Of a DNA stretch of 64,000 bases, positions 1-64,000 are shown piece after piece. The notes beneath the pieces were generated by a model. The model did no database searches, was not told the origin of the DNA, and saw only the letters and a list, made by a program, of their open reading frames with translations. The translations under genes were made by a program, and so were the position numbers. This DNA is from Patescibacteria group bacterium. Its GTDB lineage: Bacteria > Patescibacteriota > Doudnabacteria > UBA920. The stretch is taken from contig DAIMCS010000001.1 in the NCBI GenBank assembly GCA_036726225.1, forward strand, positions 333,856-397,855. The letters are read 5' to 3'. Position 1 is the stretch's first letter. The number at the start of each line of letters is the position of its first letter.

Positions 1-521
1 AGCACGTCGTCTTTGGTGACGGTGTTAATTTTGGAACGGCCCAAAAGTCCGAATTCTTCTAAGCGCTTTTTAATGAAGGAGGCCGTTAGAGCCATGGTGT
101 AGACCGGAGGGTCGCCAAGCTTTGGCAAAATGTAAGGCACGGCGCCAATGTGGTCCAAGTGACCGTGGGTAATAACCACGCCGCGGATTCTGCGCTTGTT
201 TTCTTCCAGCCATTTGGTGTCAGGAATAATATAGTCAATTCCGGGCATTGTGTCGTCGGGAAAAGCCAGCCCCATATCAATGACAATAATGTCATCGCCA
301 AATTCTATGGCGGTCATATTTTCACCAACTTCTTCCACTCCACCCATAGGAATAACCCTTAGGTTTTGGCGGGAAGAAGTATAGCGGCTGGTGGCAAGGC
401 CGGTGGCCTTGTCAATTAAGTTGTCCAAACGGTCTTTGTCGTTTTGAGGCGCACTGAAATTAGGCGCCACGCCCCGATTGTGAGGGTGAGGCCTTTGTCT
501 GTTGTCTTGTCTTTTTAACAT
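1..521 (-). CDS. rnj: Ribonuclease J (RNase J), N-terminal portion. Start codon is at 521 on the - strand and the gene continues past the window start
   Basis: Reverse-complement translation reads MLKRQDNRQRPHPHNRG...IPMGGVEEVGENMTAIEFGDDIIVIDMGLAFPDDTMPGIDYIIPDTKWLEENKRRIRGVVITHGHLDHIGAVPYIL. The HxHxDH metallo-beta-lactamase motif and the overall N-terminal layout match RNase J1. It is missing from the ORF track because it is truncated by the window edge. Confidence 0.85.
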   Translation of the reverse strand, partial: MLKRQDNRQRPHPHNRGVAPNFSAPQNDKDRLDNLIDKATGLATSRYTSSRQNLRVIPMGGVEEVGENMTAIEFGDDIIVIDMGLAFPDDTMPGIDYIIPDTKWLEENKRRIRGVVITHGHLDHIGAVPYILPKLGDPPVYTMALTASFIKKRLEEFGLLGRSKINTVTKDDV

Positions 522-849
522 TTAAAAAAATTGTCCTGTCCATTTGCGTATGGACAAAAATAATTAATATCTATCAGCCCGCCTTAAAAAGGTGGGTGAT
601 AATCTTTGGGCAGTGGCCTGCTCAGCCGACCGTCAACAAAGATTTGCTCGCAATTAGCAAATTGGAATTAGTGACAAGTAACAGGTGAAAGGTTACATGT
701 AACTAGCTGTAATTTGGTAACTGTTTTGGTTTCTTTGGGAAAACTTAACCTTACTTGTTCATTATACGCCTTTTGGGCTTTGTTGTCAACCCCGTTTTAT
801 GGAAACAGGCCCAAGTTGTTTACGATGCGCTTTATGAAGGAATAACTTT

Positions 850-1194
850 ATGCCAAACAATAGTAATGATTTTTATCAAAATAGTGAGGGTTTAAAGCTT
901 AGCACAAGCTTATTAATTCTGCCTGCCGCCTATTTAATTTATAATTTTGTGAATTTTCTGTCCTGCTACAGAGGCGGGCAGCTAAGTTGCAATATTTATG
1001 ATCTAGCGGTGGTTTTTCCGCTTTACGCGGTGGTTACCTCTTTTTTTGGCAGGATTAATTTTTTTACTTATATATTACTTTATCTGCTTAGTTCGGCAGT
1101 GTATTTAATTATTTTTTACCATTTCGGCGTTTGGTTAGAAAGCGCATATCAGCGGCAAAAGCAGCGACCCAATTTTACCTTAAAGAGAGTTTGA
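850..1194 (+). CDS. hypothetical small integral membrane protein
   Basis: 114-aa ORF with several hydrophobic stretches (LLILPAAYLIYNFVNFL, FTYILLYLLSSAVYLIIFY). No recognisable motif. Confidence 0.3.
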   Translation: MPNNSNDFYQNSEGLKLSTSLLILPAAYLIYNFVNFLSCYRGGQLSCNIYDLAVVFPLYAVVTSFFGRINFFTYILLYLLSSAVYLIIFYHFGVWLESAYQRQKQRPNFTLKRV

Positions 1195-1308
1195 TTTTTT
1201 CGGGGCAGAGGGACAGGCCTTAAACCGAGGCCAGGATCCCGACGTTACGTCGGGACACGGGATTGCTCCCATCCCGCACTTTCTATATTTTGAATTTTTA
1301 CAATTCTA

Positions 1309-1395
1309 TGGTGCCGCGGAGAGGAGTCGAACCTCCATGACCTTGCGGTCGTACGCACCTGAAGCGTATGCGTCTGCCAGTTTCGCCACCGCGGC
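1309..1395 (-). tRNA. tRNA-Leu (anticodon CAG), CCA encoded
   Basis: Reverse complement reads GCCGCGGTGGCGAAACTGGCAGACGCATACGCTTCAGGTGCGTACGACCGCAAGGTCATGGAGGTTCGACTCCTCTCCGCGGCACCA. It has a 7-bp acceptor stem, a GGAGG/CCTCT T-arm with TTCGACT loop, an anticodon loop TTCAGGT and a long variable arm typical of Leu. Confidence 0.85.
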
Positions 1396-1532
1396 AAAGG
1401 ATAAGTTTATTGAAAGAAAGTGCGGGACGCTATGCCAACCTGCCCCGTAGCAAATTGCGGAGCAATTTTGCTTCGGGGTTTCGCCACCGCGGCATATCTT
1501 ACATCTTAAATCTAAAACCTTAAATCTGCAAT

Positions 1533-3287
1533 CTATTTCCAAACCCGTTTTTCTGTCACATACCAGTTAACTATGTCGTTAAAGCGTTGGCTTGGGTCGT
1601 AGAGCACGCCAAGCTTTACGTTTTTTATTTTGTTGTCCACCACGTAAATGTATTGTGTTTGGTCTAAGAAAATTACAGGGAACTTTGAGAGTATAAGCTG
1701 GTTGAATTTTTGGTAATTTTCTTCGCGCACTTTTTTGTCAGTGGTGGTACGCGCGTCGGCAATAAGCCGGTCTGCTTCCTGGTCTTTGTAGCCGGTTAGG
1801 TTGTAGCCCGGGTCTTTAACCTGGCTGGAATGCCAAAAAAGGAAGGGGTCGGGGTCGGCGCTAAATTTTTGGGGGAAGAGCAAAACGTCAAAGGCACGCG
1901 GCTTAATTACTTCGTCCATTAATTGTTTTCCCGGCAGCACGCTTAAATTTACTTTAATGTTTAGCGCCCTCCATTGGTTGGCTAAAATTTCTGCCGCTTT
2001 GGCATTGACGCCGGAATCGTTGGTGAAAATTGTAATTTCAAAAACAGTTTGTTTATTGGTTCTTAAATTAGTTTGCGGATCAACTTTCCAGCCGGATTTT
2101 TCCAGTAAAGTATTGGCCTGGGCTAAATCTACATTCGCGGGCAGGGCAGGATTGTTTTTCCCTCCGTAAAACAGAAAAGGGGAGGAGGACAGCAGGGCAT
2201 TATTTTTAAAAACTTCTTCTATAATTTGTTTTTTGTCTGTGGCTAAAGAGAGCGCTTGCCGAATATTTTGGTCAGACAAAATTTTGGTGTTGAGGTTGAA
2301 AAATACCACCTGATGCTGCGGCAGGGCAACGCTTACTACCTGCGCCTTGGGCTGCTTTTCATTTATGTATAAATTGCTGCCTAGCGGAATAAAGCCAAAG
2401 CCATTAATTTCGCGGCTGTGGAAAGCGTTTAAAATGTCGTCTTCTATGTCGTAAAATTTAAAAACCAGCCTGTCTATCTTCGGCGCGCCTCCGTGGTAAT
2501 TGGGGTTAGACTGCAAACTAATTTCCTGGACTTTCCCGCTGGGTAGTTTGTTAATTTCTATAATAGAATATGGCCCGCTGCCCACGGCTTCTAAGTTGAG
2601 CTTGGAAAGCAGGAAATTTTGCGGCTCGACATTTGTCCAAATGCTTTTGGGTAAAATGCCAACCGTAAGGTTGTCCATAAAGGGTCCCGAGACATCTTTA
2701 GTGGTAAACTTTACGCTAAAGTCGGAAAGTTTTTCCACATTGGTAGCCTGCCACAACGGGCGAAGCGGACTTTTATAGGCCTGGTCTTTAAGGAGTTGAA
2801 TGGTAAATATTACGTCGTCAGCTGTCAGCGGTTTGTTATTGTGCCACTTGCCGTCACGCCTAAGGTTGACTGTATATTGTTTTTGGTCCTCCGAGAGCGC
2901 GGGCATACCTTCGGCCAAATCCGGCACAAGCCGGCCTTCGGGGTTGTATTTATACAGGCCGGAGAAAACCAGGTCAGTTAAAGACAGGTCAGGCTCGGTG
3001 CGCGCCAACAGAGGGTTAATATAGGTGGGCTGGCCTAAAACCCCTTCGGTATAAACTCCGCCAAAGGCCGCAGCCGCATTGGTATGTGCGTAGTAGAAAT
3101 TTTTAGCTGAAAAAAATAAACTCAATGCCGCAACAAGCAATAGCACCAGACAGAGAATTTTTTCCCGCCTTCCCATTAAAGAAAAAACTTTCCAAAAAGT
3201 GGAAAGGGTTAACGATCTTAAGTGTTTTATGCCTTCTGCCGCCTGCTTGGCGTAAGAGATTGAGTTTTGTAAAAATCCGTTCTTCAT
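1533..3287 (-). CDS. ABC transporter substrate-binding protein, family 5 (peptide/nickel, OppA/DppA-like), N-terminally anchored
   Basis: 584-aa protein with an N-terminal transmembrane segment. Its length and solute-binding-protein family 5 character (PTYINPLLARTEPD..., YKYNPEGRLVPDLAEG...) fit this family. Confidence 0.75.
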   Translation of the reverse strand: MKNGFLQNSISYAKQAAEGIKHLRSLTLSTFWKVFSLMGRREKILCLVLLLVAALSLFFSAKNFYYAHTNAAAAFGGVYTEGVLGQPTYINPLLARTEPDLSLTDLVFSGLYKYNPEGRLVPDLAEGMPALSEDQKQYTVNLRRDGKWHNNKPLTADDVIFTIQLLKDQAYKSPLRPLWQATNVEKLSDFSVKFTTKDVSGPFMDNLTVGILPKSIWTNVEPQNFLLSKLNLEAVGSGPYSIIEINKLPSGKVQEISLQSNPNYHGGAPKIDRLVFKFYDIEDDILNAFHSREINGFGFIPLGSNLYINEKQPKAQVVSVALPQHQVVFFNLNTKILSDQNIRQALSLATDKKQIIEEVFKNNALLSSSPFLFYGGKNNPALPANVDLAQANTLLEKSGWKVDPQTNLRTNKQTVFEITIFTNDSGVNAKAAEILANQWRALNIKVNLSVLPGKQLMDEVIKPRAFDVLLFPQKFSADPDPFLFWHSSQVKDPGYNLTGYKDQEADRLIADARTTTDKKVREENYQKFNQLILSKFPVIFLDQTQYIYVVDNKIKNVKLGVLYDPSQRFNDIVNWYVTEKRVWK

Positions 3288-3373
3288 AGATCGCAGAGAA
3301 ACACAGATGGCGCAGATATCGCAGATTTTAAATTAGCGCCATTAGCGCAATCTGCGAATAATCTGTGATCTAT

Positions 3374-3595
3374 TTATACAAACAACAAGGTTAAATTAAG
3401 GGCAAGGAAAATTATTCCTAAAACTATAGTTGCAAAAAATAACCATTTTTCAAAACCCCGGCGGGTTTGTACAATATTACCTGCTCCGCCAAAAACGTTG
3501 GACAGCCCGGAAGATTTGTTCTGTACAGCAATTACTACAATTAACAAAACCATAATTAAAATGTTTGCAAACTTCAAAACTAAGCCTAATTTCAT
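3374..3595 (-). CDS. secG: preprotein translocase subunit SecG
   Basis: 73-aa protein with two transmembrane helices. Its central QNKSSGLSNVFGGAGNIVQTRRGFEKWL region matches the Gram-positive SecG pattern ([29 protein letters not shown]). Confidence 0.75.
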   Translation of the reverse strand: MKLGLVLKFANILIMVLLIVVIAVQNKSSGLSNVFGGAGNIVQTRRGFEKWLFFATIVLGIIFLALNLTLLFV

Positions 3596-3737
3596 AAAGT
3601 AAAAGATTTAATTTAGCTCGTGCATTATACTAGGGAAGCATTATGTATGTCAATGCTCATTTATGGCGTAATAATTTTGGAAATCCCGGAATTATGGTAT
3701 ACTAAATAGGTTAAAATAACTACTTTTGGTAATTTAA

Positions 3738-4118
3738 ATGGATTTAGAAACAGCAAAAAAAATAAAAAAAATATTGGTGGTAGAGGACGAAAAGCCTCTA
3801 AATAATGCTTTGCAGTTGGCTTTAAAGCACGCCGGTTTTGAAACCACGCCCGCCTTTGACGGGGAAGATGCTTTAAACAAACTGTCTCAAAATAAATTCG
3901 ACATTGTGCTTTTGGACCTTTTACTCCCGAAAATGACGGGATTTGACGTGATGGCCAAAATGTCCGAGAAGCACGATTTGACCCCGGTAATTGTAATTAC
4001 TAATTTAGGCCAGGAAGAAAGCCGAAAAGAGGCTACTGGTTTGGGCGCAATAAAGTATCTGGTCAAAAGTGAAACCAGCATTGCCGATATAGTCAAACAA
4101 GTGCAAAATTTCAACTAA
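3738..4118 (+). CDS. response regulator, stand-alone receiver (CheY-like) domain
   Basis: Reads ILVVEDEKPL...FDIVLLDLLLPKMTGFDV...KYLVKS. Receiver-domain acidic pocket, phospho-acceptor Asp and conserved Lys are present. No output domain (126 aa). Confidence 0.8.
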   Translation: MDLETAKKIKKILVVEDEKPLNNALQLALKHAGFETTPAFDGEDALNKLSQNKFDIVLLDLLLPKMTGFDVMAKMSEKHDLTPVIVITNLGQEESRKEATGLGAIKYLVKSETSIADIVKQVQNFN

Positions 4119-4162
4119 TTTAAGCCTGCAAAAAGCAAGTTTAATTTTTAATTAAAATAAAA

Positions 4163-5314
4163 ATGACAATAGCACAGAAAAAATGGACCCAAGACAAAGG
4201 CTGGACGGATATTAAAACCGCGGTTTTTAGCCAGCCTCCGCAGTTGGTTTTGGTTTTTGGAGGCTCCGCGGTTATAAAAGCGGGGAAGTATTTTGATGAA
4301 GTAAAAAAGTTTTACCCCGAGTCAAACATTATTAGCTGCTCCACTTCCGGCGAAATCCTTAACGACGAGGTAAACGACGATAGCCTCTCTCTAACTGCTG
4401 TCCAATTTGAAAAAGTTTCCCTGGTTTTTAAGGAAACGGAAATTGACAACATTTCCCAAAGCGAAAATGCCGGTGACGTTTTGAGCAAAGACTTGCCGCA
4501 AAAAGATTTGGTGCATGTTATGGTTTTTTCCGAAGGTTTAAAGGTTAACGGCACTGCCCTGGTGCACGGCCTTTCCAAAAATTTGCCGGCTGACGTTTCG
4601 GTTACCGGCGGGCTGGCAGGCGACGGGGGCGATTTTAAAAATACTTTTGTGGGTTTAAACCAGCCGGCCAAAGAAGGCAAAATTGTAATTGTCGGCTTTT
4701 ACGGAAAAAATCTCAAGGTTGGCTACGGCTCGGTGGGCGGCTGGGACACTTTTGGTACCAAGCGCTTAATAACTAAATCTGACGGCAGCGTTTTGTATGA
4801 GCTGGACGGCAAACCGGCTTTGCAATTATACAAAGAATATTTAGGTGAAAAAGCTCAAGGCCTGCCCGGCACGGGTTTGCTGTTTCCTTTAAGTTTAACT
4901 GTAAAAAATTTGGACGGTTCGGAAGTAGAGTTGGTCAGGACCCTTTTGGCCGTAGATGAAGACAAACAAAGCTTAACTTTTGCAGGCGATATGCCCCAGG
5001 GCGTGTACGCTAAATTAATGAAGGCAGATTTTGACAAATTGGTAGACGGCGCCTCCGGCGCCGCAGGTATGAGCCTTGCTGCACTTAAGCAGGGCAATGC
5101 CGAGTTGGCCATATTAATTAGTTGTGTGGGGAGGAAACTGGTGTTAAAAGAGAGGGTAGAAGAGGAAATAGACGCGGTCAGGGAGAAAGTTGGTGAGGGG
5201 GTTGTGATTACGGGTTTTTATTCTTACGGGGAAATTTGCCCCACGGCGCCCACAGAAAAGCAGTGCCAGCTGCATAACCAGACCATGACTATTACTACCT
5301 TTAGGGAAGAATAG
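4163..5314 (+). CDS. FIST (N+C) domain sensor protein
   Basis: 383-aa soluble protein ending in ...VVITGFYSYGEICP, resembling the FIST_C terminal motif. It sits between a receiver and a histidine kinase, as is usual for FIST proteins. Confidence 0.5.
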   Translation: MTIAQKKWTQDKGWTDIKTAVFSQPPQLVLVFGGSAVIKAGKYFDEVKKFYPESNIISCSTSGEILNDEVNDDSLSLTAVQFEKVSLVFKETEIDNISQSENAGDVLSKDLPQKDLVHVMVFSEGLKVNGTALVHGLSKNLPADVSVTGGLAGDGGDFKNTFVGLNQPAKEGKIVIVGFYGKNLKVGYGSVGGWDTFGTKRLITKSDGSVLYELDGKPALQLYKEYLGEKAQGLPGTGLLFPLSLTVKNLDGSEVELVRTLLAVDEDKQSLTFAGDMPQGVYAKLMKADFDKLVDGASGAAGMSLAALKQGNAELAILISCVGRKLVLKERVEEEIDAVREKVGEGVVITGFYSYGEICPTAPTEKQCQLHNQTMTITTFREE

Positions 5315-5334
5315 AAACCAATATAAAAATAAGT

Positions 5335-6672
5335 ATGCATCGAACTCTGGAAAGACAAATAAAAAAATATCTCCCCGGGGTTAATGTGTCGGCGATTGCC
5401 TGGGAGAATTTTTTTAAGGCAGTTGACGAAGCCTACACTCATTTTGACGATGACCGAAAACTTATGAGCCGTTCTTTGGATTTAAGCTCCAAAGAACAAG
5501 TGGAAGTGAATGAGCGGCTGGCCAAAGAGAAAGCCAAAGACGAAGCAATTCTTTCCAGCATTGGCGACGGCGTAATTGCGGTCAATGAGGAGGGCAAGGT
5601 CTTATTTATTAACCAGGCGGCTCAGAATATTTTAGATTTGCCCAATGAAAACATTACCGGACAGCCAATTTATAATTCAATTGAAATGGTGGACGAACAC
5701 GGTGAATCAATTGAGTTAGACAAAAGGCCTTTTGAGCATGCGTTAAAAACCGGCGAAACCATTACCGCCACCTCTGCGCTTACCCGGTATTATTATGTAA
5801 GGCCGGATGGCACAAAATTCCCGGTTTCCTTTACCACCACGCCCATAAAAATTGAAGGCAAAATTGTGGGAGCAATTGAAGTCTTTCGCGACGCCACTAA
5901 AGAAAAAGAAATTGACCACGCCAAAAGCGAATTCGTCTCACTGGCCAGCCACCAGCTGCGCACGCCGCTTTCCACCATTGGCTGGTACACAGAAATGCTT
6001 ATGGCCGGCGACGCCGGTTCTGTGAATGACGAACAAAAGGGTTACCTGGAAGAAATTTATCACGGTAACCGCCGTATGGTGGAGTTGGTTAATGCCCTGC
6101 TCAATGTTTCGCGCATTGAATTGGGTACGTTTATGCTTACGCCGGAGCCGGTAAATTTTGTCGAGCTCACCAAAAGCGTAATTGCCGAAGTCCACCCCCA
6201 GGTTATACGCAACGGACTTAATATAAAAGAAAATTACGAAGAAAATTTGCCGCTTATACCGGCAGACTCCAAGCTTACCCGAATTATTTTACAAAATTTG
6301 GTGACTAATGCGGTGAAGTATACGCCGTCGGAGGGGACCATTACGGTCAGCCTGTCCTCGGTTTTGGGTCAGCAGATTAATCATGGCAACGCCAACGAGA
6401 AGTATCTTTTAATTACCGTCAGCGATACCGGTTACGGAATCCCAAACAAGGAAAAAGACAAAATTTTTACCAAGCTCTACAGGGCCGAGAATGTGCGGGA
6501 AAAAGAAACCGACGGCAGCGGTTTGGGCCTGTATTTGGTGAAGTCGGTTTTGGCCGCCTGCGGGGGAGAGGTCTGGTTTGACTCGGAGGAAAACAAAGGA
6601 ACCACTTTTTATGTTATTATTCCCTTAAGCGGCATGCGTGCCAAAGAGGGTCAAAGAAGCTTAATAACTTAA
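5335..6672 (+). CDS. PAS-domain sensor histidine kinase
   Basis: H-box HAKSEFVSLASHQLRTPLSTI, N-box VTNAVKYT, G-boxes DTGYGIP and GSGLGLYLVKS. A PAS-like region lies upstream (ILSSIGDGVIAVNEEGKVLFINQAAQNIL). Confidence 0.85.
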   Translation: MHRTLERQIKKYLPGVNVSAIAWENFFKAVDEAYTHFDDDRKLMSRSLDLSSKEQVEVNERLAKEKAKDEAILSSIGDGVIAVNEEGKVLFINQAAQNILDLPNENITGQPIYNSIEMVDEHGESIELDKRPFEHALKTGETITATSALTRYYYVRPDGTKFPVSFTTTPIKIEGKIVGAIEVFRDATKEKEIDHAKSEFVSLASHQLRTPLSTIGWYTEMLMAGDAGSVNDEQKGYLEEIYHGNRRMVELVNALLNVSRIELGTFMLTPEPVNFVELTKSVIAEVHPQVIRNGLNIKENYEENLPLIPADSKLTRIILQNLVTNAVKYTPSEGTITVSLSSVLGQQINHGNANEKYLLITVSDTGYGIPNKEKDKIFTKLYRAENVREKETDGSGLGLYLVKSVLAACGGEVWFDSEENKGTTFYVIIPLSGMRAKEGQRSLIT

Positions 6673-6682
6673 CATTAAAAAA

Positions 6683-7072
6683 ATGACCAATAAACCACGT
6701 AGGACAGTTTTAATAGTAGAAGACGAAAAACCTTTACTCAACGCTATTCGAATTAAGCTTGAAAATTCGGGGTTTGACGTGCTCACCACCCGCACCCTTG
6801 ACCAAGCGTTGCACTATATGGAAGACATCCCTAAAGTAGATGTCATTTGGCTGGACCACTATTTGCTGGGCAAGGGCACAGGTTTGGATTTTGTGGTGGC
6901 CATAAAAAATAACGAAAAATGGAAGGAAATTCCAATCTTCGTGGTTTCCAATACTGCCAGCCCGGAAAAGGTGCGCTCGTATATTAAATTTGGAGTTACT
7001 AAATATTACACTAAGGCCGACTACCGGCTGGACCAAATTATAACTGATATGAGAGAGATGTTAAAAGACTAA
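6683..7072 (+). CDS. response regulator receiver domain protein
   Basis: Reads VLIVEDEKPL...VDVIWLDHYLLGKGTGLDF...KYYTK. Receiver-only, 129 aa. Confidence 0.8.
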   Translation: MTNKPRRTVLIVEDEKPLLNAIRIKLENSGFDVLTTRTLDQALHYMEDIPKVDVIWLDHYLLGKGTGLDFVVAIKNNEKWKEIPIFVVSNTASPEKVRSYIKFGVTKYYTKADYRLDQIITDMREMLKD

Positions 7073-7173
7073 ATTTATGCCCAGTAATACAACTTTCAAT
7101 ATTTTCAATAAATTCAGACGCTGCAATTTGATTATTAATAAAATTTTAGATCCCGAATCTGAGGGGTTTAGAA

Positions 7174-7590
7174 TTGAAAGTTGATATACTGGGTATGCCT
7201 ATAACCAATGTTACCAACGGACATTTAATGTTAATTGTTGAGGACGAAAGGCCGCTGCTTAAAGCTTTGGCCGAAAAATTCGCTCACCAGGGTTTTAGGG
7301 TGCTGACGGCCGAGAACGGCGAGAAGGGTATGAACCTGGCTCTTGAGACCCAGCCGGAAATTATTTTGCTGGACATTGTTATGCCTAAAATGGACGGCAT
7401 TTCGGTTTTAAAACGGCTCCGCTCCGATCCCAAAACTAAAGACGTCCCGATTATTCTTTTGACGAATTTATACGACAACGAAAAGCTTATGGAAGCTTCC
7501 AAGGTCGGGGTGTTTGACTATTTAATTAAGAGTGACTGGAAAATAGAAGACGTGGTAAAAAAGGTGAAGGAAAAACTTAAGATGACTTAA
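7174..7590 (+). CDS. response regulator receiver domain protein (the true start may be an internal Met at 7195 or 7231)
   Basis: Reads MLIVEDERPL...IILLDIVMPKMDGISV...DYLIKS. Receiver-only. Confidence 0.75.
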   Translation: MKVDILGMPITNVTNGHLMLIVEDERPLLKALAEKFAHQGFRVLTAENGEKGMNLALETQPEIILLDIVMPKMDGISVLKRLRSDPKTKDVPIILLTNLYDNEKLMEASKVGVFDYLIKSDWKIEDVVKKVKEKLKMT

Positions 7591-9506
7591 GTCAACGAGA
7601 GTTTTATTTTTTCAGCAAGTTTTTTACCAACCACTAATGCGAGCTCTTCGGGCTTCGCATTTTTTATTTGCGCCACGGTTCCAAAATTTTTCTTAAGGAG
7701 TTTTTTGGTTTTGGGGCCAACGCCTGGTATTTCATCCAGTGCTGACTTTATGGCCTGTTTACTGCGTAACGATCTGTGAAAAGTTATGCCAAAACGGTGG
7801 GCTTCATCGCGCAAACGTTGCAATAGCTGCAGTGCGGGTTGATCGTGGGACAGGATTATAGGATCTGAATCGTGGGGAAGAAAAATTTCCTCAATTCTTT
7901 TTGCCAGGCCAATTATCCTTACAGTGCTAAGTGCTAAGTTATTAGTGCTAAGTACTTCCAAAGCTGTCGATAGCTGGCCTTTGCCGCCGTCGATTACAAT
8001 GAGATCAGGAAGCGGCCATTTATCAGATGTAGCGTGCCCATTCATGGGCGTCTCAGATCGCCGATAAATCGGCACGCTACGCATCAAACGCCGCGACAAC
8101 ATTTCTTTCATCATAAAAAAATCATCCGGAGTTTTTTTGCCCTGGATTTTAAATTTTCGGTATTCAGACTTAGCCGGCAAGCCGTCTACAAAGACCACCA
8201 TGCTTCCAACGGGGTTTGAGCCCTGAATGTTAGAAATGTCGTAGCATTCAATTCTTTTTGGAATTTTTTCTAAATTCAAAACCTCTTTTAGCTGTTCTAG
8301 CGCTTGGTTTATTTTAACCAAATGACCGGCGCGGGCAGAAAGCCAGTTTTTTAAGTGCTCTTCGGCATTGGTTTTGCCTAAAGTTATTAATTTAGCCGTT
8401 TTGCCCTTTTTAGGGGTTAGAATTTCAGTTTTGATGTGGAAGCGAGACTTAATTATTTCCTCTACCAAGGCGGCATTTAAGGCCGGCAATTGAGTATAAA
8501 TGCATTTAGGCGCGCTGGAAGTTTCTATATAGTACTGCTCTAGAAATCTTTGCAGTACACTTGATAGACCGAGGTCCGTCGAATTAATTTCGCGGACCGA
8601 GGAACCTTGGAAAGGGGAGTTTAGCTCATATACAAAATTTTCTTTGTCAAACATTTTACCTTCGCGGATTTTAAACAGGTTTATACAGGCAAAACCGTCA
8701 GAGCGGGCTTCGGAAATAAAATCCCAGTCCACCTTTTTCGGTAAAATTACGTTTTGTCTTTCCTGTAAAATTTCCAAAGACCGTAGCTGATCACGAAGTC
8801 TGGCTGCGGTTTCAAATTTCTTAGAGGCCGATGCTAAAGCCATCTCTGCCTTAATTTCTTTAACAACAGAAGTTATGTCTCCCTGCAGAAATTTAATAAT
8901 TTTATCTAATTGCAGCTGATATTCATCCGAAGTAATTTTACCAATGCAGACTCCCGGACAGCGGTGCATATAAAAGTAAAAACACGGACGGCTGGAAACT
9001 TTTTGCGCTGCGCAAAAAGGAAAAATTTTCCTGACTAAATTTAGAGTATTTTTAATTTTCCAGGCAGCGGAGTACGGCCCAAAGTATTTAATTTTAGACA
9101 TTGGATATTTGATATTGGATATTGTTTGGTTTTTGTTATTTGGTTCTTGAATCTTTCTGCTGTATCCAATCTGCGGAATTTGTGTGGAATAATCAATCGT
9201 AATAAACGCGTAATTTTTGTCGTCTTTTAAATCTATGTTGTATTTAGGAGTATATTGCTTGATAATTGTATTTTCCAAAAACGCACTTTCCAGTTCGTTG
9301 CTGACAACCGTGTAAGTAACATCAACGGCTTCGGCCATTAAAAATGGAATCTGCGGCCGTAGGTCATCGTGCCCAAAATACTGGCTGACCCGGGATTTTA
9401 AATTTTTAGCTTTGCCAACATATAAAACAGCGCCGTTTTTATCTAAAAATTGATAAACGCCGGGGGATTTTGGAATATTTTTTAGTTTTTCTAGCAGCGA
9501 TTGCAT
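7587..9506 (-). CDS. uvrC: excinuclease ABC subunit C (UvrC)
   Basis: N-terminal GIY-YIG domain (GVYQFLDKNGAVLYVGKAKNLKSRVSQYF). A C-terminal helix-hairpin-helix domain (ALDEIPGVGPKTKKLLKKNFG) supports the call. 639 aa. Confidence 0.9.
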   Translation of the reverse strand: MQSLLEKLKNIPKSPGVYQFLDKNGAVLYVGKAKNLKSRVSQYFGHDDLRPQIPFLMAEAVDVTYTVVSNELESAFLENTIIKQYTPKYNIDLKDDKNYAFITIDYSTQIPQIGYSRKIQEPNNKNQTISNIKYPMSKIKYFGPYSAAWKIKNTLNLVRKIFPFCAAQKVSSRPCFYFYMHRCPGVCIGKITSDEYQLQLDKIIKFLQGDITSVVKEIKAEMALASASKKFETAARLRDQLRSLEILQERQNVILPKKVDWDFISEARSDGFACINLFKIREGKMFDKENFVYELNSPFQGSSVREINSTDLGLSSVLQRFLEQYYIETSSAPKCIYTQLPALNAALVEEIIKSRFHIKTEILTPKKGKTAKLITLGKTNAEEHLKNWLSARAGHLVKINQALEQLKEVLNLEKIPKRIECYDISNIQGSNPVGSMVVFVDGLPAKSEYRKFKIQGKKTPDDFFMMKEMLSRRLMRSVPIYRRSETPMNGHATSDKWPLPDLIVIDGGKGQLSTALEVLSTNNLALSTVRIIGLAKRIEEIFLPHDSDPIILSHDQPALQLLQRLRDEAHRFGITFHRSLRSKQAIKSALDEIPGVGPKTKKLLKKNFGTVAQIKNAKPEELALVVGKKLAEKIKLSLT

Positions 9507-9547
9507 GGGTAAATTATAAACGCATTAGCCTGTCTCTGTCCATGTAG

Positions 9548-9579
9548 TTGACTAAAATCACCGAAGAGATTACTATAAT
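9548..9579 (+). promoter_or_regulatory. sigma70-like promoter (TTGACT, 17-nt spacer, TACTAT, overlapping TATAAT)
   Basis: TTGACT at 9548-9553, spacer aaaatcaccgaagagat, then tactataat. It is followed by a strong Shine-Dalgarno GGGGGA and ATG at 9605. Confidence 0.4.
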
Positions 9580-9604
9580 AAGTCCATATTCTAGGGGGAA
9601 GCAA

Positions 9605-10060
9605 ATGCGAGAAGAGCTAAAGCGATTTTTGGAGGAGCAAATCAGCATTCATCAGACGCTGCTCGAGGATGCTGCAAAAGAACAAAAGGTTCTCCTCCCG
9701 GGAGAAAAGTTGGAATTTGTTTTACGGGTGGCGAACGTGCCTTTTGTGGCTGCGAAGATCGAAGGAACAAAAAAGGGAAAGAGGCGTCCTTATGTTGATT
9801 TGGCTGATCAGAATTGGAGTGTAATATCCGCCATTAAGTGGGGAGGGAAGCGCAATCAAAAGATCGTAGATATTTTTCAATCGGCCCAGAATGAGTGGGT
9901 GCCGTACGAAGTTTTCGTTAAAGAATTTGGCGAACACTTCTATTATGAATCCAAATATCAAACAATCAACATGACTTTCCGTTACTCAGGTATGCCGTAT
10001 CGGGTCAAAAGAAGGGATGACAAGGAAGGGCGTTTTTATAAGGTTGTTAAAATCGTTTAG
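9605..10060 (+). CDS. hypothetical protein (the ORF track's TTG start at 9548 probably overlaps the promoter; ATG 9605 with a Shine-Dalgarno is preferred)
   Basis: Reads MREELKRFLEEQ... No recognisable motif. A GGGGGA ribosome-binding site lies 6 nt upstream. Confidence 0.45.
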   Translation: MREELKRFLEEQISIHQTLLEDAAKEQKVLLPGEKLEFVLRVANVPFVAAKIEGTKKGKRRPYVDLADQNWSVISAIKWGGKRNQKIVDIFQSAQNEWVPYEVFVKEFGEHFYYESKYQTINMTFRYSGMPYRVKRRDDKEGRFYKVVKIV

Positions 10061-10193
10061 TTCGGGCTTAAAGCAGGTATTTCGCAGGTCTGGTATAAGA
10101 AAAAATACCAGTCTTGCGGGACACCGGCTTTTTTGTTTCCCTAGCTTCTTGACGTTATCTTGACTTCCGTGATAGACTGACAACCAGTTTGTG

Positions 10194-10288
10194 CCTACAG
10201 AACTACAAAATGGGGACACTACAGATAACTACAGAATTTTTGATCCTTTTGTAGTCATCCGTAGTGCATCTAATCTGTAGTTTTGTAG
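10194..10288 (+). promoter_or_regulatory. palindromic array of 4 CTACA(G/A) units followed by 4 (C/T)TGTAG units immediately upstream of uvrA; candidate operator
   Basis: Forward units at 10194, 10203, 10219 and 10229; reverse units at 10249, 10259, 10275 and 10283. The spacings are mirror-symmetric (9,16,10 against 10,16,8). The array ends 4 nt before the uvrA ATG. Confidence 0.35.
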
Positions 10289-10291
10289 TTT

Positions 10292-13144
10292 ATGAAAGAT
10301 ATTATTTCCATCCGCGGAGCGCGGCAGCACAATTTAAAAAACGTAGATTTAGATTTGCCCAGAAACAAGTTGATTGTAATGACCGGCCTGTCCGGCTCGG
10401 GCAAGTCGTCTTTGGCGTTTGATACAATCTACGCCGAAGGCCAGCGCAGGTACGTTGAATCTTTATCGGCTTATGCCCGCCAGTTTATAGGCCTTATGGA
10501 TAAGCCCGATGTAGATAAAATTGAGGGCTTATCGCCGGCAATTTCCATAGACCAAAAATCAGCTTCGCACAACCCCCGTTCCACTGTGGGCACAGTTACG
10601 GAAATTTATGATTATATGAGGCTGCTTTGGGCAAGAATTGGCATTCCGCACTGTCCGGTTTGCGGCAAAAAAATTGCCGGGCAAACTATTGCCGCCATGG
10701 TAACGCAGCTTTTAACTTTAAAAGTCGGCACGAAAATAGTTTTGCTTGCCCCGTTTATTAAAGACCAAAAAGGCGAGCATCGCGTTATTTTTGAGCAAAT
10801 TAAAAAGGCGGGTTTTGCGCGCGTAAGGGTAGACGGCACGGTTATGGACTTAAACGAAGCGCAAAATTTAAATTTAGATAAACAGAAAAAACATTCTATA
10901 GACGTGGTGGTTGACCGTTTGGCAATTGACCAGGCGGAAAAGGGCAGGCTTTCGGAAAGCTTGGAAAAAGCCCTTGATCTTGGTGATGGCATAGCCATGG
11001 CGGTAAAAATGAACGCGGACAATAAAACGGATGAACACGGACCGGATATTATTCTGTCGCAAAAATTTGCCTGCCCGGACGGCCATGTGCAACTCTCTGA
11101 ACTCGACCCGCGTGATTTTTCTTTTAACAGCCCACACGGCGCCTGCCCTGAATGTAAAGGTTTGGGAACCAAGCTTACCGTGGAGCCGGATTTGGTAATT
11201 CCAAATCAGAGGCTGACTTTAGCCGAAGGCGCAGTTAGGCCCTGGAGCAAAACCACATCCAGACTTTCCTGGTACAGTCGCATTATGCAGGCCGTGGCCA
11301 AGGAATACAATTTTTCTGTAAATACACCGGTAAAAGATCTGCCCAAAAAATATATAGATGTAATTTTATACGGCACGGGCGACAAAAAAGTTAAAGTTTC
11401 CGGCGAATTCCGCGGTGGCGACGGCGAGTTTGAAATGAACACCACTTTTGAGGGCGTAATTCCTAATTTAGAACGCCGCTATGGTGAGACTGACAGCGAA
11501 TATATGCGCACTGAAATAGAAAACTATATGCGCGTTCGCCAATGCCCGGCCTGCAAGGGTCAGCGACTTAAGCCCGAAGTTTTGGGCGTGCAAATAGGCG
11601 GCAAGGGGATTGTGGAAGTATCGGGAATGAATATTGAATCGGCGTCTAAGTTTTATAAAGATTTAAATTTAAACCAAAAAGATACTCTCATAGCCAAACA
11701 GGTGTTAAAAGAAATTAACGCCCGCTTATCTTTTTTACTTAATGTCGGCTTGTCTTATTTATCGCTCGACCGCGCAGCTGACACTCTCTCGGGCGGGGAA
11801 GCCCAGCGCATCCGCCTTGCAACGCAAATCGGCTCCGGGCTTACCGGCGTGCTCTATATATTAGACGAGCCTTCCATTGGCCTACACCAGCGCGACAACA
11901 CCAGACTGCTTCAGACCCTTAAAGAGCTGCGCGATTTAGGCAACACGGTAATTGTAGTAGAGCACGACGAAGAAACCATTCGCGAGGCGGATTGGGTGGT
12001 GGATATTGGTCCGGGTGCGGGCAAGCACGGCGGAGAATTGGTAGCCGAAGGCACGCCACAACAAATTCAAAAAAATTCTAAAAGCCAAACCGGACAGTAT
12101 TTGGCCGGCAAGGAGTTTATAGAAATTCCAAAACGCAGGCGCCCGGGCAACGGACGCAAGCTTTCTATTTTTGGCGCCGAGGAATTTAACCTTAAAGAAA
12201 TTGACGTAGACATTCCGCTTGGAAAATTTGTTTGCGTAACCGGAGTTTCGGGCAGCGGAAAATCAACGCTCTTCCACGACATTTTGGCCCGGGCGCTCTA
12301 TAAATATTTTTACAACAGCAAGGAAGAGCCGGGCAAGCACAAGAAAATTTTAGGCATTGACCATATAGACAAAATTATTAACATAGACCAGTCGCCCATT
12401 GGCCGTACCCCGCGTTCTAACCCCGCCACTTATACAGGCCTTTTTACACCTATCCGTGATTTGTTTGCCGAAACCAAGGAAGCCAAAATGCGGGGATATC
12501 AGGCCGGCCGGTTTAGCTTTAACGTTAAAGGCGGCAGATGTGAAAAGTGCGCGGGCGACGGGGTTATTAAAGTGGAAATGAATTTTTTGCCTGACGTTTA
12601 CATTACCTGCGAGGAATGTCACGGCAAACGCTACAACCAACAGGCTTTGGAAATTCACTTTAAAGACAAAACCATTTCCGACGTGTTGGAAATGACTGTA
12701 GATGAAGCTAAAATCTTTTTTGCTTCCCTGCCTGCCATCCACAAAAAGTTAGAAACACTTTCTCAAGTGGGTTTGGGTTATATGCGTTTAGGACAAAACG
12801 CCACCACTCTTTCCGGCGGAGAAGCGCAAAGAATTAAATTGGCTACGGAACTTTCTCGCGCATCAACCGGCCGTACGCTTTATTTATTGGACGAGCCGAC
12901 AACCGGACTTCATTTTGCCGACACCAAACGTTTAATTAGTGTTCTTAACAAACTGGTAGACAAAGGAAACACCGTCGTGGTTATTGAACATAACTTGGAT
13001 ATGATAAAAACCGCTGACTGGATAATTGACCTGGGCCCGGAAGGCGGGGATAAGGGCGGTACCTTGGTTGCCCAAGGCACGCCGGAAGACATTGTTAAAG
13101 TAAAAAGTTCCTACACGGGACAATATCTGAAGAAAGTATTATAG
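10292..13144 (+). CDS. uvrA: excinuclease ABC subunit A (UvrA)
   Basis: 950 aa with two ABC ATPase modules ([22 protein letters not shown], two LSGGEAQR signatures). Zinc-finger CxxC pairs are present. Confidence 0.95.
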
Positions 13145-13191
13145 GGCAGCTTGCCCCGCATCCCGAATAAAATGAGTGGTGCGGGGTATTT

Positions 13192-13223
13192 AAAAAAAGT
13201 CCTCTAAGCAGAGGGCTTTTTTT
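13192..13223. terminator. bidirectional intrinsic terminator (A7, hairpin, T7) after uvrA
   Basis: aaaaaaaGTCCTCTaagcAGAGGGCttttttt. It is preceded by a second hairpin CCCCGCA...TGCGGGG at 13154-13186. Confidence 0.6.
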
Positions 13224-13858
13224 GTTGGAGTGAAACGTTTGAATAACAGTAACGATAGGTGTATTTAAGTAACTGTTAATTGAACCAAGTTAAAAATTTC
13301 AAAATAAAAAAATTAGGAACAAGTTTCCCCTAAGCCATCCTCAAGTTTTTAACAGCTTGTCCACACCTTATCTATTTTTGTTTTATTCAAGGGAAAAACT
13401 TTTTATCTTTACCGATCTTTTTTTGAGTGCTATAAAGATTAAATCCCTAAAAGAGGAAATTAAAATTTAAACATAGAAATAAAATCTATGCTTGCAAAAC
13501 ATTGTAATCAAGCGAAAATTTTTTTTATTTATTTGAACAAGAAGGCCTGAAATTTTAAGGACTTTAGTCTTTATCTTTCGGGCCTTTTTGTTTTTTACTC
13601 TCAATAAAGGTCGGCTTGCAAAAATAACGCAAGATGAGGGTAAAAATTTCCTGCGCAAGGCCCCCAAAACGGGGCCATAAGTTATATAAATATTTTGTGG
13701 CTCCTGTTGGGGGACAAAAGCCCCCGTTATTTAAAACCTTGTAAGCCTAAAATGGCTATGCTCAGAGGGGAGTCAGGCAGGAAAAAATAAAACTAACCTC
13801 ACAACTTGCCTAAGGGTTAAGTTGTGAATCTGTCTTATAGACAGAAAGAGAGGGATTT

Positions 13859-15580
13859 ATGAAAAAAATAATGAAAAAAGCCGGCCTGTGGGCCGGTACA
13901 GTAGGCGTGGTCATAGCCGGAGCGGCTACTTTTTCCGCCTTTGAAGCTCACATAATAAACGTGACTGCCAGAATTGAAAATGCACTTGCGGTACAAACCG
14001 GTGCAATTGATTTTGGCACCGTATTCCCGCAGGAATTTTTGGAAGCGGCACTTCCGGTGACCATGTCCGAATCTTTCTTAGGCGAGGATAGGGTAGATGA
14101 CATTGAATATGTCATTAAACAAAAACCCAAGGTCAAGCTATTTGACGGCGAGGTAGCAGACCCTAACGAAAATCCAACACCCGGCGACCCGTACGCCACA
14201 ATTTTCCCAACCACGCATCCAGAGGGCATAGTGGCCTGGCGATATTGTGAAGAAAATTTGCCGCTAAATGCTCCTTATTCGGTAACCGAAGCCAACATGG
14301 GTGACGAATACTGGCGTTACTGCTATTTGCCGCTTGCCAACTATTTGTCCAAGCATGAAACTACTGCTGACGGAAGTGTAACTGAAAATGACATTTCCGT
14401 GGACGCTTTCCACCAGTCGTATATGTGGAATGCCAGCACCAGCCAAAGCTCGCTGGATCCGGCCTTTATTGCCCGGGGAAGGCTGGCTAAGAGTGAGCAG
14501 GACACAGAAGATGCATGGACCATTGACTTAATGGTGCCCTGCTTTATAAACCACTGCGCCCAGGAAGCTGACGATCCAAATAATCTTCCCGAAGATCAGA
14601 TTCCGGGGTTCTTTGTGCCCGGACCGTTCCGATTGCCCACCTCCACTGAGCATTCAGTCTTTGGGACTGACTTGTGGATTGAAGTTAGCGGCATTAGCTT
14701 GCCGCCAACAGATGTACCAGGCACTTTAACCGTTACTAAAGTGTTGGTTAATGACAACGACGGTACAGCCACCACTACTGACTTTAGCTTTGCAGTCAAT
14801 GGTGGAGCTTCCGCGCCGTTTGAGGCGGACGGCACTAATGTAATTGCATTGCCGGCCGGCAACTACGACGTAGTCGAGGATGCCGCAGCAGGCTATACTA
14901 CCACTTATGCCAACAGCTTGAACGCAAGCCTGGATTGTCAGGACTTGGTTGTTCCAAGCGGCGGCAATGTGACATGTACAATTACCAACGATGACACTGC
15001 TCCTCCCGCGCCGGAAGTTGGAGAATTAACAGTCATTAAGGTAGTAGTTAATGACAATGGCGGCACAGCTGTTACCGGTGATTTTTCCTTGTTTGTTGAT
15101 GCCGCAGCTGTGGTCTCCGGTGTTTCCACCACCACTGCTGTAGGCAGCCACACCGTGAGTGAAGCCGGATTGTTTGGGTACTCTGCTACTTTTAGCGGTG
15201 ACTGCAATGCTTCTGGTATAGTAGAAGTGTCATCAAGTACTCCCGCTACCTGTACCATTACCAATGACGACATTGCGCCAACCATTACAGTTACAAAGAA
15301 CGTAGTGGGCGGAACTGCTTCGCCTGATGACTTCGACCCGTCAGTTGACGGGGCGGTTGTAACTTCGGGCTCTTCAACTGTCGTGAGCGCAAATGTTGCT
15401 CACGCAATTGATGAAGAGGCAAGTGTAGCAGGTTACACTTTTACCTCAATAACCGGTGTTTCATTTTTAGGAGTGGCATGTCCCCTTGTGCTTGATGGGA
15501 CTATAACTCTTACCCCGGGTGATGTAGTAACTTGTACTATCACTAACACCAGCGTTCCGACAGTTGCTACAACTAACTAA
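13859..15580 (+). CDS. secreted TasA/camelysin-like protein with a putative SipW-cognate signal peptide and three C-terminal repeats of an Ig-like (Cna-B/prealbumin-like) domain
   Basis: The N-terminus reads MKKIMKKAGLWAGTVGVVIAGAATFSAFEAHIINVTARIENALAVQTGAIDFG. The AF....A.GTxD segment resembles the mature N-termini of TasA/camelysin. Three repeats end in VTCTITNDD, ATCTITNDD and VTCTITNTS. The strong ribosome-binding site is agagaggg. Confidence 0.5.
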   Translation: MKKIMKKAGLWAGTVGVVIAGAATFSAFEAHIINVTARIENALAVQTGAIDFGTVFPQEFLEAALPVTMSESFLGEDRVDDIEYVIKQKPKVKLFDGEVADPNENPTPGDPYATIFPTTHPEGIVAWRYCEENLPLNAPYSVTEANMGDEYWRYCYLPLANYLSKHETTADGSVTENDISVDAFHQSYMWNASTSQSSLDPAFIARGRLAKSEQDTEDAWTIDLMVPCFINHCAQEADDPNNLPEDQIPGFFVPGPFRLPTSTEHSVFGTDLWIEVSGISLPPTDVPGTLTVTKVLVNDNDGTATTTDFSFAVNGGASAPFEADGTNVIALPAGNYDVVEDAAAGYTTTYANSLNASLDCQDLVVPSGGNVTCTITNDDTAPPAPEVGELTVIKVVVNDNGGTAVTGDFSLFVDAAAVVSGVSTTTAVGSHTVSEAGLFGYSATFSGDCNASGIVEVSSSTPATCTITNDDIAPTITVTKNVVGGTASPDDFDPSVDGAVVTSGSSTVVSANVAHAIDEEASVAGYTFTSITGVSFLGVACPLVLDGTITLTPGDVVTCTITNTSVPTVATTN

Positions 15581-15634
15581 AACTATTCCATACCTTTCCC
15601 CGTGGAGGGCGGGGAAGGGTATGGGTAGGGTATA

Positions 15635-16159
15635 TTGAGGAACAAAATAAATTTTAAAATACAATTTATGGACGAACAAATAAGGCCCGCCCAGAATCCA
15701 AACGTGAGTGTAAAAAATGAATTAATAAGCAGCACTCCGGTAAAAAAAAGAAGCAAATTAAAGCTGGTGCTGTGGGCAATATTGGCCCTGGTAATTATTT
15801 TGCTTTTAGTGCAATACACAAATGCTGCCAAGTACGAAGCTTTAGTGCAGGTAATTGATGAGGACAGAATTGGCGTTAATCCAACTTCCCAAAGGCTGGA
15901 TTTTGGAGATTTGCCCAAAGACAAAGACGCTATCCGCACTGTAAGTTTGCAAAATCAAAGCAGCTACAAAATGCCCAGCTACGTAATTGTCTGGGAGCGC
16001 GGCGAAATTTCTGACTTAATGCGCGTGAGTAAAAATTTCTTCACTTTGGATCCCGGCCAAACCCAAAGGCTGGATTTTACGGTTCACGTTCCTAGCTCTG
16101 CTGAATTTAAATATTACAAAGGTAGTGTGGTTATTTTTCAAATTCCAAAAATCTGGTAG
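15635..16159 (+). CDS. single-pass membrane protein with a beta-rich extracytoplasmic domain (DUF1573/Ig-like pattern); possible anchoring or assembly partner of the fibre proteins
   Basis: Transmembrane helix LKLVLWAILALVIILLLV, followed by RLDFGDLPKDKDAIRTVSLQNQS...FTLDPGQTQRLDFTVHVP. Confidence 0.4.
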   Translation: MRNKINFKIQFMDEQIRPAQNPNVSVKNELISSTPVKKRSKLKLVLWAILALVIILLLVQYTNAAKYEALVQVIDEDRIGVNPTSQRLDFGDLPKDKDAIRTVSLQNQSSYKMPSYVIVWERGEISDLMRVSKNFFTLDPGQTQRLDFTVHVPSSAEFKYYKGSVVIFQIPKIW

Positions 16160-16183
16160 TTTTGGACTTACGCACAAAATAAA

Positions 16184-16660
16184 ATGGATAAATTTTATGT
16201 TAACGCCATGAAAAAATATTTTATTAGCGCAACAAAAGTTTTAGTGTACCTCGCCTTTGTGGGTCTTGCTATGTACTTTACCCCCAAAGTACTTTCTCGT
16301 AGCCTAAATACGCTCTATCCTTTAGCTACCATTACTTCCGGCTCTATGTGGCCGCAGCTAAAGGTTAATGACTTAATTTTAATGAAAGGCGCAACCGGGG
16401 ACGAAGTAGAGGCAGGGCAGATTATAATTTTTAAGAACCAGCGGGGTTTTACCATTCACCGGCTTCTTCGAAAAGAAAACGGCAAACTTATAACCAAAGG
16501 CGATGCCAACAATGTGGAAGACGTGCCCGTATTGCCGCAAGATGTAATAGGCCGCGCTGTCTATGTTGGCAAAAAGCCGTTTCGGATCCCTTACTTAGGT
16601 TTAATTGCAAGAAATTTACCCCAAATTCGTGCTTTGCAAAAATTGAGCGGTAATAATTAA
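16184..16660 (+). CDS. sipW: signal peptidase I, SipW-type (S26B, archaeal/ER-like)
   Basis: Catalytic Ser box TSGSMWPQLKVNDLILMKG, His box TIHRL and the ITKGDANNVED box (compare SipW ITKGDNN). It has a single N-terminal transmembrane helix. It is distinct from the bacterial-type LepB at 52804. Confidence 0.7.
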   Translation: MDKFYVNAMKKYFISATKVLVYLAFVGLAMYFTPKVLSRSLNTLYPLATITSGSMWPQLKVNDLILMKGATGDEVEAGQIIIFKNQRGFTIHRLLRKENGKLITKGDANNVEDVPVLPQDVIGRAVYVGKKPFRIPYLGLIARNLPQIRALQKLSGNN

Positions 16661-17716
16661 TTGGAAGTTTGTATGGAGAACAAGCTCTCAAAAAGAATTT
16701 CTGTTAATCCGGCTTTAAGGCTTGGCAATGCCAGGCAGTCTTTTGCTGTGCCGGGGGAAAAGCTCCGAGGGAAGTTTAAGTTTGCCTCTCCTAAAGTTTC
16801 CAGTATTACAATGAGCTTTGAGGCAAATCAGCAGCCCAAAAGAAATTTTTTTAGTAAGCAATATTTAAGGATTTTTAATTTAGGCATTGCTTCTTTAATT
16901 GGTATTTTGTTTTCTATTTCCGCCCTGCACGCGTTTGAGGCGCACGTGATTAACGTGACGGCTAAAATAATGCCCAGGCCGTGTTTGATTTTTAATGTGT
17001 ATTCACAAGGCTATTGGAAGAATCACACCGACGAATGGCTTTTGCCCCAAAATTTGGGGCCTTTGGAAATTAATACTGTAGAAGAAGGCTTGGAAATTTT
17101 TGATACCAAAAAAACTCATTTAGATAAGTTGCGCGTTCAGCTGCTGGCGTTAAAGCTTAGCTTAGCTTCGGAGGAAGGCGCGGGCCAGGCCTTAGTGCCC
17201 GGATTGGTAATAACATTACAGCAGTTAGCCGACCAGGTAGATGCCTTACTTTCACAAGACCCGCTTCCTTCAGATACAGTTTTGGAAGATTTAAAAGATC
17301 TCGTAGAAAGTGTGAATGTGGCGCATACAGTATCTACCTGTGAAGGGCATGAGCCCGGTTCTGGCGGGGATGACGATGATGACGATGAAGGTAACGGCAA
17401 TGGGAATGGGAATAACAACAACGACAATGGTCAAAACAATGAAAATAATTCTTCACAGCCTGCTTTAGAGGTAGTGGAGGGAGAAGTTTTGAGCGAAGTC
17501 CAAGGCACAAGCACTACTACGAGTGACACGGCTGCTACATCTACACAAACAACAACTAATTCTGAACAGAAAGAAAAGTCTAACGAGAAATCAGAAGAAA
17601 ATTCTTCCAACTCCCAAACTACTTCATCCGCGCCTGCACAGACGTCTTCTTTAGTACCCAAAGAGCCAAAATCATCAGACACAGAATCACAGGCAGCAGA
17701 AGGCGAAGGCCAATAG
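16661..17716 (+). CDS. secreted protein sharing the AFEAHVINVTAKI N-terminal motif with the 13859 gene; acidic Asp/Asn/Gly/Ser-rich low-complexity C-terminal tail
   Basis: Reads ...GILFSISALHAFEAHVINVTAKIM..., then GGDDDDDDEGNGNGNGNNNNDNGQNNENNSSQP...TSSAPAQTSS. Confidence 0.6.
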   Translation: MEVCMENKLSKRISVNPALRLGNARQSFAVPGEKLRGKFKFASPKVSSITMSFEANQQPKRNFFSKQYLRIFNLGIASLIGILFSISALHAFEAHVINVTAKIMPRPCLIFNVYSQGYWKNHTDEWLLPQNLGPLEINTVEEGLEIFDTKKTHLDKLRVQLLALKLSLASEEGAGQALVPGLVITLQQLADQVDALLSQDPLPSDTVLEDLKDLVESVNVAHTVSTCEGHEPGSGGDDDDDDEGNGNGNGNNNNDNGQNNENNSSQPALEVVEGEVLSEVQGTSTTTSDTAATSTQTTTNSEQKEKSNEKSEENSSNSQTTSSAPAQTSSLVPKEPKSSDTESQAAEGEGQ

Positions 17717-17981
17717 CCGTCATTGAAACTTTTTTGTAAATTTTTCGATATGCTATATAGAAAGGACAGGTATGCGCTTAAAATTTTCCAAACAATTGAC
17801 CATGAGTGTTAAGGCAGGCGGGAAGGGCTTGAGGAGAAAGCTTGAAAAAATGAGCAATGCAATTCGCTATCCCTGGTAAGCTTGTTTTTACCCATAAACA
17901 CTAAACTTTAGCCGTTATGCCTAAAGCTGTTTTGTTGTAAACCGTTAACAAGGCTAATTTAATATTATTGAGCATATTTTT

Positions 17982-18012
17982 AAAAAAAGTCAGCCACGGC
18001 TGACTTTTTTTA
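17982..18012. terminator. bidirectional intrinsic terminator
   Basis: aaaaaaAGTCAGCcacgGCTGACTttttttt: a 7-bp stem and 4-nt loop flanked by an A-run and a T-run. Confidence 0.7.
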
Positions 18013-18080
18013 ATGTTGTTATATATTGACAACAATAATCTTTGCAATAAGCTTGGTTTATAAGAATTAAAGTTAAAAAA

Positions 18081-19724
18081 ATGAAAAAGTTTTTTTATCT
18101 TCTGGGCACAAGCTTGTTATTTTTTGCTTTGCCCCTTTTAGCTTTTGCAGAAGAGCCGGTAGCCCAAATTAAAATAATTTCAAAACCCCAAAGCATTGCT
18201 ACATCCACGCCTTCTTCTGTTTTTACCGTTGAAGCTCAGGACGCTTTGGGCAACAAGGTGGATGTGGCAACCACCACGCGCGTAAATCTCAGCGCAGATT
18301 CGGCAACCGGCCAGTTTTTAACAGCTTCGGCGAGCGTATGCAATACCGCAACGACTAGTAGTGTAACAATTGCCAACGGCAGTTCGCACAAAAGTTTTTG
18401 TTATATAGACGAAAGTCCGGGAAGTTTTACACTGACCCTTTCTGTAATTGACCAGCCTTCTGTGCTGGGTGATTCGCAAATAATTGTAATTTTAGGAGAA
18501 GAACCTGCGCCTACCCCTACGCCTACGCCGAGTCCCGAACCTGTACCGACTACCACGCCAAAAAGTTTATTGGTAAAAATTTACAGGTTTTTGCCTAATC
18601 CGCCCGGGGAAGATTCGGGCAACGAGTGGGTGGAAATTAAAAATTCCGACGAAAATCCGGTATCTTTGGACGGTTGGTTTTTGGATGACGAAGGTATGGA
18701 GCCGGGTAGTAGCGCTTTTGTTTTATCAGGCGAAATATTGCCGGGCGAGATTAAACGGATTATTTTACCCGTCGGCAGCTTTGCACTTAACAATAGCAGC
18801 GGGGATGAAGTGAATTTATATTTTAATGACAAATCAATTGCCCATAAGGTCGTATATGAGGCCACGGCTTACGATGACGGCATATTTGAATTAATTGACG
18901 GGGTTTGGCAGCCGCCCCCACAGCCTTCACCCGGAGGCGGTGGGGGCGGCGGAAGCAGTCAAACCCCGTCTGGCGGGGGCCCTAAAAGCCAATCATCGAC
19001 AGCAACCACTACAGCCGTGGCCTTGAATATTATAATTAGCGAAATTTATCCAAGACCTTTGGAAGGCGGAGAGGAATTTTTAGAGTTGTATAATGTTGCC
19101 ACGAGCACGGCCAACTTGCAGGGGGCCGTATTGCAAATTGGTAACAGGAAAAAAGTTTTTGAAAAAGGCGCAAAAATTGAGCCGGAAAAATATTTTGTAA
19201 TTTATGAAGACGACTTGCCCGTGCGTTTGTCCAACAACGGCCAAACAATTAAATTTTACGACTCTTCCGGCAAACTGCTGGCTCAAATTTTATATCCCAA
19301 AGCAGAGGAAGGCCACGCTTATGGAAGCGATGACGGCAAAACTTATGCCTGGACTAGCACCGTAACTGCCGGCGACAGCAATTTTTATGTACTGTCTGAA
19401 GCCGTGGAAGAAAAAGAATCAGCTAAAGATGAAAAACCTAAAACCACCGCATCCAAATCTACATCATCCGGCATTACTTCATCCCAAGCCAAAGCAATTT
19501 TGAAAACAAATGAGGATCTAAAATTACAAATTTCTGTATTACAGGAATCTATAAACCAGTTAGCGCTAAAATTAGATAATCTTCAAACTCAAAAAACGCC
19601 GGCACAGGCTATCGGACCGCCAGCTCCCACCTCTTTAAAAAAGGGGAGAATTTTAGTGTGGCCAACAGCTATTATAGTTTTAAGCGGTATAGTTTATACG
19701 ATTTTTAGAAAGCCAAAAGATTAA
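18081..19724 (+). CDS. secreted, C-terminally anchored protein with two lamin-tail domains (LTD) and a coiled-coil stalk
   Basis: Signal peptide MKKFFYLLGTSLLFFALPLLAFA. LTD motifs IYRFLPNPPGEDSGNEWVEIKNSDENPVSLDGWFLDDEG and IISEIYPRPLEGGEEFLELYNVATSTANLQGAVLQ. Coiled coil LKLQISVLQESINQLALKLDNLQ. C-terminal transmembrane helix. Confidence 0.7.
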   Translation: MKKFFYLLGTSLLFFALPLLAFAEEPVAQIKIISKPQSIATSTPSSVFTVEAQDALGNKVDVATTTRVNLSADSATGQFLTASASVCNTATTSSVTIANGSSHKSFCYIDESPGSFTLTLSVIDQPSVLGDSQIIVILGEEPAPTPTPTPSPEPVPTTTPKSLLVKIYRFLPNPPGEDSGNEWVEIKNSDENPVSLDGWFLDDEGMEPGSSAFVLSGEILPGEIKRIILPVGSFALNNSSGDEVNLYFNDKSIAHKVVYEATAYDDGIFELIDGVWQPPPQPSPGGGGGGGSSQTPSGGGPKSQSSTATTTAVALNIIISEIYPRPLEGGEEFLELYNVATSTANLQGAVLQIGNRKKVFEKGAKIEPEKYFVIYEDDLPVRLSNNGQTIKFYDSSGKLLAQILYPKAEEGHAYGSDDGKTYAWTSTVTAGDSNFYVLSEAVEEKESAKDEKPKTTASKSTSSGITSSQAKAILKTNEDLKLQISVLQESINQLALKLDNLQTQKTPAQAIGPPAPTSLKKGRILVWPTAIIVLSGIVYTIFRKPKD

Positions 19725-19762
19725 TACACAATGGGATTAATTGTGTATTAAGGGAGGTGGAA

Positions 19763-19796
19763 TTATCACTTGACAGGTTAGAGTGATAATAGTATT
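19763..19796 (+). promoter_or_regulatory. CIRCE-like HrcA operator (TTATCACTT-N9-GAGTGATAA) embedded in a TTGACA-N17-TATTAT promoter
   Basis: The inverted repeat at 19763-19789 differs from the CIRCE consensus TTAGCACTC-N9-GAGTGCTAA by one symmetric substitution. The -35 TTGACA is at 19768-19773 and the -10 TATTAT at 19791-19796. It lies directly upstream of hrcA. Confidence 0.65.
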
Positions 19797-19804
19797 ATCA
19801 ATGT

Positions 19805-20557
19805 ATGAGTGAAAATGACAACATCACCCCCCGCCAGGCAAAAATTTTAGCCGCAATTGTTAAGGAAAATTGTGACAGCGGCCAGCCTGTTGCCAGTGCC
19901 GATTTGGTAGAGAAGTACGACTTTAACGTCTCTTCTCCCACCATCCGCAACGAAATGCAGGTCTTGGAAAAAAACGGCTACATAAAACAGCCTCATACTT
20001 CGGCGGGACGCGTTCCTACGGACAAAGGCTTTAGGTATTTTGTTAATCAGTTAATGGACAGGGTAAAGCTGACTTTAAAAGAACAAGACCATTTAAAAAC
20101 AGAATTAATGAAGATGCAGTTAGCCCACGCTGAAATGGGCAGGCGACTGGCTAAGTTAGTCAGTGAGCATTCCCAGCAGGCATCATTTGTTTTGCTTCCC
20201 GAAGAAGTTTCCAGCGTTGGTCTTTCCAATATTTTAAACAATCCGGCTCTCCTGCCTGAAGACGCAAAAGAAATTGCTGAATTTTTTGACCATTTAGACG
20301 AGCACGCCGAAGAAATGATAAAAGATTACACCGGCAAAGGACCGGAAGCAAAAATTGGCAAAGAAATTACGCTTTCAAAAAATTCAGATTACTCTATGAT
20401 AGTTTCCGGACTAAAGCTTCCCAGCGGTAAAAAAGGAGTAATTGGTTTAGTCGGCCCAAAGAGTATGAAGTACGAAAAGAACTTGAGCCTTATGGAATAT
20501 ATAGCCAAGCTTTTGGGCGGAGGAACAGCAGTAATAATTTTTATGATAATTAAGTAA
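19805..20557 (+). CDS. hrcA: heat-inducible transcription repressor HrcA
   Basis: The N-terminal winged helix reads RQAKILAAIVKENCDSGQPVASADLVEKYDFNVSSPTIRNEMQVLEKNGYIKQPHTSAGRVPTDKGFRYFVNQLM. It is 250 aa and is followed by grpE. Confidence 0.85.
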   Translation: MSENDNITPRQAKILAAIVKENCDSGQPVASADLVEKYDFNVSSPTIRNEMQVLEKNGYIKQPHTSAGRVPTDKGFRYFVNQLMDRVKLTLKEQDHLKTELMKMQLAHAEMGRRLAKLVSEHSQQASFVLLPEEVSSVGLSNILNNPALLPEDAKEIAEFFDHLDEHAEEMIKDYTGKGPEAKIGKEITLSKNSDYSMIVSGLKLPSGKKGVIGLVGPKSMKYEKNLSLMEYIAKLLGGGTAVIIFMIIK

Positions 20558-20642
20558 ACCATTTCGACCGAAGGGAGAAATCTGTTAATTATTAGTGTTT
20601 ATACAGATCTCTCACTCCGCTCGAGATGGAAAATAAAGGGTT

Positions 20643-21176
20643 ATGGAAGAAGACAATCAGCAAAGCAATGCAACATCATCGGAAGTTTCTTTAGACCAAC
20701 TCCAACAGGATTTTGAAAACGCGATGAATAACTGGAAGAGGACCGCGGCAGATTTTGAAAACTACAAAAAGCGCAAAGAAGCGGAAAACAAAGAATTAGT
20801 CGAGTTTGCCAGGGAAGTAACAGTTGCTAAGCTTTTGCCAACATTGGATAGCTTGGGGCAAGCGTTAAAGCACATTCCTCAGAATACAGTAAACAGTACA
20901 CAGCAAACAGAATTTGAGAAACAATTTCAGAATTGGCAAATGGGCATTAATGGAATTTTACTACAATTAGATAAAACTTTAGGGGAACTGGGAGTAAAAA
21001 AGATTGAAGCAGTTGGGAAAAAGTTTGACCCGCATTTCCATGAAGCTATTAGGGAAGCGGAGAGCGAGCAGGATGACGGAATTATTATCGAAGAACTGCA
21101 AAGCGGGTTTGAACTAAACGGGAAAGTTATAAGGCCAAGTCAGGTGATTATCTCCAAAAAGAAAACCGGCGGTTAG
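20643..21176 (+). CDS. grpE: nucleotide exchange factor GrpE
   Basis: GrpE motifs KRKEAENKELVEFAREVTVAKLLPTLDSLGQAL and KKFDPHFHEAIREAES are present. Confidence 0.9.
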   Translation: MEEDNQQSNATSSEVSLDQLQQDFENAMNNWKRTAADFENYKKRKEAENKELVEFAREVTVAKLLPTLDSLGQALKHIPQNTVNSTQQTEFEKQFQNWQMGINGILLQLDKTLGELGVKKIEAVGKKFDPHFHEAIREAESEQDDGIIIEELQSGFELNGKVIRPSQVIISKKKTGG

Positions 21177-21210
21177 ATTACCGCCGGGTATTAACCTCCG
21201 GTCGTGGAAT

Positions 21211-21300
21211 TTAGTCACGCAGGAATGCCCCGCCTCCTTCGTATAGCAGCCAGCATACGAAGATAATTAACACAAGAAACCCTATCCTTCTCAAGAGCAT
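21211..21300 (-). CDS. possible 29-aa hydrophobic peptide (not in the ORF track, which only lists 60 aa and longer)
   Basis: Reverse strand reads AAGGGAGGTGAT ATG CTC TTG AGA AGG ATA GGG TTT CTT GTG ... GAC TAA, giving MLLRRIGFLVLIIFVCWLLYEGGGAFLRD. It has a strong Shine-Dalgarno at the right spacing. It overlaps the palindrome cttcgtatAGCAGCCAGCatacgaag. Confidence 0.3.
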   Translation of the reverse strand: MLLRRIGFLVLIIFVCWLLYEGGGAFLRD

Positions 21301-21367
21301 ATCACCTCCCTTTTTGGCTTATTTTAGCCCATAATCAATATATTTACAAGCAGAAGACAATAAAAGG

Positions 21368-21829
21368 TTGAAAATTTCATTAAGTCGCTTAATCAGTCGG
21401 CCATTAGCAAACGAAAGCAAGAGTAGCATGCAAACCCAGGATTTTATAAACTACCTAAAATCTTTAAAATCCACAGACTGGGAATTGAAGGCCACAGAGG
21501 AATGGACAGTAAAAGATATGGTTGCTCATTTGGTTGGTTGGGAAAAAGCCAATGCAGAAGCGGCGAGCGCGGCGCTTGAGACGAATAAAGACCCTGTCTG
21601 GCTGGAAGTAGAGGACGAAGACAGCTTTAACGCAGAATCTGTAAAATTTTATAAAGCATACTCAAGCCGGCAGCTTTTAGAGGAATGGGAAAATTGGCAG
21701 GTTAAGCTTAACGAAATTACGGAAAAAATAAGCCAAAAAAATTATCAAATACTCTTTAACTGGCTGGCAGAATCTAAAAATCATAAAGAACATCATTTTC
21801 AACAAATTAAAAAGCTAATAATTAGGTAG
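21368..21829 (+). CDS. DfsB/ClbS-like (DUF1706) protein; the start may be an internal Met near 21421
   Basis: Reads WELKATEEWTVKDMVAHLVGWEKANAEAA... This resembles the DUF1706 N-terminal pattern (W.vKD.laHl..W...). Confidence 0.35.
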   Translation: MKISLSRLISRPLANESKSSMQTQDFINYLKSLKSTDWELKATEEWTVKDMVAHLVGWEKANAEAASAALETNKDPVWLEVEDEDSFNAESVKFYKAYSSRQLLEEWENWQVKLNEITEKISQKNYQILFNWLAESKNHKEHHFQQIKKLIIR

Positions 21830-21855
21830 TAATCTGTAAAAAGGAAGGCAACTAT

Positions 21856-22149
21856 ATGACAATAAAAGAAATGTTTGAAGTGCGGGAGATAATGGAAATG
21901 GACGACAAGTCCAAAAAGATAAAGGTTTTAAGTGACGATGACTGCCAAATTGTCAGCAAAGCGTTAAACAAGAATAAAATTATTTTGAATTTAAAGCGTA
22001 CGTCGGACGGCAGTGAAGGCAATGTGTTTGTGTACCTTAAAGATGAGTTTAAAAGCGAGTTCCCAACTTCCAAAAAACTTTTTGCCAGCAGAAAAGTAAT
22101 TGGGCTAACTTTAAGAGAATTTAAGGAGTTTGATATAGAGGGGCTTTAG
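21856..22149 (+). CDS. hypothetical protein
   Basis: 97-aa ORF in a very AT-rich stretch between grpE and dnaK. It has a ribosome-binding site aaaggaagg. Confidence 0.4.
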   Translation: MTIKEMFEVREIMEMDDKSKKIKVLSDDDCQIVSKALNKNKIILNLKRTSDGSEGNVFVYLKDEFKSEFPTSKKLFASRKVIGLTLREFKEFDIEGL

Positions 22150-22176
22150 TGAAGAAAAGATAAGAATTTATTTAAG

Positions 22177-22533
22177 ATGTTTAATCAAATTTCTTTTATT
22201 GTTTCAGTTACATTGTTACTCTGGTCAGCTATTTTTGGCTTAGTTTTGTTATTTTTTATTATCTTTGTTGTTAAACCAGATAAAGCTCGATCGAAAGATA
22301 GCGTAGTTATAGCCCCACGAGAAAGTTTTATAGAAAAAAATAGTAGATTACAAGAAGACCCTGATACTGAATCATTGAGAATTGGAAGTACAGTTGCAGT
22401 CCCAAGCATACAAGGGACCTTTTCACCCATTGTTGGTGGGTATAAATTAAATCAACAAATTTCTCAAAGTGAATTTAATAAGAGTAATTTAGTAATTCGT
22501 CCATATAACAAGGACAATCACAAGAAAGGATAA
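22177..22533 (+). CDS. hypothetical membrane-anchored protein
   Basis: N-terminal transmembrane helix [26 protein letters not shown]. 118 aa. Confidence 0.4.
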
Positions 22534-22537
22534 CTAT

Positions 22538-24412
22538 ATGCCAAAAATTATAGGAATAGACTTAGGAACATCTAACAGTGCCGCATCCGTAATGGAAGCG
22601 GGCAAGCCGGTAATTATTCCGGCGGCAGAAGGTGCATCGCTCGGGGGTAAAGCTTTCCCGTCTTACGTAGCCTTTACCAAAGAAGGCCAGCTTTTGGTTG
22701 GGGAACCGGCAAGGCGCCAGGCTGTAACTAACCCCGAAGGCACCATTTACGAAGCCAAAAGAAAAATGGGAACTAAAGAGAAATTTACTGTGGCCGGAAA
22801 AGAATATACTCCGGAACAAATTTCCGCGTTTATCCTCCAAAAAATTAAAAAAGATTCAGAAACCTTTTTAGGCGGCCCGGTTACTAAAGCGGTAATTACA
22901 GTACCGGCTTATTTTGACGACAGTCAAAGACAGGCAACCAAGAACGCCGGCGAAATTGCAGGCCTTGAAGTTGTTCGCGTAATTAACGAGCCAACGGCCG
23001 CGGCTTTTGCTTATGGTTTGGATAAAACGGGCAAAGACCAAAAGATTTTAGTTTTTGACCTTGGTGGCGGTACTTTGGATGTTACCATAATGGATTTTGG
23101 CGAACACGAAGGCCAGGCAACTTTTGAAGTGCTTTCCACCTCGGGCGACACAGCCTTGGGCGGTAAGGATATGGACAAGGCTTTGATAGATTATTTAACC
23201 ACATCTTTTAAGAGCGAAAGCGGCGTGGATGTTTCGGGCGACAAAATGGCTATGAACCGCGTTAGGGAAGCTGCGGAAAAAGCTAAAATTGAACTTTCCA
23301 CCACTTTGGAAACTGACCTTAACCTTCCGTTCATTACAGCCGATGCCAACGGCCCAAAGCATTTCCAAATAAAAATTACCCGGGCCAAGCTTGAGGAATT
23401 AATAAAACCGATAGTAGACAGAATGAAGCACCCGCTACAGCAGGCTTTAACTGACGCTAAGCTCACCCCGGCTAACATTGATAAGATTATTCTAGTCGGC
23501 GGACCAACCCGTATGCCTGCGGTTAAAGGATTTGTAGAGCAGTATGTGGGCAAGCAGGTAGAAGGCGGCATTGACCCAATGGAAGCCGTGGCCAAAGGCG
23601 CGGCCATCCAGGCCGGAATTTTGGGCGGCGACGTGCAGGGCAAAGAAATTTTGCTGCTCGACGTTACGCCGCTTACTTTGGGACTTGAAACTTTGGGCGG
23701 CGTTCGCACACCGCTTATTGACCGTAATACCACCATTCCGACATCTAAATCCCAAACATTTTCTACTGCGGCTGACAACCAGACATCGGTAGAAATTCAC
23801 GTTATGCAGGGTGAGCGCGAGTTTGCCACAGACAACAAGTCTTTGGGCAGGTTTATTTTAGACGGCATCCCGCCGGCGCCAAGAGGCATTCCCCAGGTTG
23901 AGGTTACTTTTGACATTGACGCTAATGGTATACTTACAGTTAAGGCAAAAGACAAAGCCACTAACAAAGAGAGCAAAATTACCATTCAGGGTTCTTCCAA
24001 CTTAAACAAAGATGAAATTGAAAGGATGAAAAAAGAAGCTGAAGCGCATGCAGAAGAGGATCGTAAGCGGAAAGAAACCGTGGACGTGCGAAACCAGGCC
24101 GATACTTTAATAAGCGTTAGTGAAAAAACCTTAAAAGACGGCGGCGACAAAGTGAAGGCAGAAGACAAGACAGAAGTTGAAGCTAAAATTAAAGCTTTAA
24201 AAGACATTAAGGACAAAGACGACGTAACTGCCATAAAGAAAGCTGTAGATGAGCTTTCTGCGGCAATCCAAAAGGTGGGCGCGGCTATGTACCAGGCTAG
24301 CGGATCAGCGGATCAGCAGTCAGCGAATCAGCCGGGTGAGAATTCAGGCGGACCAAAGCCGGAGGAAAAAGGACCTGTGGATGCAGAATTTAAAGAAGTC
24401 CCCAAACAATAA
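22538..24412 (+). CDS. dnaK: molecular chaperone DnaK (Hsp70)
   Basis: [37 protein letters not shown] and the C-terminal lid with a KK-rich tail. 624 aa. Confidence 0.95.
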
Positions 24413-24474
24413 AATAACCTGCTTTTTGGCTTAATTATTGTTTATAATAAGCCTGGGCGGAAAACAAAAAATTT

Positions 24475-25224
24475 ATGAGCGGTCTAATAAAATTTCTTTT
24501 CCTTTTAGTTTTAATTGGTTTTATTGGCGTTGTAATTTTTATTCAGGCTGCCCTTTTGGGTGACCCAAAGAGTAATTTTAACCAGACTACCCGCTTTACT
24601 TTGGCTAAGTACTCCATTTTTAGAACCATTTTTCGTCTTCATAACGCGGGGGATGCGCGCGGCCAATACTTTTTGCGCAGCGGCCCCATTGCCATAAGCT
24701 GGCTTAAGCCTTACAGCCAAAACGTTGACAGGCCAATGCTGGAAACGTTTGCGGCAGAAATTACCAAGCAAACCGGACGAAAAGTTAACATTTCTTTTGG
24801 AGGGAATTTAAAGGAAGGCAATTACGAGATTGCAGACCTGAAGTCAGAAAAATTAGAAGCCCTCATCCAAAAGCCTGAAGGCAGTTCGCTGGTGGTATTT
24901 TTTGTCCAAGATTATACGCCCAGAGAGGCAGATGAGCTTTCTACCACCTACGGGGAATCGGGGATATTAATTTCTTTAGACAGCCACCAAAAACATATGC
25001 AAAGCTATGGCGGCACTATTGAAAGTTATTTGCTTTCCAGTCTGCTCCATGAATTCGGCCACCAGCTGGGTTTAGAGCACAATGAAAACAGTAACTGCAT
25101 AATGAATGCACGCGCAGGCACGGGTTACAGCTATCTTTCCTCTTTTGGAAAATCTGCCCCGGAAACTTTTTGTCCTTTTGAGGAAAAACAAATTCGGGAA
25201 ATTAAGTTAAAGCTGGAGAATTAG
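24475..25224 (+). CDS. membrane-anchored zinc metalloprotease, metzincin family (HExxHxxGxxH)
   Basis: N-terminal transmembrane helix. HEFGHQLGLEHNENSNCIMN matches the metzincin/archaemetzincin-like zinc-binding motif. Confidence 0.65.
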   Translation: MSGLIKFLFLLVLIGFIGVVIFIQAALLGDPKSNFNQTTRFTLAKYSIFRTIFRLHNAGDARGQYFLRSGPIAISWLKPYSQNVDRPMLETFAAEITKQTGRKVNISFGGNLKEGNYEIADLKSEKLEALIQKPEGSSLVVFFVQDYTPREADELSTTYGESGILISLDSHQKHMQSYGGTIESYLLSSLLHEFGHQLGLEHNENSNCIMNARAGTGYSYLSSFGKSAPETFCPFEEKQIREIKLKLEN

Positions 25225-25242
25225 CATTAAGAATAAAGTATT

Positions 25243-25536
25243 ATGGAACACAATCAGCAGCAGCAACAAATCCAAATAAAGGCGACAGATGAGGTTTTAA
25301 AAGGGCTGTATGCAAATATGGTGCAAGCAGGCCACACCGGTGAAGAGTTTATTTTGGATTTTATGAATGTTATGCCGCCGCAGGGCAGCCTGGTGGCCAG
25401 GGTAATTGTTTCGCCTCCCCACGCTAAGCGCCTTTGTGCAGCTTTGCAGGAAAACATTAAGCGCTACGAAGAAAAATTTGGAACAATAAGTTTGGCGGTG
25501 GTGCCTGACCAGAAGATTGGATTTAAAACAGAGTAG
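25243..25536 (+). CDS. hypothetical protein (DUF3467-like)
   Basis: Reads IQIKATDEVLKGLYANMVQAGHTGEEFILDFMNVMPP...VARVIVSPPHAKRLCAALQENIKRYEEKFG. The pattern is recalled from the DUF3467 family, not verified. Confidence 0.45.
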   Translation: MEHNQQQQQIQIKATDEVLKGLYANMVQAGHTGEEFILDFMNVMPPQGSLVARVIVSPPHAKRLCAALQENIKRYEEKFGTISLAVVPDQKIGFKTE

Positions 25537-25605
25537 TGACAAGTTACAGGTGAAAGGTGACAAGGTATTTGTCACTTGCAACTTGTTACCTGCCACTTAT
25601 TTTTT

Positions 25606-26745
25606 ATGGCTCAAGATTACTACAACATTTTAGGCGTCTCTAAGTCTGCATCGGCGGATGATATTAAACGCGCCTTCCGCAAAAAAGCGCACGAGTTTCA
25701 CCCGGACAAAGGCAATGGCAATGCGGAAAAGTTTAAAGAGGTTAACGAAGCCTACCAAGTCCTCTCCGACTCTGCCAAACGTTCGCAGTACGACCAGTAC
25801 GGCACCACTTTTGACCAGGCTCAAAGAAACGGCGGAGCCGGTTTTGGCGGTGGTAATCCTTTTGGCGGGGGCTTTGACTTTGGCCAGGGCGGAGTGGAGT
25901 TTGATTTAGGCGATATTTTTGGAGATATATTCGGCGGCAGGCAACAGCGCAGCGAGCGCAGGAACCGCGGTATAGATTTAGAAATGGGAATGGAGCTTAA
26001 CTTTGAAGAAGCCGTATTTGGAGTGGAAAAACAAATTGCTTTAGAAAAACAGGATGCCTGTAAAACCTGTTCGGGTAACGGGGCGGCACCGGGAGCTAAA
26101 ATTGTTACCTGCCCTAAATGTCACGGCCAGGGGCAAATTCGGACCACCAGGCGGACAATTTTTGGTAACATAGCGTCCAGCGCTTCGTGCGACCGCTGCC
26201 AAGGTATGGGCAAAATTCCGGAAACCGCCTGTAAGACTTGCGGGGGCAGCGGGATTTTAAGGCAAGAAAAAACTATTTTAGTCAAAGTGCCTGCCGGCAT
26301 AGACGACGGTCAGAGAATTAAAATTTCCGGTGAGGGTGAAGCCGGCTATAGGGGCTCGGGGGCCGGGGATTTATTTTTGGCCGTAAAAGTTATGCCCCAT
26401 AAAGAATTTAAGCGCGACGGCTTTAATTTATATTTCGAACTGCCTGTAAGTTTTACCCAAGCGGCTTTGGGTGCAAAACTTATGGTTAAAACTTTAGACG
26501 GTGACATTGAGCTTAAAATTCCTTCCGGCACCCAAGCCGGAGCGCAGTTTAGGATAAAAAGCAAAGGTGTGCCTTACATAAACAATCCAAAATCCCGCGG
26601 CGATTTAATAATTACCGCACGGGTGGTTGTGCCTAAAAAACTTTCTAAAAATGAAAAACAGCTGCTCAAGCAGCTGGCAGACGAGAGAGGGGAGAGTGTC
26701 GAAATTGACCAAAGCCTGTGGGAAAATATAAAAGATAGTTTTTAA
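25606..26745 (+). CDS. dnaJ: molecular chaperone DnaJ (type I). Start taken at MAQDYY; the ORF track extends 10 codons upstream
   Basis: J-domain [32 protein letters not shown], a G/F-rich region and four CxxCxGxG repeats ([32 protein letters not shown]). Confidence 0.9.
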
Positions 26746-26795
26746 AAAGATGAAGCGACGATTGATGAAAGTCCAATCGCCGCTTTTAGTTTTAT

Positions 26796-27332
26796 CTAAG
26801 GCACCTCCTTTTGTGCTAATTCGATCATCTTTTCCATTTTCGGATGGACATGGTTAAATTTTTCGAACTCCGGTCTCTCACCTTTCAACAGCGCTTGGAT
26901 GATTGCGTCTGCTTGATGGCTTGATCCGTTGGCGTTGAGAACCGCAATAAGCTGTGTCAAATTAGGGATTGTGTTTGCCACAAGCTGAAACTGGGAAAGG
27001 CGATATTGTCGGGAATGGTAGCTAGTTGTCCAGTAAGAAACGTGGACGCCCGCTGCCATGACAAATAGAGCAAGCCCGCCGATAGCGGAAGAATGCCATA
27101 ATAGCACTGTGTAAAGTCCAAACAATGGAACGATAGCAAATTGTAGCGCGAACTTTTGGACCTTTTCTTCTGCCGATAGGCCGGCGAAGGGAACAAGCAG
27201 AGAAGCGAACAGTGCTGTTAGCGTAATAGGCCCTAAGATGTTCAGGGATTCAATCAGTGCTCCCTTGTCCGAAACCACACCAATCGCAATTCCTAAGACG
27301 TAAAAAATCAGGTACTTCACCCAGATGTTCAT
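26796..27332 (-). CDS. hypothetical polytopic membrane protein
   Basis: 178 aa with about 4 transmembrane helices. No family recognised. Confidence 0.45.
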   Translation of the reverse strand: MNIWVKYLIFYVLGIAIGVVSDKGALIESLNILGPITLTALFASLLVPFAGLSAEEKVQKFALQFAIVPLFGLYTVLLWHSSAIGGLALFVMAAGVHVSYWTTSYHSRQYRLSQFQLVANTIPNLTQLIAVLNANGSSHQADAIIQALLKGERPEFEKFNHVHPKMEKMIELAQKEVP

Positions 27333-27347
27333 TTTTTTTCTCCTTTG

Positions 27348-27734
27348 TTAAATGATGAACTCTCCCACATTGCTATAACTGTAATAGATCAGGCCTTTAT
27401 CTTTTCTAACTTTTACCAACATACCTTTGCCCTCAATGTGCTTGGCATCGATTGGGCATTTTCCAGTCTGTTGTAAATAAAGGTGTCCAATGATCTCACC
27501 GTGGCTCCACAGGGTATCAGTTCCAATTATACATTGGAGGTCGCCTCCTATCCCATGCGTTGTTCCGTCGGCAAATTGCTCAAGACCTTCAACCCAAAAT
27601 CTGTGTGAGTTGGAGCTCTTGGTTAATTTTAATTGCAAGAATGCCGAGCGTAGAAGGCCTTTATTAATTCTAATAAGCCTGACGGCACCCGTAATAACTT
27701 GAATTAGAAGTATCTCAAGTTCTCCAAATTCCAT
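27348..27734 (-). CDS. hypothetical protein. Internal ATG at 27734 with a GGAGGA Shine-Dalgarno is preferred over the ORF-track start 27809, which abuts the operator
   Basis: Reverse strand reads TGCAAAGGAGGAATTT ATG GAA TTT GGA GAA, starting MEFGELEILLIQ... Faint metallophosphoesterase-like GH motifs (SHGEIIGHLYL) are present but not convincing. Confidence 0.35.
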   Translation of the reverse strand: MEFGELEILLIQVITGAVRLIRINKGLLRSAFLQLKLTKSSNSHRFWVEGLEQFADGTTHGIGGDLQCIIGTDTLWSHGEIIGHLYLQQTGKCPIDAKHIEGKGMLVKVRKDKGLIYYSYSNVGEFII

Positions 27735-27810
27735 AAATTCCTCCTTTGCACCGCCTTGACAGCGATGACCAAATAGCATAAAATATTTTAAATGAGTGGC
27801 CAATAACACC

Positions 27811-27834
27811 CATTGGTGATTATTATCACCAATG
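27811..27834. promoter_or_regulatory. perfect 10-4-10 inverted repeat CATTGGTGAT-tatt-ATCACCAATG between divergent genes; candidate TrmB operator
   Basis: The arms are exact reverse complements. The site lies 15 nt upstream of the TrmB-family regulator start and upstream of the divergent 27348-27734 gene. Confidence 0.6.
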
Positions 27835-27848
27835 GCTAAAATAACATA

Positions 27849-28604
27849 ATGTTTACTGAAGTTTTTGAAGAAATAGGGCTTTCGCCCAATGAAGCTAAAA
27901 TTTACGAAACCCTGCTTTCAGCAGGGGAAATTGGCGTTGCGGAAATATCACTAAAAGCCAACGTCCATCGCCGCAATGTCTACGATGCCTTAAATCGTTT
28001 AGTAGAGAAAGGCTTGGTTTTTCGTATTTTCCAAAAAGGTGAACATCAATTTAGAGCCGTCACACCAGACAAGCTGTCTGAAGTTTTAGAAAGCAAACAA
28101 AAGAAACTTTCTCAAATTTTACCGCAGCTAAATAATTTATACCAAAGCAAACCTGTTAATGAGGCCGCATTTATCTACAAAGGTAAGGAAGGCTATAAAA
28201 ATTATTTGCGGGATATGACCAGGGTTGCGGAGGATACTTACTTTTTAGGGGCAAAAGGTTTATGGTTTACGCCTTGGGTGGAAAAACAATACCTTCAGGA
28301 TTATCAGGATGCGATGAAACGAAAAGGTAAAAAATATTATACGCTTTATGATCCTCGGGTAAAAGAAAAATTGCCTCAAGCCTTAAAAAACGTGGGCGGA
28401 GAGTATAAAATTTTGCCAAAAAAATACGCGGCTCCGGGAGTAACCGACGTGTTTGGTGATTATGTGGTAACTTTTACCAGCGTAGATGTAGGTAATTTTG
28501 GCGAAGACGGCACAATTTTTGTGATGATCAATCCGCAATTGGCGGAAACCTATAGAATATGGTTTAAGCTTATTTGGGATTTCAGCCCTAACGAGAAAAA
28601 GTGA
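27849..28604 (+). CDS. TrmB-family transcriptional regulator (wHTH plus a C-terminal effector domain)
   Basis: N-terminal GLSPNEAKIYETLLSAGEIGVAEISLKANVHRRNVYDALNRLVEKGLV matches the TrmB-type winged helix. 251 aa. Confidence 0.6.
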   Translation: MFTEVFEEIGLSPNEAKIYETLLSAGEIGVAEISLKANVHRRNVYDALNRLVEKGLVFRIFQKGEHQFRAVTPDKLSEVLESKQKKLSQILPQLNNLYQSKPVNEAAFIYKGKEGYKNYLRDMTRVAEDTYFLGAKGLWFTPWVEKQYLQDYQDAMKRKGKKYYTLYDPRVKEKLPQALKNVGGEYKILPKKYAAPGVTDVFGDYVVTFTSVDVGNFGEDGTIFVMINPQLAETYRIWFKLIWDFSPNEKK

Positions 28605-28638
28605 TAATCACTTAGTTTTGTGCTATAATTAAAGAAAT

Positions 28639-28854
28639 ATGAAAATCCAATACAGCCCGCACGCCAAAAAGCGCTTGAAACAGAGAGGCATTACAAAAGA
28701 CCAGGCGAGGCTTGCTGTTTTAAATTCCGACTATGCGCAACAGACAGATAGAAATAGAATTATTGCAAGAAAAAAACTAAATGGAAAAACCTTAGAAATT
28801 ATTTACGTGAAAGAAAATGGAAAAATAATCGTTATAACTTTATATTACTTATGA
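28639..28854 (+). CDS. DUF4258-like putative toxin
   Basis: Reads MKIQYSPHAKKRLKQRGITKDQARLAV... (71 aa). It overlaps the next gene by 4 nt (ATGA). Confidence 0.45.
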   Translation: MKIQYSPHAKKRLKQRGITKDQARLAVLNSDYAQQTDRNRIIARKKLNGKTLEIIYVKENGKIIVITLYYL

Positions 28855-29081
28855 CCTCCCCATTACAAAAAATTGAATATGATAAAACTATAGACGCCTT
28901 GTATGTTTATGCTGGTTCGGCTGCTAAGAAAGTTTATAAGACTATTAAATTAAATAGTCGAGTTTTGTTTGACATAGATAAAAAAGGGAAAATTGTGGGG
29001 ATTGAGGTTTTAGATGCCTCCAAACCCTGGAAGTTGCCTTTTAAGAAATCAAACTATAAAAGACACTTAGTAGAAGTATAA
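28851..29081 (+). CDS. DUF2283-like putative antitoxin partner
   Basis: Reads IEYDKTIDALYVYAG...FDIDKKGKIVGIEVLDASK (76 aa). The family pattern is recalled from memory. Confidence 0.45.
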   Translation: MTSPLQKIEYDKTIDALYVYAGSAAKKVYKTIKLNSRVLFDIDKKGKIVGIEVLDASKPWKLPFKKSNYKRHLVEV

Positions 29082-29105
29082 GTCAGATCTAAAAAACAAA
29101 AACAA

Positions 29106-29648
29106 ATGTCAGTTTCCGACGCCAACCAATTAATCCATAACTTTAACTGGTACACGCCCTCTTGGGATTTGTTCATTATTTTGGTATGGGCGGTAGTCAG
29201 TCTTTTTTATGCTTTTGCCGCCGGCCGGGGGAGAGTAATTGCGCTTTTGTTTAGCCTGTATACCACCAAACTTTTAGTGCTCCAGGCGCCCTGGCTGACC
29301 AATGCTTTAAATAACCAGTTGCCTAATACCTTAAGTGCCATTCAGCAGTTGGTCACTTTTTTAATAGTTTTTGTATTTGTTTTTATTCTGCTTTCCCGTT
29401 ATGCTTTCCGCACAGCAGCTGACAGCAGGCGTTTTGGGTCAATTCCTTTTCTGATAATATTTTCGTTTTTGCAGATGGGTTTGCTTATAAACACTATTTT
29501 AAGTTTCTTGTCGCTTTCCGGCAGAACTTTTTCACCTTTAATAACTTTAATTTTTATTTCCAGTGTCGCCAATTTTGTTTGGCTTATTGCTCCTTTGGTC
29601 TTTTTGGTATTTTTAGGCAGAGCAGTTTCCCACCATTCCGAAGAGTAA
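29106..29648 (+). CDS. hypothetical polytopic membrane protein (CvpA-like?)
   Basis: 180 aa with 4-5 transmembrane helices. It is followed by the bidirectional terminator AAAAATTCCCG...CGGGAATTTTTTT at 29737-29775. Confidence 0.35.
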   Translation: MSVSDANQLIHNFNWYTPSWDLFIILVWAVVSLFYAFAAGRGRVIALLFSLYTTKLLVLQAPWLTNALNNQLPNTLSAIQQLVTFLIVFVFVFILLSRYAFRTAADSRRFGSIPFLIIFSFLQMGLLINTILSFLSLSGRTFSPLITLIFISSVANFVWLIAPLVFLVFLGRAVSHHSEE

Positions 29649-29719
29649 AAAATATTCTTCGACCTTGTGGAGAAGATTTATTTTACTAAATAACAGGTTC
29701 TCGACAGGTTCGAACACTA

Positions 29720-30607
29720 TTATTTAACCTGCCATCTGGCAAAAATTCCCGTTGAAATCATCCGGGAATTTTTTTGTTTAAGACAGAGTTCCCCAAACTC
29801 AACCTTACCCGGTTTTGATTGTAAGGCATCGGCCAGTAAATTATTTAAGGCTAAAGCCGAAGAATTGGTGGCGTAACCGTTTATGATAAGAAATTTTGCT
29901 TCTTCCGAAAGAAGCTGAACGCAATCGTTTAAAAGCCCCGGTAAGTCATCATTAAATTTCCAGGTTTTGCCCGTGGGGGAGTGGCCAAAAGCCGGCGGGT
30001 CCATAATTATTCCGTCATATTTTGCGCCGCGTTTAACCTCACGTTTAACAAATTTTACGCAGTCATCCAAAATCCACCTTACGGAATCTGCCGGTAAATT
30101 ATTTAATTTATGATTTTCATTCGCCCAGGTAATAGCGGGCTTGCTGGCATCCACGTGCGTTACTATACATCCTGCCTTAGCCAGTACCATTGTCGCGCCG
30201 CCGGTATACGCAAAAAGGTTTAGGATTTTTAACTTGTCACTTGTCACTTTTAACTTGTCACTCATAAACTCCCACTGCGCGGCTTGTTCAGCAAATAGGC
30301 CTGTGTGTTTGAAAGGAGAGAGTTTGAGAGAAAATTTAACGTTATCGAAAACTACCATCCACGGCCGTGGCATTGGCTTTTTAATTTCCCAGTTTCCGCG
30401 TTCTTCCGTGTTAGATTCCGCGTGCTTTCCGCGACTTCTATAAACTGCCCAGGCTTTGTCCCATTGAGCATCGGGCAAAGATTTTTCCCAGATAATTTGC
30501 GGGTCCGGGCGCTGTAAAATAACATCACCCCATCGCTCAAGGCGAAAGCCCGATCCCGTGTCTAAAAGTTCAAAATCCCCAAAATCTTTAAAAGTTTCCA
30601 GCAGCAT
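29720..30607 (-). CDS. class I SAM-dependent rRNA methyltransferase (RlmI/YccW-like) carrying an in-frame tandem 21-nt insertion
   Basis: LNLFAYTGGATMVLAKAGC (SAM-binding motif I region) and GIIMDPPAFG (the DPPxF motif IV) are present. The segment AQWEFMSDKLKVTSDKLKILNLF has about 7 residues more than the corresponding E. coli RlmI segment (recalled from memory). Confidence 0.7.
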   Translation of the reverse strand: MLLETFKDFGDFELLDTGSGFRLERWGDVILQRPDPQIIWEKSLPDAQWDKAWAVYRSRGKHAESNTEERGNWEIKKPMPRPWMVVFDNVKFSLKLSPFKHTGLFAEQAAQWEFMSDKLKVTSDKLKILNLFAYTGGATMVLAKAGCIVTHVDASKPAITWANENHKLNNLPADSVRWILDDCVKFVKREVKRGAKYDGIIMDPPAFGHSPTGKTWKFNDDLPGLLNDCVQLLSEEAKFLIINGYATNSSALALNNLLADALQSKPGKVEFGELCLKQKNSRMISTGIFARWQVK

Positions 30608-30981
30608 TACTCTGCGGAAATGTTTGTAAGCGTAAACCCATCCAAGCTGCCTTGATATGCGACTACGACTTGTTTGCCAATAAGGGAGCTAAAGTCGCGG
30701 CTGGTTTTAATGTAAATTGTATGGTCAGGAGTTACCAGCATTAAGTTGCCTTTGGCAGAATTGTCGGAAGTTTTAAGAGTGCCTTTCCATACATTGCCTT
30801 CAGAGCCGCTTGGCTGACCGCTAGGGCTAGGGCTTGGAGAGCTAGTGGAACCTTTGCTACCGTTTTGGGAACCGGTTGAAGGTTTGCCACTTTCGGGCTT
30901 AGAGCTAACAAACCAAATGACAATAATTATTAACACTGCTGCTAAAATGCTGCCATAAGTGGTCTTTTGTTTCTTATTCAT
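30607..30981 (-). CDS. small membrane-anchored Ser/Pro/Gly-rich extracytoplasmic protein
   Basis: Transmembrane helix ILAAVLIIIVIWFV, then GSQNGSKGSTSSPSPSPSGQPSGSEG and a small beta-rich domain. Confidence 0.45.
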   Translation of the reverse strand: MNKKQKTTYGSILAAVLIIIVIWFVSSKPESGKPSTGSQNGSKGSTSSPSPSPSGQPSGSEGNVWKGTLKTSDNSAKGNLMLVTPDHTIYIKTSRDFSSLIGKQVVVAYQGSLDGFTLTNISAE

Positions 30982-31067
30982 AATTGACGCTTAATTGTTT
31001 AGGCCTTAATTATAGCATTTTTTTAAAAAGTACTAGAATTTGAATATACTAAAATTCGGGATAGTTT

Positions 31068-31331
31068 TTATTTTAGATATTCCTTCATCATCTGCCTTAA
31101 TGTAACTTTGCCTTTAGTCGTTTTGAAGTACCGTTCTCTTCTTAGCGCGTCAGTTTTAGATAAAAATGCTTCGTAAAAGATAAGCTCTAAAGGTCTGCGG
31201 TTTTTAGTTGAAATATTTTTTCCTACATTATGGTACTGGATCCTAACTCTAAGATCGTCAGAGTATCCAATATAAAACAGCCTGTCTCTAAGGCTGCGTA
31301 AAATATAAACGTAATGAAATTTTATTGGCAT
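31068..31331 (-). CDS. small GIY-YIG nuclease family protein
   Basis: YVYILRSLRDRLFYIGYSDDLRVRIQYHN...ERYFK matches the GIY-YIG motif pattern. 87 aa. Confidence 0.65.
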   Translation of the reverse strand: MPIKFHYVYILRSLRDRLFYIGYSDDLRVRIQYHNVGKNISTKNRRPLELIFYEAFLSKTDALRRERYFKTTKGKVTLRQMMKEYLK

Positions 31332-31450
31332 TTGTTTATCTCTCCCTTTTTTGCCCTGTACCAGTCAGCTGCGCTTTCCGGTACAGGGCATAAACCACTC
31401 GCCTAACTATGTTTATGGCTGTGCCATAAACCCGAGCGAAGCGAGTGGTT

Positions 31451-31528
31451 TATGGTGGGATGGGAGGGGATCGAACCCTCGACAAACGGCTTAAAAGGCC
31501 GCTGCTCTACCAACTGAGCTACCATCCC
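31451..31528 (-). tRNA. tRNA-Lys (anticodon UUU), CCA encoded; apparently 2 nt longer than canonical between the D and anticodon arms
   Basis: Reverse complement reads GGGATGGTAGCTCAGTTGGTAGAGCAGCGCGGCCTTTTAAGCCGTTTGTCGAGGGTTCGATCCCCTCCCATCCCACCA. The acceptor, D and T arms are canonical and the anticodon loop is CTTTTAA. Confidence 0.7.
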
Positions 31529-31866
31529 GCGTCGTCGCAACAAGCTTCAGGCTTTCGGAATTAACTTAAGTTAATTCCTTACGCCTTTCGCTGTTGCTCC
31601 TCTTCCTCAAAAACGCGTGCTCGTCCCGACATGTCGGGACTGCGCTACTCGTTTTTGAGGGTTGATTAACTAGTGCCTTCCGGCAAGTGGGCCTTATCCC
31701 ACTTTTCCCTTTGGTAAAATTGGGAACCCTGCTAACATTTTATCCCAACACCGCCTTCAGCATTTTTGGGAGTCTGGTGTGGCCTTAATCAAAGTCTATG
31801 ATATTTTACAATATTCGACTGATTTTTTCAATAGCGCTTAGTATTATCCACATTCATTTGAAAATA

Positions 31867-31875
31867 TGGTATAAT
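31867..31875 (+). promoter_or_regulatory. extended -10 promoter element TGGTATAAT upstream of the prepilin gene
   Basis: TGnTATAAT lies 32 nt upstream of the ATG (31907). The ribosome-binding site GAGGGG follows. Confidence 0.4.
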
Positions 31876-31906
31876 GTACAGGAAATGCACAAGTGAGGGG
31901 ATTTAA

Positions 31907-32428
31907 ATGTTGAAACAAAAAATCAAACACAAAAAATTGAAAAAATACCCGAATCTTACCCAGACAACACCTAACGGCGCTTCCGGGTTTACTTTAATTG
32001 AATTGCTCGTGGTAATTGCCATTATTTCATTGCTATCGGCCATTGCTTTAGTGGCTTTGCAGTCCAGCAGGCAAAAGGGCAGGGATGTGAAAAGATTGAG
32101 CGATATGACCCAAATGGCCACGGCAATGGAACTTTATTTTAACACCCACAAAGGCTATCCAAGCTACCCGACAGACCTGGTACCCAACTTTACTTCGGGC
32201 ATGGTTACCGACCCGATACCCGCTGACGGCGCTTGCCCCAACCTTATTTACCCGCTTACTTCCGAAATAGCCGACAGCTATTATTATTACCCGAGTCCTA
32301 CCGGCGGGTCTTACGTAATAGACGGTGTGACAGTGTTCCCGGACTATTTGTACTATTTTTGTTTAGGCAACGTAACCGGCAGCTTTCCGCCGGGCATTCA
32401 CTACATTTCGCCCAGAGGTGTAAGATAA
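31907..32428 (+). CDS. prepilin-type N-terminal cleavage/methylation domain protein (type IV pilin/pseudopilin-like)
   Basis: GASGFTLIELLVVIAIISLLSAIALVAL is a class III signal peptide with the G|FTLIEL motif. Confidence 0.75.
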   Translation: MLKQKIKHKKLKKYPNLTQTTPNGASGFTLIELLVVIAIISLLSAIALVALQSSRQKGRDVKRLSDMTQMATAMELYFNTHKGYPSYPTDLVPNFTSGMVTDPIPADGACPNLIYPLTSEIADSYYYYPSPTGGSYVIDGVTVFPDYLYYFCLGNVTGSFPPGIHYISPRGVR

Positions 32429-32439
32429 TTAAAATCTTA

Positions 32440-32466
32440 ACACCCCTCCGTGGAGGGGTGTTTTTT
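32440..32466 (+). terminator. intrinsic terminator (10-bp perfect stem plus T6)
   Basis: ACACCCCTCCgtGGAGGGGTGTtttttt, immediately after the prepilin stop codon. Confidence 0.75.
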
Positions 32467-32493
32467 ATTGGTAGAAACATTATAATAGTGAAG

Positions 32494-33960
32494 ATGGATC
32501 AATTGAAAGAAATAAAACAGGCCATTTATAAAAAAAGGCCAAAATTGAAAAGAATTATAGACAACAATAAGAGTTTGTCAGTTTTAGATTATGTTCAGGA
32601 TATCATTGTTAATAGTAATAAAGTGTTAGAAGCACGACAAGAAGAAATTTTAGAAGTTATAAGACAGGTTGTGAAAGAATCGTTGGGAGATAGTGTTGCT
32701 TTAAGTGTAAAAGAACAGCTAAAAAAATATTACACGGTTTCTACTGCTGACCATCACGGGCCTTTAATGCACCCTTTTTTTATAAGTTCTAATCTAATAC
32801 AAGGCTGTATAAAAAAAGATGGTTATGAAAATGTTGTTGTTTTGGCATGCGGAAGTATCTCCTTAAATAATTCATCTTACCCCCGTGGATTGATTGCTCA
32901 TATACCAACCAACAGTGGAATTTCTACAGAACATTTTCCACTGTTTCCATGGTCTTTGAGGCAAAGCCCAGTTTTAACACTAAAAGCTTATTCTCATCAA
33001 CAGGTTGACAGTATGTTGCGGTCATTATCAGATAAGCTAAAAAGATCTAGTTTACCCAATGAATTACAACAAGTTTTTTTGGAGAAGGTACAGAGGATTT
33101 ATGCCTCTGACCAAGTTCTAAGTCGTAAATATTTTTCAGAGCAGGTAACAATAACTAATTTTAAACTTTGGAAGGAATTTCCTTCCTATAACGATGACAA
33201 AATACCAAATTTAATTTATTTGGAGCTAGAAGAAATTGTCAGTAGGTTATTATTGAAGTATCATTTATTCCAAGACACTGAAATTAGTAAATTATTTTTT
33301 GACTCCCGCATTCAAGAGAGCTTAATGGAGTTTGCAAACAAAATTCCTGGGGCTTTCTCTTTGGAAGATACTGCAGGCAGTTTTTTATTTTGGGGAGTTG
33401 ATAAAAAAAATAAAAAAAGAGTTTCACTTTGGAAGGCAGGAGATCAATTGGAGTCTTTGGACAAAAGCTTTTTCATTAAGTTAGAACAGGAGGGTTTGGC
33501 AAAAGCATTGTCCGAAAAGAGCATTATTCCGACTTCATTGCTGTGTTTTTTTGTTTTATGTTCTTATTATAAGTTAAAGTGCTTAGGGGGCTTTAGCCAA
33601 ACTACTTATTTGCCTCAAATGTTAGACGCTTATTCAAAAATATTCCAACAAACTAGTATAGATACCCAAAACAAAAGCTTAGCTGAAGGATTTTGTTCTG
33701 ACATGCTTTTGGCTTACGGATCTAACGCAAAAAATGAGATTCTGCCCCTTTATGGGTTAGATATTCTAGCTTATAGTAAGAAAGAGTTTTGGCCTTCATT
33801 CGAAAAAACGGCGGAAAGGTTGCATTTAGAAGAAGCTGTAATGCCTTTATTACCCGATCTTTATAAAATATTGTACTCAGAGCGGAGTGATCTAAAAATA
33901 GAGCAAATTGTCAGAAACCAGTTATTAGTAAATAAAATTGTCCCATGTCTGCAAATTTAA
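32494..33960 (+). CDS. hypothetical 489-aa protein of unknown function. Start taken at MDQLKE; the ORF-track start 32233 overlaps the pilin gene and the terminator
   Basis: A -10 TATAAT at 32481 and an ATG at 32494 are consistent with this start. No family recognised (it contains ...YYTVSTADHHGPLMHPFFISSNLIQG...). It overlaps the next gene by 16 nt, which suggests translational coupling. Confidence 0.55.
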   Translation: MDQLKEIKQAIYKKRPKLKRIIDNNKSLSVLDYVQDIIVNSNKVLEARQEEILEVIRQVVKESLGDSVALSVKEQLKKYYTVSTADHHGPLMHPFFISSNLIQGCIKKDGYENVVVLACGSISLNNSSYPRGLIAHIPTNSGISTEHFPLFPWSLRQSPVLTLKAYSHQQVDSMLRSLSDKLKRSSLPNELQQVFLEKVQRIYASDQVLSRKYFSEQVTITNFKLWKEFPSYNDDKIPNLIYLELEEIVSRLLLKYHLFQDTEISKLFFDSRIQESLMEFANKIPGAFSLEDTAGSFLFWGVDKKNKKRVSLWKAGDQLESLDKSFFIKLEQEGLAKALSEKSIIPTSLLCFFVLCSYYKLKCLGGFSQTTYLPQMLDAYSKIFQQTSIDTQNKSLAEGFCSDMLLAYGSNAKNEILPLYGLDILAYSKKEFWPSFEKTAERLHLEEAVMPLLPDLYKILYSERSDLKIEQIVRNQLLVNKIVPCLQI

Positions 33961-34703
33961 TTAAATTTTATAAGTATTCCCCAGGAGGCAATATCACTGC
34001 TTTAATATTGGGTTCAAAGAGTCCTAAGGAGAATTCTCGCGTTGCACGGAAGGTAATGAAAAGTGAAAAGGAAGTTGAGCAGGTGGCTTTTTTAAACCCT
34101 AAACTCGGTAATAAAATTTTTTTGCGTATGATGGGTAATGAGTTCTGTTTGAACGCAGCTCGAGTAGCTGGGGCTTATTATTTTGATAAAACTAAGAAAA
34201 CAGTTGTAAAAATTCAAGTGTCGGGTTTTGCAAAAGCTTTAGAAATAAATAAAAAACCGGGCAATATAATTTCAGCTAGGGTGCCGATGCAAATTTTAAA
34301 GAGAAATAATCAATTAGAAAAAGGCTGGTTAGTTGAGTTGGAAGGGATTAAATATTTTATAGGGTTCAATCTTAAAAATTTTGAAAAAGATATGAGGGGA
34401 ATCATAAAAGCATACAAGCGGAATAGCCCCGCCATGGGCGTAATTAATGTTTTTAAAAATGAAAATTTATATTTTATAAAGCCTGTGGTATGGGTAAAAC
34501 TTACAAATTCTTTGACTCACGAAACAGCTTGTGCTTCAGGTAGTGTTGCAGTGGCTTTAGTATTGAAGCAGATTGAGAAAAAGAAAAGTTATTTTTCTTT
34601 AATTCAACCGAGCGGGGTATCCTACAAAATTAACTTGTCAAAAAAATATGTCACTGTTAGTAGCAGGGTTAAGAATATGGGTATCAAACAAATTACGGCT
34701 TGA
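33945..34703 (+). CDS. DapF-fold protein (diaminopimelate epimerase/PhzF/proline-racemase superfamily), possibly dapF
   Basis: The second catalytic-Cys motif THETACASGSVAVALV parallels DapF GETQACGSGACAAVAV. The first half, GGNITALIL...MMGNEFCLNAARVAGAYYF, loosely parallels GLGNDFMVVD...CGNGARCFARF. Confidence 0.45.
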   Translation: MSANLIKFYKYSPGGNITALILGSKSPKENSRVARKVMKSEKEVEQVAFLNPKLGNKIFLRMMGNEFCLNAARVAGAYYFDKTKKTVVKIQVSGFAKALEINKKPGNIISARVPMQILKRNNQLEKGWLVELEGIKYFIGFNLKNFEKDMRGIIKAYKRNSPAMGVINVFKNENLYFIKPVVWVKLTNSLTHETACASGSVAVALVLKQIEKKKSYFSLIQPSGVSYKINLSKKYVTVSSRVKNMGIKQITA

Positions 34704-34748
34704 TATAATTAGCATGCTAAGTTAGAATATTTAAATAAGATACATTTT

Positions 34749-35468
34749 GTGGCAAATTTAATTAAAATCGCGAATTTAAAGAAAGACTATAAAAATGATG
34801 ATGTAATTACGCCTGTGCTCCACGGCGTGTCTTTTTCTATAGACGCCGGCGAATTTGTGGCCATAATGGGACCTTCGGGCTCGGGCAAGTCTACCTTAAT
34901 GCACATTTTAAGTTTTTTGGACCGTCCCACGGCCGGGCTTTACGAATTTAAAGGCAAAAATACCAAAGAGTTTGCAGACGAATATTTAGCCGAGCTGCGC
35001 AACACCGAAGTCGGTTTTGTTTTTCAAAGTTTTAATTTGCTTGCCAGAACCACGGTTTTAGATAACGTAAAACTGCCGCTTATTTACAGTAAGAAAAAAA
35101 ACCACGACGAACTCGCCAAAAGAGCTTTGGATGCTGTTGGCCTGTCTCACCGCCTAAATTATTTTACCAATCAAATTTCCGGCGGTGAAAAACAGCGCGT
35201 GGCTATTGCCCGGGCTTTAGTAAATGACCCGGCGGTAATTTTTGCAGACGAGCCCACCGGCAATTTGGATTCCAGAAGCGGCAATATTGTTATGGAGATT
35301 TTACAGAAATTAAACGAACAAGGCCGCACAATCATCCTTGTCACTCACGAACAGGACACGGCTAACCACGCTAAAAGAATTATCCGCCTTAAAGACGGCA
35401 ATATTGTGAGTGATGAGAAGGTTACTAATCGTACTATTGCGACAGATGGCAAAGTCCTTGTGAAATAA
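34749..35468 (+). CDS. ABC transporter ATP-binding protein, MacB/LolD/FtsE-like
   Basis: Walker [11 protein letters not shown]-loop, signature [15 protein letters not shown] and Walker [12 protein letters not shown]. Confidence 0.85.
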
Positions 35469-35476
35469 AAGTTTAT

Positions 35477-35500
35477 GGCGCGGTACTCAAGGCCCGCGCC
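35477..35500. terminator. GC hairpin GGCGCGG-N10-CCGCGCC between convergent genes (no clear U-run)
   Basis: A 7-bp perfect stem lies between the ABC ATPase stop and the stop of the - strand small gene. Confidence 0.3.
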
Positions 35501-35511
35501 ACGGTTTGATG

Positions 35512-35715
35512 TTATGAAATCTCCTCCTTTAGGGCAATTGCTGCGATTAGGCAAATGGTGCCAAAGGCGCCGGCAGAAAGATATCCTATTACGCCTGCTG
35601 CCTGTTTAAGCCAAACGGCCCAGTTAATACAGGCTAAGACCACAGGGTGCAAAGCGTAAGCCAGCGTCATCAAAGCTAATAGAAAACATCCGTACATCAG
35701 TGCCTTCTTTGTCAT
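35512..35715 (-). CDS. small two-transmembrane protein encoded antisense between the ABC ATPase and permease genes
   Basis: Reverse strand reads ACGGAGGGAAGCA ATG ACA AAG AAG GCA, giving MTKKALMYGCFLLALMTLAYALHPVVLACINWAVWLKQAAGVIGYLSAGAFGTICLIAAIALKEEIS. The Shine-Dalgarno GGAGGG is 6 nt upstream. Confidence 0.45.
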   Translation of the reverse strand: MTKKALMYGCFLLALMTLAYALHPVVLACINWAVWLKQAAGVIGYLSAGAFGTICLIAAIALKEEIS

Positions 35716-35762
35716 TGCTTCCCTCCGTAATTATTATAGTGTCTTTGTTAGTTTTATCCAAG

Positions 35763-37034
35763 ATGAATTTTCTCAGCACAATTAAACTGGTATTCCGCAC
35801 ATTGCTTGCCAGAAAAGGCAGGTCGTTTTTAACCATTTTAGGAATTGTTATTGGCGTGGCCGGGGTAATCATAATCATCGCTTTAGGGGCCGGTGCGCAG
35901 TCATTAGTTTTAGGGCAAGTTACCAAGCTCGGATCCAACTTGCTTTACGTTGAACCCTGGAAAGGTGACCCCAACGGCCCGCCCAGCCAGCTTTTTGGGC
36001 TGGTAATTACCACCTTAACCAGTGAGGACGCGCAGGCCCTTCGTGACACTTCCAGGGTGCCGCACGCAGAAGCAGTCAATGCTTCGGTTATTGGTTCGGC
36101 TACAGTTGCGTGGGGCTCTGAAAGTGTGGACACAAATTTTACCGGGACAGATTACAATTATCCTAAAATAATTAACTTCACCATGCGCAGAGGGGATTTT
36201 TTTTCGGAAAGCGAGGAGCGGGGTAATGCTAACGTTGTGGTGCTCGGTTCGGTTGTGGCCGACGAACTCTTTGGGCCCTCAGGTCAAGATCCTGTCGGGC
36301 AGGTTGTGAAAGTAAAAAGTTCTTCGCAAAAAGATCCAGGAGGAATACCGTTGCGGGTTGTGGGGGTAATTAACGAACGCGGCAGCGCTTTTTTCCAAAA
36401 CCAGGATGATTTTATTTTTATGCCGCTTGAAATTGCCCAAAAGCAAATTTTGGGAATTAATTATTTGCAAGGCATAGGCATAAAGGTGGACCGGGCCGAA
36501 AATGTGGACCAGACAAGCGAGGATATAAGTGCTCTTATGAAGGAACGGCACCATATTTTAGAGGAGGAAGATTTGGACTTTACCATAAGAAACCAAGCCG
36601 AAGCCATAAGTATTTTTAGCTCAATTACCAGCGCTTTGAGTTTGTTTTTGACAGCGATGGCGGCCATTTCATTAATTGTCGGCGGCATTGGCATTTTAAA
36701 TATTATGATGGTCACAGTTGCCGAGCGCACGAGGGAAATTGGCCTGCGCAAAGCGGTCGGCGCTTCCAACTCCGCTATCCGTAACCAATTTTTGCTCGAG
36801 TCCGGGACCCTGACGCTTTTGGGGGGAGTAATTGGCATTATTGTCGGCATAATTGTCTCCTACCTTGTTTCTATTTTAATGAAAGCTTTGGGTTATGATT
36901 GGGCGTTTGTTGTTTCTGTTTTATCAATTATTTTGGCGGTGGGTGTTTCCATTTTAACCGGCGTGGTGTTTGGGCTGTATCCGGCTTTTAAGGCCTCACG
37001 CCTAAACCCCATTGAGGCGCTAAGATATGAATAG
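35763..37034 (+). CDS. ABC transporter permease, MacB/FtsX family with a large periplasmic domain (start at MNFLST)
   Basis: An N-terminal transmembrane helix, then a MacB-like periplasmic core, then the FtsX 3-TM module ...GGIGILNIMMVTVAERTREIGLRKAVGA... Confidence 0.8.
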   Translation: MNFLSTIKLVFRTLLARKGRSFLTILGIVIGVAGVIIIIALGAGAQSLVLGQVTKLGSNLLYVEPWKGDPNGPPSQLFGLVITTLTSEDAQALRDTSRVPHAEAVNASVIGSATVAWGSESVDTNFTGTDYNYPKIINFTMRRGDFFSESEERGNANVVVLGSVVADELFGPSGQDPVGQVVKVKSSSQKDPGGIPLRVVGVINERGSAFFQNQDDFIFMPLEIAQKQILGINYLQGIGIKVDRAENVDQTSEDISALMKERHHILEEEDLDFTIRNQAEAISIFSSITSALSLFLTAMAAISLIVGGIGILNIMMVTVAERTREIGLRKAVGASNSAIRNQFLLESGTLTLLGGVIGIIVGIIVSYLVSILMKALGYDWAFVVSVLSIILAVGVSILTGVVFGLYPAFKASRLNPIEALRYE

Positions 37035-38514
37035 AGAAAGATCATCCGAATTTAATAAGCCGGAGCAAATCACACCTCATAGCGAGCCGACATCCGAGAC
37101 TGGAAAAAATTTGCTGGAGGTTTTAAATCAAATAAAAAATTATCTTGACGCTTGCGATGGGTTGCTAAAAAAACCGTCATTGGATCAGGAAGAACTTAAA
37201 GTTTTTCGTAGCTTATATGAGAAAGTATTTGAATTGCAATTTGAAACTTTTGATTTTTTTAATCCGCATTCAGAACTTGCGCAATCTTTAAACCAAAGGG
37301 TCTCGGCAATTGAAGCAGTGCTTATTCATAAATTAACCGAATCGGCATCTGTTAAGGCATTAGATAATTTAGGAGTGGATTTATTAAATTACTTGAGTTA
37401 TTCAAATAATAGTGAAATCGCAAAAAAAGCAATGACAATTCTTGACCGGGATTTTGAAACTTTTATGGCGAGCAAAACAACGCCGCAGGGTAATCTTAAT
37501 GCAATTTATGAGATATCAAGCGCGATAGTGGCCAATGGGTCTGCAAAAGAACAGGCAAGAGTAGAGAAAGTATTGGCAGGGTCCGCTGCCCAAAATTCCG
37601 ATATGAAAGATTTGGATGTTCTTTTAATCCCTCATTTTCTAACTAACCATTCCCGTCAGGTCAGGAATTTGGGCGTGAAGATTTTTGAAAAAATTTGCCA
37701 AGAGATAGATTTGCCTCCTAAAAACACAAGAGAGGCTTGGATAGCTAATACTGACCTTCCGAGGAGAAGTATGCCATCCTCCATAAAAAGAGCCGACAGA
37801 GAGATATTTATGAATGTTTTTTATTCGAATATGCGTTCAGTCAAAAATTTAGAGTCTGTTCAGCCGGGCATTTGCAGGGATTTGTATCAAAAGTTCGGAG
37901 TGCTTAATTTCGGAAGGTTTGATGATAAGGTTTGGCTTGCTCAAAAAGCAGAAGAAAATGACATGCGGCCATATGTTTTAGTCATAAGCGGTCAAGCGGA
38001 TTGGAATGCGGCATCTTTTGAGCCGGAAAGCAGGCGAACTTATTCAAATTTGTTTGCAGCTTTGTCGGGTAAATTTCCCTTGCGGATTCTAGAAGTTGGG
38101 GATAAACTCCAACTTGCTAAATTAATCCGGTATCTCAAGTCTAAATATTCCAATAATCCAGCCGCGGTAGTCTTTAGCGGACACAATAAAAAAGAATTTA
38201 TTTTAGGAGAGTCGCGTAGAGGCAGAAGGTATTTTAAGAATTTTTTAACCGAAACAACCTTAACTGACCCGCGAGCGGAGAAATATCTGGATATAGCCGA
38301 TCAAGACACGGTTTTCGTATTTGATTCCTGTGGTGTGGACAGGAGCAATACTTTTGCCAGTAAGCTTATTTCAAAAGCCGGTAAACAAGTAATCTTTCCC
38401 GATGGGGATTCATCGGTGGAAGAATTTAATCCTGAAATTTTGTCCGACGGAAGTATATCTTTCGATAAAATAAAATACGGTTTTGATGTTAAAACCGTCA
38501 ATTTGCACAAATAA
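37027..38514 (+). CDS. hypothetical protein: N-terminal helical domain plus a C-terminal domain with a clan-CD (caspase/CHAT-like) His-Cys signature
   Basis: The C-terminal region reads ...PYVLVISGQADWNA...AAVVFSGHNKKEFILG...DTVFVFDSCGVDRS... This is a hydrophobic strand followed by SGH, then a hydrophobic strand followed by DxC, which is the classic order for clan CD peptidases. It overlaps the upstream permease by 8 nt. Confidence 0.35.
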   Translation: MNRERSSEFNKPEQITPHSEPTSETGKNLLEVLNQIKNYLDACDGLLKKPSLDQEELKVFRSLYEKVFELQFETFDFFNPHSELAQSLNQRVSAIEAVLIHKLTESASVKALDNLGVDLLNYLSYSNNSEIAKKAMTILDRDFETFMASKTTPQGNLNAIYEISSAIVANGSAKEQARVEKVLAGSAAQNSDMKDLDVLLIPHFLTNHSRQVRNLGVKIFEKICQEIDLPPKNTREAWIANTDLPRRSMPSSIKRADREIFMNVFYSNMRSVKNLESVQPGICRDLYQKFGVLNFGRFDDKVWLAQKAEENDMRPYVLVISGQADWNAASFEPESRRTYSNLFAALSGKFPLRILEVGDKLQLAKLIRYLKSKYSNNPAAVVFSGHNKKEFILGESRRGRRYFKNFLTETTLTDPRAEKYLDIADQDTVFVFDSCGVDRSNTFASKLISKAGKQVIFPDGDSSVEEFNPEILSDGSISFDKIKYGFDVKTVNLHK

Positions 38515-38603
38515 AACATTTTATGTTGACTTCCTTTCAACAATCCATTAAAGCGCCTCGTTGACAATAGGGTAATGAGTTAAAGTTTAAAAAATTTATT
38601 ATT

Positions 38604-39848
38604 ATGTGGACATCAGTTAGACAAGCTGTAGCTGCGCTGCGCGCGAATTTAGTTAGGACAATCCTAACCACTCTTGGCATTGTTATTGGCATTGCCACCA
38701 TCATCCTTGTGCTTTCGGCAGGCGCAGGTTTTCGGCAAATTGTAAACAACCAAATTGCATCTTTAGGCACCAATACTCTGGTAATTGCCACGCGCGTCCC
38801 TCCCACCACCAAAAACCGCGCCGCTGCCAACAACGGCCCGGATTTTAACATCACGGTGGCTATCACCTCTTTAAAAATGAAAGATTTGGAAGATGTAAAA
38901 CGGCTGCCTAACGTTACCAATGCCTACGGCATTGCGGTCAGCCAGGGCGTGGCAAGCTATAAACAGAACAAAAAGAATACAATGTTCATTGGCGTCTCTG
39001 TTGAACGTTTCGAAATTGACAAAGGCACATTAAAAGAAGGGAGATTTTTTACTGACGGCGAGGACAAAGGCGCGGCCCAAGTCGCGGTCTTAGGTTCCCA
39101 GGTTGCCGACGATTTGTTTGACCAGGACAATCCGGTAGGCAAGTATATGCGCCTTGGGACTTTGAATTTTTTGGTAATCGGCGTTTACAATTCACGCGGC
39201 GGCCCTGTTGGCGGAGGGGACGACGGTATTTACATCCCGCTGGTAACAACGCAAAAAAAACTTTTAGGCATTGACCATATTGCCAGGGGCGTGGTGGAAA
39301 TGAGAGATTTAAATTTAGCCCAAGCCACGGCCGAAGACATTAGGATTGTTATTAGGCAAAACCACGACATCCAGGACCCGCAGCGGGACGATTTTACTGT
39401 TGCCACCCAGGCCGACGTTTTAGGGACTTTAAATACAATTTTTAACGGCATTACCATCCTTTTAGTTGCCATTGCCGCCATTTCTTTAATTGTCGGCGGG
39501 GTAGGCATTATGAATATTATGTATGTTGTTGTCACCGAGCGCACGGCGGAGATAGGCCTTAAAAAAGCCTTAGGCGCAACCAACTCCAGAATTTTAAGCG
39601 AGTTTTTAATTGAAGCAATTTTAGTCACGGTTTTAGGCGGTATTATTGGCATTGGTTTAGGCGCGTTTTTGGGCTGGGCAGTATCTGTTGTGGCCAACGC
39701 GTTTAATTTAGGCTGGGAGTTTATTGTCCCGCTTTATTCCATATTGTTAGGAGTCGGCGTTTCGGGGGCGATTGGCATAGTTTTTGGAGTGCTGCCCGCC
39801 CGCCAGGCCTCTAAGTTAGACCCCATTGAAGCTCTAAGGTACGAATAA
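38604..39848 (+). CDS. second ABC transporter permease, MacB/FtsX family
   Basis: Same architecture as the 35763 gene; ...GGVGIMNIMYVVVTERTAEIGLKKALGA...LDPIEALRYE is the same C-terminus. Confidence 0.8.
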   Translation: MWTSVRQAVAALRANLVRTILTTLGIVIGIATIILVLSAGAGFRQIVNNQIASLGTNTLVIATRVPPTTKNRAAANNGPDFNITVAITSLKMKDLEDVKRLPNVTNAYGIAVSQGVASYKQNKKNTMFIGVSVERFEIDKGTLKEGRFFTDGEDKGAAQVAVLGSQVADDLFDQDNPVGKYMRLGTLNFLVIGVYNSRGGPVGGGDDGIYIPLVTTQKKLLGIDHIARGVVEMRDLNLAQATAEDIRIVIRQNHDIQDPQRDDFTVATQADVLGTLNTIFNGITILLVAIAAISLIVGGVGIMNIMYVVVTERTAEIGLKKALGATNSRILSEFLIEAILVTVLGGIIGIGLGAFLGWAVSVVANAFNLGWEFIVPLYSILLGVGVSGAIGIVFGVLPARQASKLDPIEALRYE

Positions 39849-39917
39849 TCTTTTGTTTTAGCCAAAGCGTTATACTATGCATGGTATAATTAATTCGGCA
39901 ATAATTAAAATAAAATA

Positions 39918-41147
39918 ATGATCAACATTGTAATTTTGGGAGCAGGTTTTGCAGGTGTTATAGCCGCGCTTAAGCTGTCTAAAAAAATCGGCTACCAGGC
40001 GAACATTACTCTCATTGACAGGCACGACTACCATCTTTTCACCACTAATTTATACGAGATAGCCGCTTCCGAAGAGGAATTAAACACCCTTGCCCAGCTC
40101 AAAAAAAGTATTACACTGCCTTTGGCAGAAATTTTTTTGGGCCACAAAGTTAATGTTATCAAAGCGGAAATCCGGGAAGTTAATGCAGAAGCTAAAACCG
40201 TTACTGCCGGAATAAAAAAAATTAAATACGATTATTTGGTAATTGCTCCCGGCTCGGTAAGTGATTATTTTGATATTGAGGGAGCGCAAAAGTTTGCTTT
40301 GCCTTTAAAAAATTTGACCGACGCTTTTAATATTCGGAACCAGGTTGAGTTTGCAGTCCAAAGGCAAAGAATGGAAATGAAGAAAAAAAATATTCGCATC
40401 GTGGTTGCCGGAGGGGGTTACACCGGAGTGGAAGTTGCCGGCGAGCTCACCCAACTGCTGGATGTGCTTGCCTGGAAATATGAATACCCTAAGGAAAATA
40501 TGGAAGTCGTTGTCATTGAAGCCGCGCCGGAACTTGTGCCGGGGCTTTCCCCGCGCTTGAGCGCCGATGCCCACGGAAGATTGCGCGACTTAGGCGCGCG
40601 AATTTTGCTTTCCAGCCCGATTGCAAAAATTGACGAGCATCACGTTGAATTTAATAACGCAGACAGGATGGAGTATGATGTTTTAATTTGGGCAGCCGGG
40701 GTTAAGGCGGCCAATTTGCCTTTTGCCCAGGCTTTAGAAAAAGACAAAAAGGGCAGAATTTTAGCCAACGAATTTTTACAAGCCAGGGAATTTTCAAATG
40801 TTTTTGTGTTGGGGGATGGCGCCTCCATAAACAACCGTGACGGCAGGCCTGCCCCGCCAACTGCGCAAGACGCTATTGAGCAGGCAAAATATTTAGCTTA
40901 CGCTTTGCCTTTAATTATGCAAAATAAAAGGCCAAAAATTGCTTATGCGGGCAAGGCCCACGGCTACATTGTGAGCATTGGCGGCAAATGGGGAATTTTA
41001 AATTACGGCGGATTTTATTTTACAGGCTGGCTTGCTTACTTTGTGCGCCAGTTGGCCAATATAAATTATTTCAGGCAACTCGTGGGCTTATGGAAAGCTA
41101 TAAAGTATGTTTTGTTCCAAATGGAAATGTACAGCAGGAATGACTAA
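39918..41147 (+). CDS. FAD/NAD(P)-dependent pyridine-nucleotide disulfide oxidoreductase, type II NADH dehydrogenase (NDH-2)-like
   Basis: Two Rossmann motifs, IVILGAGFAGVIAA and IVVAGGGYTGVEVAGEL. 409 aa. Confidence 0.65.
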   Translation: MINIVILGAGFAGVIAALKLSKKIGYQANITLIDRHDYHLFTTNLYEIAASEEELNTLAQLKKSITLPLAEIFLGHKVNVIKAEIREVNAEAKTVTAGIKKIKYDYLVIAPGSVSDYFDIEGAQKFALPLKNLTDAFNIRNQVEFAVQRQRMEMKKKNIRIVVAGGGYTGVEVAGELTQLLDVLAWKYEYPKENMEVVVIEAAPELVPGLSPRLSADAHGRLRDLGARILLSSPIAKIDEHHVEFNNADRMEYDVLIWAAGVKAANLPFAQALEKDKKGRILANEFLQAREFSNVFVLGDGASINNRDGRPAPPTAQDAIEQAKYLAYALPLIMQNKRPKIAYAGKAHGYIVSIGGKWGILNYGGFYFTGWLAYFVRQLANINYFRQLVGLWKAIKYVLFQMEMYSRND

Positions 41148-41200
41148 ACAAAATTTATCAAAAAAACCTCGTCTTAAAAATTAAGGCGAGGTTTTTAAAT

Positions 41201-42814
41201 TTATACCGGTCTGGGAGGAGAGGGAATGTTGGGCAATATTTTGTGTTCCCGTAAATGCCTAAAGAAGCGCACCAGCATCATTATCCCAAAGGCCAAAATA
41301 ATTAACACTAACACAGAAAATATAACCGCGTTAGTTAGGTGCTGCTGGTAAAAAATTCTAAATACATCCCAGGCAGAGTCTTTGGACTGTTTGTCGGCAA
41401 TTAAACTTTCACATTCGGAAATGGGTTTTTTAAGCTGGTCTTTAACCGGGAAATGCAAATTAACACTGCTGGCTGCGGCATTAAAATAATCCAAAGCTTG
41501 TTTACAAACGCTGTTTTTTTGGCTGGCTAAACCTAACAGTAGGTTTAAACGGTAGGGGCCCGGTTCATTTTTTATATTATTTTTTTCCAGAATTTCTTTA
41601 GCCAGTTCTACAGGCAGGGCAAACCCAAAATTATCCCCGTCTACTCTGGCGCCGGTTTCAAAAGTAATAATGCCAATAACGTTTCCACCCCTGTCAATTA
41701 GCGGGCCGCCGCTTGAGCCCGGGGAAATTTTATTATCCAGCTGGATAATTTTTTGGCCTTCGTGGGTTTTTATGGCGCTAAGCGCGCCTTCGGTAAAAGT
41801 GGCTTCAAAAAGGTCGGCTTGGCTAATTTTGGCGTTGGAAGGGTAGCCTAAGCTTATTGCTTTTTCTCCAATTACCAAACTTTCACTGCTTCCCAAAAGC
41901 AAAGCGGGCAGGTTTTTTTCCGAAATTTTAATGAGAGCCACATCTTTATAGTTGGTTTCAAAATCTTCGTCAAAATCCACTATGGTAACAGGCAGGCCGG
42001 TTTCAAAAACTTCGGCAAGTTCCGAGTTTTCGGTCAGTTTGTTGTCTGCCATGGACTTGTCTATTACAACCAAGCTTTGTTTAACCAAATCTTCCAAATG
42101 GGCTTCCACGAATTTGTCAATTTCCGCGTACAGGGCGTCTGCAATTTTTGCATCGCTCTGGGCGCTGGCCACACCATAAACGGAATCTAAATAATTTTGG
42201 TAGGCTTTATATTCCTTATCGCTTAAATTGTCTTGAGCCTGTTTAAAAAGTTCGGCATAATGGGTTTCCACCTCTTTGGTCATTTGGTCGTAAGCCGAGG
42301 TTTTAGCTATTACATGGGCGTTGGTAATTATGTAGCCGTCCGGGTTTACCACAAAGCCGCTGCCTAAAAGCCCCGTGTCCACGTCTATTACGTGCTTGGG
42401 CAGGTCGTCCCTGGGGGTTAGGGCAAAAGTTTTTAAGTCCACGTTAAAGTCGGGTATGGCCAGGCTGCCGGTTAAAGAATTTATAATATTAACCACGCCG
42501 GGTTTGTTTAAAAAAATAGCCTGCTCCTGCGTAAGCTCGTCAAGATTCAAACTTTCAGTTTTGGCTCCTAAAACTTGAGGGATAGTTTTTTGCTCAGGCA
42601 AAAAAGCAACTCGACGGTCATGGCTGCTTTGCGTAGGTTTAATTCTGGGCTGCCAGCTAATTCTTGCCTGCGCAGTTTTTGCGTGCGGTTTATAAGTGAA
42701 GTTTTCAGCTTTGGTTTGTGTAAGTTCCGGGCCAAAATTGGTCACAACAAAAAAAGCAAAGGCCCAACTAGCTATGGAGACTAATGCTGCTGCAGAAACT
42801 AATAATTTTTTCAT
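41201..42814 (-). CDS. trypsin-like serine protease (S1C/HtrA-like) with an N-terminal signal peptide and a C-terminal transmembrane anchor. Start at MKKLLVSAAAL; the ORF-track N-terminal extension would overlap topA
   Basis: The catalytic triad context is His TNAHV, Asp DVALIKI and Ser GSSGGPLIDRGGNVIGI. The signal peptide is MKKLLVSAAALVSIASWAFA. Confidence 0.75.
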   Translation of the reverse strand: MKKLLVSAAALVSIASWAFAFFVVTNFGPELTQTKAENFTYKPHAKTAQARISWQPRIKPTQSSHDRRVAFLPEQKTIPQVLGAKTESLNLDELTQEQAIFLNKPGVVNIINSLTGSLAIPDFNVDLKTFALTPRDDLPKHVIDVDTGLLGSGFVVNPDGYIITNAHVIAKTSAYDQMTKEVETHYAELFKQAQDNLSDKEYKAYQNYLDSVYGVASAQSDAKIADALYAEIDKFVEAHLEDLVKQSLVVIDKSMADNKLTENSELAEVFETGLPVTIVDFDEDFETNYKDVALIKISEKNLPALLLGSSESLVIGEKAISLGYPSNAKISQADLFEATFTEGALSAIKTHEGQKIIQLDNKISPGSSGGPLIDRGGNVIGIITFETGARVDGDNFGFALPVELAKEILEKNNIKNEPGPYRLNLLLGLASQKNSVCKQALDYFNAAASSVNLHFPVKDQLKKPISECESLIADKQSKDSAWDVFRIFYQQHLTNAVIFSVLVLIILAFGIMMLVRFFRHLREHKILPNIPSPPRPV

Positions 42815-42903
42815 TTGTATTTTTATTTCAAAAGCTTTTCTAACTTGTATATTATTATAGCAGAAATTGGGAAATTTTGCAAGTAATAAAAAAAACTTCA
42901 GAG

Positions 42904-45186
42904 TTATTCTGAAGTTTTTTTCTTGGCATAAGATTTTTTGGGTTTGGGTGGGTTGGCTTTCCAATCTTCGAATGCTTTTTGTAATTGTTCCTGGCTTTCC
43001 GGTTTTGCGTTCATAACAAAAGTGCAGTCCGGGAAACGGGTACAAGCAAAAAAAGCTTTACCGCGGCCGCGGGATTTTTTCTCCACAATGTCACCCGGTT
43101 TTTCTTTACGTTCGTCCGTAGCCAGGCAGTTGGGGCATTTGTAGCCGGTCTTGTTCCAAATTTTAGAAATGCCTTTGCATTTTGGGTAATCTTGGCAGCC
43201 CAGGAAAAAGCCAAAACGGCCGCGGCGTACGTTCATTTGTTTGCCGCAAATAGGGCACATTTCGCCTCTGGTTTTTTCTTCCAGTTCCTTTATTTTTGCC
43301 GCTTCCTCGGGCATTGGCTGAGTAATTTTGCTTTCCGGGTCGGGGCAAGCCAGGAATTTTCCGTTGCGCCCGTACTTAATAAGCATCATTTTGCCGCAAT
43401 GGGAGCAGGGGACTTCGGAGACTTCAATTTGCTTTTCCACGCTTTTTTCTTTTTCAATCAAATGCTTTTTAAACGGGTCATAAAATTCCTGCATAACTTT
43501 AACCCACTTTATATTGCCGGCTGCAATTTCATCCAGTTCTTCTTCTATGTGCGAGGTAAAATTAATGTCAACAATTTCCGGGAAATTTTCAACCAGCATA
43601 TCATTAACCAAAAAACCTTCCTCTGTGGGGGAATATTTTTTATCAACCTTGTTCACATAACCCCTGTCCTGGATGGTGGAAAGGGTGGGGGCGTAGGTGG
43701 AAGGGCGGCCAACACCGGCAGCTTCCAGGGCTTTTATTAAAGTGGCATCGCTATAGCGTGCCGGAGGCTCGGTAAAATGCTGGAGTGGGCTAAGTTCGTG
43801 CAGTTTTAATTTTTCATCCACGGAAAGTTCCGGCAGCACGCCTTCAATTTCGTCCTCGGCCTTTTCGTCCTGGCCTTCAGTGTAGGCGCGAATAAAACCG
43901 TCGAATTTAATAGTTTGACCGTTGGCCCGAAACATATATTTATCTTTGGCCAAAATATCGGCCGCAGTTTGTTCTAAAACTGCCGGCGCCATTTGGCAGG
44001 CAACAGTGCGTTTCCAAATAAGGTCGTAAATTTTAAACTGACCGCGGTCCAAAAATTCTTTAATGTCGGAAGGTTTTTTTAAGACATCGGCCGGGCGGAT
44101 GGCTTCGTGGGCTTCTTGGGCGCCTTTGGATTTGTTGGTAAAGGTGCGCGGTTCGTCTAAAGCATATTTGTCACCGAACTCCGACTTAACCACGTCAGCA
44201 ATAGCAGCCAAAGCAGACTGGGCTAAGTTTAAACTGTCTGTTCTCATATAGGTAATAAGCCCTTGGTGGCCTTCGTCTCCCAATTTTATGCCTTCGTAAA
44301 GTTGTTGGGCAATAACCATGGTTTGCTTTGCGGACATACCGAACTTGCGCGCGGCTTCTTGCTGCAGGGTAGAGGTAATAAACGGGGCGGCAGGGTTTCT
44401 TTTTACTTCCTTAGTATTTATTTCTTTAATTTGATATTCCGCGCCTTTAAGGTCGTCAACAATTTTTTTTGCGTTCGTTTCTGCGTTAATGTCCATCTTG
44501 CCTACGGACTTGTCGTCTATCTTTGCAAGTTTTGCAACAAAAGTTTTGTCGTCTTTGAGTTTGGAAAGCTGCGCTTCTATGCTCCAGTATTCTTCTTGTT
44601 TAAAGTTTTGGATTTCGCGTTCGCGTTCAACAACCAAGCGAACAGCTACCGACTGCACGCGTCCGGCCGAAAGCCCGTATCTTATTTTGCGCCACAAAAA
44701 AGGCGAAAGTTCGTAGCCCACCAATCTATCCAGCACTCGTCTGGCTTGCTGCGCGTCCACTAAGTTAAGGTCCAAATCGCGCGGGTTTTTCATGGCTTCG
44801 TCTATGGCGGACTTGGTTATTTCGTGGAAAACTATGCGTTTTATGCGCCTGTCTTCTTTGCCTTTGGCAATTTGGGCTTCATCGCCCAAGTCCAATGCCT
44901 GCACCAAATGCCAGGAAATGGCCTCACCTTCGCGGTCCTCGTCAGTGGCCAATATAATAGAAGGGGCGCCTTTGGCGTCCTGTTTAAGTTCGGCTATTAT
45001 TTCTTTGGCTTTGGGCGGAATAATATAGACAGGCTCAAAGTCATTTTTTACATCAATGGATATTTTAGATTTTGGTAAATCGCGGACGTGTCCCATACTG
45101 GCTTTTACAATGTATTGTCCGCCCAAAAAACGCGAAATGGTTTTCGCTTTTGTAGGTGATTCTACTATTATTAGGGGCTTGGACAT
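42904..45186 (-). CDS. topA: DNA topoisomerase I
   Basis: TOPRIM N-terminus MSKPLIIVESPTKAKTISRFLGG and an active-site Tyr region. C-terminal zinc-ribbon repeats (CSHCGKMM, CPICGKQM, CPNC). Confidence 0.95.
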   Translation of the reverse strand: MSKPLIIVESPTKAKTISRFLGGQYIVKASMGHVRDLPKSKISIDVKNDFEPVYIIPPKAKEIIAELKQDAKGAPSIILATDEDREGEAISWHLVQALDLGDEAQIAKGKEDRRIKRIVFHEITKSAIDEAMKNPRDLDLNLVDAQQARRVLDRLVGYELSPFLWRKIRYGLSAGRVQSVAVRLVVEREREIQNFKQEEYWSIEAQLSKLKDDKTFVAKLAKIDDKSVGKMDINAETNAKKIVDDLKGAEYQIKEINTKEVKRNPAAPFITSTLQQEAARKFGMSAKQTMVIAQQLYEGIKLGDEGHQGLITYMRTDSLNLAQSALAAIADVVKSEFGDKYALDEPRTFTNKSKGAQEAHEAIRPADVLKKPSDIKEFLDRGQFKIYDLIWKRTVACQMAPAVLEQTAADILAKDKYMFRANGQTIKFDGFIRAYTEGQDEKAEDEIEGVLPELSVDEKLKLHELSPLQHFTEPPARYSDATLIKALEAAGVGRPSTYAPTLSTIQDRGYVNKVDKKYSPTEEGFLVNDMLVENFPEIVDINFTSHIEEELDEIAAGNIKWVKVMQEFYDPFKKHLIEKEKSVEKQIEVSEVPCSHCGKMMLIKYGRNGKFLACPDPESKITQPMPEEAAKIKELEEKTRGEMCPICGKQMNVRRGRFGFFLGCQDYPKCKGISKIWNKTGYKCPNCLATDERKEKPGDIVEKKSRGRGKAFFACTRFPDCTFVMNAKPESQEQLQKAFEDWKANPPKPKKSYAKKKTSE

Positions 45187-45375
45187 ATGTTTAATCGCTG
45201 ATAGATCGCTGAGTTGGTATTTTAGTTTCAGCGTCCAATCAGCGCTGGTGTTAAGATCAGCGTTTGTTCAGCGTCGATACAATCGCAAGTTTAACCATAA
45301 AAAAAAAGTTTGTCAAACTTAGGGTTGCTTTTTTTAAAGAAAAGATGTATTTTATGGAGTAAACGGAGGTTAGGT

Positions 45376-45498
45376 ATGAAGGCAATGAAGATTGTGGCCG
45401 CCCTCTTTTTTATCGGGGTGATTTTTCTTACCCCACAGGGTAGGCATTTGATTTGGAAGTTTTTGGAGGGCCTCGCCACAGCCGGCAGCGTCAGATGA
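45376..45498 (+). CDS. possible 40-aa small membrane protein
   Basis: Ribosome-binding site GGAGGT 5 nt upstream of the ATG. Reads MKAMKIVAALFFIGVIFLTPQGRHLIWKFLEGLATAGSVR. Confidence 0.3.
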   Translation: MKAMKIVAALFFIGVIFLTPQGRHLIWKFLEGLATAGSVR

Positions 45499-45525
45499 TT
45501 TACAACCTAAGGAGGTAATTGAGAG

Positions 45526-45810
45526 ATGCGTTTTTACTTGCTGGATGCATACGTTTCAAGAAGAACCCGCGCAATCAACAAGCTGCTTGAAAAAGCACGC
45601 AAGGCAACCAAAGGCAATTCCAATGCAAAAGCTCCTATGTCTATTGTGGGGCTGATTCTGGGTTTTGATTTTGTAGCAAGCCTTCCTTCCAAAAGAAGGG
45701 AGCGTAAGGCAAGAAGCGTGCCCGATTCCCGCGCTTTGAGATTGGCCAACAAATCCAGACCCAAACGTCGGGCTCCTAAAATCCCGCTTCATATTCGGCG
45801 GGGTTATTGA
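45526..45810 (+). CDS. hypothetical highly basic 94-aa protein
   Basis: Strong ribosome-binding site AAGGAGGT. The C-terminal half is Arg/Lys-rich (SKRRERKARS...RPKRRAPKIP). Confidence 0.4.
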   Translation: MRFYLLDAYVSRRTRAINKLLEKARKATKGNSNAKAPMSIVGLILGFDFVASLPSKRRERKARSVPDSRALRLANKSRPKRRAPKIPLHIRRGY

Positions 45811-45916
45811 TTCGCGCTGCAACAAGCAGTTTTTGGGCGGAGAGCTGAACTCTCCGCCCAAATTTCATTTTATTATACTTTCTATAAACAGATCCTTCAC
45901 TTCGTTCAGGATAATA

Positions 45917-47077
45917 TTAACGCAACTTCGTTTCGTTAATATTAATTTTTTCTAAGATTTTTTTACTCTCATCAGCCGTGGCCGGGCGGGGAGTGGAGTA
46001 GTTTTCGATAATAACCGGTAAAAGTTCGATCGATTCTAATTCAGCTGGGGTTTTTGAGCCTTGTAGGTCGGATTCTTTATTTTTTGAAATTGTTATTTTA
46101 AGCGTAAGGCCTTCTTTGGTATCTTCACTGAACATTTGGTCAAAAATAAAATTACCCAAAGAGTAGAAAATATACTTACCGTTATATGTTTCTATGGTTT
46201 GCACCCAATGCGGATGGTGCCCTATTACCATGTCTGCTCCGGCATCTATGGCGGCACGCGCAAAGTCGATTTGAGATTGGTTTGGTTTGCGAGTGTATTC
46301 CGTACCCGCATGCATAGTCACAACAACGAAATCTGTTCCATGAGTTTTGGCTTTGCGAATGCTGGATACAAGATTAGCGACTTCCTCAATTCGTGCTACG
46401 TAGTTGTTGGTGGTTTTGCCGTTGTCATTTATGGAAGCATATGATGCTCCAATAAAACTAATTTTTATTCCATTTGCTTCAACCATCTCAGGAAGCCAGG
46501 CATCGCTAGTATCGTGAGGAAGGGTTGAGCCTACCCAACTTGCGCCAATACTTTTAATGTCATTTTGATGTAAAAATTCGTAAGTATATTTAAGTCCATT
46601 CAAACCTTGGTCAAGGGCGTGATTGTTGGCAAGGCTAAGGATTTTAAAATTGTAATCTTTAAGTGGAAGTACGTATTCTTTAGGCGAGCTAAAAACTAAA
46701 GAATGGCCGCCAATTATTCCGCCTGCTTTGGCCACCGGCGTTTCTAAATTGCCAAAATTGAAATCTGTGGATTTTAGTACTGCTGCCATTTTAGAAAAGG
46801 GAAGGTCGGCTTGGCCCGAATCTTTTATTGTCGCCGCAACGTTTCTAGAAAGCATAATGTCGCCCACGGCCAAAAAGGTAGCCGTGGTTTTATTGTTCTG
46901 CGGATCCCTTAAGCTTTGAGCTTTTTGATAAAAATTTTGTAAGTCAGTTTGCAGCGCATCTGCCCCTTGTTCTTTATTTTCAACCAGGTAGTGAGCTGTA
47001 TCTTTGCCGTAGTAAAATAAAGCCGCATTAACCGCCACAAGTGTCAAAGCCAAAGTAATTTTTAATTTAGTATTCAT
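45917..47077 (-). CDS. capA: CapA/PgsA-family metallophosphatase (poly-gamma-glutamate/capsule biosynthesis-type)
   Basis: Reads MHAGTEYTRKPNQSQIDFARAAIDAGADMVIGHHPHWVQ...YSLGNFIFDQ. It has an N-terminal signal anchor. Confidence 0.75.
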   Translation of the reverse strand: MNTKLKITLALTLVAVNAALFYYGKDTAHYLVENKEQGADALQTDLQNFYQKAQSLRDPQNNKTTATFLAVGDIMLSRNVAATIKDSGQADLPFSKMAAVLKSTDFNFGNLETPVAKAGGIIGGHSLVFSSPKEYVLPLKDYNFKILSLANNHALDQGLNGLKYTYEFLHQNDIKSIGASWVGSTLPHDTSDAWLPEMVEANGIKISFIGASYASINDNGKTTNNYVARIEEVANLVSSIRKAKTHGTDFVVVTMHAGTEYTRKPNQSQIDFARAAIDAGADMVIGHHPHWVQTIETYNGKYIFYSLGNFIFDQMFSEDTKEGLTLKITISKNKESDLQGSKTPAELESIELLPVIIENYSTPRPATADESKKILEKININETKLR

Positions 47078-48174
47078 TATCTGTTTAAAATATACTGTTG
47101 TCCGCCTAAATTTTTTACGCGGCCTTTCATTTCCAAAAAGGTCAGAGTGGAGGTGACTTTAGAAGCTTTGAGGCCGGATTCTTTAATAAGCTCGTTTATT
47201 ATGACCGGTTCAAAAGTAAGAAGTTTAAGTATGACCGTCTCATCCGGGCTATCGCCGAATAAATTTTCAGCTTGTTTTTGAAGGGATGAAGCTTCCAAAT
47301 TTAAATCCTGGAATATGTCGTCAGCAGAGGTTACGGCTTTAGCGCCCATTTTTATTAGGTTGTTAGGGCCCTGGCTTTGTTGGCTGTAAATGGGGCCCGG
47401 CACGGCAAACAGCTGCCGGTTTTGGTCAAGCGCATGTTTGGCAGTAATTAGAGTGCCGCTTTCCAGGTCGCATTCAACAACTAAGGTTGCAACCGAAAGC
47501 CCGGAAATAATTCGGTTGCGCGCCACAAAGTTTTGTTTAAAGTTGGGAGTGCCAATAGGATATTCCGAAATTAGGCATCCGCCGGAATCCACAATCTGTT
47601 TGGCTAAAAGCGCATGATGTTTTGGATACAAACTTTTTTCGTCCAGGCCCCCGCCGAGTACGGCAATGGTCCGGCGGCCATTTTTTACGGCAATTTCGTG
47701 GGCCGCAGAGTCCACGCCAAAAGCCATACCTGAAACAATTGTTGCGCCTGCGTCGACTAAGGGTTTGACTAGTTGTGGAATTACAGTTCGTCCATAGTTG
47801 GTAATTTGCCTGGTGCCAACGACGGCAATGCAAAGCTCTTCACTTTCTTCCATAGTGCCTTTGTAGTAAAGTATGGGCGGCAGTTTGGCAATTTCCAAAA
47901 GTAATTTGGGATATTTTTCGTCTCGGAAGCTTAAAATTTTAATTTGCTCGCTTTCCAGTTTTTGTTTTTCAGCTTCCAGATTAATTTGTTGTCTCATTGC
48001 AATAAAACTTTTGGCAACTTCAGCATCTATACCCGCGTTAACTAATTCTGACTGTGAAGCCAGGTAGGCATTGCTAAAATTTCCAAACCGTTTTGCTAAA
48101 AGCATTAAGCGGGCAGGTCCAAAATTCGGTAGGAGGTTTAGGCCGTGTAAATATATAGAGTCAGGAAAAAGCAT
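47077..48174 (-). CDS. dprA: DNA processing protein DprA (Smf)
   Basis: IAVVGTRQITNYGRTV...IVSGMAFGVDSAAHEIAVKNGRRTIAVLGGGLD matches the DprA Rossmann-like core. Confidence 0.85.
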   Translation of the reverse strand: MLFPDSIYLHGLNLLPNFGPARLMLLAKRFGNFSNAYLASQSELVNAGIDAEVAKSFIAMRQQINLEAEKQKLESEQIKILSFRDEKYPKLLLEIAKLPPILYYKGTMEESEELCIAVVGTRQITNYGRTVIPQLVKPLVDAGATIVSGMAFGVDSAAHEIAVKNGRRTIAVLGGGLDEKSLYPKHHALLAKQIVDSGGCLISEYPIGTPNFKQNFVARNRIISGLSVATLVVECDLESGTLITAKHALDQNRQLFAVPGPIYSQQSQGPNNLIKMGAKAVTSADDIFQDLNLEASSLQKQAENLFGDSPDETVILKLLTFEPVIINELIKESGLKASKVTSTLTFLEMKGRVKNLGGQQYILNR

Positions 48175-48204
48175 AAAAATTGCCTAAGTTAAGCCTTTTT
48201 AGCT

Positions 48205-48233
48205 GTTGACATTTAGGCCAAAAAGGAGTATAA
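48205..48233 (+). promoter_or_regulatory. perfect consensus sigma70 promoter TTGACA-N17-TATAAT with no annotated CDS downstream
   Basis: TTGACA at 48205-48210, spacer tttaggccaaaaaggag (17 nt), TATAAT at 48228-48233. Confidence 0.6.
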
Positions 48234-48484
48234 TAGTATAAATAAAAATAAAAAACCAGGAGGCTTTTTTTATTCATTGTATTTTAACATATTGTGTCCG
48301 ACACCCTATTTGCAAGTCGCCAAAGCTGGTATCATCCCTCCTATTACTGGCCAAGGCATCAAGTAAAGGTTTGTAGACGATTGTTTGCAGCCTTTCACTT
48401 GCAGGTAGGGTAGTGGACGGAATTATGAGGAAAGCAACCTTGACGGTTTCTTTCCTCATTACTCCTTTTTTCCCTTCAAAGTTA

Positions 48485-48548
48485 TTTTGCGGACGGAATA
48501 AATCCGATCCGCAAAATGCTACATTAAACGCCTATGGGCGTTTTTTTT
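48485..48548 (+). terminator. two consecutive intrinsic terminators closing the orphan transcript (and flanking the pth 3' end)
   Basis: TTTTGCGGAcggaataaatccgaTCCGCAAAA (9-bp stem) and AACGCCtatgGGCGTTttttttt. Confidence 0.55.
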
Positions 48549-49095
48549 AGGCGGAAATAAATTTTTTTACCTCTTCTTCAACTTTAGGTAAAAGTTCTTT
48601 TCGTACTTTTGAAAGCTCATCTTCGGTAAAATTTTGCAAAACAAAAGCATCTGTGGAAGTTTCGGTCCTAGAAGCCCTGGTTTCTATTCCCACTCTCACT
48701 CTATGGAAATCTTGCGTGCCTAAATTGTCTATTAAGCTCTGCACGCCGTTATGGCCTGCAGAGGAGGAGGAATCGGTAACCCGAATTTCGCCAAAGGGCA
48801 AATCTACCTCATCGTGGATTATGAGCAAATCTTTTTTTAAGTCCAGTTTATAAAAATTACAAATTACTCTAAGCGCCTGGCCGGAGTCGTTCATATAAGT
48901 CTGTGGCTTTAGGAAAATAATTTTTTTTCCATTCATTTCAATTGTGTGGACTTCGGACTTAAAGTCGTGGCTGGGCTTTTCGCGCATAAAGTCATCGCCG
49001 TCATTCAAAATATAATCCACGGCCATAAAGCCCACGTTATGGCGGGTTTTTTCGTATTTTTCTCCCGGGTTGCCCAGGCCGACAATGAGTTTCAT
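48547..49095 (-). CDS. pth: peptidyl-tRNA hydrolase
   Basis: MKLIVGLGNPGEKYEKTRHNVGFMAVD plus conserved His/Asp context. 182 aa. Confidence 0.9.
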   Translation of the reverse strand: MKLIVGLGNPGEKYEKTRHNVGFMAVDYILNDGDDFMREKPSHDFKSEVHTIEMNGKKIIFLKPQTYMNDSGQALRVICNFYKLDLKKDLLIIHDEVDLPFGEIRVTDSSSSAGHNGVQSLIDNLGTQDFHRVRVGIETRASRTETSTDAFVLQNFTEDELSKVRKELLPKVEEEVKKFISA

Positions 49096-49134
49096 AGAAG
49101 TATAGTATCAGGCAAATGTTATAATTGACAAGTT

Positions 49135-50508
49135 TTATTTTTTATCCTTGCCCCTTAATCTCAAAATAATCGGTGTACCCCAAAAGTCTAAATATTTTAT
49201 TATGGAATTTTCGACAAATTTTCTAAATTGTGTGGAAATGGCAGCGGGGTAGTTAACAAAAAGTTCAAACGCCGGCGGGTTAACATCGGTTTGGCGCAGG
49301 CTAAAGACTTTAGGCTTCCTTTGGTCGCGAAGCAGTTTGGGCGGATTTTTTTTAAGCAGTTTTTGCAAAAAATCATTTAAGCTTTGCTCATCGGCAAGTT
49401 TATGGCGGCGGTCATAAATGGGCTTGAGGGCAGAGATGGCTTCGTCTAGACCTTTGCCGGAAACGGCGGAGACAAAAATTAGCGGGCACATCCACAAAAA
49501 AGGGAAGTGGTGTGAAATGTAGTCGCGTACACTTTTATAAGAATCGTCAGCCCTTTTTACGCCCCCCTTATCTTTACCTTCAATTGAGCCGGGGACGAGA
49601 TCTATTTTATTGGCTAAAATTATGCAGCCTTTTTCCATATTAAAAATTTCGCTGGCAATAATTTGGTCCTGCTTGGTAATTTCCCCTGCCGCGTCAATGA
49701 CAAAAAAACACACGTCGCTCCTGCGAATGGCTTTGAAAGTTTGAAAGCCGCCAAAGACATCGGGCTGCTCGGCCCGGTACGCTTTTTTCTTAAGCCCGGC
49801 GGTGTCTATAAAAGTATATTCTGTTCCGTCAATAATAATATTTTCGTCAATTGCTGTTCGGGTTGTGCCGGCAACGGCAGAAACAACTGTGCGTTCCTGT
49901 TTTAAAATGCTGTTAAACAGGCTGGATTTGCCCACGTTGGGTTTTCCGACAATGGAAACGGCAATGCCTACTTGCGCACTTACTTCCTGCTCTTCTTTTT
50001 TTGGCAAAACGCTGACAATTGCATCCAGCATATCTCCCATCCCCAGTCCGCTGACCGAAGAAATTGGAAAAACTTTTTTTATTCCCAAAGCCTGAAATTC
50101 TCCCAGTTTTTCGTCGTGGATTTTTGGCGAATCCAGTTTATTTATTGCAAGCAGTATGGGTTTTTTTAAATTGCGGAATTTTTTTAAAACCGTTTCGGGC
50201 AACTGCCTGGCTGCAAGTTTTCCGTCCAGGGTTAAAATTAAAACGTCTGCCTCTTCTATTGCCACGTCTATTTGTTTAATAACATTTTTTTCCAACTCGC
50301 CTTGCGGGCTGTGGTCCAGTCCGGCAGTGTCCACCAAAGTAAAAGCCGCTCCGTTCCAAAGAGTGTTTATGTACTGCCGGTCGCGGGTAGTGCCGGCCAC
50401 AGTAGAAGTCACGGCCAAAGGTTTGCCCGCGATTTTATTTATAAGCGTAGATTTTCCCGCATTTGGCGGGCCGACCACGGCAACAATTGGTAAATTGTGA
50501 TTGATCAT
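49135..50508 (-). CDS. der: ribosome-biogenesis GTPase Der (EngA), two G domains plus a KH-like domain
   Basis: GPPNAGKSTLINKI and GKPNVGKSSLFNSIL P-loops, with DTAG motifs in both halves. Confidence 0.9.
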   Translation of the reverse strand: MINHNLPIVAVVGPPNAGKSTLINKIAGKPLAVTSTVAGTTRDRQYINTLWNGAAFTLVDTAGLDHSPQGELEKNVIKQIDVAIEEADVLILTLDGKLAARQLPETVLKKFRNLKKPILLAINKLDSPKIHDEKLGEFQALGIKKVFPISSVSGLGMGDMLDAIVSVLPKKEEQEVSAQVGIAVSIVGKPNVGKSSLFNSILKQERTVVSAVAGTTRTAIDENIIIDGTEYTFIDTAGLKKKAYRAEQPDVFGGFQTFKAIRRSDVCFFVIDAAGEITKQDQIIASEIFNMEKGCIILANKIDLVPGSIEGKDKGGVKRADDSYKSVRDYISHHFPFLWMCPLIFVSAVSGKGLDEAISALKPIYDRRHKLADEQSLNDFLQKLLKKNPPKLLRDQRKPKVFSLRQTDVNPPAFELFVNYPAAISTQFRKFVENSIIKYLDFWGTPIILRLRGKDKK

Positions 50509-50544
50509 AACTGGTAAGAATAAGTCTTGTTTAATTTTTTGTGC

Positions 50545-52104
50545 CTAATTTGGCGTGCTGGAAGCATTGGGTTCGGTGCTGGTGGATATTCTTGCGGGCG
50601 GGGCAATGTAGGCAGGCGGGGCGTTTTCTACGGGAGCGTTTTGCCCTAAGACTACAATTACGTCCACGCGTTCTTTGACAACGTTGACGCCCGGCGGGGG
50701 TACGTTAGTTTGCGTAGCCTTGAGTTGGTTTTTTATAAATTCCGCGGTTGCCGGCTTGGGGTTGACTTCATAAACCAGGGTGGAGGGGAGGTTGTCTTTG
50801 GTGTAGGTAAGTTCGTAAACAATTAACCCGGCATTCGTCAGCTTGCGGAAGGCGGTGTTGTACCTGTCCGGATTTGCAGTGGAGTTGGCCAGCCAGACAA
50901 TGCTTTTTTCAGCCGAAAGTTTTCCAATGGCAAAACTGTTTTTAAAAAAGTTAGCTACATCCTGTTCGCTTTTGCCGCGGCAGGGGGTGAGCACATATGC
51001 GCCATTGGAAGCTAAAATTAGCGGACAAATAAGTCCGGTTTCCGGGTCCAGGCTGGAAGACAGGATTTGTATGTCCTTGCCTTTGGTTAAGTTGTAAATT
51101 CTCAACAGGCCGCCGGGCGTAATGTTGGTATGGAAGTGGTCGGCAAAAATGCTTAGCAGCTCATTGAGGTCCGAAGCGTTTTTTATAATGTTGAGCGATA
51201 AGACTTTTTGTTTAAAACTGTTTATAATTTTTTGCTGGCGAATTGAGCGGGCAAAGTCCGAACCTTCGTTGTTGTCGCCGTGCCTGCTGCGGGCGAACTG
51301 CAGGGCTTTGGTGCCGCTGAAATGCTGCTGGCCGGGTTCAAAGGTAATGGGCGGAAGGTAGCCTGTGCCGCTGTCCGGAAAAGTTGAGTCTGTAAAGCCT
51401 CTTTCAACATAGACATCCAGCCCTCCCAGCTTATCCACGGCTTTTTCAAAACCCGAAAAATCCACAATCGCAAAGTAAGGCACTTTAAGTCCGCTTATTT
51501 TCTCCACCACCTCTCTGGCATAGCGGCCGCCCTGGTCCCAGTCTTTTTTTCCTACAAAACCATATGTGAAAGCGGAATTTATTTTATCTTCCCCGTCTGA
51601 ATTGGGAATTTTTACCAAATAGTCGCGCGGAATGGAAGTTAAGCTTACTTCATTAATGTCCGGGCGGATTTGCGCCAAAATCATGGTGTCGGTTAAAAAC
51701 GGGCCGTCGTGGCCTTCCCCGCCAATACCCAAAAGTAAAATGTTAATCTGGCCCAAGTCTTCACCAACCAGCCGGTCATAGTCGCCGCCGCGGATTAAAT
51801 TAATAATTTGCCTAAAAAAAGTGGTTTGGTTGCCCACAAAAATTTTGTCAGACAATTTAGAAGCCCGAAAAAGCACAAAAGCCCCTAAAATTAAGACCGC
51901 AATTACAATCAGTGAAAAAATTTTTTTTAAAATCCTTTTTTTTGGGGATTTTTGCCGCAGCGTGACTAAACTAACCTCACTCGGGTTTCGCTCGCCATTC
52001 CTAATTATTACAGAAGGAGGTCTTTGTTGGCTGTTTGGGTTTATTGAATCTAAGTTTTTTCCGGCAGGGCCGGATCCCGCTTCGCGGGGCGTATTTTCAT
52101 TCAT
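50545..52104 (-). CDS. LytR-CpsA-Psr (LCP) family cell-envelope protein
   Basis: INILLLGIGGEGHDGPFLTDTMILAQIRPDINEVSLTSIPRDYLVKIP is the LCP core. It has an N-terminal transmembrane helix. 519 aa. Confidence 0.8.
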   Translation of the reverse strand: MNENTPREAGSGPAGKNLDSINPNSQQRPPSVIIRNGERNPSEVSLVTLRQKSPKKRILKKIFSLIVIAVLILGAFVLFRASKLSDKIFVGNQTTFFRQIINLIRGGDYDRLVGEDLGQINILLLGIGGEGHDGPFLTDTMILAQIRPDINEVSLTSIPRDYLVKIPNSDGEDKINSAFTYGFVGKKDWDQGGRYAREVVEKISGLKVPYFAIVDFSGFEKAVDKLGGLDVYVERGFTDSTFPDSGTGYLPPITFEPGQQHFSGTKALQFARSRHGDNNEGSDFARSIRQQKIINSFKQKVLSLNIIKNASDLNELLSIFADHFHTNITPGGLLRIYNLTKGKDIQILSSSLDPETGLICPLILASNGAYVLTPCRGKSEQDVANFFKNSFAIGKLSAEKSIVWLANSTANPDRYNTAFRKLTNAGLIVYELTYTKDNLPSTLVYEVNPKPATAEFIKNQLKATQTNVPPPGVNVVKERVDVIVVLGQNAPVENAPPAYIAPPARISTSTEPNASSTPN

Positions 52105-52254
52105 AATAAATATAAGTTTGACCGCAACTTTAGATCTAATTATAACCGAAAAACCGGAAACCGTGTAGGCTTGGGGTTTTAAGCCTGAATTTGACTTGCA
52201 AAGCCTCTTTAAAGAGTGTTATATTTTACGGGTCAATCGCCCTCACTGCGTTCG

Positions 52255-52282
52255 TTTTTGTCCGCCTAAGGCGGACAAAAAA
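52255..52282. terminator. bidirectional intrinsic terminator TTTTTGTCCGCC-taa-GGCGGACAAAAAA
   Basis: A 7-bp GC stem flanked by a T-run and an A-run, following the LCP gene. Confidence 0.6.
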
Positions 52283-52302
52283 CTCACTTCGTTTCGGACG
52301 TT

Positions 52303-52357
52303 GCCCCTTCATCCCAAAAACGCGTGCTCTCCCGACTAAAGTCGGGATGCGCTCCAC
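52303..52357 (+). repeat. conserved ~55-nt hairpin element (A-run, GC hairpin containing TCCCGAC/GTCGGGA, T-run), member of a tRNA-associated family
   Basis: TCCCAAAAACGCGTGCTCTCCCGACtaaaGTCGGGATGCGCTCCACGTTTTTGGGA. It is clearly homologous to 31605-31660. Confidence 0.6.
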
Positions 52358-52406
52358 GTTTTTGGGAGCCCAGATTTAAAAATAAATTTCTAAAGAACTT
52401 GTTATT

Positions 52407-52500
52407 GGATCCGTAGCTCAGCTCCGACGCTTCGGCAAGCCGAAGGTCGGAGTCCCGACCGGAGCGTCGGGACTGGTCAGCCGCCCGCCTTGCGCCGCTC
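52407..52500 (+). other. GC-rich structured segment beginning with a tRNA-like 5' fragment (GGATCCGTAGCTCAG) but lacking a T-arm or 3' half; possible pseudo-tRNA or small structured RNA
   Basis: It shares the 10-mer TAGCTCAGCT with the adjacent tRNA-Val. It is followed by nested hairpins CTCCGAC..GTCGGAG, CTTCGG..CCGAAG and GTCCCGACcggagcGTCGGGAC, and it ends in a T5 run. Confidence 0.35.
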
Positions 52501-52525
52501 TTTTTAAATGTTTATTTTTTAGTCA

Positions 52526-52602
52526 GGGCATTTAGCTCAGCTGGTTAGAGCGTTGCATTCACATTGCAAAGGTCGCAGGTTCGATTCCTGCAATGCCCAC
52601 CA
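52526..52602 (+). tRNA. tRNA-Val (anticodon CAC), CCA encoded
   Basis: GGGCATTTAGCTCAGCTGGTTAGAGCGTTGCATTCACATTGCAAAGGTCGCAGGTTCGATTCCTGCAATGCCCACCA is a canonical cloverleaf. Confidence 0.85.
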
Positions 52603-52682
52603 GAACAAAATTACAAGGCGAAGCGGGCGCCATCACTCCGTTCATCCCGATTGGCATCGGGATTCACTATGTTCTGGACGTT

Positions 52683-52724
52683 GTGCCTCATCCCAAAAAT
52701 CGCAGTTCCATTCCTTAAGTCGAT
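52683..52724 (+). repeat. divergent copy of the A-run/hairpin/T-run element (TCCCAAAAATCG...CGATTTTTGGGA)
   Basis: A 12-bp perfect stem. Its ends (catcccaaaaa / tttttgggagccc) match those of 52303-52357. The two copies bracket tRNA-Val. Confidence 0.5.
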
Positions 52725-52803
52725 TTTTGGGAGCCCTCGCCAACGCCAAATTGAAAGTAACCCTTGACCGAAATCTTATAATCCGTAGTATTAATATACT
52801 GAC

Positions 52804-53424
52804 ATGGAGAATGAAGACAAAAATTTACAAGCAACAGTTGCCCCAAACTCCCAAAGCCAAAGCGTGGGAGCATTTGTCTGGGACTTGGTTAAAATTTTAG
52901 TAATTGCCATTGCAATCATTTGGCCGTTTAGAACTTTTGTGGCTGAACCCTTTGTAGTTTCCGGGTCTTCTATGCTGCCAAATTTCCATAATCACGATTA
53001 CTTAATAATAGACCGCCTCTCTTACAGGTTAGGGGAGCCTTCAAGAGGCGATGTAGTGGTCTTGAGGTTTCCAAAAGACGAAACCCAATATTTTATAAAA
53101 AGAATTATTGGACTGCCAAACGAAAAAGTATGTTTCTCGCCCACCTGCGACGGCCAAGACGGGCACGTGTATATTTTTAACCAGCAGCACCCCGAAGGCC
53201 TAAAGCTTTCAGAGTCCTATTTAACCGAACTGACCTATCCTTACGCAGACGTTTCGGGCAGAATTTTAGCAGACAACGAATTTTATGTGTTGGGTGACAA
53301 CAGGGACGCAAGCTCTGACTCCCGCACCTGGGGCATTTTGCCTAAAAGCGATATTGTCGGCAAAGTTTGGAGCAGGGTGTATCCATTTTCAAAAGCAGAA
53401 TTTTTTAAAACCCCAACGTATTAA
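52804..53424 (+). CDS. lepB: signal peptidase I (bacterial type, S26A)
   Basis: SGSSMLPNF Ser box, KRIIGLPNEKV, and the VLGDNRDASSDSRTWG box. It has an N-terminal transmembrane helix. Confidence 0.85.
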   Translation: MENEDKNLQATVAPNSQSQSVGAFVWDLVKILVIAIAIIWPFRTFVAEPFVVSGSSMLPNFHNHDYLIIDRLSYRLGEPSRGDVVVLRFPKDETQYFIKRIIGLPNEKVCFSPTCDGQDGHVYIFNQQHPEGLKLSESYLTELTYPYADVSGRILADNEFYVLGDNRDASSDSRTWGILPKSDIVGKVWSRVYPFSKAEFFKTPTY

Positions 53425-53429
53425 TTGAG

Positions 53430-53490
53430 CAAGATTGACCATGATTGATCAAGAATGACAAGATTGGAAAAAATCATGTCAATCATTCCT
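53430..53490 (+). repeat. copy 1 of a ~60-nt promoter-like repeat composed of tandem 10-bp units
   Basis: cAAGATTGACC ATGATTGATC AAGAATGACA AGATTGgaaaaaat... The first 37 nt are identical to 54852-54888. Confidence 0.6.
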
Positions 53491-53537
53491 GCCTGCCGGC
53501 AGGCAGGTAAATCTTACTTAATCTTGTAAATTCCTTT

Positions 53538-54839
53538 ATGGGCAGGCCAAAAAAAAACTCAAATCTCCAAGTCAGTACAGCCCCGCTTAAAAAAATCCAA
53601 AGCCTTTTAGGATTGGAAGACATAGTACCGGAGTCCGAAAGCCTTTGGCCGGTATTGCTAAAGAGGCTTTCCCGGCTTTCCAGGGTTTATGGTTTTGAAA
53701 GAGTGGAAACTCCGCTTTTGGAAGATGCCCGGCTTTACGAAAGTTTCTATAAGCAGGATGCAACAAAATTTAGCCGTACTTTAAGACTGCCCTTACCCAA
53801 AGCCGAAGCAGTTGTCAGGAGCGACTTTTTGCCCGGAATATTGAGGGCTTACCATCAAAACAAAATTTACGAAAAATTTCCGCTTTCCAAATGGTTTTTT
53901 GGCGGTTTTGTTGTCAGTGAAGATGAAGAAAAAAATTTGGTCTCTGACTACCAGTTTGGTCTGGAAGTTTTTGGCGGTTTTGACCATTTAACCGAAGCCC
54001 AGGCCGTTGGCGCGGTATGGGAATTTTTAAACGCCTTGGGGCTTAAAGATTTAGTTTTGGAAATAAACCACGTGGGCCAGGACGAATGCCAGCTGGCGTA
54101 TCAGGAAACTTTGCGCGACTTCCTTTCACCTAAAAAATTCCAGCTCTGCGACAACTGCAACGAACATTTGCAGGGCAGGACCCTAAATGTGCTGCGCTGC
54201 GAAAATTTAGACTGCCAAGCCCTGCTTGCCGACGCCCCCGCGGTTTTAGATTTTTTGGACGAGACGTCTAAAAAACATTTTACAAATATTTTGGAAGCGT
54301 TAGACGAGTTGGGCATCCCTTACCAGTTAAACCCGCTTTACGCAGGTCCCACGGGCCATGGCAAAACTAACGTGGTCATAAAGGCAAAACTTAAAGGCGT
54401 AAATGTGGTGGTGGGCGAGGGCGGGTATCATGAAAGTTTAATGCAAAATTTGTGCGGCAAAAATTATTGCTGCTTTGGTTTTATTTCCAGCCTGTCTAAA
54501 ATTAAAACTTTGCTTGAGGCAAGTAAAATTACAGTCAGCAGGGAGCAAAAAAGCGAAGTCTTTTTAGTTCCCCTGGGCGACTTGGCCGCAAAAAAAGCTT
54601 TAAGACTGTTTAGGGACCTGGCTTTTGAAAAAATTTCAGTCTACGACCATTTTGGCAACGCCGGAGTAAAAAACCAACTCAAAGCAGCAGAGACCTTTCA
54701 GGCGCCAATTGCCCTAATTATGGGACAAAAGGAAGCGGTGGATGAAATGGTCATACTGCGCGACGTTAAAAGCGGTATGCAGGAAATTATTTCCTATGAT
54801 AAAATAGTGCAGGAAGTAAAGAAAAGGCTTGGGAGATAG
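53538..54839 (+). CDS. hisS: histidyl-tRNA synthetase-like protein (class II aaRS HisS/HisZ family) with a divergent catalytic core
   Basis: ...LRCENLDCQALLADAPAVLDFLDETSKKHFTNILEALDELGIPYQLNPL parallels E. coli HisRS [53 protein letters not shown]. It has a C-terminal anticodon-binding-like domain. The motif-2 and motif-3 regions (GEGGYHESL) are degenerate relative to canonical HisRS. Confidence 0.55.
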   Translation: MGRPKKNSNLQVSTAPLKKIQSLLGLEDIVPESESLWPVLLKRLSRLSRVYGFERVETPLLEDARLYESFYKQDATKFSRTLRLPLPKAEAVVRSDFLPGILRAYHQNKIYEKFPLSKWFFGGFVVSEDEEKNLVSDYQFGLEVFGGFDHLTEAQAVGAVWEFLNALGLKDLVLEINHVGQDECQLAYQETLRDFLSPKKFQLCDNCNEHLQGRTLNVLRCENLDCQALLADAPAVLDFLDETSKKHFTNILEALDELGIPYQLNPLYAGPTGHGKTNVVIKAKLKGVNVVVGEGGYHESLMQNLCGKNYCCFGFISSLSKIKTLLEASKITVSREQKSEVFLVPLGDLAAKKALRLFRDLAFEKISVYDHFGNAGVKNQLKAAETFQAPIALIMGQKEAVDEMVILRDVKSGMQEIISYDKIVQEVKKRLGR

Positions 54840-54851
54840 CTTGAATATTGA

Positions 54852-54915
54852 CAAGATTGACCATGATTGATCAAGAATGACAAGATTGTAGGAAAAAATT
54901 GTGTTCAATCAAATT
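54852..54915 (+). repeat. copy 2 of the ~60-nt tandem-decamer repeat, upstream of the HIT gene
   Basis: cAAGATTGACCATGATTGATCAAGAATGACAAGATTGtaggaaaaaatt... About 85 percent identity to copy 1 over about 60 nt. Confidence 0.6.
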
Positions 54916-54916
54916 T

Positions 54917-55252
54917 ATGCCGGATTGTATATTTTGCAACATCGCGAATAAGACCTTGCAGGCAAGTATTTTGTTTGAGGACGAATTTTTGCTGGTAATT
55001 AAGGATATTTTACCCAAAGCGCCCGTGCATCTTTTAGTTATGCCAAAAAAGCACATAGCCGGCGTAAATACTTTAGAAAACCAAGACGAAGAATTAGCAG
55101 GGAAAATTATTTTTGCCGCCAAAGCTATGGCCGAAAAGCACGGAATTTCCCAAAGCGGTTACAAGCTGGTGTTCAATGTAGGCAGCGATGGCGGCCAAAT
55201 TATCCCACACTTACATTTGCATTTATTGGGAGGCAAGAAGCTGGCTGAATAA
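54917..55252 (+). CDS. HIT (histidine triad) family hydrolase
   Basis: HLHLHLLGG histidine triad; N-terminal MPDCIFCNIAN. Confidence 0.8.
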   Translation: MPDCIFCNIANKTLQASILFEDEFLLVIKDILPKAPVHLLVMPKKHIAGVNTLENQDEELAGKIIFAAKAMAEKHGISQSGYKLVFNVGSDGGQIIPHLHLHLLGGKKLAE

Positions 55253-55400
55253 TTTTACGAATTACGAATTTTTTACGAACGTTGTCATCGATTTTTGTAA
55301 GTTCGTGCCTTTAGTACTTAGTAAAGCTAATGGTTTGCCAAAGTTAAATATATTATGTTATAATCACCCCATCTAAAAGAAAGGGGTGAATTTTTTCTTT

Positions 55401-55640
55401 ATGGTTGAAGTTAAGAAGAAAGACAACGAATCATTTGACAGTTTACTTAGAAGGTTTAACCGCAAAATTCAACAGAGCGGCGTGCTTATTCGTGCCCGCA
55501 AAACCAGATTTTTCGATCCTCCTAAATCCCGCAATTTGCAAAAAGTTGCAGCGCGCAGACGCCAACAAATTCGAACTGAAAAAGAGGAATTAAAAAAAAT
55601 GGGCAAACAGCTGCCGCCTAAGCGTTACGGGCGCCGCTAG
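55401..55640 (+). CDS. rpsU: 30S ribosomal protein S21 (bS21)
   Basis: Reads MVEVKKKDNESFDSLLRRFNRKIQQSGVLIRARKTRFFDPPKSR...RR. This is the S21 pattern (short basic protein, FD..LRRFKR, GVL). The ribosome-binding site AAAGGGGTGA lies upstream of ATG 55401. Confidence 0.65.
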   Translation: MVEVKKKDNESFDSLLRRFNRKIQQSGVLIRARKTRFFDPPKSRNLQKVAARRRQQIRTEKEELKKMGKQLPPKRYGRR

Positions 55641-55702
55641 CGCATAATTGGTAATTTATAGTTCATAAACGCTATTTGTTATCAATTAATTGTTATTTGT
55701 TT

Positions 55703-56185
55703 ATGATTTCCTTACAGCAGATTGAAACCGATTTAACCACTGCAATTAAAGCCCGCGACCAAATGGCTGCGGACGTTTTGCGCGGGCTTAAAACCCGCAT
55801 TCAAAACGAAAAAACGGCTGCTCGCAGGCGTCCTGACCCGGCACTTAATGCGGGGGAAGCGTCTTTGGGCGATTTGTCTGAGACGGAAATTGTTGCTCTC
55901 ATTCGCAGCGAAGTTAAAAAACGCAAAGAAGCGGCTACTTCTTACGAAAACGGCGGCCGAAAAGAGTTAGCGGAAAAAGAAAACCGGGAAGCTGAAATTT
56001 TACAAAAGTATTTACCGCAGCAAATGTCCGAAGAAGAATTATCGGCCTTGCTCGATAAGACAATTTTGGAAAATGGTTTTTCTGCCAAAGATTTTGGCCA
56101 GGCAATGGGCAAAATTAAATCTGCTGTCGGGGATAAAGCCGACGGCGCGACTTTGGCAAAACTTCTGAAAGAAAAATTAAAATAA
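55703..56185 (+). CDS. GatB/YqeY domain protein
   Basis: LQQIETDLTTAIKARDQMAADVLRGLKTRIQNE... is a YqeY-like helical domain. 160 aa. Confidence 0.65.
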   Translation: MISLQQIETDLTTAIKARDQMAADVLRGLKTRIQNEKTAARRRPDPALNAGEASLGDLSETEIVALIRSEVKKRKEAATSYENGGRKELAEKENREAEILQKYLPQQMSEEELSALLDKTILENGFSAKDFGQAMGKIKSAVGDKADGATLAKLLKEKLK

Positions 56186-56192
56186 AGAATAC

Positions 56193-56290
56193 ATCGAATC
56201 TGCGAATTAAGACGAATTAACGAATAACTACGAATGCAGCATTCGTAAATTCGCAGACCTTCGTAGATTCGTTCCATTCGTTGATTCGAT
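56193..56290 (+). promoter_or_regulatory. nested palindromes and tandem CGAAT/ATTCG units upstream of ftsA
   Basis: Inner palindrome TACGAATGCaGCATTCGTA (56229-56247). Outer palindrome CTGCGAATT...AATTCGCAG (56200-56256). Tandem cgaattaaga/cgaattaacg/aataactacg units. TACGAAT is also present twice at 55258-55272. Confidence 0.4.
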
Positions 56291-56296
56291 ATATTT

Positions 56297-57544
56297 ATGG
56301 CTAAAGAAAGTTATATTGTAGGGCTCGATGTCGGCACCTCCAGCGTTCGGGTGGTGCAGGCTAAGCTTCAGGCTCAAAGCAATGAGTTTAGCGTGATTGG
56401 CGCAAGCGAAGTTGCAAGCGTCGGCCTTAGGCGTGGGGTGATTGTTGACATTGAGGAGGCGGTGTCTTCTATTTCCAGCGCTTTGGAAAAACTCGAGCGT
56501 ATGACAGGCGTGCCGGTTTCTTCCGCCAATGTTTCTGTTTCGGGAAGCCATGTGTCATCTATTTCTTCTCACGGCGTAATTGCCGTATCCCGGGCTGACG
56601 GGGAAATTACGGAAAATGATATTGTCCGCTGTATAGATGCCAGCCAGGCCATTTCCATCCCGCAAAACAAAGAAGTTCTGCACGTCTTTCCCAAAACTTT
56701 TACGCTCGACGGCCAAACCGGCATTAAAGACCCGCTGGGTATGAGCGGCATCCGTTTGGAAGTGGATACCATAATTGTGCAGGCCGGCCTGCCGTTTGTA
56801 AAAAATCTTACCCGCGCCATTGCACAGGCGGGTTTGGAAATAGACGAGCTGGTTTTAGCGCCGGCTGCGGCAGGTGAAGCTGTATTAAGCAAGCGGCAAA
56901 AAGACTTGGGCGTGTGCGTTGTGGATTTGGGCGCCGGCACCACAGGCTTGGCCATTTATGAAGAAGGTGACCTTCTCCATACTTCGGTTTTGCCGGTGGG
57001 CCAAAGCCACATTACCAACGACATTGCCATTGGGCTTAGGTGCTCAATTGAAACCGCGGAAAAAATAAAACTGCAATTCGGCCACTGCGAGCCCAAGGCA
57101 GTGGAAAAAAACCAGGAAATAGATTTGTCTAAAATTGACAGCACCGAAGAAGAATCTACCACGCGCGGTTATGTGGTGGAAATTATAGAAGCGCGCCTGG
57201 AAGAAATTTTCAATCTCATAAACGGCGAACTAAAAAAAATCCAGCGTGACGGCAAACTGCCTTCCGGCATAGTGCTAACCGGCGGGGGAGCCAACCTTCC
57301 CGGGGTGGTGGATTTTTCCAAAAAACATTTGCGCCTGCCTTCTTCTTTGGGCCTTCCCCAAAATATGAGCGCCATTGTCGACCGTGTCCATGACCCAAGC
57401 TTTGCTACGGCTGTTGGCTTAACCCTTTGGGGCGGCAAATTCTCCGGCGGCAAAAGCGCGGGTTTTTCGGGCGCGTTAAAAAATATAATGTCCAACCAAA
57501 CCGTAGCCAAAGTGCGCAAGTGGTTTAAATCGTTCCTTCCTTAG
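56297..57544 (+). CDS. ftsA: cell division protein FtsA (actin-like ATPase)
   Basis: YIVGLDVGTSSVRVV, an actin-fold phosphate-binding loop context, and a C-terminal amphipathic tail. 415 aa. Confidence 0.75.
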   Translation: MAKESYIVGLDVGTSSVRVVQAKLQAQSNEFSVIGASEVASVGLRRGVIVDIEEAVSSISSALEKLERMTGVPVSSANVSVSGSHVSSISSHGVIAVSRADGEITENDIVRCIDASQAISIPQNKEVLHVFPKTFTLDGQTGIKDPLGMSGIRLEVDTIIVQAGLPFVKNLTRAIAQAGLEIDELVLAPAAAGEAVLSKRQKDLGVCVVDLGAGTTGLAIYEEGDLLHTSVLPVGQSHITNDIAIGLRCSIETAEKIKLQFGHCEPKAVEKNQEIDLSKIDSTEEESTTRGYVVEIIEARLEEIFNLINGELKKIQRDGKLPSGIVLTGGGANLPGVVDFSKKHLRLPSSLGLPQNMSAIVDRVHDPSFATAVGLTLWGGKFSGGKSAGFSGALKNIMSNQTVAKVRKWFKSFLP

Positions 57545-57650
57545 GCCTTAAAATTTTAAACTCCCTAAAACAGGGGGTTTTTATTGTGGCTTAAGCTTGG
57601 CACAAACTGCTGAATTTGGCGTTATTTATAGTAGTTATTATAGAGCAGCA

Positions 57651-57679
57651 TTGACAAAACAGTTGTTTTTTGATATAAT
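57651..57679 (+). promoter_or_regulatory. perfect consensus sigma70 promoter TTGACA-N17-TATAAT at the left edge of the G+C-richer island
   Basis: TTGACA at 57651-57656, spacer aaacagttgttttttga (17 nt), TATAAT at 57674-57679. Confidence 0.6.
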
Positions 57680-57805
57680 AGTAAGTTATTGTAGGCATTT
57701 TGTAGCCTTTAAAGTTAGAGGTTATGGATGTGCCCAGCAATACCGCTGGCACTTTTAAACAGCGGTAATTGGGCCGCAATTTTTGAAATTTCAAAGGAGA
57801 GGACA

Positions 57806-59398
57806 ATGAAGAAAGTTCGTGAGTTTTTTGCAGTGGTGCTTTGTATGACCTTGTTTGTTTCCACAACCCAGCCGCTGATGGCGCAACAGGCGCCGCAGGC
57901 ACAACAGAATCCGTTGGTCACAGAACAAAGGATGACTAACGGACAGGTGACCACGGTTTGGCAGCTCATCATCCCGGCACAGCCTGAAGACAGGGATGTC
58001 TTGCAACTAAATCGTCTGGTATACGGTTTTAGTTTGATCCAGAGCGGCGGCAAGGTCACGGAGTTTATAAAGGAGTACCAGGCGCGAGTCGTTCCGCCAA
58101 ACGCCTACATGGAAGCCGCCAGTTTGGTGATCCAGTACGCGGGCAACCGTGTGCTCACCGACCCGGTGGACACCATCGGCTTTGGACCGAACGACGTTCA
58201 GATTATCAGGACTGCGGATGAAATTCGCAGGTACTATGATTTGAACCCCGGCAGCTTTAGCCCCGTACTTTGGCAGCGCGACCCCATTGGCGACTGCGTG
58301 ATTGTTCAGCGAAGGGATTTGCTGAAAAACGCCGACGCCATTGAGGCCCGGATCCAAAAAATTTTTGCCAGCGAGCCGAACAAGGCTCAGGCATGGATTC
58401 GGGCTTTCCGGTCTTGTGCCAACCAGAACGGCGACAGCCCTACATGTAGGGACGTTCGCGTGGCCGACTTCCCATTCCTACAACGCAATCACGGCAGGAA
58501 TAGCGTTGGAGAGAATGAGCGGTACGATCCAAGAACAACCAACCGTCCGGATGCCCACATGACAATTTATTGGGTGCCGGAATTAAACACCTGGAAGGGT
58601 AATGGCTGGGAATGTTGCGGTAACCCCTTGGAGTTTTTTGTCTCCTTGAGGCTTACTGCCAACGTTATCACCAAGCTCGTCCAGACCCCGCAGTTCGACT
58701 GCATGGTCATGCTGGATAAGAACGTGTTGTCCAGCAGGGCGGATGTTGCGACTGCCCGACTGACCCTTACCCCGCCTCAGAATCCGGACGACGTTTTGGT
58801 AGACTGGTTTTTAAACGGTCTGCCCTTAGGTCGAAACCAGATGATGGTTGATGTTTCCGGGGCTGCGGTCACCCAGCTTGATACCGATCAAACAGTATTG
58901 GCTGTGGTGGCTGTCGGCGACAAGGAAGTGCGCTGTTCAGGCCCTATCCGTCTACATCTTGATGTTCAGCTAGTACCCATCACGTATCGTTGCACCATTA
59001 CGCTGGACAAGCGCAAGCTTGTCGACCGCGATGATGTGGCAAACGCCCGGCTCACCATTACCCCCACGCCCAAAGAAACACCCCGGGTCGATTGGCATCT
59101 TAGAAAGATGCCAATAGGCAAGGATACCATGACTGTCCAAATCAAGGGCAGACAGTTGGGCGCGCCGGACACTGACCACGACGTGCTGGCATCGGCCACG
59201 GTGGAAGGGAGAGTCGTCGAGTGTCTGGAGACCGTCTCTTTCACCCAACCTCCCGGCGGTAATGGCAAGAAGATAGGTATAGCAGCCGGTATTGGAGCTG
59301 CTATCGTGGCGGCCGTCTTTGCAACAAGGGGCAAGGACTCTCGGCCGGTTCCTACCGGTAACCCGATCAAGACGGATCCGGAGGTTATCCGACGTTAA
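57806..59398 (+). CDS. secreted Cys-rich protein of unknown function with two ~90-aa internal repeats and a C-terminal transmembrane anchor (start at MKKVREFF)
   Basis: Signal peptide MKKVREFFAVVLCMTLFVSTTQPLMAQQ. The repeats are CMVMLDKNVLSSRADVATARLTLTPPQNP...VDWFLNGLPLGRNQMMVDV and CTITLDKRKLVDRDDVANARLTITPTPKE...VDWHLRKMPIGKDTMTV. C-terminal IGIAAGIGAAIVAAVFA. Confidence 0.55.
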   Translation: MKKVREFFAVVLCMTLFVSTTQPLMAQQAPQAQQNPLVTEQRMTNGQVTTVWQLIIPAQPEDRDVLQLNRLVYGFSLIQSGGKVTEFIKEYQARVVPPNAYMEAASLVIQYAGNRVLTDPVDTIGFGPNDVQIIRTADEIRRYYDLNPGSFSPVLWQRDPIGDCVIVQRRDLLKNADAIEARIQKIFASEPNKAQAWIRAFRSCANQNGDSPTCRDVRVADFPFLQRNHGRNSVGENERYDPRTTNRPDAHMTIYWVPELNTWKGNGWECCGNPLEFFVSLRLTANVITKLVQTPQFDCMVMLDKNVLSSRADVATARLTLTPPQNPDDVLVDWFLNGLPLGRNQMMVDVSGAAVTQLDTDQTVLAVVAVGDKEVRCSGPIRLHLDVQLVPITYRCTITLDKRKLVDRDDVANARLTITPTPKETPRVDWHLRKMPIGKDTMTVQIKGRQLGAPDTDHDVLASATVEGRVVECLETVSFTQPPGGNGKKIGIAAGIGAAIVAAVFATRGKDSRPVPTGNPIKTDPEVIRR

Positions 59399-59440
59399 CC
59401 ACGAACTCTTGACTGATAGCAAGAAAATCTACTATCGGAA

Positions 59441-59471
59441 GGCTCGAAACTCTATGTTTCGGGCCTTTTTT
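59441..59471 (+). terminator. intrinsic terminator
   Basis: GGCTCGAAACtctatgGTTTCGGGCCtttttt. Confidence 0.55.
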
Positions 59472-59590
59472 ATTTGCCTAATTTATGAGGGAAATGTGGA
59501 AATTCTCGCTTGGTAACCTTTACTTTGAGGTTTTCGATATATATAATAATGTGACCAAAATTGCACTTTCCAACCCAATAGGAGGACCAA

Positions 59591-60778
59591 ATGTCAGCAA
59601 GAATGACGTTATTCGGATTGATGTTTTTGTCGATTTTCAGCTTAGCCGTTCCGGCTTACGCGACTGACAATACGGAATTTTCCTTGCCTAAGGGCTGGAA
59701 TCCTAGTTGGGTTGCCCGACTCGTTACAGGTGAAAAGGCGAACTTCGCCAAGTTTACCTTTTTCCATCCCAATGGCAGACAAATAATTCTGTTCGACAAA
59801 GCAGGCAAGCTGACCGATAAGCAATACCGTTTACCTGTCAACACCAAGATAGTTATTCCGGAAAATCTTGTTATGACAAAGCAAGTTGCCGCAAGCGGAA
59901 AGACGCTTGCGCAGCTGTGCAGCCAGTACCGTGTTAGCACGTCGGATTGTTTGGAGGTTCGCACCGCGAACCGCCTTGCCAATCTGAATGCAAAAATAGC
60001 AGGCGACGTCAGAATTCCCGTGTGGTTTTCTGTTGTAGATGTTGCCGCACTGCCGGTTCCCCCGGGTTTCCAAACCTTAGGGGGCGTTGCTGTCGACTCG
60101 TCTAAAGTTCGTCCGGCTTTTCCCGTTGCGGAGTTGCCGCCGTCGAATTGGTCAGATGACCCGAGTTTGCTTATTGCAACAACTGCGGTTGTTCTGCTCT
60201 TAGCAGCGGTGTTGTTATTCATAATATTTCGTCCTGCTTTTGCTTTGCCTTATCTTAAACTACCGACATGGCTTAATATCTCCTGGCCTTTCCAAGCATG
60301 GCCTAACATATCATATTCTAAATACATACCCAGCCTGGCCTGGCCTAACATACAGTTACCCGGCTTTAAAAAGACAGTTAGCTTTTTTATGCCGGACAGA
60401 AACCGCCCATATAACATAGCAACATACTTTCGCCGAATGAGCAGGGACGATCTGGACGCATGCGTACTGTTTAAACAGGCTTTTGTGGACTATCTGGCGA
60501 GCGCAAATACTTACAGAGTACGCGAGCTGGACTTAACCGGATCCCAGGTTTTCCGTAACGGAACAGTTTGTTTGACCGTATACGGAAAAGGAAACAACAA
60601 CTTCCCCAACCTTAGGGACCACGCCCAAAACGTTGACCAGGCTGTCAAAAGTTTTATGAACGAACCAGAAGCGAAAAGTTTTTTGTTAGTGGACGCGCAG
60701 GCAGTTCACTCCGAAAAACTGGACAAAGATGGTGTGAAATTCGAATTTTGGCTTAGACCCAACTTAAAAAAGGAGTAA
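59591..60778 (+). CDS. signal-peptide protein with a LysM-like domain, a single transmembrane helix and a cytoplasmic domain with AWPNI repeats; unknown function
   Basis: Signal peptide MSARMTLFGLMFLSIFSLAVPAYA. LysM-like ...QVAASGKTLAQLCSQYRVSTSDCLEVRTANRLANLNAKIAGDVRIPV. Transmembrane helix LLIATTAVVLLLAAVLLFIIF. Repeats WPFQAWPNISYSKYIPSLAWPNIQLPGF. Strong ribosome-binding site AGGAGG. Confidence 0.5.
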   Translation: MSARMTLFGLMFLSIFSLAVPAYATDNTEFSLPKGWNPSWVARLVTGEKANFAKFTFFHPNGRQIILFDKAGKLTDKQYRLPVNTKIVIPENLVMTKQVAASGKTLAQLCSQYRVSTSDCLEVRTANRLANLNAKIAGDVRIPVWFSVVDVAALPVPPGFQTLGGVAVDSSKVRPAFPVAELPPSNWSDDPSLLIATTAVVLLLAAVLLFIIFRPAFALPYLKLPTWLNISWPFQAWPNISYSKYIPSLAWPNIQLPGFKKTVSFFMPDRNRPYNIATYFRRMSRDDLDACVLFKQAFVDYLASANTYRVRELDLTGSQVFRNGTVCLTVYGKGNNNFPNLRDHAQNVDQAVKSFMNEPEAKSFLLVDAQAVHSEKLDKDGVKFEFWLRPNLKKE

Positions 60779-60782
60779 ACAG

Positions 60783-62525
60783 ATGTATCTCATCGTACCC
60801 GGTACAGGTGATGGCGGCGGCAATATGACACTGCACCACGCCTGGGGATTGCATGGATGGCTTCAATTTTTAGAGCGGTGCGGCAGACGAAACCTCGCAG
60901 GTTTTGTGCGGGAAGAGACCAAATTCTTCTTCATCAATTCGGTGAAGGAGACTTTGAAGAACGTCGTCAAACGTATGCCTCCCGGCCTTCAGGTAGGCAC
61001 ACTGCTTTTGGAAGGCTTGAAAGACGGCACCGGACAAGAACCGGAAGTAGCCAGAGACGCCGCCGAAAAGACAATAAAATCGGGAAAAGTGGCGGAGCTG
61101 CTTTTGGAAGGGAAACCCGTTGTTTGCGTGCACAACCAGGCCTTTGGTCAAGGGGGGACGGGCTTGGGAGCCGGACCGCTTTTGACCCGGTACTTTCGGG
61201 ATGAGTTAGGCCTGATGACCATACCCAACATAACCACTTCCTCGGTTATGACCCACCAGGTAAATTTTACGCAAAGCAAATACATTAACGGGGTTATGGA
61301 TGAACACGCAGAGGCTGGCATCTCCGTCGCCCATTTCAGTACGGATTCGATTTTTGAAAGGGACGACGTTACGCCGGAGGAAGCGTTTGCGGAAATGGAC
61401 AGGCTGCAGGCAGCAATGTTTGGCCCGACTGTCAGGTGGCTGTCGCATCCCAGCCGCGTTGATTATATGGACTTGATGAGGAAAATTTACTTCAACCCCA
61501 AAGGCTCCAAGGCCAGATCATGGCTCATCTCCTGTGTGCCGGCCTGGGGTAATTCGTCCGTCCAAATTGTCAACCAGCTGTTAAACAACCGGTACTGCGT
61601 TTTCGAACTCGCAGAAGCCGGCGGCGGTGTGCTGATTGTTGAGGGGAAACTCTCCGCAAAGGCATATGCCGGAATCCTCTCTGAATTGACTGCCCGTATA
61701 AACTCCGTTTACGGAGGCAAAGACGGCAACCCCAACTTTACCATAAAAGATGTTTGGCTTCCCGGAAGCGAAACCGAACCAAATATCGGTTTGTGGTTGG
61801 GGACTTTCAATGGCAGCATTCCGATTAAGCAGGTGCCGCGTTTAGACCTGGCAGACAGAATGGGTGCAATTGAAATCGTGGAAGACGGAGATAAGGCATC
61901 TCAACCTCAAGCAGAAGCTCCGGCGTCAGTTGCGGTTGCCCTCACCGCTGTCGACGTGGCAGAACAACCCCCCGCCCCGCCCCCACCGCCAGACCCCGAG
62001 ATGCTGGAATTTAAAGACAAGTTCTTTTCGGAAGCCACCAGGCCCGAAGAGATCACCTTTGCAGCTCTCGTGAGAAAGGCGGAATCCAACGGCGAGACTA
62101 CCAAGCAACTGCTTCAGCACCAAGAGGCCTCCACGGTCTTGTCGTTGATGCAGGCGGTCCGTACGTTTCTGGAACCGACTGACAAAGGCTACAGCCCGTC
62201 TTGGAAAGAGCTTGCGTCGGTGTTCAAGATTCTAGGTAGGCTTCAGCGCAGCGGCGGGGTGCATACCTCCTGGAAAGATGCTTTGCTCCAGGCCATCCGG
62301 AATGACCTGGGCTGCTTTAAAGGGCCCAAAGAAGTCGCCAACAACGGCGCTTCGGCGAGCTACAAAATTGGCGATTCTACTCCCATTGGGCTTATCAGAA
62401 CTTATGCGGCCAAAAGTGGCGACAGCTTCGACATAGCCAGGTTCTACGAGGGGTGTTATGACTTTTTGGGACCGGAGGTCTACAAAAATCTCTGGATCAC
62501 AAGTTCGGAACCTGTCGTAGCCTAA
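60783..62525 (+). CDS. 580-aa cytoplasmic-type protein of unknown function: N-terminal ~360-aa domain, PPAPPPPPDPE linker, C-terminal ~170-aa domain
   Basis: No signal peptide and no recognised motif. It starts 4 nt after the previous stop codon, which suggests an operon. Confidence 0.5.
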   Translation: MYLIVPGTGDGGGNMTLHHAWGLHGWLQFLERCGRRNLAGFVREETKFFFINSVKETLKNVVKRMPPGLQVGTLLLEGLKDGTGQEPEVARDAAEKTIKSGKVAELLLEGKPVVCVHNQAFGQGGTGLGAGPLLTRYFRDELGLMTIPNITTSSVMTHQVNFTQSKYINGVMDEHAEAGISVAHFSTDSIFERDDVTPEEAFAEMDRLQAAMFGPTVRWLSHPSRVDYMDLMRKIYFNPKGSKARSWLISCVPAWGNSSVQIVNQLLNNRYCVFELAEAGGGVLIVEGKLSAKAYAGILSELTARINSVYGGKDGNPNFTIKDVWLPGSETEPNIGLWLGTFNGSIPIKQVPRLDLADRMGAIEIVEDGDKASQPQAEAPASVAVALTAVDVAEQPPAPPPPPDPEMLEFKDKFFSEATRPEEITFAALVRKAESNGETTKQLLQHQEASTVLSLMQAVRTFLEPTDKGYSPSWKELASVFKILGRLQRSGGVHTSWKDALLQAIRNDLGCFKGPKEVANNGASASYKIGDSTPIGLIRTYAAKSGDSFDIARFYEGCYDFLGPEVYKNLWITSSEPVVA

Positions 62526-62551
62526 AAGCCTATTCTTGCGTTTTGCATAAT

Positions 62552-62603
62552 CCCCCAAACTTTTTTTGCGCATTCTGCGTTTAGAAGTTTGGGGGATTGT
62601 TTT
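62552..62603 (+). terminator. intrinsic terminator with an 11-bp perfect stem
   Basis: CCCCCAAACTTtttttgcgcattctgcgtttagAAGTTTGGGGGattgtttt. Confidence 0.6.
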
Positions 62604-62754
62604 ATATCCCATTGACTAAAGTTAAAATTTTTGGTATAAATTAAGGCTATCTATAACTTATTATTTTGTTTTGGTTTTGTAAGTTAATTAAGGAAAATTA
62701 ACGTACGGGACCAGGCCAAAATGTGGTCTAGAACAAAATTCAACGGAGGCAGTT

Positions 62755-63528
62755 ATGAAAAAGATGATGATTCAGGTTTTGGTGATTTTTGCATTAGTGC
62801 TGTTTTTTGCAAACTTCGGTCTTGCTGCCGGGTGCGACATTCGTGTTCTGCCCAGCGCTAACGGTCCGATGCAGGCTTTGGTTGACGCAGGAATGAGCGT
62901 TAACCTGCTGTACGCTTTAAGGCATTCGGACGGTCGGGCAATTGATCCCAGTGAGCACAAAAAACTTTATGACCCTTACTTTTGTCTGGCAGAAGGCGCA
63001 AAGCCGGACAGTAAAAAAACTTCGGCTCTGCTGAAGTCGGCAGATGGAATTAGCCAGACGGCTGTGCAATCTGCGGCAGCCTGTTCTGCTACCGGCTGTG
63101 AAGAAAAACTTGCGGCGGTAAAAGCCGAGGTTAGCTCTTTGCAGAACCGGCTCAACGGCAAGTCGGACGAACTTGCGGCCGCAGACCGCTTAATAAAAGA
63201 GCTGAAGGGAGACGGGAGCAAAACCAAGCTTAAAACAGATGTTTCGGAAACGGACGATCCGGTTACGCTCGATGCGCTTCGGTACGAGCTTAAAAAAGTT
63301 CGAGAACAGCGAGACCAAAGAATCTCCAGATGGGGGTTACTTTGGGTTCTGCCCGCATTTATTGTCGGCGGGGGGTTAGGCCTTTTTAGAAATCGTAAAG
63401 CATTAAAAGATTCGCAAAATGAGCAGGGTTTTTTACGCAGGGAAAACCGCAAGCTAAAATCACAAGTCAGCGAATATGAACTGCTGCTCGTTGGTAGGGA
63501 TGATAAATCCCACCGCACCCGCTTTTGA
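62755..63528 (+). CDS. secreted/anchored coiled-coil protein of unknown function
   Basis: Signal peptide MKKMMIQVLVIFALVLFFANFGLAAG. A Cys-containing N-terminal domain, then a coiled coil (LAAVKAEVSSLQNRLNGKSDELAAADRLIKELK), a transmembrane helix LLWVLPAFIVGGGLGLF and a basic tail. Confidence 0.5.
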   Translation: MKKMMIQVLVIFALVLFFANFGLAAGCDIRVLPSANGPMQALVDAGMSVNLLYALRHSDGRAIDPSEHKKLYDPYFCLAEGAKPDSKKTSALLKSADGISQTAVQSAAACSATGCEEKLAAVKAEVSSLQNRLNGKSDELAAADRLIKELKGDGSKTKLKTDVSETDDPVTLDALRYELKKVREQRDQRISRWGLLWVLPAFIVGGGLGLFRNRKALKDSQNEQGFLRRENRKLKSQVSEYELLLVGRDDKSHRTRF

Positions 63529-63633
63529 GCGAATCTGTAAACCAAATGCAGGGGGAAGCATTTGGTTGGCCAATAAGCACTAATACAATATATACTTCTT
63601 GCCTTGCTTGGTACATCATCTAATTGCATATAA

Positions 63634-63671
63634 CTGACCTAGAGACAGGGCGTCTACTAGGTCAGTTTTTT
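63634..63671 (+). terminator. intrinsic terminator closing the island
   Basis: CTGACCTAGagacagggcgtctaCTAGGTCAGtttttt (9-bp stem, T6). Confidence 0.7.
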
Positions 63672-63699
63672 GTATGAAAAAATTTACTCTTTATGCCTA

Positions 63700-63728
63700 T
63701 TGACAAAAACTCTAAAATCTGCTATAAT
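63700..63728 (+). promoter_or_regulatory. perfect consensus sigma70 promoter TTGACA-N17-TATAAT
   Basis: TTGACA at 63700-63705, spacer aaaactctaaaatctgc (17 nt), TATAAT at 63723-63728. Confidence 0.6.
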
Positions 63729-63734
63729 CGAAAG

Positions 63735-63945
63735 TCCTAATTTAATACTATAAAATTGATTGCTTGTGGTGAGCAAAAACCCTGTAAATTCCTGTCCAAG
63801 GTCCCATTTTTGGAGCTTTAGACAGGCACCACAATTTACAGGGTTTTATGTTCACCGGAAGAAATTCTTGGTGGATATCCCGCGTGTGGTGCGCGGGATT
63901 ATGGAAAATTTAGATCTTTGACATCCCAAAAGGAGGGTAAGTCAA
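63735..63945 (+). ncRNA. structured ~210-nt 5' leader (candidate cis-regulatory RNA) between the consensus promoter and the next CDS
   Basis: A 14-bp long-range stem AAACCCTGTAAATT...AATTTACAGGGTTT encloses a CCTGTC/GACAGG helix. A second hairpin ATCCCGCGtgtggtgCGCGGGAT follows. GGTGG...CCGCG is reminiscent of, but does not match, the T-box motif. The Shine-Dalgarno AAGGAGGG is at 63930-63937. Confidence 0.35.
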
Positions 63946-64000
63946 GTGTATGGAAGAATCACAGTCAGGGGTTGGCCGGAAAAAACCCGTATTACGGTTT
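63946..64000 (+). CDS. 5' end of a CDS running off the window (GTG 63946 or ATG 63950); identity unknown
   Basis: The GGAGGG Shine-Dalgarno lies 8 nt upstream of the GTG. Only about 18 codons are visible. Confidence 0.3.
   Translation, partial: MYGRITVRGWPEKTRITV

Follow-up and report, generated by a model that had tools for sequence, protein, structure and literature searches.

Introduction

The described systems closest to the RNA reported here are two groups of independently transcribed bacterial RNAs and 6S RNA. RsaE/RoxS and the UCCC-motif sRNAs of S. aureus (Staphylococcus), from the Firmicutes, are stand-alone transcripts with their own promoter and terminator, whose loops expose unpaired C-rich motifs to G-rich or SD sites. 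The C-rich motifs of RsaE are described as pairing with G-rich target sites (PMC6158497). The raiA RNAs of Bacillota and Actinomycetota are about 200 nt long, comprise helices P1-P8 together with pseudoknots, and are located in the genome by comFC and raiA (PMC10861870).

How does the locus that we describe, between dprA and pth in a member of the Doudnabacteria, compare with these? It is like the RsaE/RoxS type in being an independent, terminator-ended transcript with an unpaired C-rich loop, here UCAUCCCUCCUAU, and its long form in the window (the whole 64,000-nt stretch of DNA that was analyzed) also has two C/U-rich unpaired stretches. It differs in its predicted three-way junction, which is closed by a 25-bp helix and has junction strands that are conserved, in its multi-phylum distribution, in having no sequence or structure homology to that family (no Rfam match at E ≤ 10) and in offering no convincing target-pairing site in the 64-kb window or related loci. 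With the raiA motif it shares the character of an abundant-looking, independently transcribed and strongly covarying orphan RNA with a fixed place beside a competence gene and a translation-related gene (dprA and pth), but it has a core of 131 nt and three helices, thus differing in both size and helix count, belongs to CPR bacteria and gives no Rfam raiA match. 6S RNA is also widely conserved, largely double-stranded, of similar size and served by a strong sigma-70 promoter, but the present RNA lacks the two-sided central bubble and gives no covariance-model match, and its C-rich hairpin loop has, to our knowledge, no counterpart in 6S RNA.

Results

The locus, its promoter and its terminator

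On the + strand of the window a sigma-70-type promoter at 48206-48234 (-35 TTGACA, 48206-48211; 17-nt spacer; -10 TATAAT, 48229-48234; 12/12 match), is predicted to start transcription near 48241-48242. Downstream of it come ~307 nt in which no ORF is conserved, and then a terminator (48526-48548). The neighboring genes, dprA (47077-48174; Pfam PF02481, 1.7e-74) and pth (48547-49095; Pfam PF01195, 1.9e-57), are both on the minus strand, as the original prediction of an orphan consensus promoter with an ORF-poor transcript had stated. That prediction placed the promoter one position too early, at 48205, and was right that 48242-48548 has no + strand ORF of at least 60 aa. It had counted three perfect promoters in the window; there are four, against 0.01 expected from shuffles, a minus-strand site at 761-789 having been missed, and the one at 48206 is indeed the only one without a downstream CDS. 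It is also the sole 12/12 match in the 44-53 kb part of the window. All 44 distinct untruncated homologues have TTGACA, a 17-nt spacer and a match of at least 10/12 overall, and in 24 of the 44 the match is perfect.

Two terminators had been proposed. The hairpin at 48526-48543 (AAACGCC-UAUG-GGCGUUU), which is followed by U8 and was detected by a terminator scan, is a canonical intrinsic terminator on the + strand, whereas the hairpin at 48485-48516 has no U-tract. Because the U-tract of the former extends over the stop codon of pth (48547-48549, minus strand), the element may also terminate pth. Most homologues have their terminator directly 3′ of the closing helix of the RNA, P1, and in three loci (L073, L023 and L013) the U-tract comes immediately after P1, so that P1 itself can serve as the terminator stem.

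Conservation and predicted fold of the core

The region folds well beyond shuffles (z = -9.1); the functional unit is narrower than the stretch originally delimited (48205-48548), and the conserved part is 48292-48422 only. The DNA identity of this core is 75-90% in 13 related genomes, in which the Pth protein is only 54-71% identical, and the core is also present in 37 metagenome contigs. Diverged copies were found by covariance model in Kuenen-, Wildermuth-, Nealson- and other Parcubacteria-group lineages, and the family is present in Doudnabacteria and several Parcubacteria-group candidate phyla. A second model, built with distant members included, detected no additional copy near pth, the negatives being Levybacteria/Microgenomates, Saccharibacteria, Magasanikbacteria, Peribacteria and all non-CPR loci. 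A phage origin was rejected, the family pattern having 0 matches in viral contigs. The order dprA (divergent), RNA, pth (convergent) is found in every Doudna-clade locus with enough flanking DNA. Wherever enough sequence is available, pth is convergent with the RNA; a small ORF lies between the two in L097, L107, L110 and L100. The RNA is present without an adjacent dprA in L028, L058, L040 and L073, dprA being 0.9-1.1 kb away in L013 and L023.

The 131-nt core (48292-48422, + strand) is predicted to fold into a three-way junction of helices P1, P2 and P3. In the RNAalifold consensus P1 is a 25-bp closing helix that pairs 48292-48317 with 48397-48422, with double (compensatory) changes in 13 of the 25 pairs and 96% of cells paired. 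Junction strand J1/2 (48318-48324) has the consensus GCGAAAG, for which the window reads CGCCAAA; its G and A-rich positions are invariant or nearly so in alignment A2, and distant homologues keep GAAA. The P2 hairpin (48325-48351) consists of a 7-bp stem (48325-48331/48345-48351), all seven pairs of which covary, and an invariant 13-nt loop, the C-rich loop given above, at 48332-48344. J2/3 (48352-48364) has conserved A-G-C ... C-A-A-G residues, with C68, A72, A73 and G74 (first-sequence numbering) invariant in alignment A2, and possibly forms a 2-bp mini-helix (48356-48357 with 48363-48364), the pairs 71/80 and 72/79 being standard in 97.7% of cells. The P3 hairpin (48365-48395; ~11-13 bp, 48365-48377 with 48384-48395) shows compensatory changes in 8 of 11 pairs and has a loop that varies among homologues (GAUU, GUCU, UUUA). 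The remaining segment (48396-48422) is made up of J3/1, which is the single nucleotide C48396, and the 3′ strand of P1.

Over the whole consensus, 28 of 45 base pairs show compensatory changes and 96.3% of cells are paired, compared with 37-44% when the partners are slid, and none of 500 shuffles reached any of these measures. We assign the RNA to the + strand because U·G and G·U pairs are abundant and because the covariance model scores 132.8 bits on the + strand vs. 22.5 on the minus strand; these same observations exclude a minus-strand RNA (a pth 3′UTR or dprA leader), although a single sequence folds equally well in that orientation. Other structural candidates were considered and rejected. 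GAAA in J1/2 was the lead to a hammerhead-like core or a 5S rRNA-like junction; by inspection, the junction strands are mismatched to the hammerhead order and P1 is much longer than helix I of 5S, and Rfam is negative. The other candidate was an intramolecular partner for the P2 loop in the G-rich strand of P1 or in the junction strands, for which pairing by hand gave at most 4-7 bp and the P1 sequence is unconserved in distant homologues.

The original prediction had left the choice between a gene for a small RNA and one for a small peptide. A small RNA is strongly supported by the core, for which dozens of related genomes and contigs show conservation not only of sequence and structure but also of strand, promoter and terminator, and we regard it as nearly certain that 48206-48548 is a genuine, conserved and independent non-coding RNA gene on the + strand. 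The peptide is rejected, as no frame is kept in 44 homologues.

Flanking regions and coding potential

The 5′ leader (48242-48291, + strand) has an A-tract, a weak hairpin AAAAAACCAGGAGGCUUUUUUU with AGGAGG at 48259-48264, and a TTG at 48277. It is not conserved: the distance from the -10 hexamer to P1 ranges from 16 to 168 nt across homologues, the leader sequence is unalignable, and many relatives have no leader, transcription there beginning ~10 nt ahead of P1. The 3′ extension (48423-48525, + strand) is lineage-specific, with counterparts recognizable in L002, L006, L008, L103 and L106 only, and comprises hairpin B1 (48425-48459, arms GAGGAAAG and CUUUCCUC), hairpin B2 (48485-48516, apex CGGAAUAAAUCCG) and, between them, the unpaired C/U-rich stretch CUCCUUUUUUCCCUUCAAAG (48462-48481). 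Short forms of the RNA are stand-alone at ~135-175 nt.

Several features to which attention had originally been drawn are present in these flanks. The internal hairpin GAGGAAAG...CTTTCCTC is B1, and its GAGGAAAG at 48427 is one arm of a perfect hairpin that is absent from most relatives, not an RNase P signature. AGGAGG lies 12 nt upstream of a TTG frame of 29 codons (48277-48366), and the ATG frame from 48425 has 41 codons. All of these, and the second hairpin, belong to lineage-specific, non-conserved sequence.

Could any frame at the locus encode a small protein? In a six-frame stop analysis of 44 homologues no frame on either strand was stop-free in more than 11 of the 44, and the start-bearing leader and the 3′ extension are missing from most relatives. 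A minus-strand ORF of 61 aa does exist (48274-48459); it has no Pfam match and its frame is broken by stops in most relatives. Homologues of the core carry 1-nt indels, and their substitutions are compensatory in helices rather than at third codon positions.

Search for known RNA families

Rfam 15 scans of the whole window and 19 relatives' loci (gathering score), of 48100-48650 (E ≤ 10) and of the homologous region of L006 (E ≤ 1) returned tRNAs and noise only; the RNA family is absent from Rfam 15. No hallmarks of tmRNA, RNase P, SRP or 6S RNA had been noticed originally, and our searches agree. ARAGORN reports just three tRNAs in the window, and Rfam gives no match to tmRNA with its tRNA-like domain and tag reading frame, to RNase P RNA with its conserved regions CR-I to CR-V (P4) or to SRP RNA. 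For 6S RNA (RF00013 and relatives) 48100-48650 gives no match even at E ≤ 10, and neither the window nor the 19 relatives' loci give one at gathering score. With respect to SRP RNA, the P2 loop is 13 nt and C-rich and the P3 loop is variable on a freely covarying stem, in contrast to helix 8 with its GNAR tetraloop and its conserved symmetric and asymmetric loops. Full-text literature searches yielded no description of such an RNA and nothing relevant among the top results.

The C-rich loop and its potential targets

The P2 loop is 12-13 nt long, is predicted to be unpaired in every homologue folded and is invariant while its stem covaries. Within it, CATCCCTCCTA is invariant in 14 of 14 sequences that were gathered without using that motif, and YCCCUCCU is kept in distant Parcubacteria-group homologues, even where the P1 sequence is not. 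The core of the loop, CCCUCCU, resembles an anti-Shine-Dalgarno (anti-SD) sequence and is one base off the ACCUCCU of 16S rRNA. The 3′ tail of 16S rRNA is AUCACCUCCU, and with a single gap AUC-CCUCCU of the loop has nine bases identical to it; distant homologues, which carry ACCCCUCCUA or GUCCCCUCCUA, do not keep the AUC part. Unlike the 16S tail, the anti-SD-like sequence here sits in a hairpin loop, not at a free 3′ end.

Among the 47 long ORFs of the window, an SD-like motif is present for only 9 (including those at 57728, 59591 [395 aa], 60783 and 62755), so SD-bearing genes form a distinct subset. A duplex scan of the 64-kb window with the loop gave chance-level sites only, none at a translation start. 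A search of 734 kb of related DNA for the 12-mer complementary to the loop likewise gave no conserved site elsewhere.

Discussion

A major question arising from these observations is what an RNA with such a loop does. Most likely it is a trans-acting RNA whose anti-SD-like loop would bind either GGAGG sequences or a factor that binds the 3′ end of 16S rRNA. The reading that we favor, with a probability of roughly one in three, is that of a trans-acting sRNA that pairs with SD sequences. The RNA, which we predict to be abundant, would use a rigid junction to present its large unpaired C-rich loop; the loop would pair with GGAGG(G), that is, with the SD sites of the minority of mRNAs that have them in this organism; and this pairing would compete with 30S binding and reduce translation of the SD mRNAs, much as C-rich-loop sRNAs act in Firmicutes. 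The second C/U-rich unpaired stretch at 48462-48481, present in the long form of the window, would supply a second pairing site. In favor of this reading, three diverged members (L097, L107 and L110) have, a short way downstream on the same strand, a small ORF whose SD is GGAGG/GGAGGG. Against SD pairing stand the two target searches, with chance-level sites in the window and no conserved complement in related DNA. In addition, RNAs that have a protein or ribosome partner more typically show conserved junction nucleotides and multi-phylum conservation than do base-pairing sRNAs, and all 11 loop positions are invariant in the Doudnabacteria clade, whereas SD pairing needs just 4-6 nt.

Those same traits, the conservation over several candidate phyla and of the junction nucleotides (GCGAAAG, AGC..CAAG) and the invariance of the 11-nt loop, would suit a decoy or RNP scaffold, in which the loop would mimic the 16S 3′ tail and bind its factor, or the RNA would be a subunit of an unrecognized housekeeping particle. 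We consider such a role possible, if on balance unlikely. A consensus promoter is also a trait of housekeeping RNAs, neither target search found an mRNA partner, and the neighboring genes encode translation or ribosome factors, pth and der/EngA with its KH-like domain, although this neighborhood may be plain inherited synteny. Candidate partners would be Era, whose KH domain binds GAUCACCUCC, KsgA, bS21 or a KH-type C-rich RNA binder. The likeness to the 16S tail, however, depends on the 1-nt gap and on an AUC part that distant homologues do not keep. It is doubtful that we are dealing with a CPR-specific housekeeping RNA, conserved over several candidate phyla, whose likeness to the 16S anti-SD tail would let it serve, in organisms with an SD at only a minority of genes, as a decoy that draws off either SD sequences or a 16S 3′-end factor such as Era.

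Did the promoter itself, rather than its product, provide the function? The strong + strand promoter opposes the pth-to-dprA direction, and cis-antisense action or transcription interference might insulate or repress dprA and, with it, competence. Any RNA that reads through from pth into dprA would be fully complementary to the product, in most Doudnabacteria loci just ~30-40 bp separate the -35 hexamer from the start codon of dprA, no promoter-like site for dprA with at least 9/12 matches was found on the minus strand at 48175-48546, and the dprA-RNA-pth arrangement recurs throughout the Doudna clade wherever the flanks are long enough. Nevertheless, we think this explanation improbable: interference does not need a strand-specific structure (G·U pairs; 133 vs. 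22 bits) or an invariant loop and junction, the RNA persists at the loci named above where dprA is not adjacent, and any antisense effect may be a by-product rather than the function.

More improbable still is a diverged relative of 6S RNA, which binds the sigma-70 holoenzyme of RNA polymerase and templates product RNA. It would be in keeping with a stand-alone, widely conserved and mostly double-stranded RNA with ~135-175 nt short forms and a consensus sigma-70 promoter, and no 6S RNA was detected in the sequences examined, which are a small part of each genome. Even at E ≤ 10, however, no Rfam 6S model matches, the predicted fold is a three-way junction with a 1-nt 3′ strand rather than a rod with a large two-sided central bubble between long helices, and the distal helix P3 has only ~11-13 bp.

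We give very little credence to a relic, or a trans-used version, of a riboswitch-like cis-regulatory leader whose anti-SD loop sequestered a downstream SD. The small ORFs with a GGAGG/GGAGGG SD in the diverged members L097, L107 and L110 are hydrophobic and lie on the same strand 20-110 nt after P1, and the conserved junction could form a ligand pocket. Yet in the window and all Doudnabacteria loci the RNA is followed by a terminator and by a convergent gene, pth; the three small ORFs look unrelated to each other (by inspection, unaligned), and that of L110 lies beyond a terminator of the RNA. Finally, a small-protein gene, whether the 29-codon TTG frame with its AGGAGG 12 nt ahead, the 41-codon ATG frame or the 61-aa minus-strand frame, is barely credible, being refuted for the conserved core by stops, 1-nt indels, helix-compensatory substitutions and start codons missing in most relatives.

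CPR/Patescibacteria combine tiny genomes with almost no characterized regulators, and very few non-coding RNAs are known from them. The novelty here is an RNA that, together with its consensus promoter, is kept across Doudnabacteria and several Parcubacteria-group candidate phyla, with a predicted junction backed by covariation and a loop like the ribosome's mRNA-docking sequence. The gene explains why an 'empty' intergenic region recurs between pth and dprA, and it can be annotated with the alignment and covariance model built here. It also offers a testable handle on the control of translation or ribosome assembly in organisms in which a minority of genes have an SD. If it is an ordinary base-pairing sRNA, it is a solid new family without a new principle; if the anti-SD mimic reading is true, it would represent a previously unrecognized global control of translation or of 30S maturation.

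Locus, promoter and ends

The candidate RNA gene (48206-48548, plus strand) occupies the intergenic region 48175-48546 between the genes for DprA (47077-48174; PF02481, E 1.7e-74, together with a DprA winged-helix domain) and peptidyl-tRNA hydrolase (pth, 48547-49095; PF01195, E 1.9e-57), and the Pfam assignments place both genes on the minus strand, as the original prediction had stated. Its promoter (TTGACA-N17-TATAAT, 48206-48234, plus strand) agrees with the consensus at 12 of 12 positions, is the sole such match in the 9 kb scanned, and has no plus-strand ORF of at least 60 aa downstream, so that its description as an orphan stands. There are four such perfect sites in the window versus 0.01 expected from shuffles, rather than the three first counted. 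The extra one, on the minus strand at 761-789, is followed (downstream to ~522) by an ORF-free leader of ~230 nt with a terminator-like hairpin (UUGUCCAUACGCAAAUGGACAGGACAAUUUUUUU), beyond which an ORF with an RNase J-like N-terminus (..VIPMGGVEEVGENMTAIEFGDDIIVIDMG..HGHLDHIG) crosses the window start; an rnj leader or attenuator is one possibility.

Of the two terminators originally proposed, one is canonical, a plus-strand stem (48526-48543) followed by eight T that overlaps the pth stop codon, whereas the hairpin at 48485-48516 lacks a U-tract and is no terminator. From the predicted transcription start, the RNA of the window is a long form: it spans ~307 nt, of which 50 nt are leader and ~125 nt a 3′ extension that contains hairpin B1 (48425-48459), a C/U-rich unpaired stretch containing ..UCCUUCCC..AAAG, and hairpin B2 (48485-48516, apex CGGAAUNAAUCCG), all on the plus strand. 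These parts recur only in the related loci L002, L006, L008, L103 and L106, among which the distal stem of B1 covaries; the AGGAGG/TTG leader and the 3′ hairpins lie outside the conserved core and are themselves unconserved.

Conservation of the core

The Pth protein as query gave 80 loci from species-representative genomes, with ~8 kb per relative. The twelve closest (54-71% Pth identity) are mostly labelled Candidatus Doudnabacteria, which places the window in that CPR/Patescibacteria lineage. Downstream of pth, these twelve loci and locus L027 all carry a segment that shares 75-90% DNA identity with 48287-48417, is more conserved than the flanking proteins and is followed by dprA in every one. 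Read in the orientation of the window, a TTGACA-N17-TAnnnT promoter is followed in each of these intergenic regions by a variable-length spacer, the core and, mostly, a terminator hairpin. A pattern built from the columns invariant in the Pth-collected set matched 37 further metagenome contigs in wider collections, and viral contigs scanned with the same core pattern gave 0 matches. The promoter is present in all 44 distinct untruncated members: each has TTGACA and a spacer of 17 nt, and of the 12 consensus positions never fewer than 10 are matched (12 in 24 members, 11 in 16 and 10 in 4). The -10 hexamer lies 16 to 168 nt from P1, the closing helix of the core, and because this spacing is often short the predicted transcript start falls ~10 nt before P1 in many species. 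A terminator directly follows P1 in most members (in L073, L023 and L013 the U-tract adjoins P1 itself), and with such a start and end the family RNA would be ~135-175 nt.

Structure and strand

The core (131 nt, 48292-48422) was aligned across the 44 distinct sequences (mean column identity 77%), and its consensus fold is a three-way junction. On the plus strand, P1 (48292-48317 with 48397-48422, 25 bp) closes a structure that proceeds through J1/2 (48318-48324, consensus GCGAAAG), P2 (48325-48351, 7 bp with a 13-nt loop, UCAUCCCUCCUAU), J2/3 (48352-48364, with conserved AGC..CAAG), P3 (48365-48395, a hairpin of ~11-13 bp) and J3/1, a single nucleotide at 48396. Compensatory two-sided changes that leave pairing intact occur at 28 of the 45 pairs, and standard pairs fill 96.3% of cells versus 37-44% after a shift of the partners by 1-3 columns; in 500 column shuffles the observed pairing values were never reached. 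All seven pairs of the P2 stem covary around an invariant loop. The metagenome members were selected by a pattern fixing CATCCCTCCTA, CAAG and GYARRTRGGGT, so that these positions are preselected, but the 14 sequences gathered via Pth alone already showed no variation at them. The core is therefore kept in relatives with covariation, the sign to which the original prediction had looked, and the covarying junction and retained promoter bear out its small-RNA option.

The fold energy of the 310-nt stretch is -109 kcal/mol versus -68 ± 4.5 for shuffled sequence (z = -9.1), and the reverse strand does no worse (z = -9.25); folding one sequence therefore does not tell the strands apart. The alignment does, because U·G and G·U pairs are frequent where the opposite strand would have A·C mismatches and because the covariance model built from it scores the window at 132.8 bits on the plus strand versus 22.5 bits on the minus strand. 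The RNA is encoded on the plus strand, in agreement with promoter and terminator.

Distribution and genomic context

The covariance model found diverged copies in nine other Pth loci (E 1e-5 to 1e-17): L014 (labelled Parcubacteria), L061 (Nealsonbacteria), L038 (Wildermuthbacteria), L013 (Kuenenbacteria), L058 and L073 (labelled Patescibacteria/Parcubacteria group), and L028, L040 and L023, whose labels look doubtful because their gene order matches CPR loci. In NCBI taxonomy, Doudnaibacteriota, Kueneniibacteriota and Wildermuthiibacteriota are separate candidate phyla. Record titles and MAG content disagree for L023 and L040 (labelled uncultured Gammaproteobacteria) and for L028, L003-L005 and L012 (labelled Saccharibacteria); a LytR_cpsA_psr-der-pth-RNA order and Pth similarity tie all of them to Parcubacteria/Doudnabacteria loci, and the labels are probably wrong.

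Folded singly, the diverged copies have the same architecture, except that the Wildermuthbacteria-type homologues L038 (4196-4365, minus) and L028 (4818-4987, minus) have an extra GC-rich hairpin, placed after J1/2 and before P2, that makes a four-way junction; the P2 loop UAUCCCUCCUU is still present in the hairpin after it. (The covariance model takes the extra hairpin for P2, the true C-rich loop hairpin coming next.) The loop core YCCCUCCU, GAAA in J1/2, AAG in J2/3 and the helices are kept across the whole set, and the sequence of P1 is not. A second model that included distant members found 0 more copies in the remaining 58 Pth loci, and near pth, the only part of those genomes covered, there was none in Levybacteria/Microgenomates, Saccharibacteria, Magasanikbacteria, Peribacteria or non-CPR bacteria.

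Genes are arranged LytR_cpsA_psr - der - pth - RNA (opposite strand) - dprA - PGA_cap - topA. In the window, topA and the PGA_cap gene are separated by a 730-nt gap (45187-45916) with no convincing ORF and a strong 13-bp hairpin at 45832-45862. It has no Rfam match at E≤1 and is unconserved in relatives (a single weak nhmmer match, in L094), and in L097 and L110 the two genes are adjacent. Four diverged members have a small ORF that shares the strand of the RNA and separates it from pth: L097:4293-4544 (minus), L110:~3592-3813 (plus), L107:~750-850 (plus) and L100:173-412 (plus); three of the four are hydrophobic with a GGAGG/GGAGGG Shine-Dalgarno (SD) sequence, and by inspection, unaligned, they are apparently unrelated to each other. 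Short tandem AATTTCC repeats (TTTCCAATTTCCAATTTCC...) stand past the RNA terminator, just beyond the pth stop, in L082, L085, L089 and L090, and inverted arrays of TACGAA-like or TAGTA-like units between RNA and pth in L001, L084, L087, L098 and L112; both look like small repeat insertions.

Possible functions

What, then, might the RNA do? Its working end is most likely the large, unpaired, invariant C-rich loop of P2. The loop core CCCUCCU is one base different from the 16S anti-SD ACCUCCU, and AUC-CCUCCU of the loop gives a longer match, with one gap, to 16S AUCACCUCCU. The C-rich loop of a trans-acting RNA would pair with GGAGG(G) sites, and such a regulator is our tentative reading, with a probability of roughly one in three. 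In its favor are the second C/U-rich unpaired stretch of the long form and the GGAGG or GGAGGG SDs of the small ORF just downstream, on the same strand, in L097, L107 and L110. In the window, an SD-like motif lies within 20 nt upstream of 9 of 47 long ORFs, most starts having A/T-rich sequence there, and the SD-bearing ORFs cluster at 57728-63528; SD-led genes are therefore a distinct subset, which, judged by size and the strong promoter at 57651, probably includes highly expressed genes. In RsaE/RoxS-type sRNAs the pairing of C-rich loops with G-rich sites is an established mechanism (PMC6158497). Against pairing, the broad conservation, the conserved junction and the invariance at all 11 loop positions are what one would sooner expect of an RNA that has a single conserved partner, and no target of the loop was found in the window (64 kb of the genome) or 734 kb of related DNA.

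Somewhat less likely is a decoy or RNP, in which a conserved protein or the ribosome would recognize the loop, e.g., a factor binding the 16S 3′ tail. Antisense or interference control of dprA is unlikely, and probably a side effect at most; dprA is adjacent and divergent in all Doudnabacteria-clade loci, absent beside the RNA in L028, L058, L040 and L073, and separated from it by 0.9-1.1 kb in L013 and L023. A 6S-like RNA is less plausible again, its fold being unsuitable. The original prediction had seen no hallmarks of tmRNA, RNase P, SRP or 6S, and neither covariance models nor defining structural features placed the RNA in any of these families, in the RsaE/RoxS-type sRNAs or in the raiA motif. 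Rfam 15 at gathering score gave two tRNAs only in the whole window and at E≤10 noise alone in 48100-48650 (best 21.5 bits versus a threshold of 52), nor was there a family match in 19 relatives' loci and the L006 region; ARAGORN found three tRNAs and no tmRNA in the window. A relic cis-leader seems very improbable; pth and the RNA are convergent at every locus.

A peptide gene, the other option originally raised, is scarcely credible: both the 29-codon TTG frame (48277-48366) and, from 48425, an ATG frame of 41 rather than 40 codons exist, but no open frame is kept across the 44 homologues on either strand (stop-free in at most 11 of 44 per frame), and one-nucleotide indels occur inside the core. 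A 61-aa minus-strand ORF was also rejected, its frame being full of stops in relatives and without a Pfam match.

Among known systems, the C-rich-loop sRNAs of Firmicutes are closest to the inferred function of the window RNA. In overall character the closest is the raiA motif, likewise an orphan structured RNA with its own transcription, strong covariation and no assigned function; it is located between comFC and raiA (PMC10861870), and both RNAs occupy a fixed site next to one gene for competence and one linked to translation. Full-text literature queries (for the broadest of them, the top-ranked papers) gave no account of an RNA like the core in CPR bacteria. We regard the core, its function only inferred, as representing a new family within a known general class of RNA, the bacterial structured small RNA.

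Follow-up and report, generated by a model that had tools for sequence, protein, structure and literature searches.

What separates ftsA from the canonical ftsZ in a genome of Candidatus Doudnabacteria (Patescibacteria/CPR), and what could the intervening genes do? We examined a window, the whole stretch of 64,000 nucleotides analyzed, that covers ftsA and the beginning of this region. A preliminary description had taken four of the genes for a horizontally acquired module for surface functions or host interaction, possibly an effector accompanied by delivery or anchor proteins. The features discussed below, all on the plus strand, are as follows.

56297..57544, +, ftsA (Pfam FtsA, 4e-34; SHS2_FTSA, 4e-28), upstream boundary of the variable insertion
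57558..57580, +, weak, terminator-like hairpin 3' of ftsA (9-bp stem, T run; -10.9 kcal/mol, z = -1.8)
57651..57679, +, promoter of P1, TTGACA-N17-TATAAT, 12/12, extended TG, sigma-70-type
57806..59398, +, P1, secreted surface protein, Cys-containing and C-terminally anchored, with two ~85-aa repeats
59437..59469, +, intrinsic terminator 3' of P1 (14-bp stem, T run; -20.4 kcal/mol, z = -5.7)
59519..59547, +, promoter-like site ahead of P2-P3, TTTACT-17-TATAAT, 10/12, consensus match only
59591..60778, +, P2, signal peptide, LysM-like ectodomain, TM segment, W(P/L)NI repeats, cytoplasmic C-terminal domain
60783..62525, +, P3, 580 aa, divergent FtsZ/tubulin-superfamily GTPase by homology
62547..62600, +, strong terminator hairpin 3' of P3, ending the P2-P3 unit (-32.2 kcal/mol, z = -7.3; then GUUUUAU)
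62755..63528, +, P4, signal peptide, ~80-aa conserved ectodomain, coiled coil, TM segment at ~193-211, short charged cytoplasmic tail
63632..63672, +, terminator 3' of P4 (-25.5 kcal/mol, z = -6.5; then a U6 tract)
63700..63728, +, second perfect consensus promoter, just beyond the end first reported for the island, heading the next operon, g5-g8, which lies mostly past the window
63735..63945, +, highly structured 5' leader of g5 (-80.7 kcal/mol, z = -6.7), partly conserved in L008
63946..64000, +, GTG start of g5, whose 423-aa product runs past the window end (L001 13164-14435)

An 11.5-kb insertion between ftsA and ftsZ

The FtsA encoded in the window shares 74-81% identity with its counterparts in Candidatus Doudnabacteria MAGs. 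Between its gene and the canonical ftsZ, which lies 5.8 kb downstream of P3 and ends the insertion, we found 11.5 kb of DNA with ten genes, including a T4SS-pilin-like gene at the far end; searches of the insertion turned up neither an integrase nor att repeats nor a tRNA border. The G+C-richer island that had been judged by eye is borne out by computation, with a G+C content of 0.505 in 57728-63528 versus 0.429 across the remaining window (5.8-kb windows elsewhere have a mean of 0.428, a standard deviation of 0.015, and a maximum of 0.457). The shift is nevertheless carried only by P1 and P3, whose GC3 is high (0.63 and 0.61), whereas P2 (0.50) and P4 (0.49) fall inside the range of the flanking genes (0.31-0.53).

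The ORF list confirmed four co-directional genes, and the island does open with a perfect promoter, one of 4 perfect consensus matches in the window versus 0.01 expected, and close with a terminator. A hairpin follows P1, P3, and P4 but not, as had been stated, each gene, since none separates P2 from P3. The view of the four genes as one module had to be abandoned: the window holds three transcription units, and the insertion runs on for six genes past its end.

P3 is a divergent FtsZ-like protein

P3 is indeed, as first described, a 580-aa two-domain protein with a poly-Pro linker. Its two-domain core (aa 1 to 365) is followed by a disordered Pro-rich linker (aa 366 to 396) containing PPAPPPPP and by a novel, family-specific helical C-terminal domain of ~170 aa (aa ~400 to 570). 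None of the four proteins had been thought to carry an assignable motif, but P3 has the tubulin/FtsZ signature GQGGTGLG and the G-box GTGDGGGN. As a single sequence, it matched Pfam Tubulin (PF00091) at 3e-3, TIGR00065 at 3e-5 and, in the PDB, Bacillus subtilis FtsZ at 1e-5. A profile built from the 11 members of the P3 family matched FtsZ in the PDB at 2.4e-24 (profile positions 5 to 305), with lesser matches to RepX/TubZ (2e-11), CetZ (~1e-7), and tubulin (3e-4), and, run against 5.8 billion sequences, found genuine FtsZ (PF00091 plus PF12327) at 6e-18. PF00091 was matched by 9 of the 11 members, the best at 1.5e-15.

The two-domain FtsZ core is complete in P3, with the nucleotide-binding loops T1, T3, and T4 and the T7 aspartates, the "synergy" residues by which an FtsZ subunit completes the catalytic site of the one that follows it in the filament. 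The alignment with FtsZ shows G9, G12, G82, G84, G122, G125, T126, G129, and D227 to be invariant and places VDYMDL of P3 opposite FtsZ N-x-DFAD; D230 is invariant in the two-sequence alignment and nearly invariant across the P3 family. Since these catalytic motifs are kept at 18-27% overall identity, they appear to be under purifying selection in the family, which we count in favor of the filament system proposed below. Conservation of loops T2, T5, and T6 is poor, and the GTPase activity or polymerization of P3 could therefore be altered. The AF2 model of P3 reached a pLDDT of 84.6, its core being modeled from an alignment that included FtsZ sequences, so that its likeness to FtsZ is partly built in; with a two-sequence alignment the pLDDT was 41.

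No signal peptide or TM segment was predicted in P3, and the FtsZ C-terminal (FtsA-binding) peptide is absent from every P3-family member. The early statement that the island encodes secreted or membrane proteins thus holds for P1, P2, and P4 and not for P3. By homology, P3 is a cytoplasmic FtsZ/tubulin-family GTPase, the second in a genome that also encodes canonical FtsZ (395 aa, with GGGTGSG and DIPAFIRKK).

RepX/TubZ is the second-best solved relative by sequence and the gene lies within a G+C-deviant insertion, as might be expected if P3 served TubZ-like (type III) DNA segregation by an integrated plasmid or prophage. This explanation is close to refuted: FtsZ is a far better match (2e-24), the partner described below is a membrane protein and not a small DNA-binding TubR, and neither iterons or centromere-like repeats nor replication, integrase, or phage genes were found. 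Searches of IMG/VR, INPHARED phages, and PLSDB plasmids gave no relatives of the P3 family.

The P3 gene is coupled to that of a membrane protein, P2

The sequence of P2 agrees with its early portrayal as a LysM-like/TM/AWPNI-repeat protein with a signal peptide. P2 is bitopic: a signal peptide and the ectodomain precede its one TM segment (~194-212), after which come three W(P/L)NI repeats and, at the cytoplasmic C terminus, a conserved domain of ~110 aa with the motif [FY]P[NST][LMF]. Pfam LysM was matched by one P2-family partner (4e-5) and not by P2 itself.

Only 4 nt separate P2 from P3, and the pair overlaps in L008 and L012. A gene was located directly upstream of the FtsZ-like gene (0 to 25 nt apart or overlapping) in all eight readable contexts, a ninth, L011, being cut at a contig end and not counted. 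The upstream gene encodes a P2 homologue in L007, L008, L012, and L013 (BLAST, 1e-4 to 1e-24). Homology of the partner to P2 is proven in five contexts; in a sixth, L015, the partner is similar in its architecture of signal peptide, ectodomain, TM segment, and cytoplasmic domain. In L014 and L030 the upstream gene product is soluble (219 to 229 aa), and hhalign (E = 1e-3, probability 21%) is only suggestive of a relationship between it and P2's cytoplasmic domain. A C-terminal motif common to the upstream partners aligns in 8/8 contexts. The conserved core of the insertion is this tightly coupled P2-P3 gene pair. Because P3 always has an upstream partner, mostly a bitopic membrane protein, we favor a membrane-tethered pair over an effector with its delivery proteins.

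Secreted and anchored proteins around the pair

P1 starts at 57806 behind a GGAGAGG ribosome-binding site, a start that yields a signal peptide. Its 10 Cys residues, two internal repeats of ~85 aa (41% identity, E = 3e-19), and hydrophobic C-terminal anchor match the Cys-rich, anchored secreted protein with ~90-aa repeats that had been described. P1 belongs to no family in Pfam, NCBIfam, PHROG, or PADLOC and has a single relative among 5.8 billion clusters (41% identity), which adjoins a sortase gene. P1 lies outside the conserved module, as it has no counterpart in L007, L008, and L014; we infer that it is an unrelated surface protein that chanced into this position.

P4, with a signal peptide and a second TM segment, fits the secreted, anchored coiled-coil protein of the preliminary description. 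A P4 homologue lies directly downstream of the L008 FtsZ-like gene (42% identity over 76 aa, E = 2e-16) and is itself followed by a homologue of g5 (36% identity over 211 aa, E = 4e-32). Because they accompany the P2-P3 pair in one further lineage, L008, P4 and g5 are probably accessory components. Weaker relatives of P4 occur in the same ftsA-ftsZ hotspot of L019, L021, and L025, which have no FtsZ-like gene. The promoter at 63700-63728 is conserved in L008, as are the outer stem of the g5 leader and the ribosome-binding site with its GTG start; the apical part of the leader differs there, yet is self-complementary too. An Rfam search of the leader gave no match.

We can now return to the idea of an acquired surface or host-interaction module built around a 580-aa effector. 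Raised G+C, an insertion missing in most relatives, signal peptides and anchors on P1, P2, and P4, the sortase gene beside the P1 relative, and the T4SS-pilin-like gene would all suit it. It is very improbable given that its supposed effector is homologous to FtsZ, retains GTP-binding and T7 motifs intact, and has neither signal peptide nor TM segment, that no toxin or enzyme fold was found, that P1 is not conserved with P2-P3, and that neither mobility genes nor att repeats nor a tRNA border could be found at the insertion.

The ftsA-ftsZ gap is a hypervariable hotspot

We then looked into gene order behind ftsA, a check that the preliminary description had called for and that supports an insertion: ftsZ follows directly, starting <400 nt after ftsA, in 47 of the 80 species-representative genomes with related FtsA. 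In the subclade of the window genome, orphan genes fill this gap, which is a hypervariable hotspot. At least five lineages (the window genome, L007, L008, L014, and L030) carry a partner/FtsZ-like pair behind ftsA, with only 18-42% identity among their FtsZ-like proteins; in L012, L013, and L015 the pair is found far from ftsA and ftsZ. The P3 family comprises only 11 clusters among 1.84 billion representative proteins and lies near ftsA in 1/80 related species representatives; being absent from most close relatives, it is dispensable. Deviant composition and absence of the insertion from most relatives would fit horizontal acquisition, as first suggested. A single recent acquisition is unlikely, however, because the pair recurs behind ftsA in these lineages at such low identity and without marks of mobility.

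The recurrence between ftsA and ftsZ, together with the retention of the T7 loop and the entire longitudinal-interface core fold and the divergent second FtsZ copy noted in some CPR genomes (PMC9871819), could indicate that P3 modulates the host divisome by co-assembling with, capping, or competing with canonical FtsZ in the manner of a second FtsZ paralogue, P2 positioning it at the membrane so that division of these ultra-small cells is tuned. We regard this as quite unlikely: at ~17% identity to host FtsZ, mixed filaments are unlikely, P3 lacks the FtsA-binding peptide, the pair is distant from ftsA/ftsZ in three lineages, and most relatives divide without P3.

The pair evolves fast. The FtsZ-like protein and its partner are 21-25% identical where housekeeping proteins are 57-86% identical, and between the window genome and L014 canonical FtsZ is 82% identical and the FtsZ-like protein 21%. 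In some genomes the P3 family lies in variable regions beside toxin-antitoxin, immunity, and transposase genes (neighbors elsewhere include a PIN toxin-antitoxin; Imm44, RadC, and a transposase; and ParE), surroundings in which one would sooner expect a conflict system than a part of core cell biology. GC3 is persistently deviant.

Conflict systems centered on GTPases and containing tubulin homologues with C-terminal alpha-helical domains have been proposed by Kaur et al. 2020 (PMC7159879). P2-P3 might likewise be a rapidly diversifying defense or intermicrobial system in which the FtsZ-like GTPase is an NTP-dependent component that assembles or senses and the membrane proteins are sensors or effectors. 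The divergence, the neighbors, the GC3 deviation, the patchy family, and the hotspot of orphan genes would fit, but we consider this reading unlikely. PADLOC matched none of eight island proteins, the defining vWA, TRAFAC/DO-GTPase, FNIII, and HSP70 components were not detected, no nuclease, protease, pore, or other recognizable effector domain was found, the P3 family is of the PF00091 type and not Tubulin_2, and the position next to ftsA/ftsZ recurs in five lineages.

Comparison with known systems

FtsZ is the best sequence and fold match to P3, and the two share the two-domain core, T1, T3, T4, and the T7 Asp-x-x-Asp, the order of core, disordered linker, and C-terminal adaptor, and a division gene neighborhood. 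P3 differs in its low identity (~17%; 23 bits against a TIGR00065 cutoff of 295), in the lack of a Pfam FtsZ_C match in any family member, in its ~170-aa helical domain in place of the short FtsA/ZipA-binding peptide, and in being a second copy with a dedicated upstream partner, extremely fast-evolving and patchily distributed. TubZ/RepX, PhuZ, and the archaeal CetZ are likewise accessory filaments with dedicated adaptors and C-terminal tails for partner binding or assembly, but P3 is closer in sequence to FtsZ, is not found on plasmids or phages, and has no TubR or tubC.

The highly divergent FtsZ-like GTPases FtsZl1 and FtsZl2 also occur beside canonical FtsZ and have novel C-terminal regions, and membrane remodeling with membrane-associated neighbors was proposed for them (Makarova & Koonin 2010, PMC2875224). 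FtsZl1 is of the Tubulin_2 (PF13809) type without recognizable T6-H7/T7 or C-terminal subdomain, and has long coiled coils and, as operon partners, vWA, GTPase, and OmpA genes (PMC2875224), whereas P3 matches PF00091 and not PF13809, keeps T7 and the C-terminal subdomain, and has no such neighbors. FtsZl2 keeps loops T1-T7, a likeness to P3, but is described as proteobacterial, with a ~300-aa mixed alpha/beta C-terminal region and no conserved neighbors (PMC2875224); P3 comes from CPR and has an alpha-helical C-terminal domain and a conserved partner. Like P3, a second, strongly divergent FtsZ copy was reported in some CPR genomes, where it was described as phylogenetically unstable; that set was gathered with the PF00091 model, without description of a partner or C-terminal domain (Santana-Molina et al. 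2023, PMC9871819). With 18.2 bits, P3 falls short of the Pfam cutoff of 33 and is therefore probably outside that set.

The role we propose for P2, that of a membrane protein binding the C-terminal adaptor of a tubulin-family filament on the cytoplasmic side and contacting peptidoglycan on the outer side, is analogous to the roles of the FtsZ membrane tethers (FtsA, ZipA, SepF, and EzrA) and of LysM/SPOR divisome proteins such as DipM and FtsN. Neither in sequence nor by family is P2 related to any of these, and a bitopic protein that combines, as proposed here, a LysM-like ectodomain with a cytoplasmic domain for filament binding is not an established type.

A putative membrane-tethered filament system

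We propose that P2-P3 is a separate accessory, membrane-tethered, GTP-driven filament system, a reading to which we give about an even chance. P3 is predicted to form head-to-tail, GTP-hydrolyzing protofilaments, and its helical C-terminal domain, which stands in place of the FtsA-binding peptide, probably binds P2 on the cytoplasmic side through the conserved domain there, as gene adjacency and the analogy with FtsZ anchors suggest. P2 would tether the filaments to the membrane, its ectodomain linking them to the cell wall, and the pair may act in local envelope remodeling or in organizing a division or attachment site, apart from the main divisome. P2-P3 would thus represent a very rare pair of an FtsZ-like protein and a membrane partner, in which the C-terminal domain of P3 is novel.

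Sequence and predicted fold of P3

We analyzed the sequences of the four proteins P1 to P4. The preliminary description had listed signal peptides in P1, P2, and P4, a poly-Pro linker in P3, and a second transmembrane (TM) segment in P4, all of which we recovered. It had also stated that no protein carried an assignable motif, and this does not hold for P3 (60783-62525, 580 aa), which contains the FtsZ/tubulin motifs GTGDGGGN (T1, consensus G-x-G-x-x-G-x-N, aa 7-14) and GQGGTGLG (the tubulin signature in T4, consensus GGGTG[ST]G, aa 122-129). As a single sequence, P3 matched Pfam Tubulin (PF00091) over aa 11-166 (E = 3e-3, 18.2 bits, below the cut-off of 33), TIGR00065 (ftsZ) at 3e-5, and the solved FtsZ of B. 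subtilis at 1e-5, hits that are weak yet concordant. Public gene calls for P3 carry no Pfam annotation.

Searching 1.84 billion representative proteins exhaustively with HMMER, we obtained a P3 family of only 11 clusters, all of 553-649 aa. Against the PDB, the profile of these 11 members matched FtsZ at 2.4e-24 over positions 5-305, with further matches to RepX/TubZ (2e-11), CetZ (~1e-7), and tubulins (~3e-4), and in a 5.8-billion-sequence database it matched genuine FtsZ at 6e-18. PF00091 was matched by 9/11 members, the best at 1.5e-15. Residues G9, G12, G122, G125, T126, and G129 are identical in all 11 members and in 17 FtsZ sequences. The alignment with these 17 sequences shows no variation at the T1, T3, and T4 glycines or at Asp227, and almost none at Asp230. 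The segment R-V-D227-Y-M-D230 of P3 (VDYMDL) aligned to N-x-DFAD of the FtsZ T7 synergy loop (N-x-D-x-x-D, with a catalytic acidic residue), with D227 present in 29/29 sequences and D230 in at least 90% of them and in 10/11 family members.

An AF2 model of P3, calculated from a 33-sequence alignment that included FtsZ sequences, reached a mean pLDDT of 84.6 (83-98 for aa 1-365); with a 2-sequence alignment, the pLDDT was 41.5. The model from the larger alignment, FtsZ sequences being part of its input, displays the FtsZ-type two-domain fold, with a Rossmann-like GTPase domain, the core helix H7, and a C-terminal activation domain, and is organized as follows.

Layout of P3 in the AF2 model
aa 1-365: two-domain core
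aa 366-396: disordered Pro-rich linker
aa ~400-570: helical C-terminal domain

The C-terminal helical domain has no relative in the PDB or Pfam by sequence, and fold searches with P3 were dominated by the core domain. All testable defining features of sequence and fold are present in P3, which is on this basis a member of the FtsZ/tubulin superfamily. It is a cytoplasmic protein whose nucleotide pocket and T7 loop are intact. The retention of the GTP-binding and T7 residues despite the low sequence identity argues for a functional (predicted) GTPase and against decay.

Comparison of P3 with known tubulin-family types

We then compared P3 with the described types. The genome encodes a normal FtsZ besides P3: a canonical 395-aa copy (PF00091 and PF12327) lies 5.8 kb downstream on the same contig, so that P3 is a second copy. 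P3 itself is not a canonical FtsZ. It scores 23.3 bits against TIGR00065, whose equivalog cut-off is 295.2 bits; FtsZ_C (PF12327) is matched by 0/11 family members at E <= 0.01; and the FtsA/ZipA-binding C-terminal peptide [DE]-[ILV]-P-x-[FYW]-[ILMV]-[RK] is missing from all 11. Where the genome's own FtsZ has the C-terminal peptide DIPAFIR, P3 has its linker and novel C-terminal domain. A recent duplication of the host ftsZ was rejected as the origin of P3 (BLAST E = 0.011, ~17% identity). That P3 acts on the host Z-ring as a modulator is a reading that we find improbable.

FtsZl1 (Tubulin_2, PF13809) has been described as a protein without T6-H7/T7 and the C-terminal subdomain, with a long coiled coil, encoded in a vWA/GTPase/OmpA operon (PMC2875224). 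P3 is not of this type: PF13809 is matched weakly (3e-4) by 1/11 family members and not by P3, the T7 loop and C-terminal subdomain lost in FtsZl1 are kept, and the genes neighboring P3 encode no vWA, P-loop GTPase, or OmpA domain. FtsZl2 resembles P3 in retaining T1-T7. It is, by its description, a proteobacterial protein with a ~300-aa mixed alpha/beta C-terminal region and no conserved gene neighbors (PMC2875224), and P3 differs from this description in taxon, type of C-terminal domain, and conserved partner.

A partition system of the TubZ type would come with a small DNA-binding TubR encoded next to the GTPase, as in TubZRC. The gene next to P3 encodes a membrane protein without an HTH hit, no centromeric iterons were found at the locus, and searches of viral contigs, phage genomes, and plasmids yielded no P3 relatives. 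We consequently rejected P3 as a TubZ and consider a TubZ-like partition system extremely unlikely, the match of the family profile to RepX/TubZ notwithstanding. A PHROGs search bearing on a phage origin gave nothing.

Some CPR genomes have "a divergent copy of FtsZ" according to a 2023 survey, which describes neither a partner nor a C-terminal domain for it (PMC9871819); the P3 family possibly overlaps with these proteins.

P3 is encoded next to a membrane protein gene

We recovered the genomic contexts of nine P3-family members. The upstream gene is complete in eight of them (the window genome and loci L007, L008, L012, L013, L014, L015, and L030 in relatives), and in the ninth, L011, the contig end leaves only the last 95 aa of that gene. 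In 8/8 readable contexts, a same-strand gene directly precedes the FtsZ-like gene, with a gap of 0-25 nt or an overlap. The upstream proteins are demonstrable homologues of P2 in five cases (window, L007, L008, L012, and L013; BLAST 1e-4 to 1e-24), sharing a signal peptide, a ~150-aa ectodomain, one TM segment, and a cytoplasmic C-terminal domain, and the L015 partner has the same architecture. The upstream proteins of L014 and L030 are soluble and have 219-229 aa; their C-terminal motif [FY]P[NST][LMF] aligned in register, and they matched the cytoplasmic domain of P2 weakly in hhalign (E = 1e-3, probability 21%), which is suggestive of homology to P2. The conserved unit is thus a gene pair, in which P3 is tightly linked to the gene for a bitopic membrane protein in most lineages.

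In P2, we confirmed the signal peptide, a single TM segment, and three W(P/L)NI repeats. P2 had also been called LysM-like. It does not match Pfam LysM (PF01476); one P2-homologous partner does so at 4e-5, and judging by the motif KGDTLWRIAEKV this is probably the L013 partner, whose ectodomain aligns with aa 87-150 of P2 (E = 2e-4). The term "LysM-like" is plausible for the P2 ectodomain, by transitive homology only. The partner family has no relative in the PDB.

We also noted that five P3-family members (P0003, P0005, P0008, P0009, and P0010) end with short amphipathic-looking tails (e.g., GVSSLFKGAFAKG); both members whose upstream partner has no TM segment are among them. Such tails might provide an alternative route to the membrane in some members. 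The hydrophobic moment of the family's C termini was nondiscriminative for a membrane-targeting tail.

In the window genome, L007, L008, L014, and L030, the pair comes after ftsA; in L012, L013, and L015, it is found elsewhere. Synteny is complete at L014, which reads dprA, der, hisS, yqeY, ftsA, the partner gene, the FtsZ-like gene, and finally ftsZ.

The locus is real and of interest, as the preliminary description had it. The reason differs from the one it gave, an effector or surface module: the core is an FtsZ paralogue with a membrane partner, and we now regard an effector module as very unlikely.

The pair lies in a variable hotspot between ftsA and ftsZ

A protein identical to P3 is encoded on 16 contigs, the longest of about 0.5 Mb, and we read the gene order beyond the window on one of these, JGI contig Ga0137465_1000001 (L001). 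The species is carried by soil metagenomes (e.g., JGI 3300012231, 3300027513, and 3300011416).

Gene order on L001
1. hisS, HIT, rpsU, yqeY, ftsA
2. P1, P2, P3, P4
3. g5 (423 aa), g6 (229 aa), g7 (300 aa, multi-TM), g8 (205 aa)
4. a T4SS-pilin-like gene and a 70-aa gene, opposite strand
5. canonical ftsZ (395 aa; GGGTGSG; C-terminal DIPAFIRKK)

An insertion of 11.5 kb thus separates ftsA from ftsZ, and the reported "island" makes up its first half. At its far end, beside ftsZ, L001 16839-17972 (-) encodes a protein of 377 aa that has a T4SS_pilin (PF18895) domain at the C terminus. The relatives of its FtsA place the organism in Candidatus Doudnabacteria (Patescibacteria/CPR), and we surveyed the ftsA-ftsZ interval in 80 species-representative genomes with a related FtsA.

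Arrangement of ftsA and ftsZ in the 80 genomes
ftsZ start <400 nt after ftsA: 47/80
gap of 0.4-2 kb: 4/80
gap of 2.6-8.4 kb: 5/80
no ftsZ within at least 5 kb downstream of ftsA: 14/80
indeterminable, too little sequence: 10/80

All large gaps were in a subclade whose FtsA shares at least ~71% identity with that of the window, and their content, mostly orphan genes, varies from genome to genome. A variable hotspot that holds the pair splits ftsA from ftsZ in this one Doudnabacteria subclade. The hotspot (L001 6762-18321; L016-L041 and L072 downstream of ftsA) spans 2.6 kb to >10 kb of lineage-specific orphans, among them genes for 900-1660-aa proteins followed by ~105-aa DUF5663-like genes. 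Only 1/80 genomes (L030) has an FtsZ-like gene in the gap, and no hidden divergent FtsZ-like genes came to light in the hotspots of the other relatives when we used relaxed HMM searches, jackhmmer, and a scan for motifs.

As expected of a horizontally acquired genomic island, the composition is deviant and the insertion is absent from this site in related genomes. None of 10 insertion genes matched Pfam recombinase or transposase families at E <= 1, and we found neither flanking direct or att repeats at the insertion nor a tRNA at its borders.

Composition and transcription signals

The higher G+C content that had been judged by eye was borne out by computation: it is 0.505 in 57728-63528 and 0.429 in the rest of the window, ~5 sd above the other 5.8-kb windows (mean 0.428, sd 0.015), none of which exceeds 0.457. 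The shift is not uniform. It is concentrated in P1 and P3, with GC3 values of 0.63 (the highest of the window) and 0.61, while P2 (0.50) and P4 (0.49) are inside the range of the flanking genes (0.31-0.53).

Transcription signals of the four genes
57651-57679, +: promoter TTGACA-N17-TATAAT, extended TG, perfect consensus match
59437-59469: terminator hairpin and U tract after P1 (z = -5.7)
62547-62600: terminator hairpin and U tract after P3 (z = -7.3)
63632-63672: terminator hairpin and U tract after P4 (z = -6.5)
63700-63728, +: second perfect promoter, just past the end of the island as first delimited

The perfect promoter at the start of the island is therefore present as reported, with an extended TG in addition. 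Two more perfect TTGACA-N17-TATAAT promoters are located at 761-789 (-) and 48206-48234 (+), which brings the 64-kb window to 4 sites for 0.01 expected; textbook consensus promoters seem to be unusually frequent in this organism. A hairpin had been proposed after each gene, and strong ones do follow P1, P3, and P4; only 4 nt separate P2 from P3 and no terminator intervenes, so the four genes form three transcription units (P1; P2-P3; P4) instead of a single one. We also observed near-identical stop/RBS/start junctions (TAA[AG]AAAGGA..AAACAGATG) at L001 9983-10004, before P3, and 14433-14454, before g6, which suggests the same translational-coupling context at these two junctions of the insertion.

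P1, P4, and g5

P1 has the signal peptide, 10 Cys, C-terminal anchor, and two repeats initially described, the latter of ~85 aa (41% identity, E = 3e-19). Among 5.8 billion protein clusters, P1 (57806-59398) has a single relative, P0054 (693 aa, 41% identity), which is encoded directly downstream of a sortase gene and suggests that P1 is a wall-anchored surface protein. Given this single relative beside a sortase gene, we take P1 for an unrelated surface protein that shares the hotspot. P4 and g5 each have a homologue in L008 (42% over 76 aa and 36% over 211 aa, respectively), and the order of the two is kept, but P1 is missing there; no similarity to g6 was found at the end of L008.

Upstream of g5 (window 63700-63950; L008 5900-6170), the second perfect promoter precedes a 216-nt 5' leader with a folding energy of -80.7 kcal/mol (z = -6.7). 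Its promoter, outer stem, RBS, and GTG start are conserved in L008, where the apical part is different but again self-complementary. The leader matched no Rfam family. It may be a structured leader that regulates in cis, or a small RNA.

Rarity and rapid evolution of the P3 family

We then looked into the distribution of the family. Scanning genome contigs for P3 relatives with an alignment of the family proteins P0001 and P0002 gave nothing, and two scans of metagenome contigs gave P0003 itself only. As the scans of genome, metagenome, viral, phage, and plasmid collections were near-empty, the family is rare and there is no sign of carriage by mobile elements.

When the window genome is compared with L014, identity is 57-86% for housekeeping proteins (FtsZ, 82%; FtsA, 74.5%), as against 21% for the FtsZ-like protein and 25% for its partner. 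The pair either evolves several times as fast as the remainder of the genome or has been repeatedly exchanged within the hotspot. The FtsZ-like genes were GC3-richer than their neighbors in 7/8 lineages (L001, L007, L008, L012, L013, L014, and L030), for example 0.62 versus 0.37-0.39 at L012, even though the FtsZ-like proteins are only 18-27% identical to one another.

The evolutionary rate, the patchiness, and the location in a hotspot would fit a rapidly diversifying conflict system, as would toxin-antitoxin and immunity genes in the neighborhood, and there is a precedent for such a system (PMC7159879). PADLOC, however, returned nothing meaningful and no vWA, GTPase, or effector partner is present, so we consider this explanation unlikely.

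Discussion

What is new here is an FtsZ paralogue that is very rare, evolves fast, has a new C-terminal domain, and comes with a dedicated membrane partner, which is probably linked to the wall. We propose that P3 would assemble head-to-tail and hydrolyze GTP, that its C-terminal domain would dock on the cytoplasmic domain of P2, and that P2 would fix the filament to the membrane and, via its ectodomain, to the wall, with P4 and g5 as putative accessories; the result may be a local envelope, division, or attachment structure. We give this tethered-filament model about an even chance of being correct.

More tentatively, and with less confidence than in the tether itself, the pair may represent an undescribed cytomotive class of the tubulin superfamily, distinct from FtsZ, TubZ, PhuZ, CetZ, and FtsZl1/2: an FtsZ-derived filament obligately coupled to a bitopic membrane/peptidoglycan anchor of its own by means of a novel helical C-terminal domain. 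This class would be confined to a few CPR lineages, would show conflict-like diversification, and might build or remodel a specialized envelope site, such as an episymbiont attachment or division-asymmetry structure.

Few kinds of tubulin-family filaments have been recognized, and each new type (TubZ, PhuZ, CetZ, BtubAB) revealed new cell biology. The P3 family is invisible to standard annotation: public records list its genes without any Pfam hit, and comparable paralogues may therefore be overlooked elsewhere. It also poses an evolutionary puzzle, since its extremely fast evolution and persistent GC3 bias are found in the same genomes as the highly conserved, adjoining ftsA and ftsZ. CPR bacteria are ultra-small, largely uncultivated episymbionts, and to our knowledge almost nothing has been established about their mechanisms of division and attachment. 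If our proposal is true, the pair would be a natural experiment in which the "core, linker, adaptor" design of FtsZ has been rewired to a new tether, and a second FtsZ-type GTPase with a wall-linked anchor would give a concrete, testable handle on the organization of the CPR envelope.
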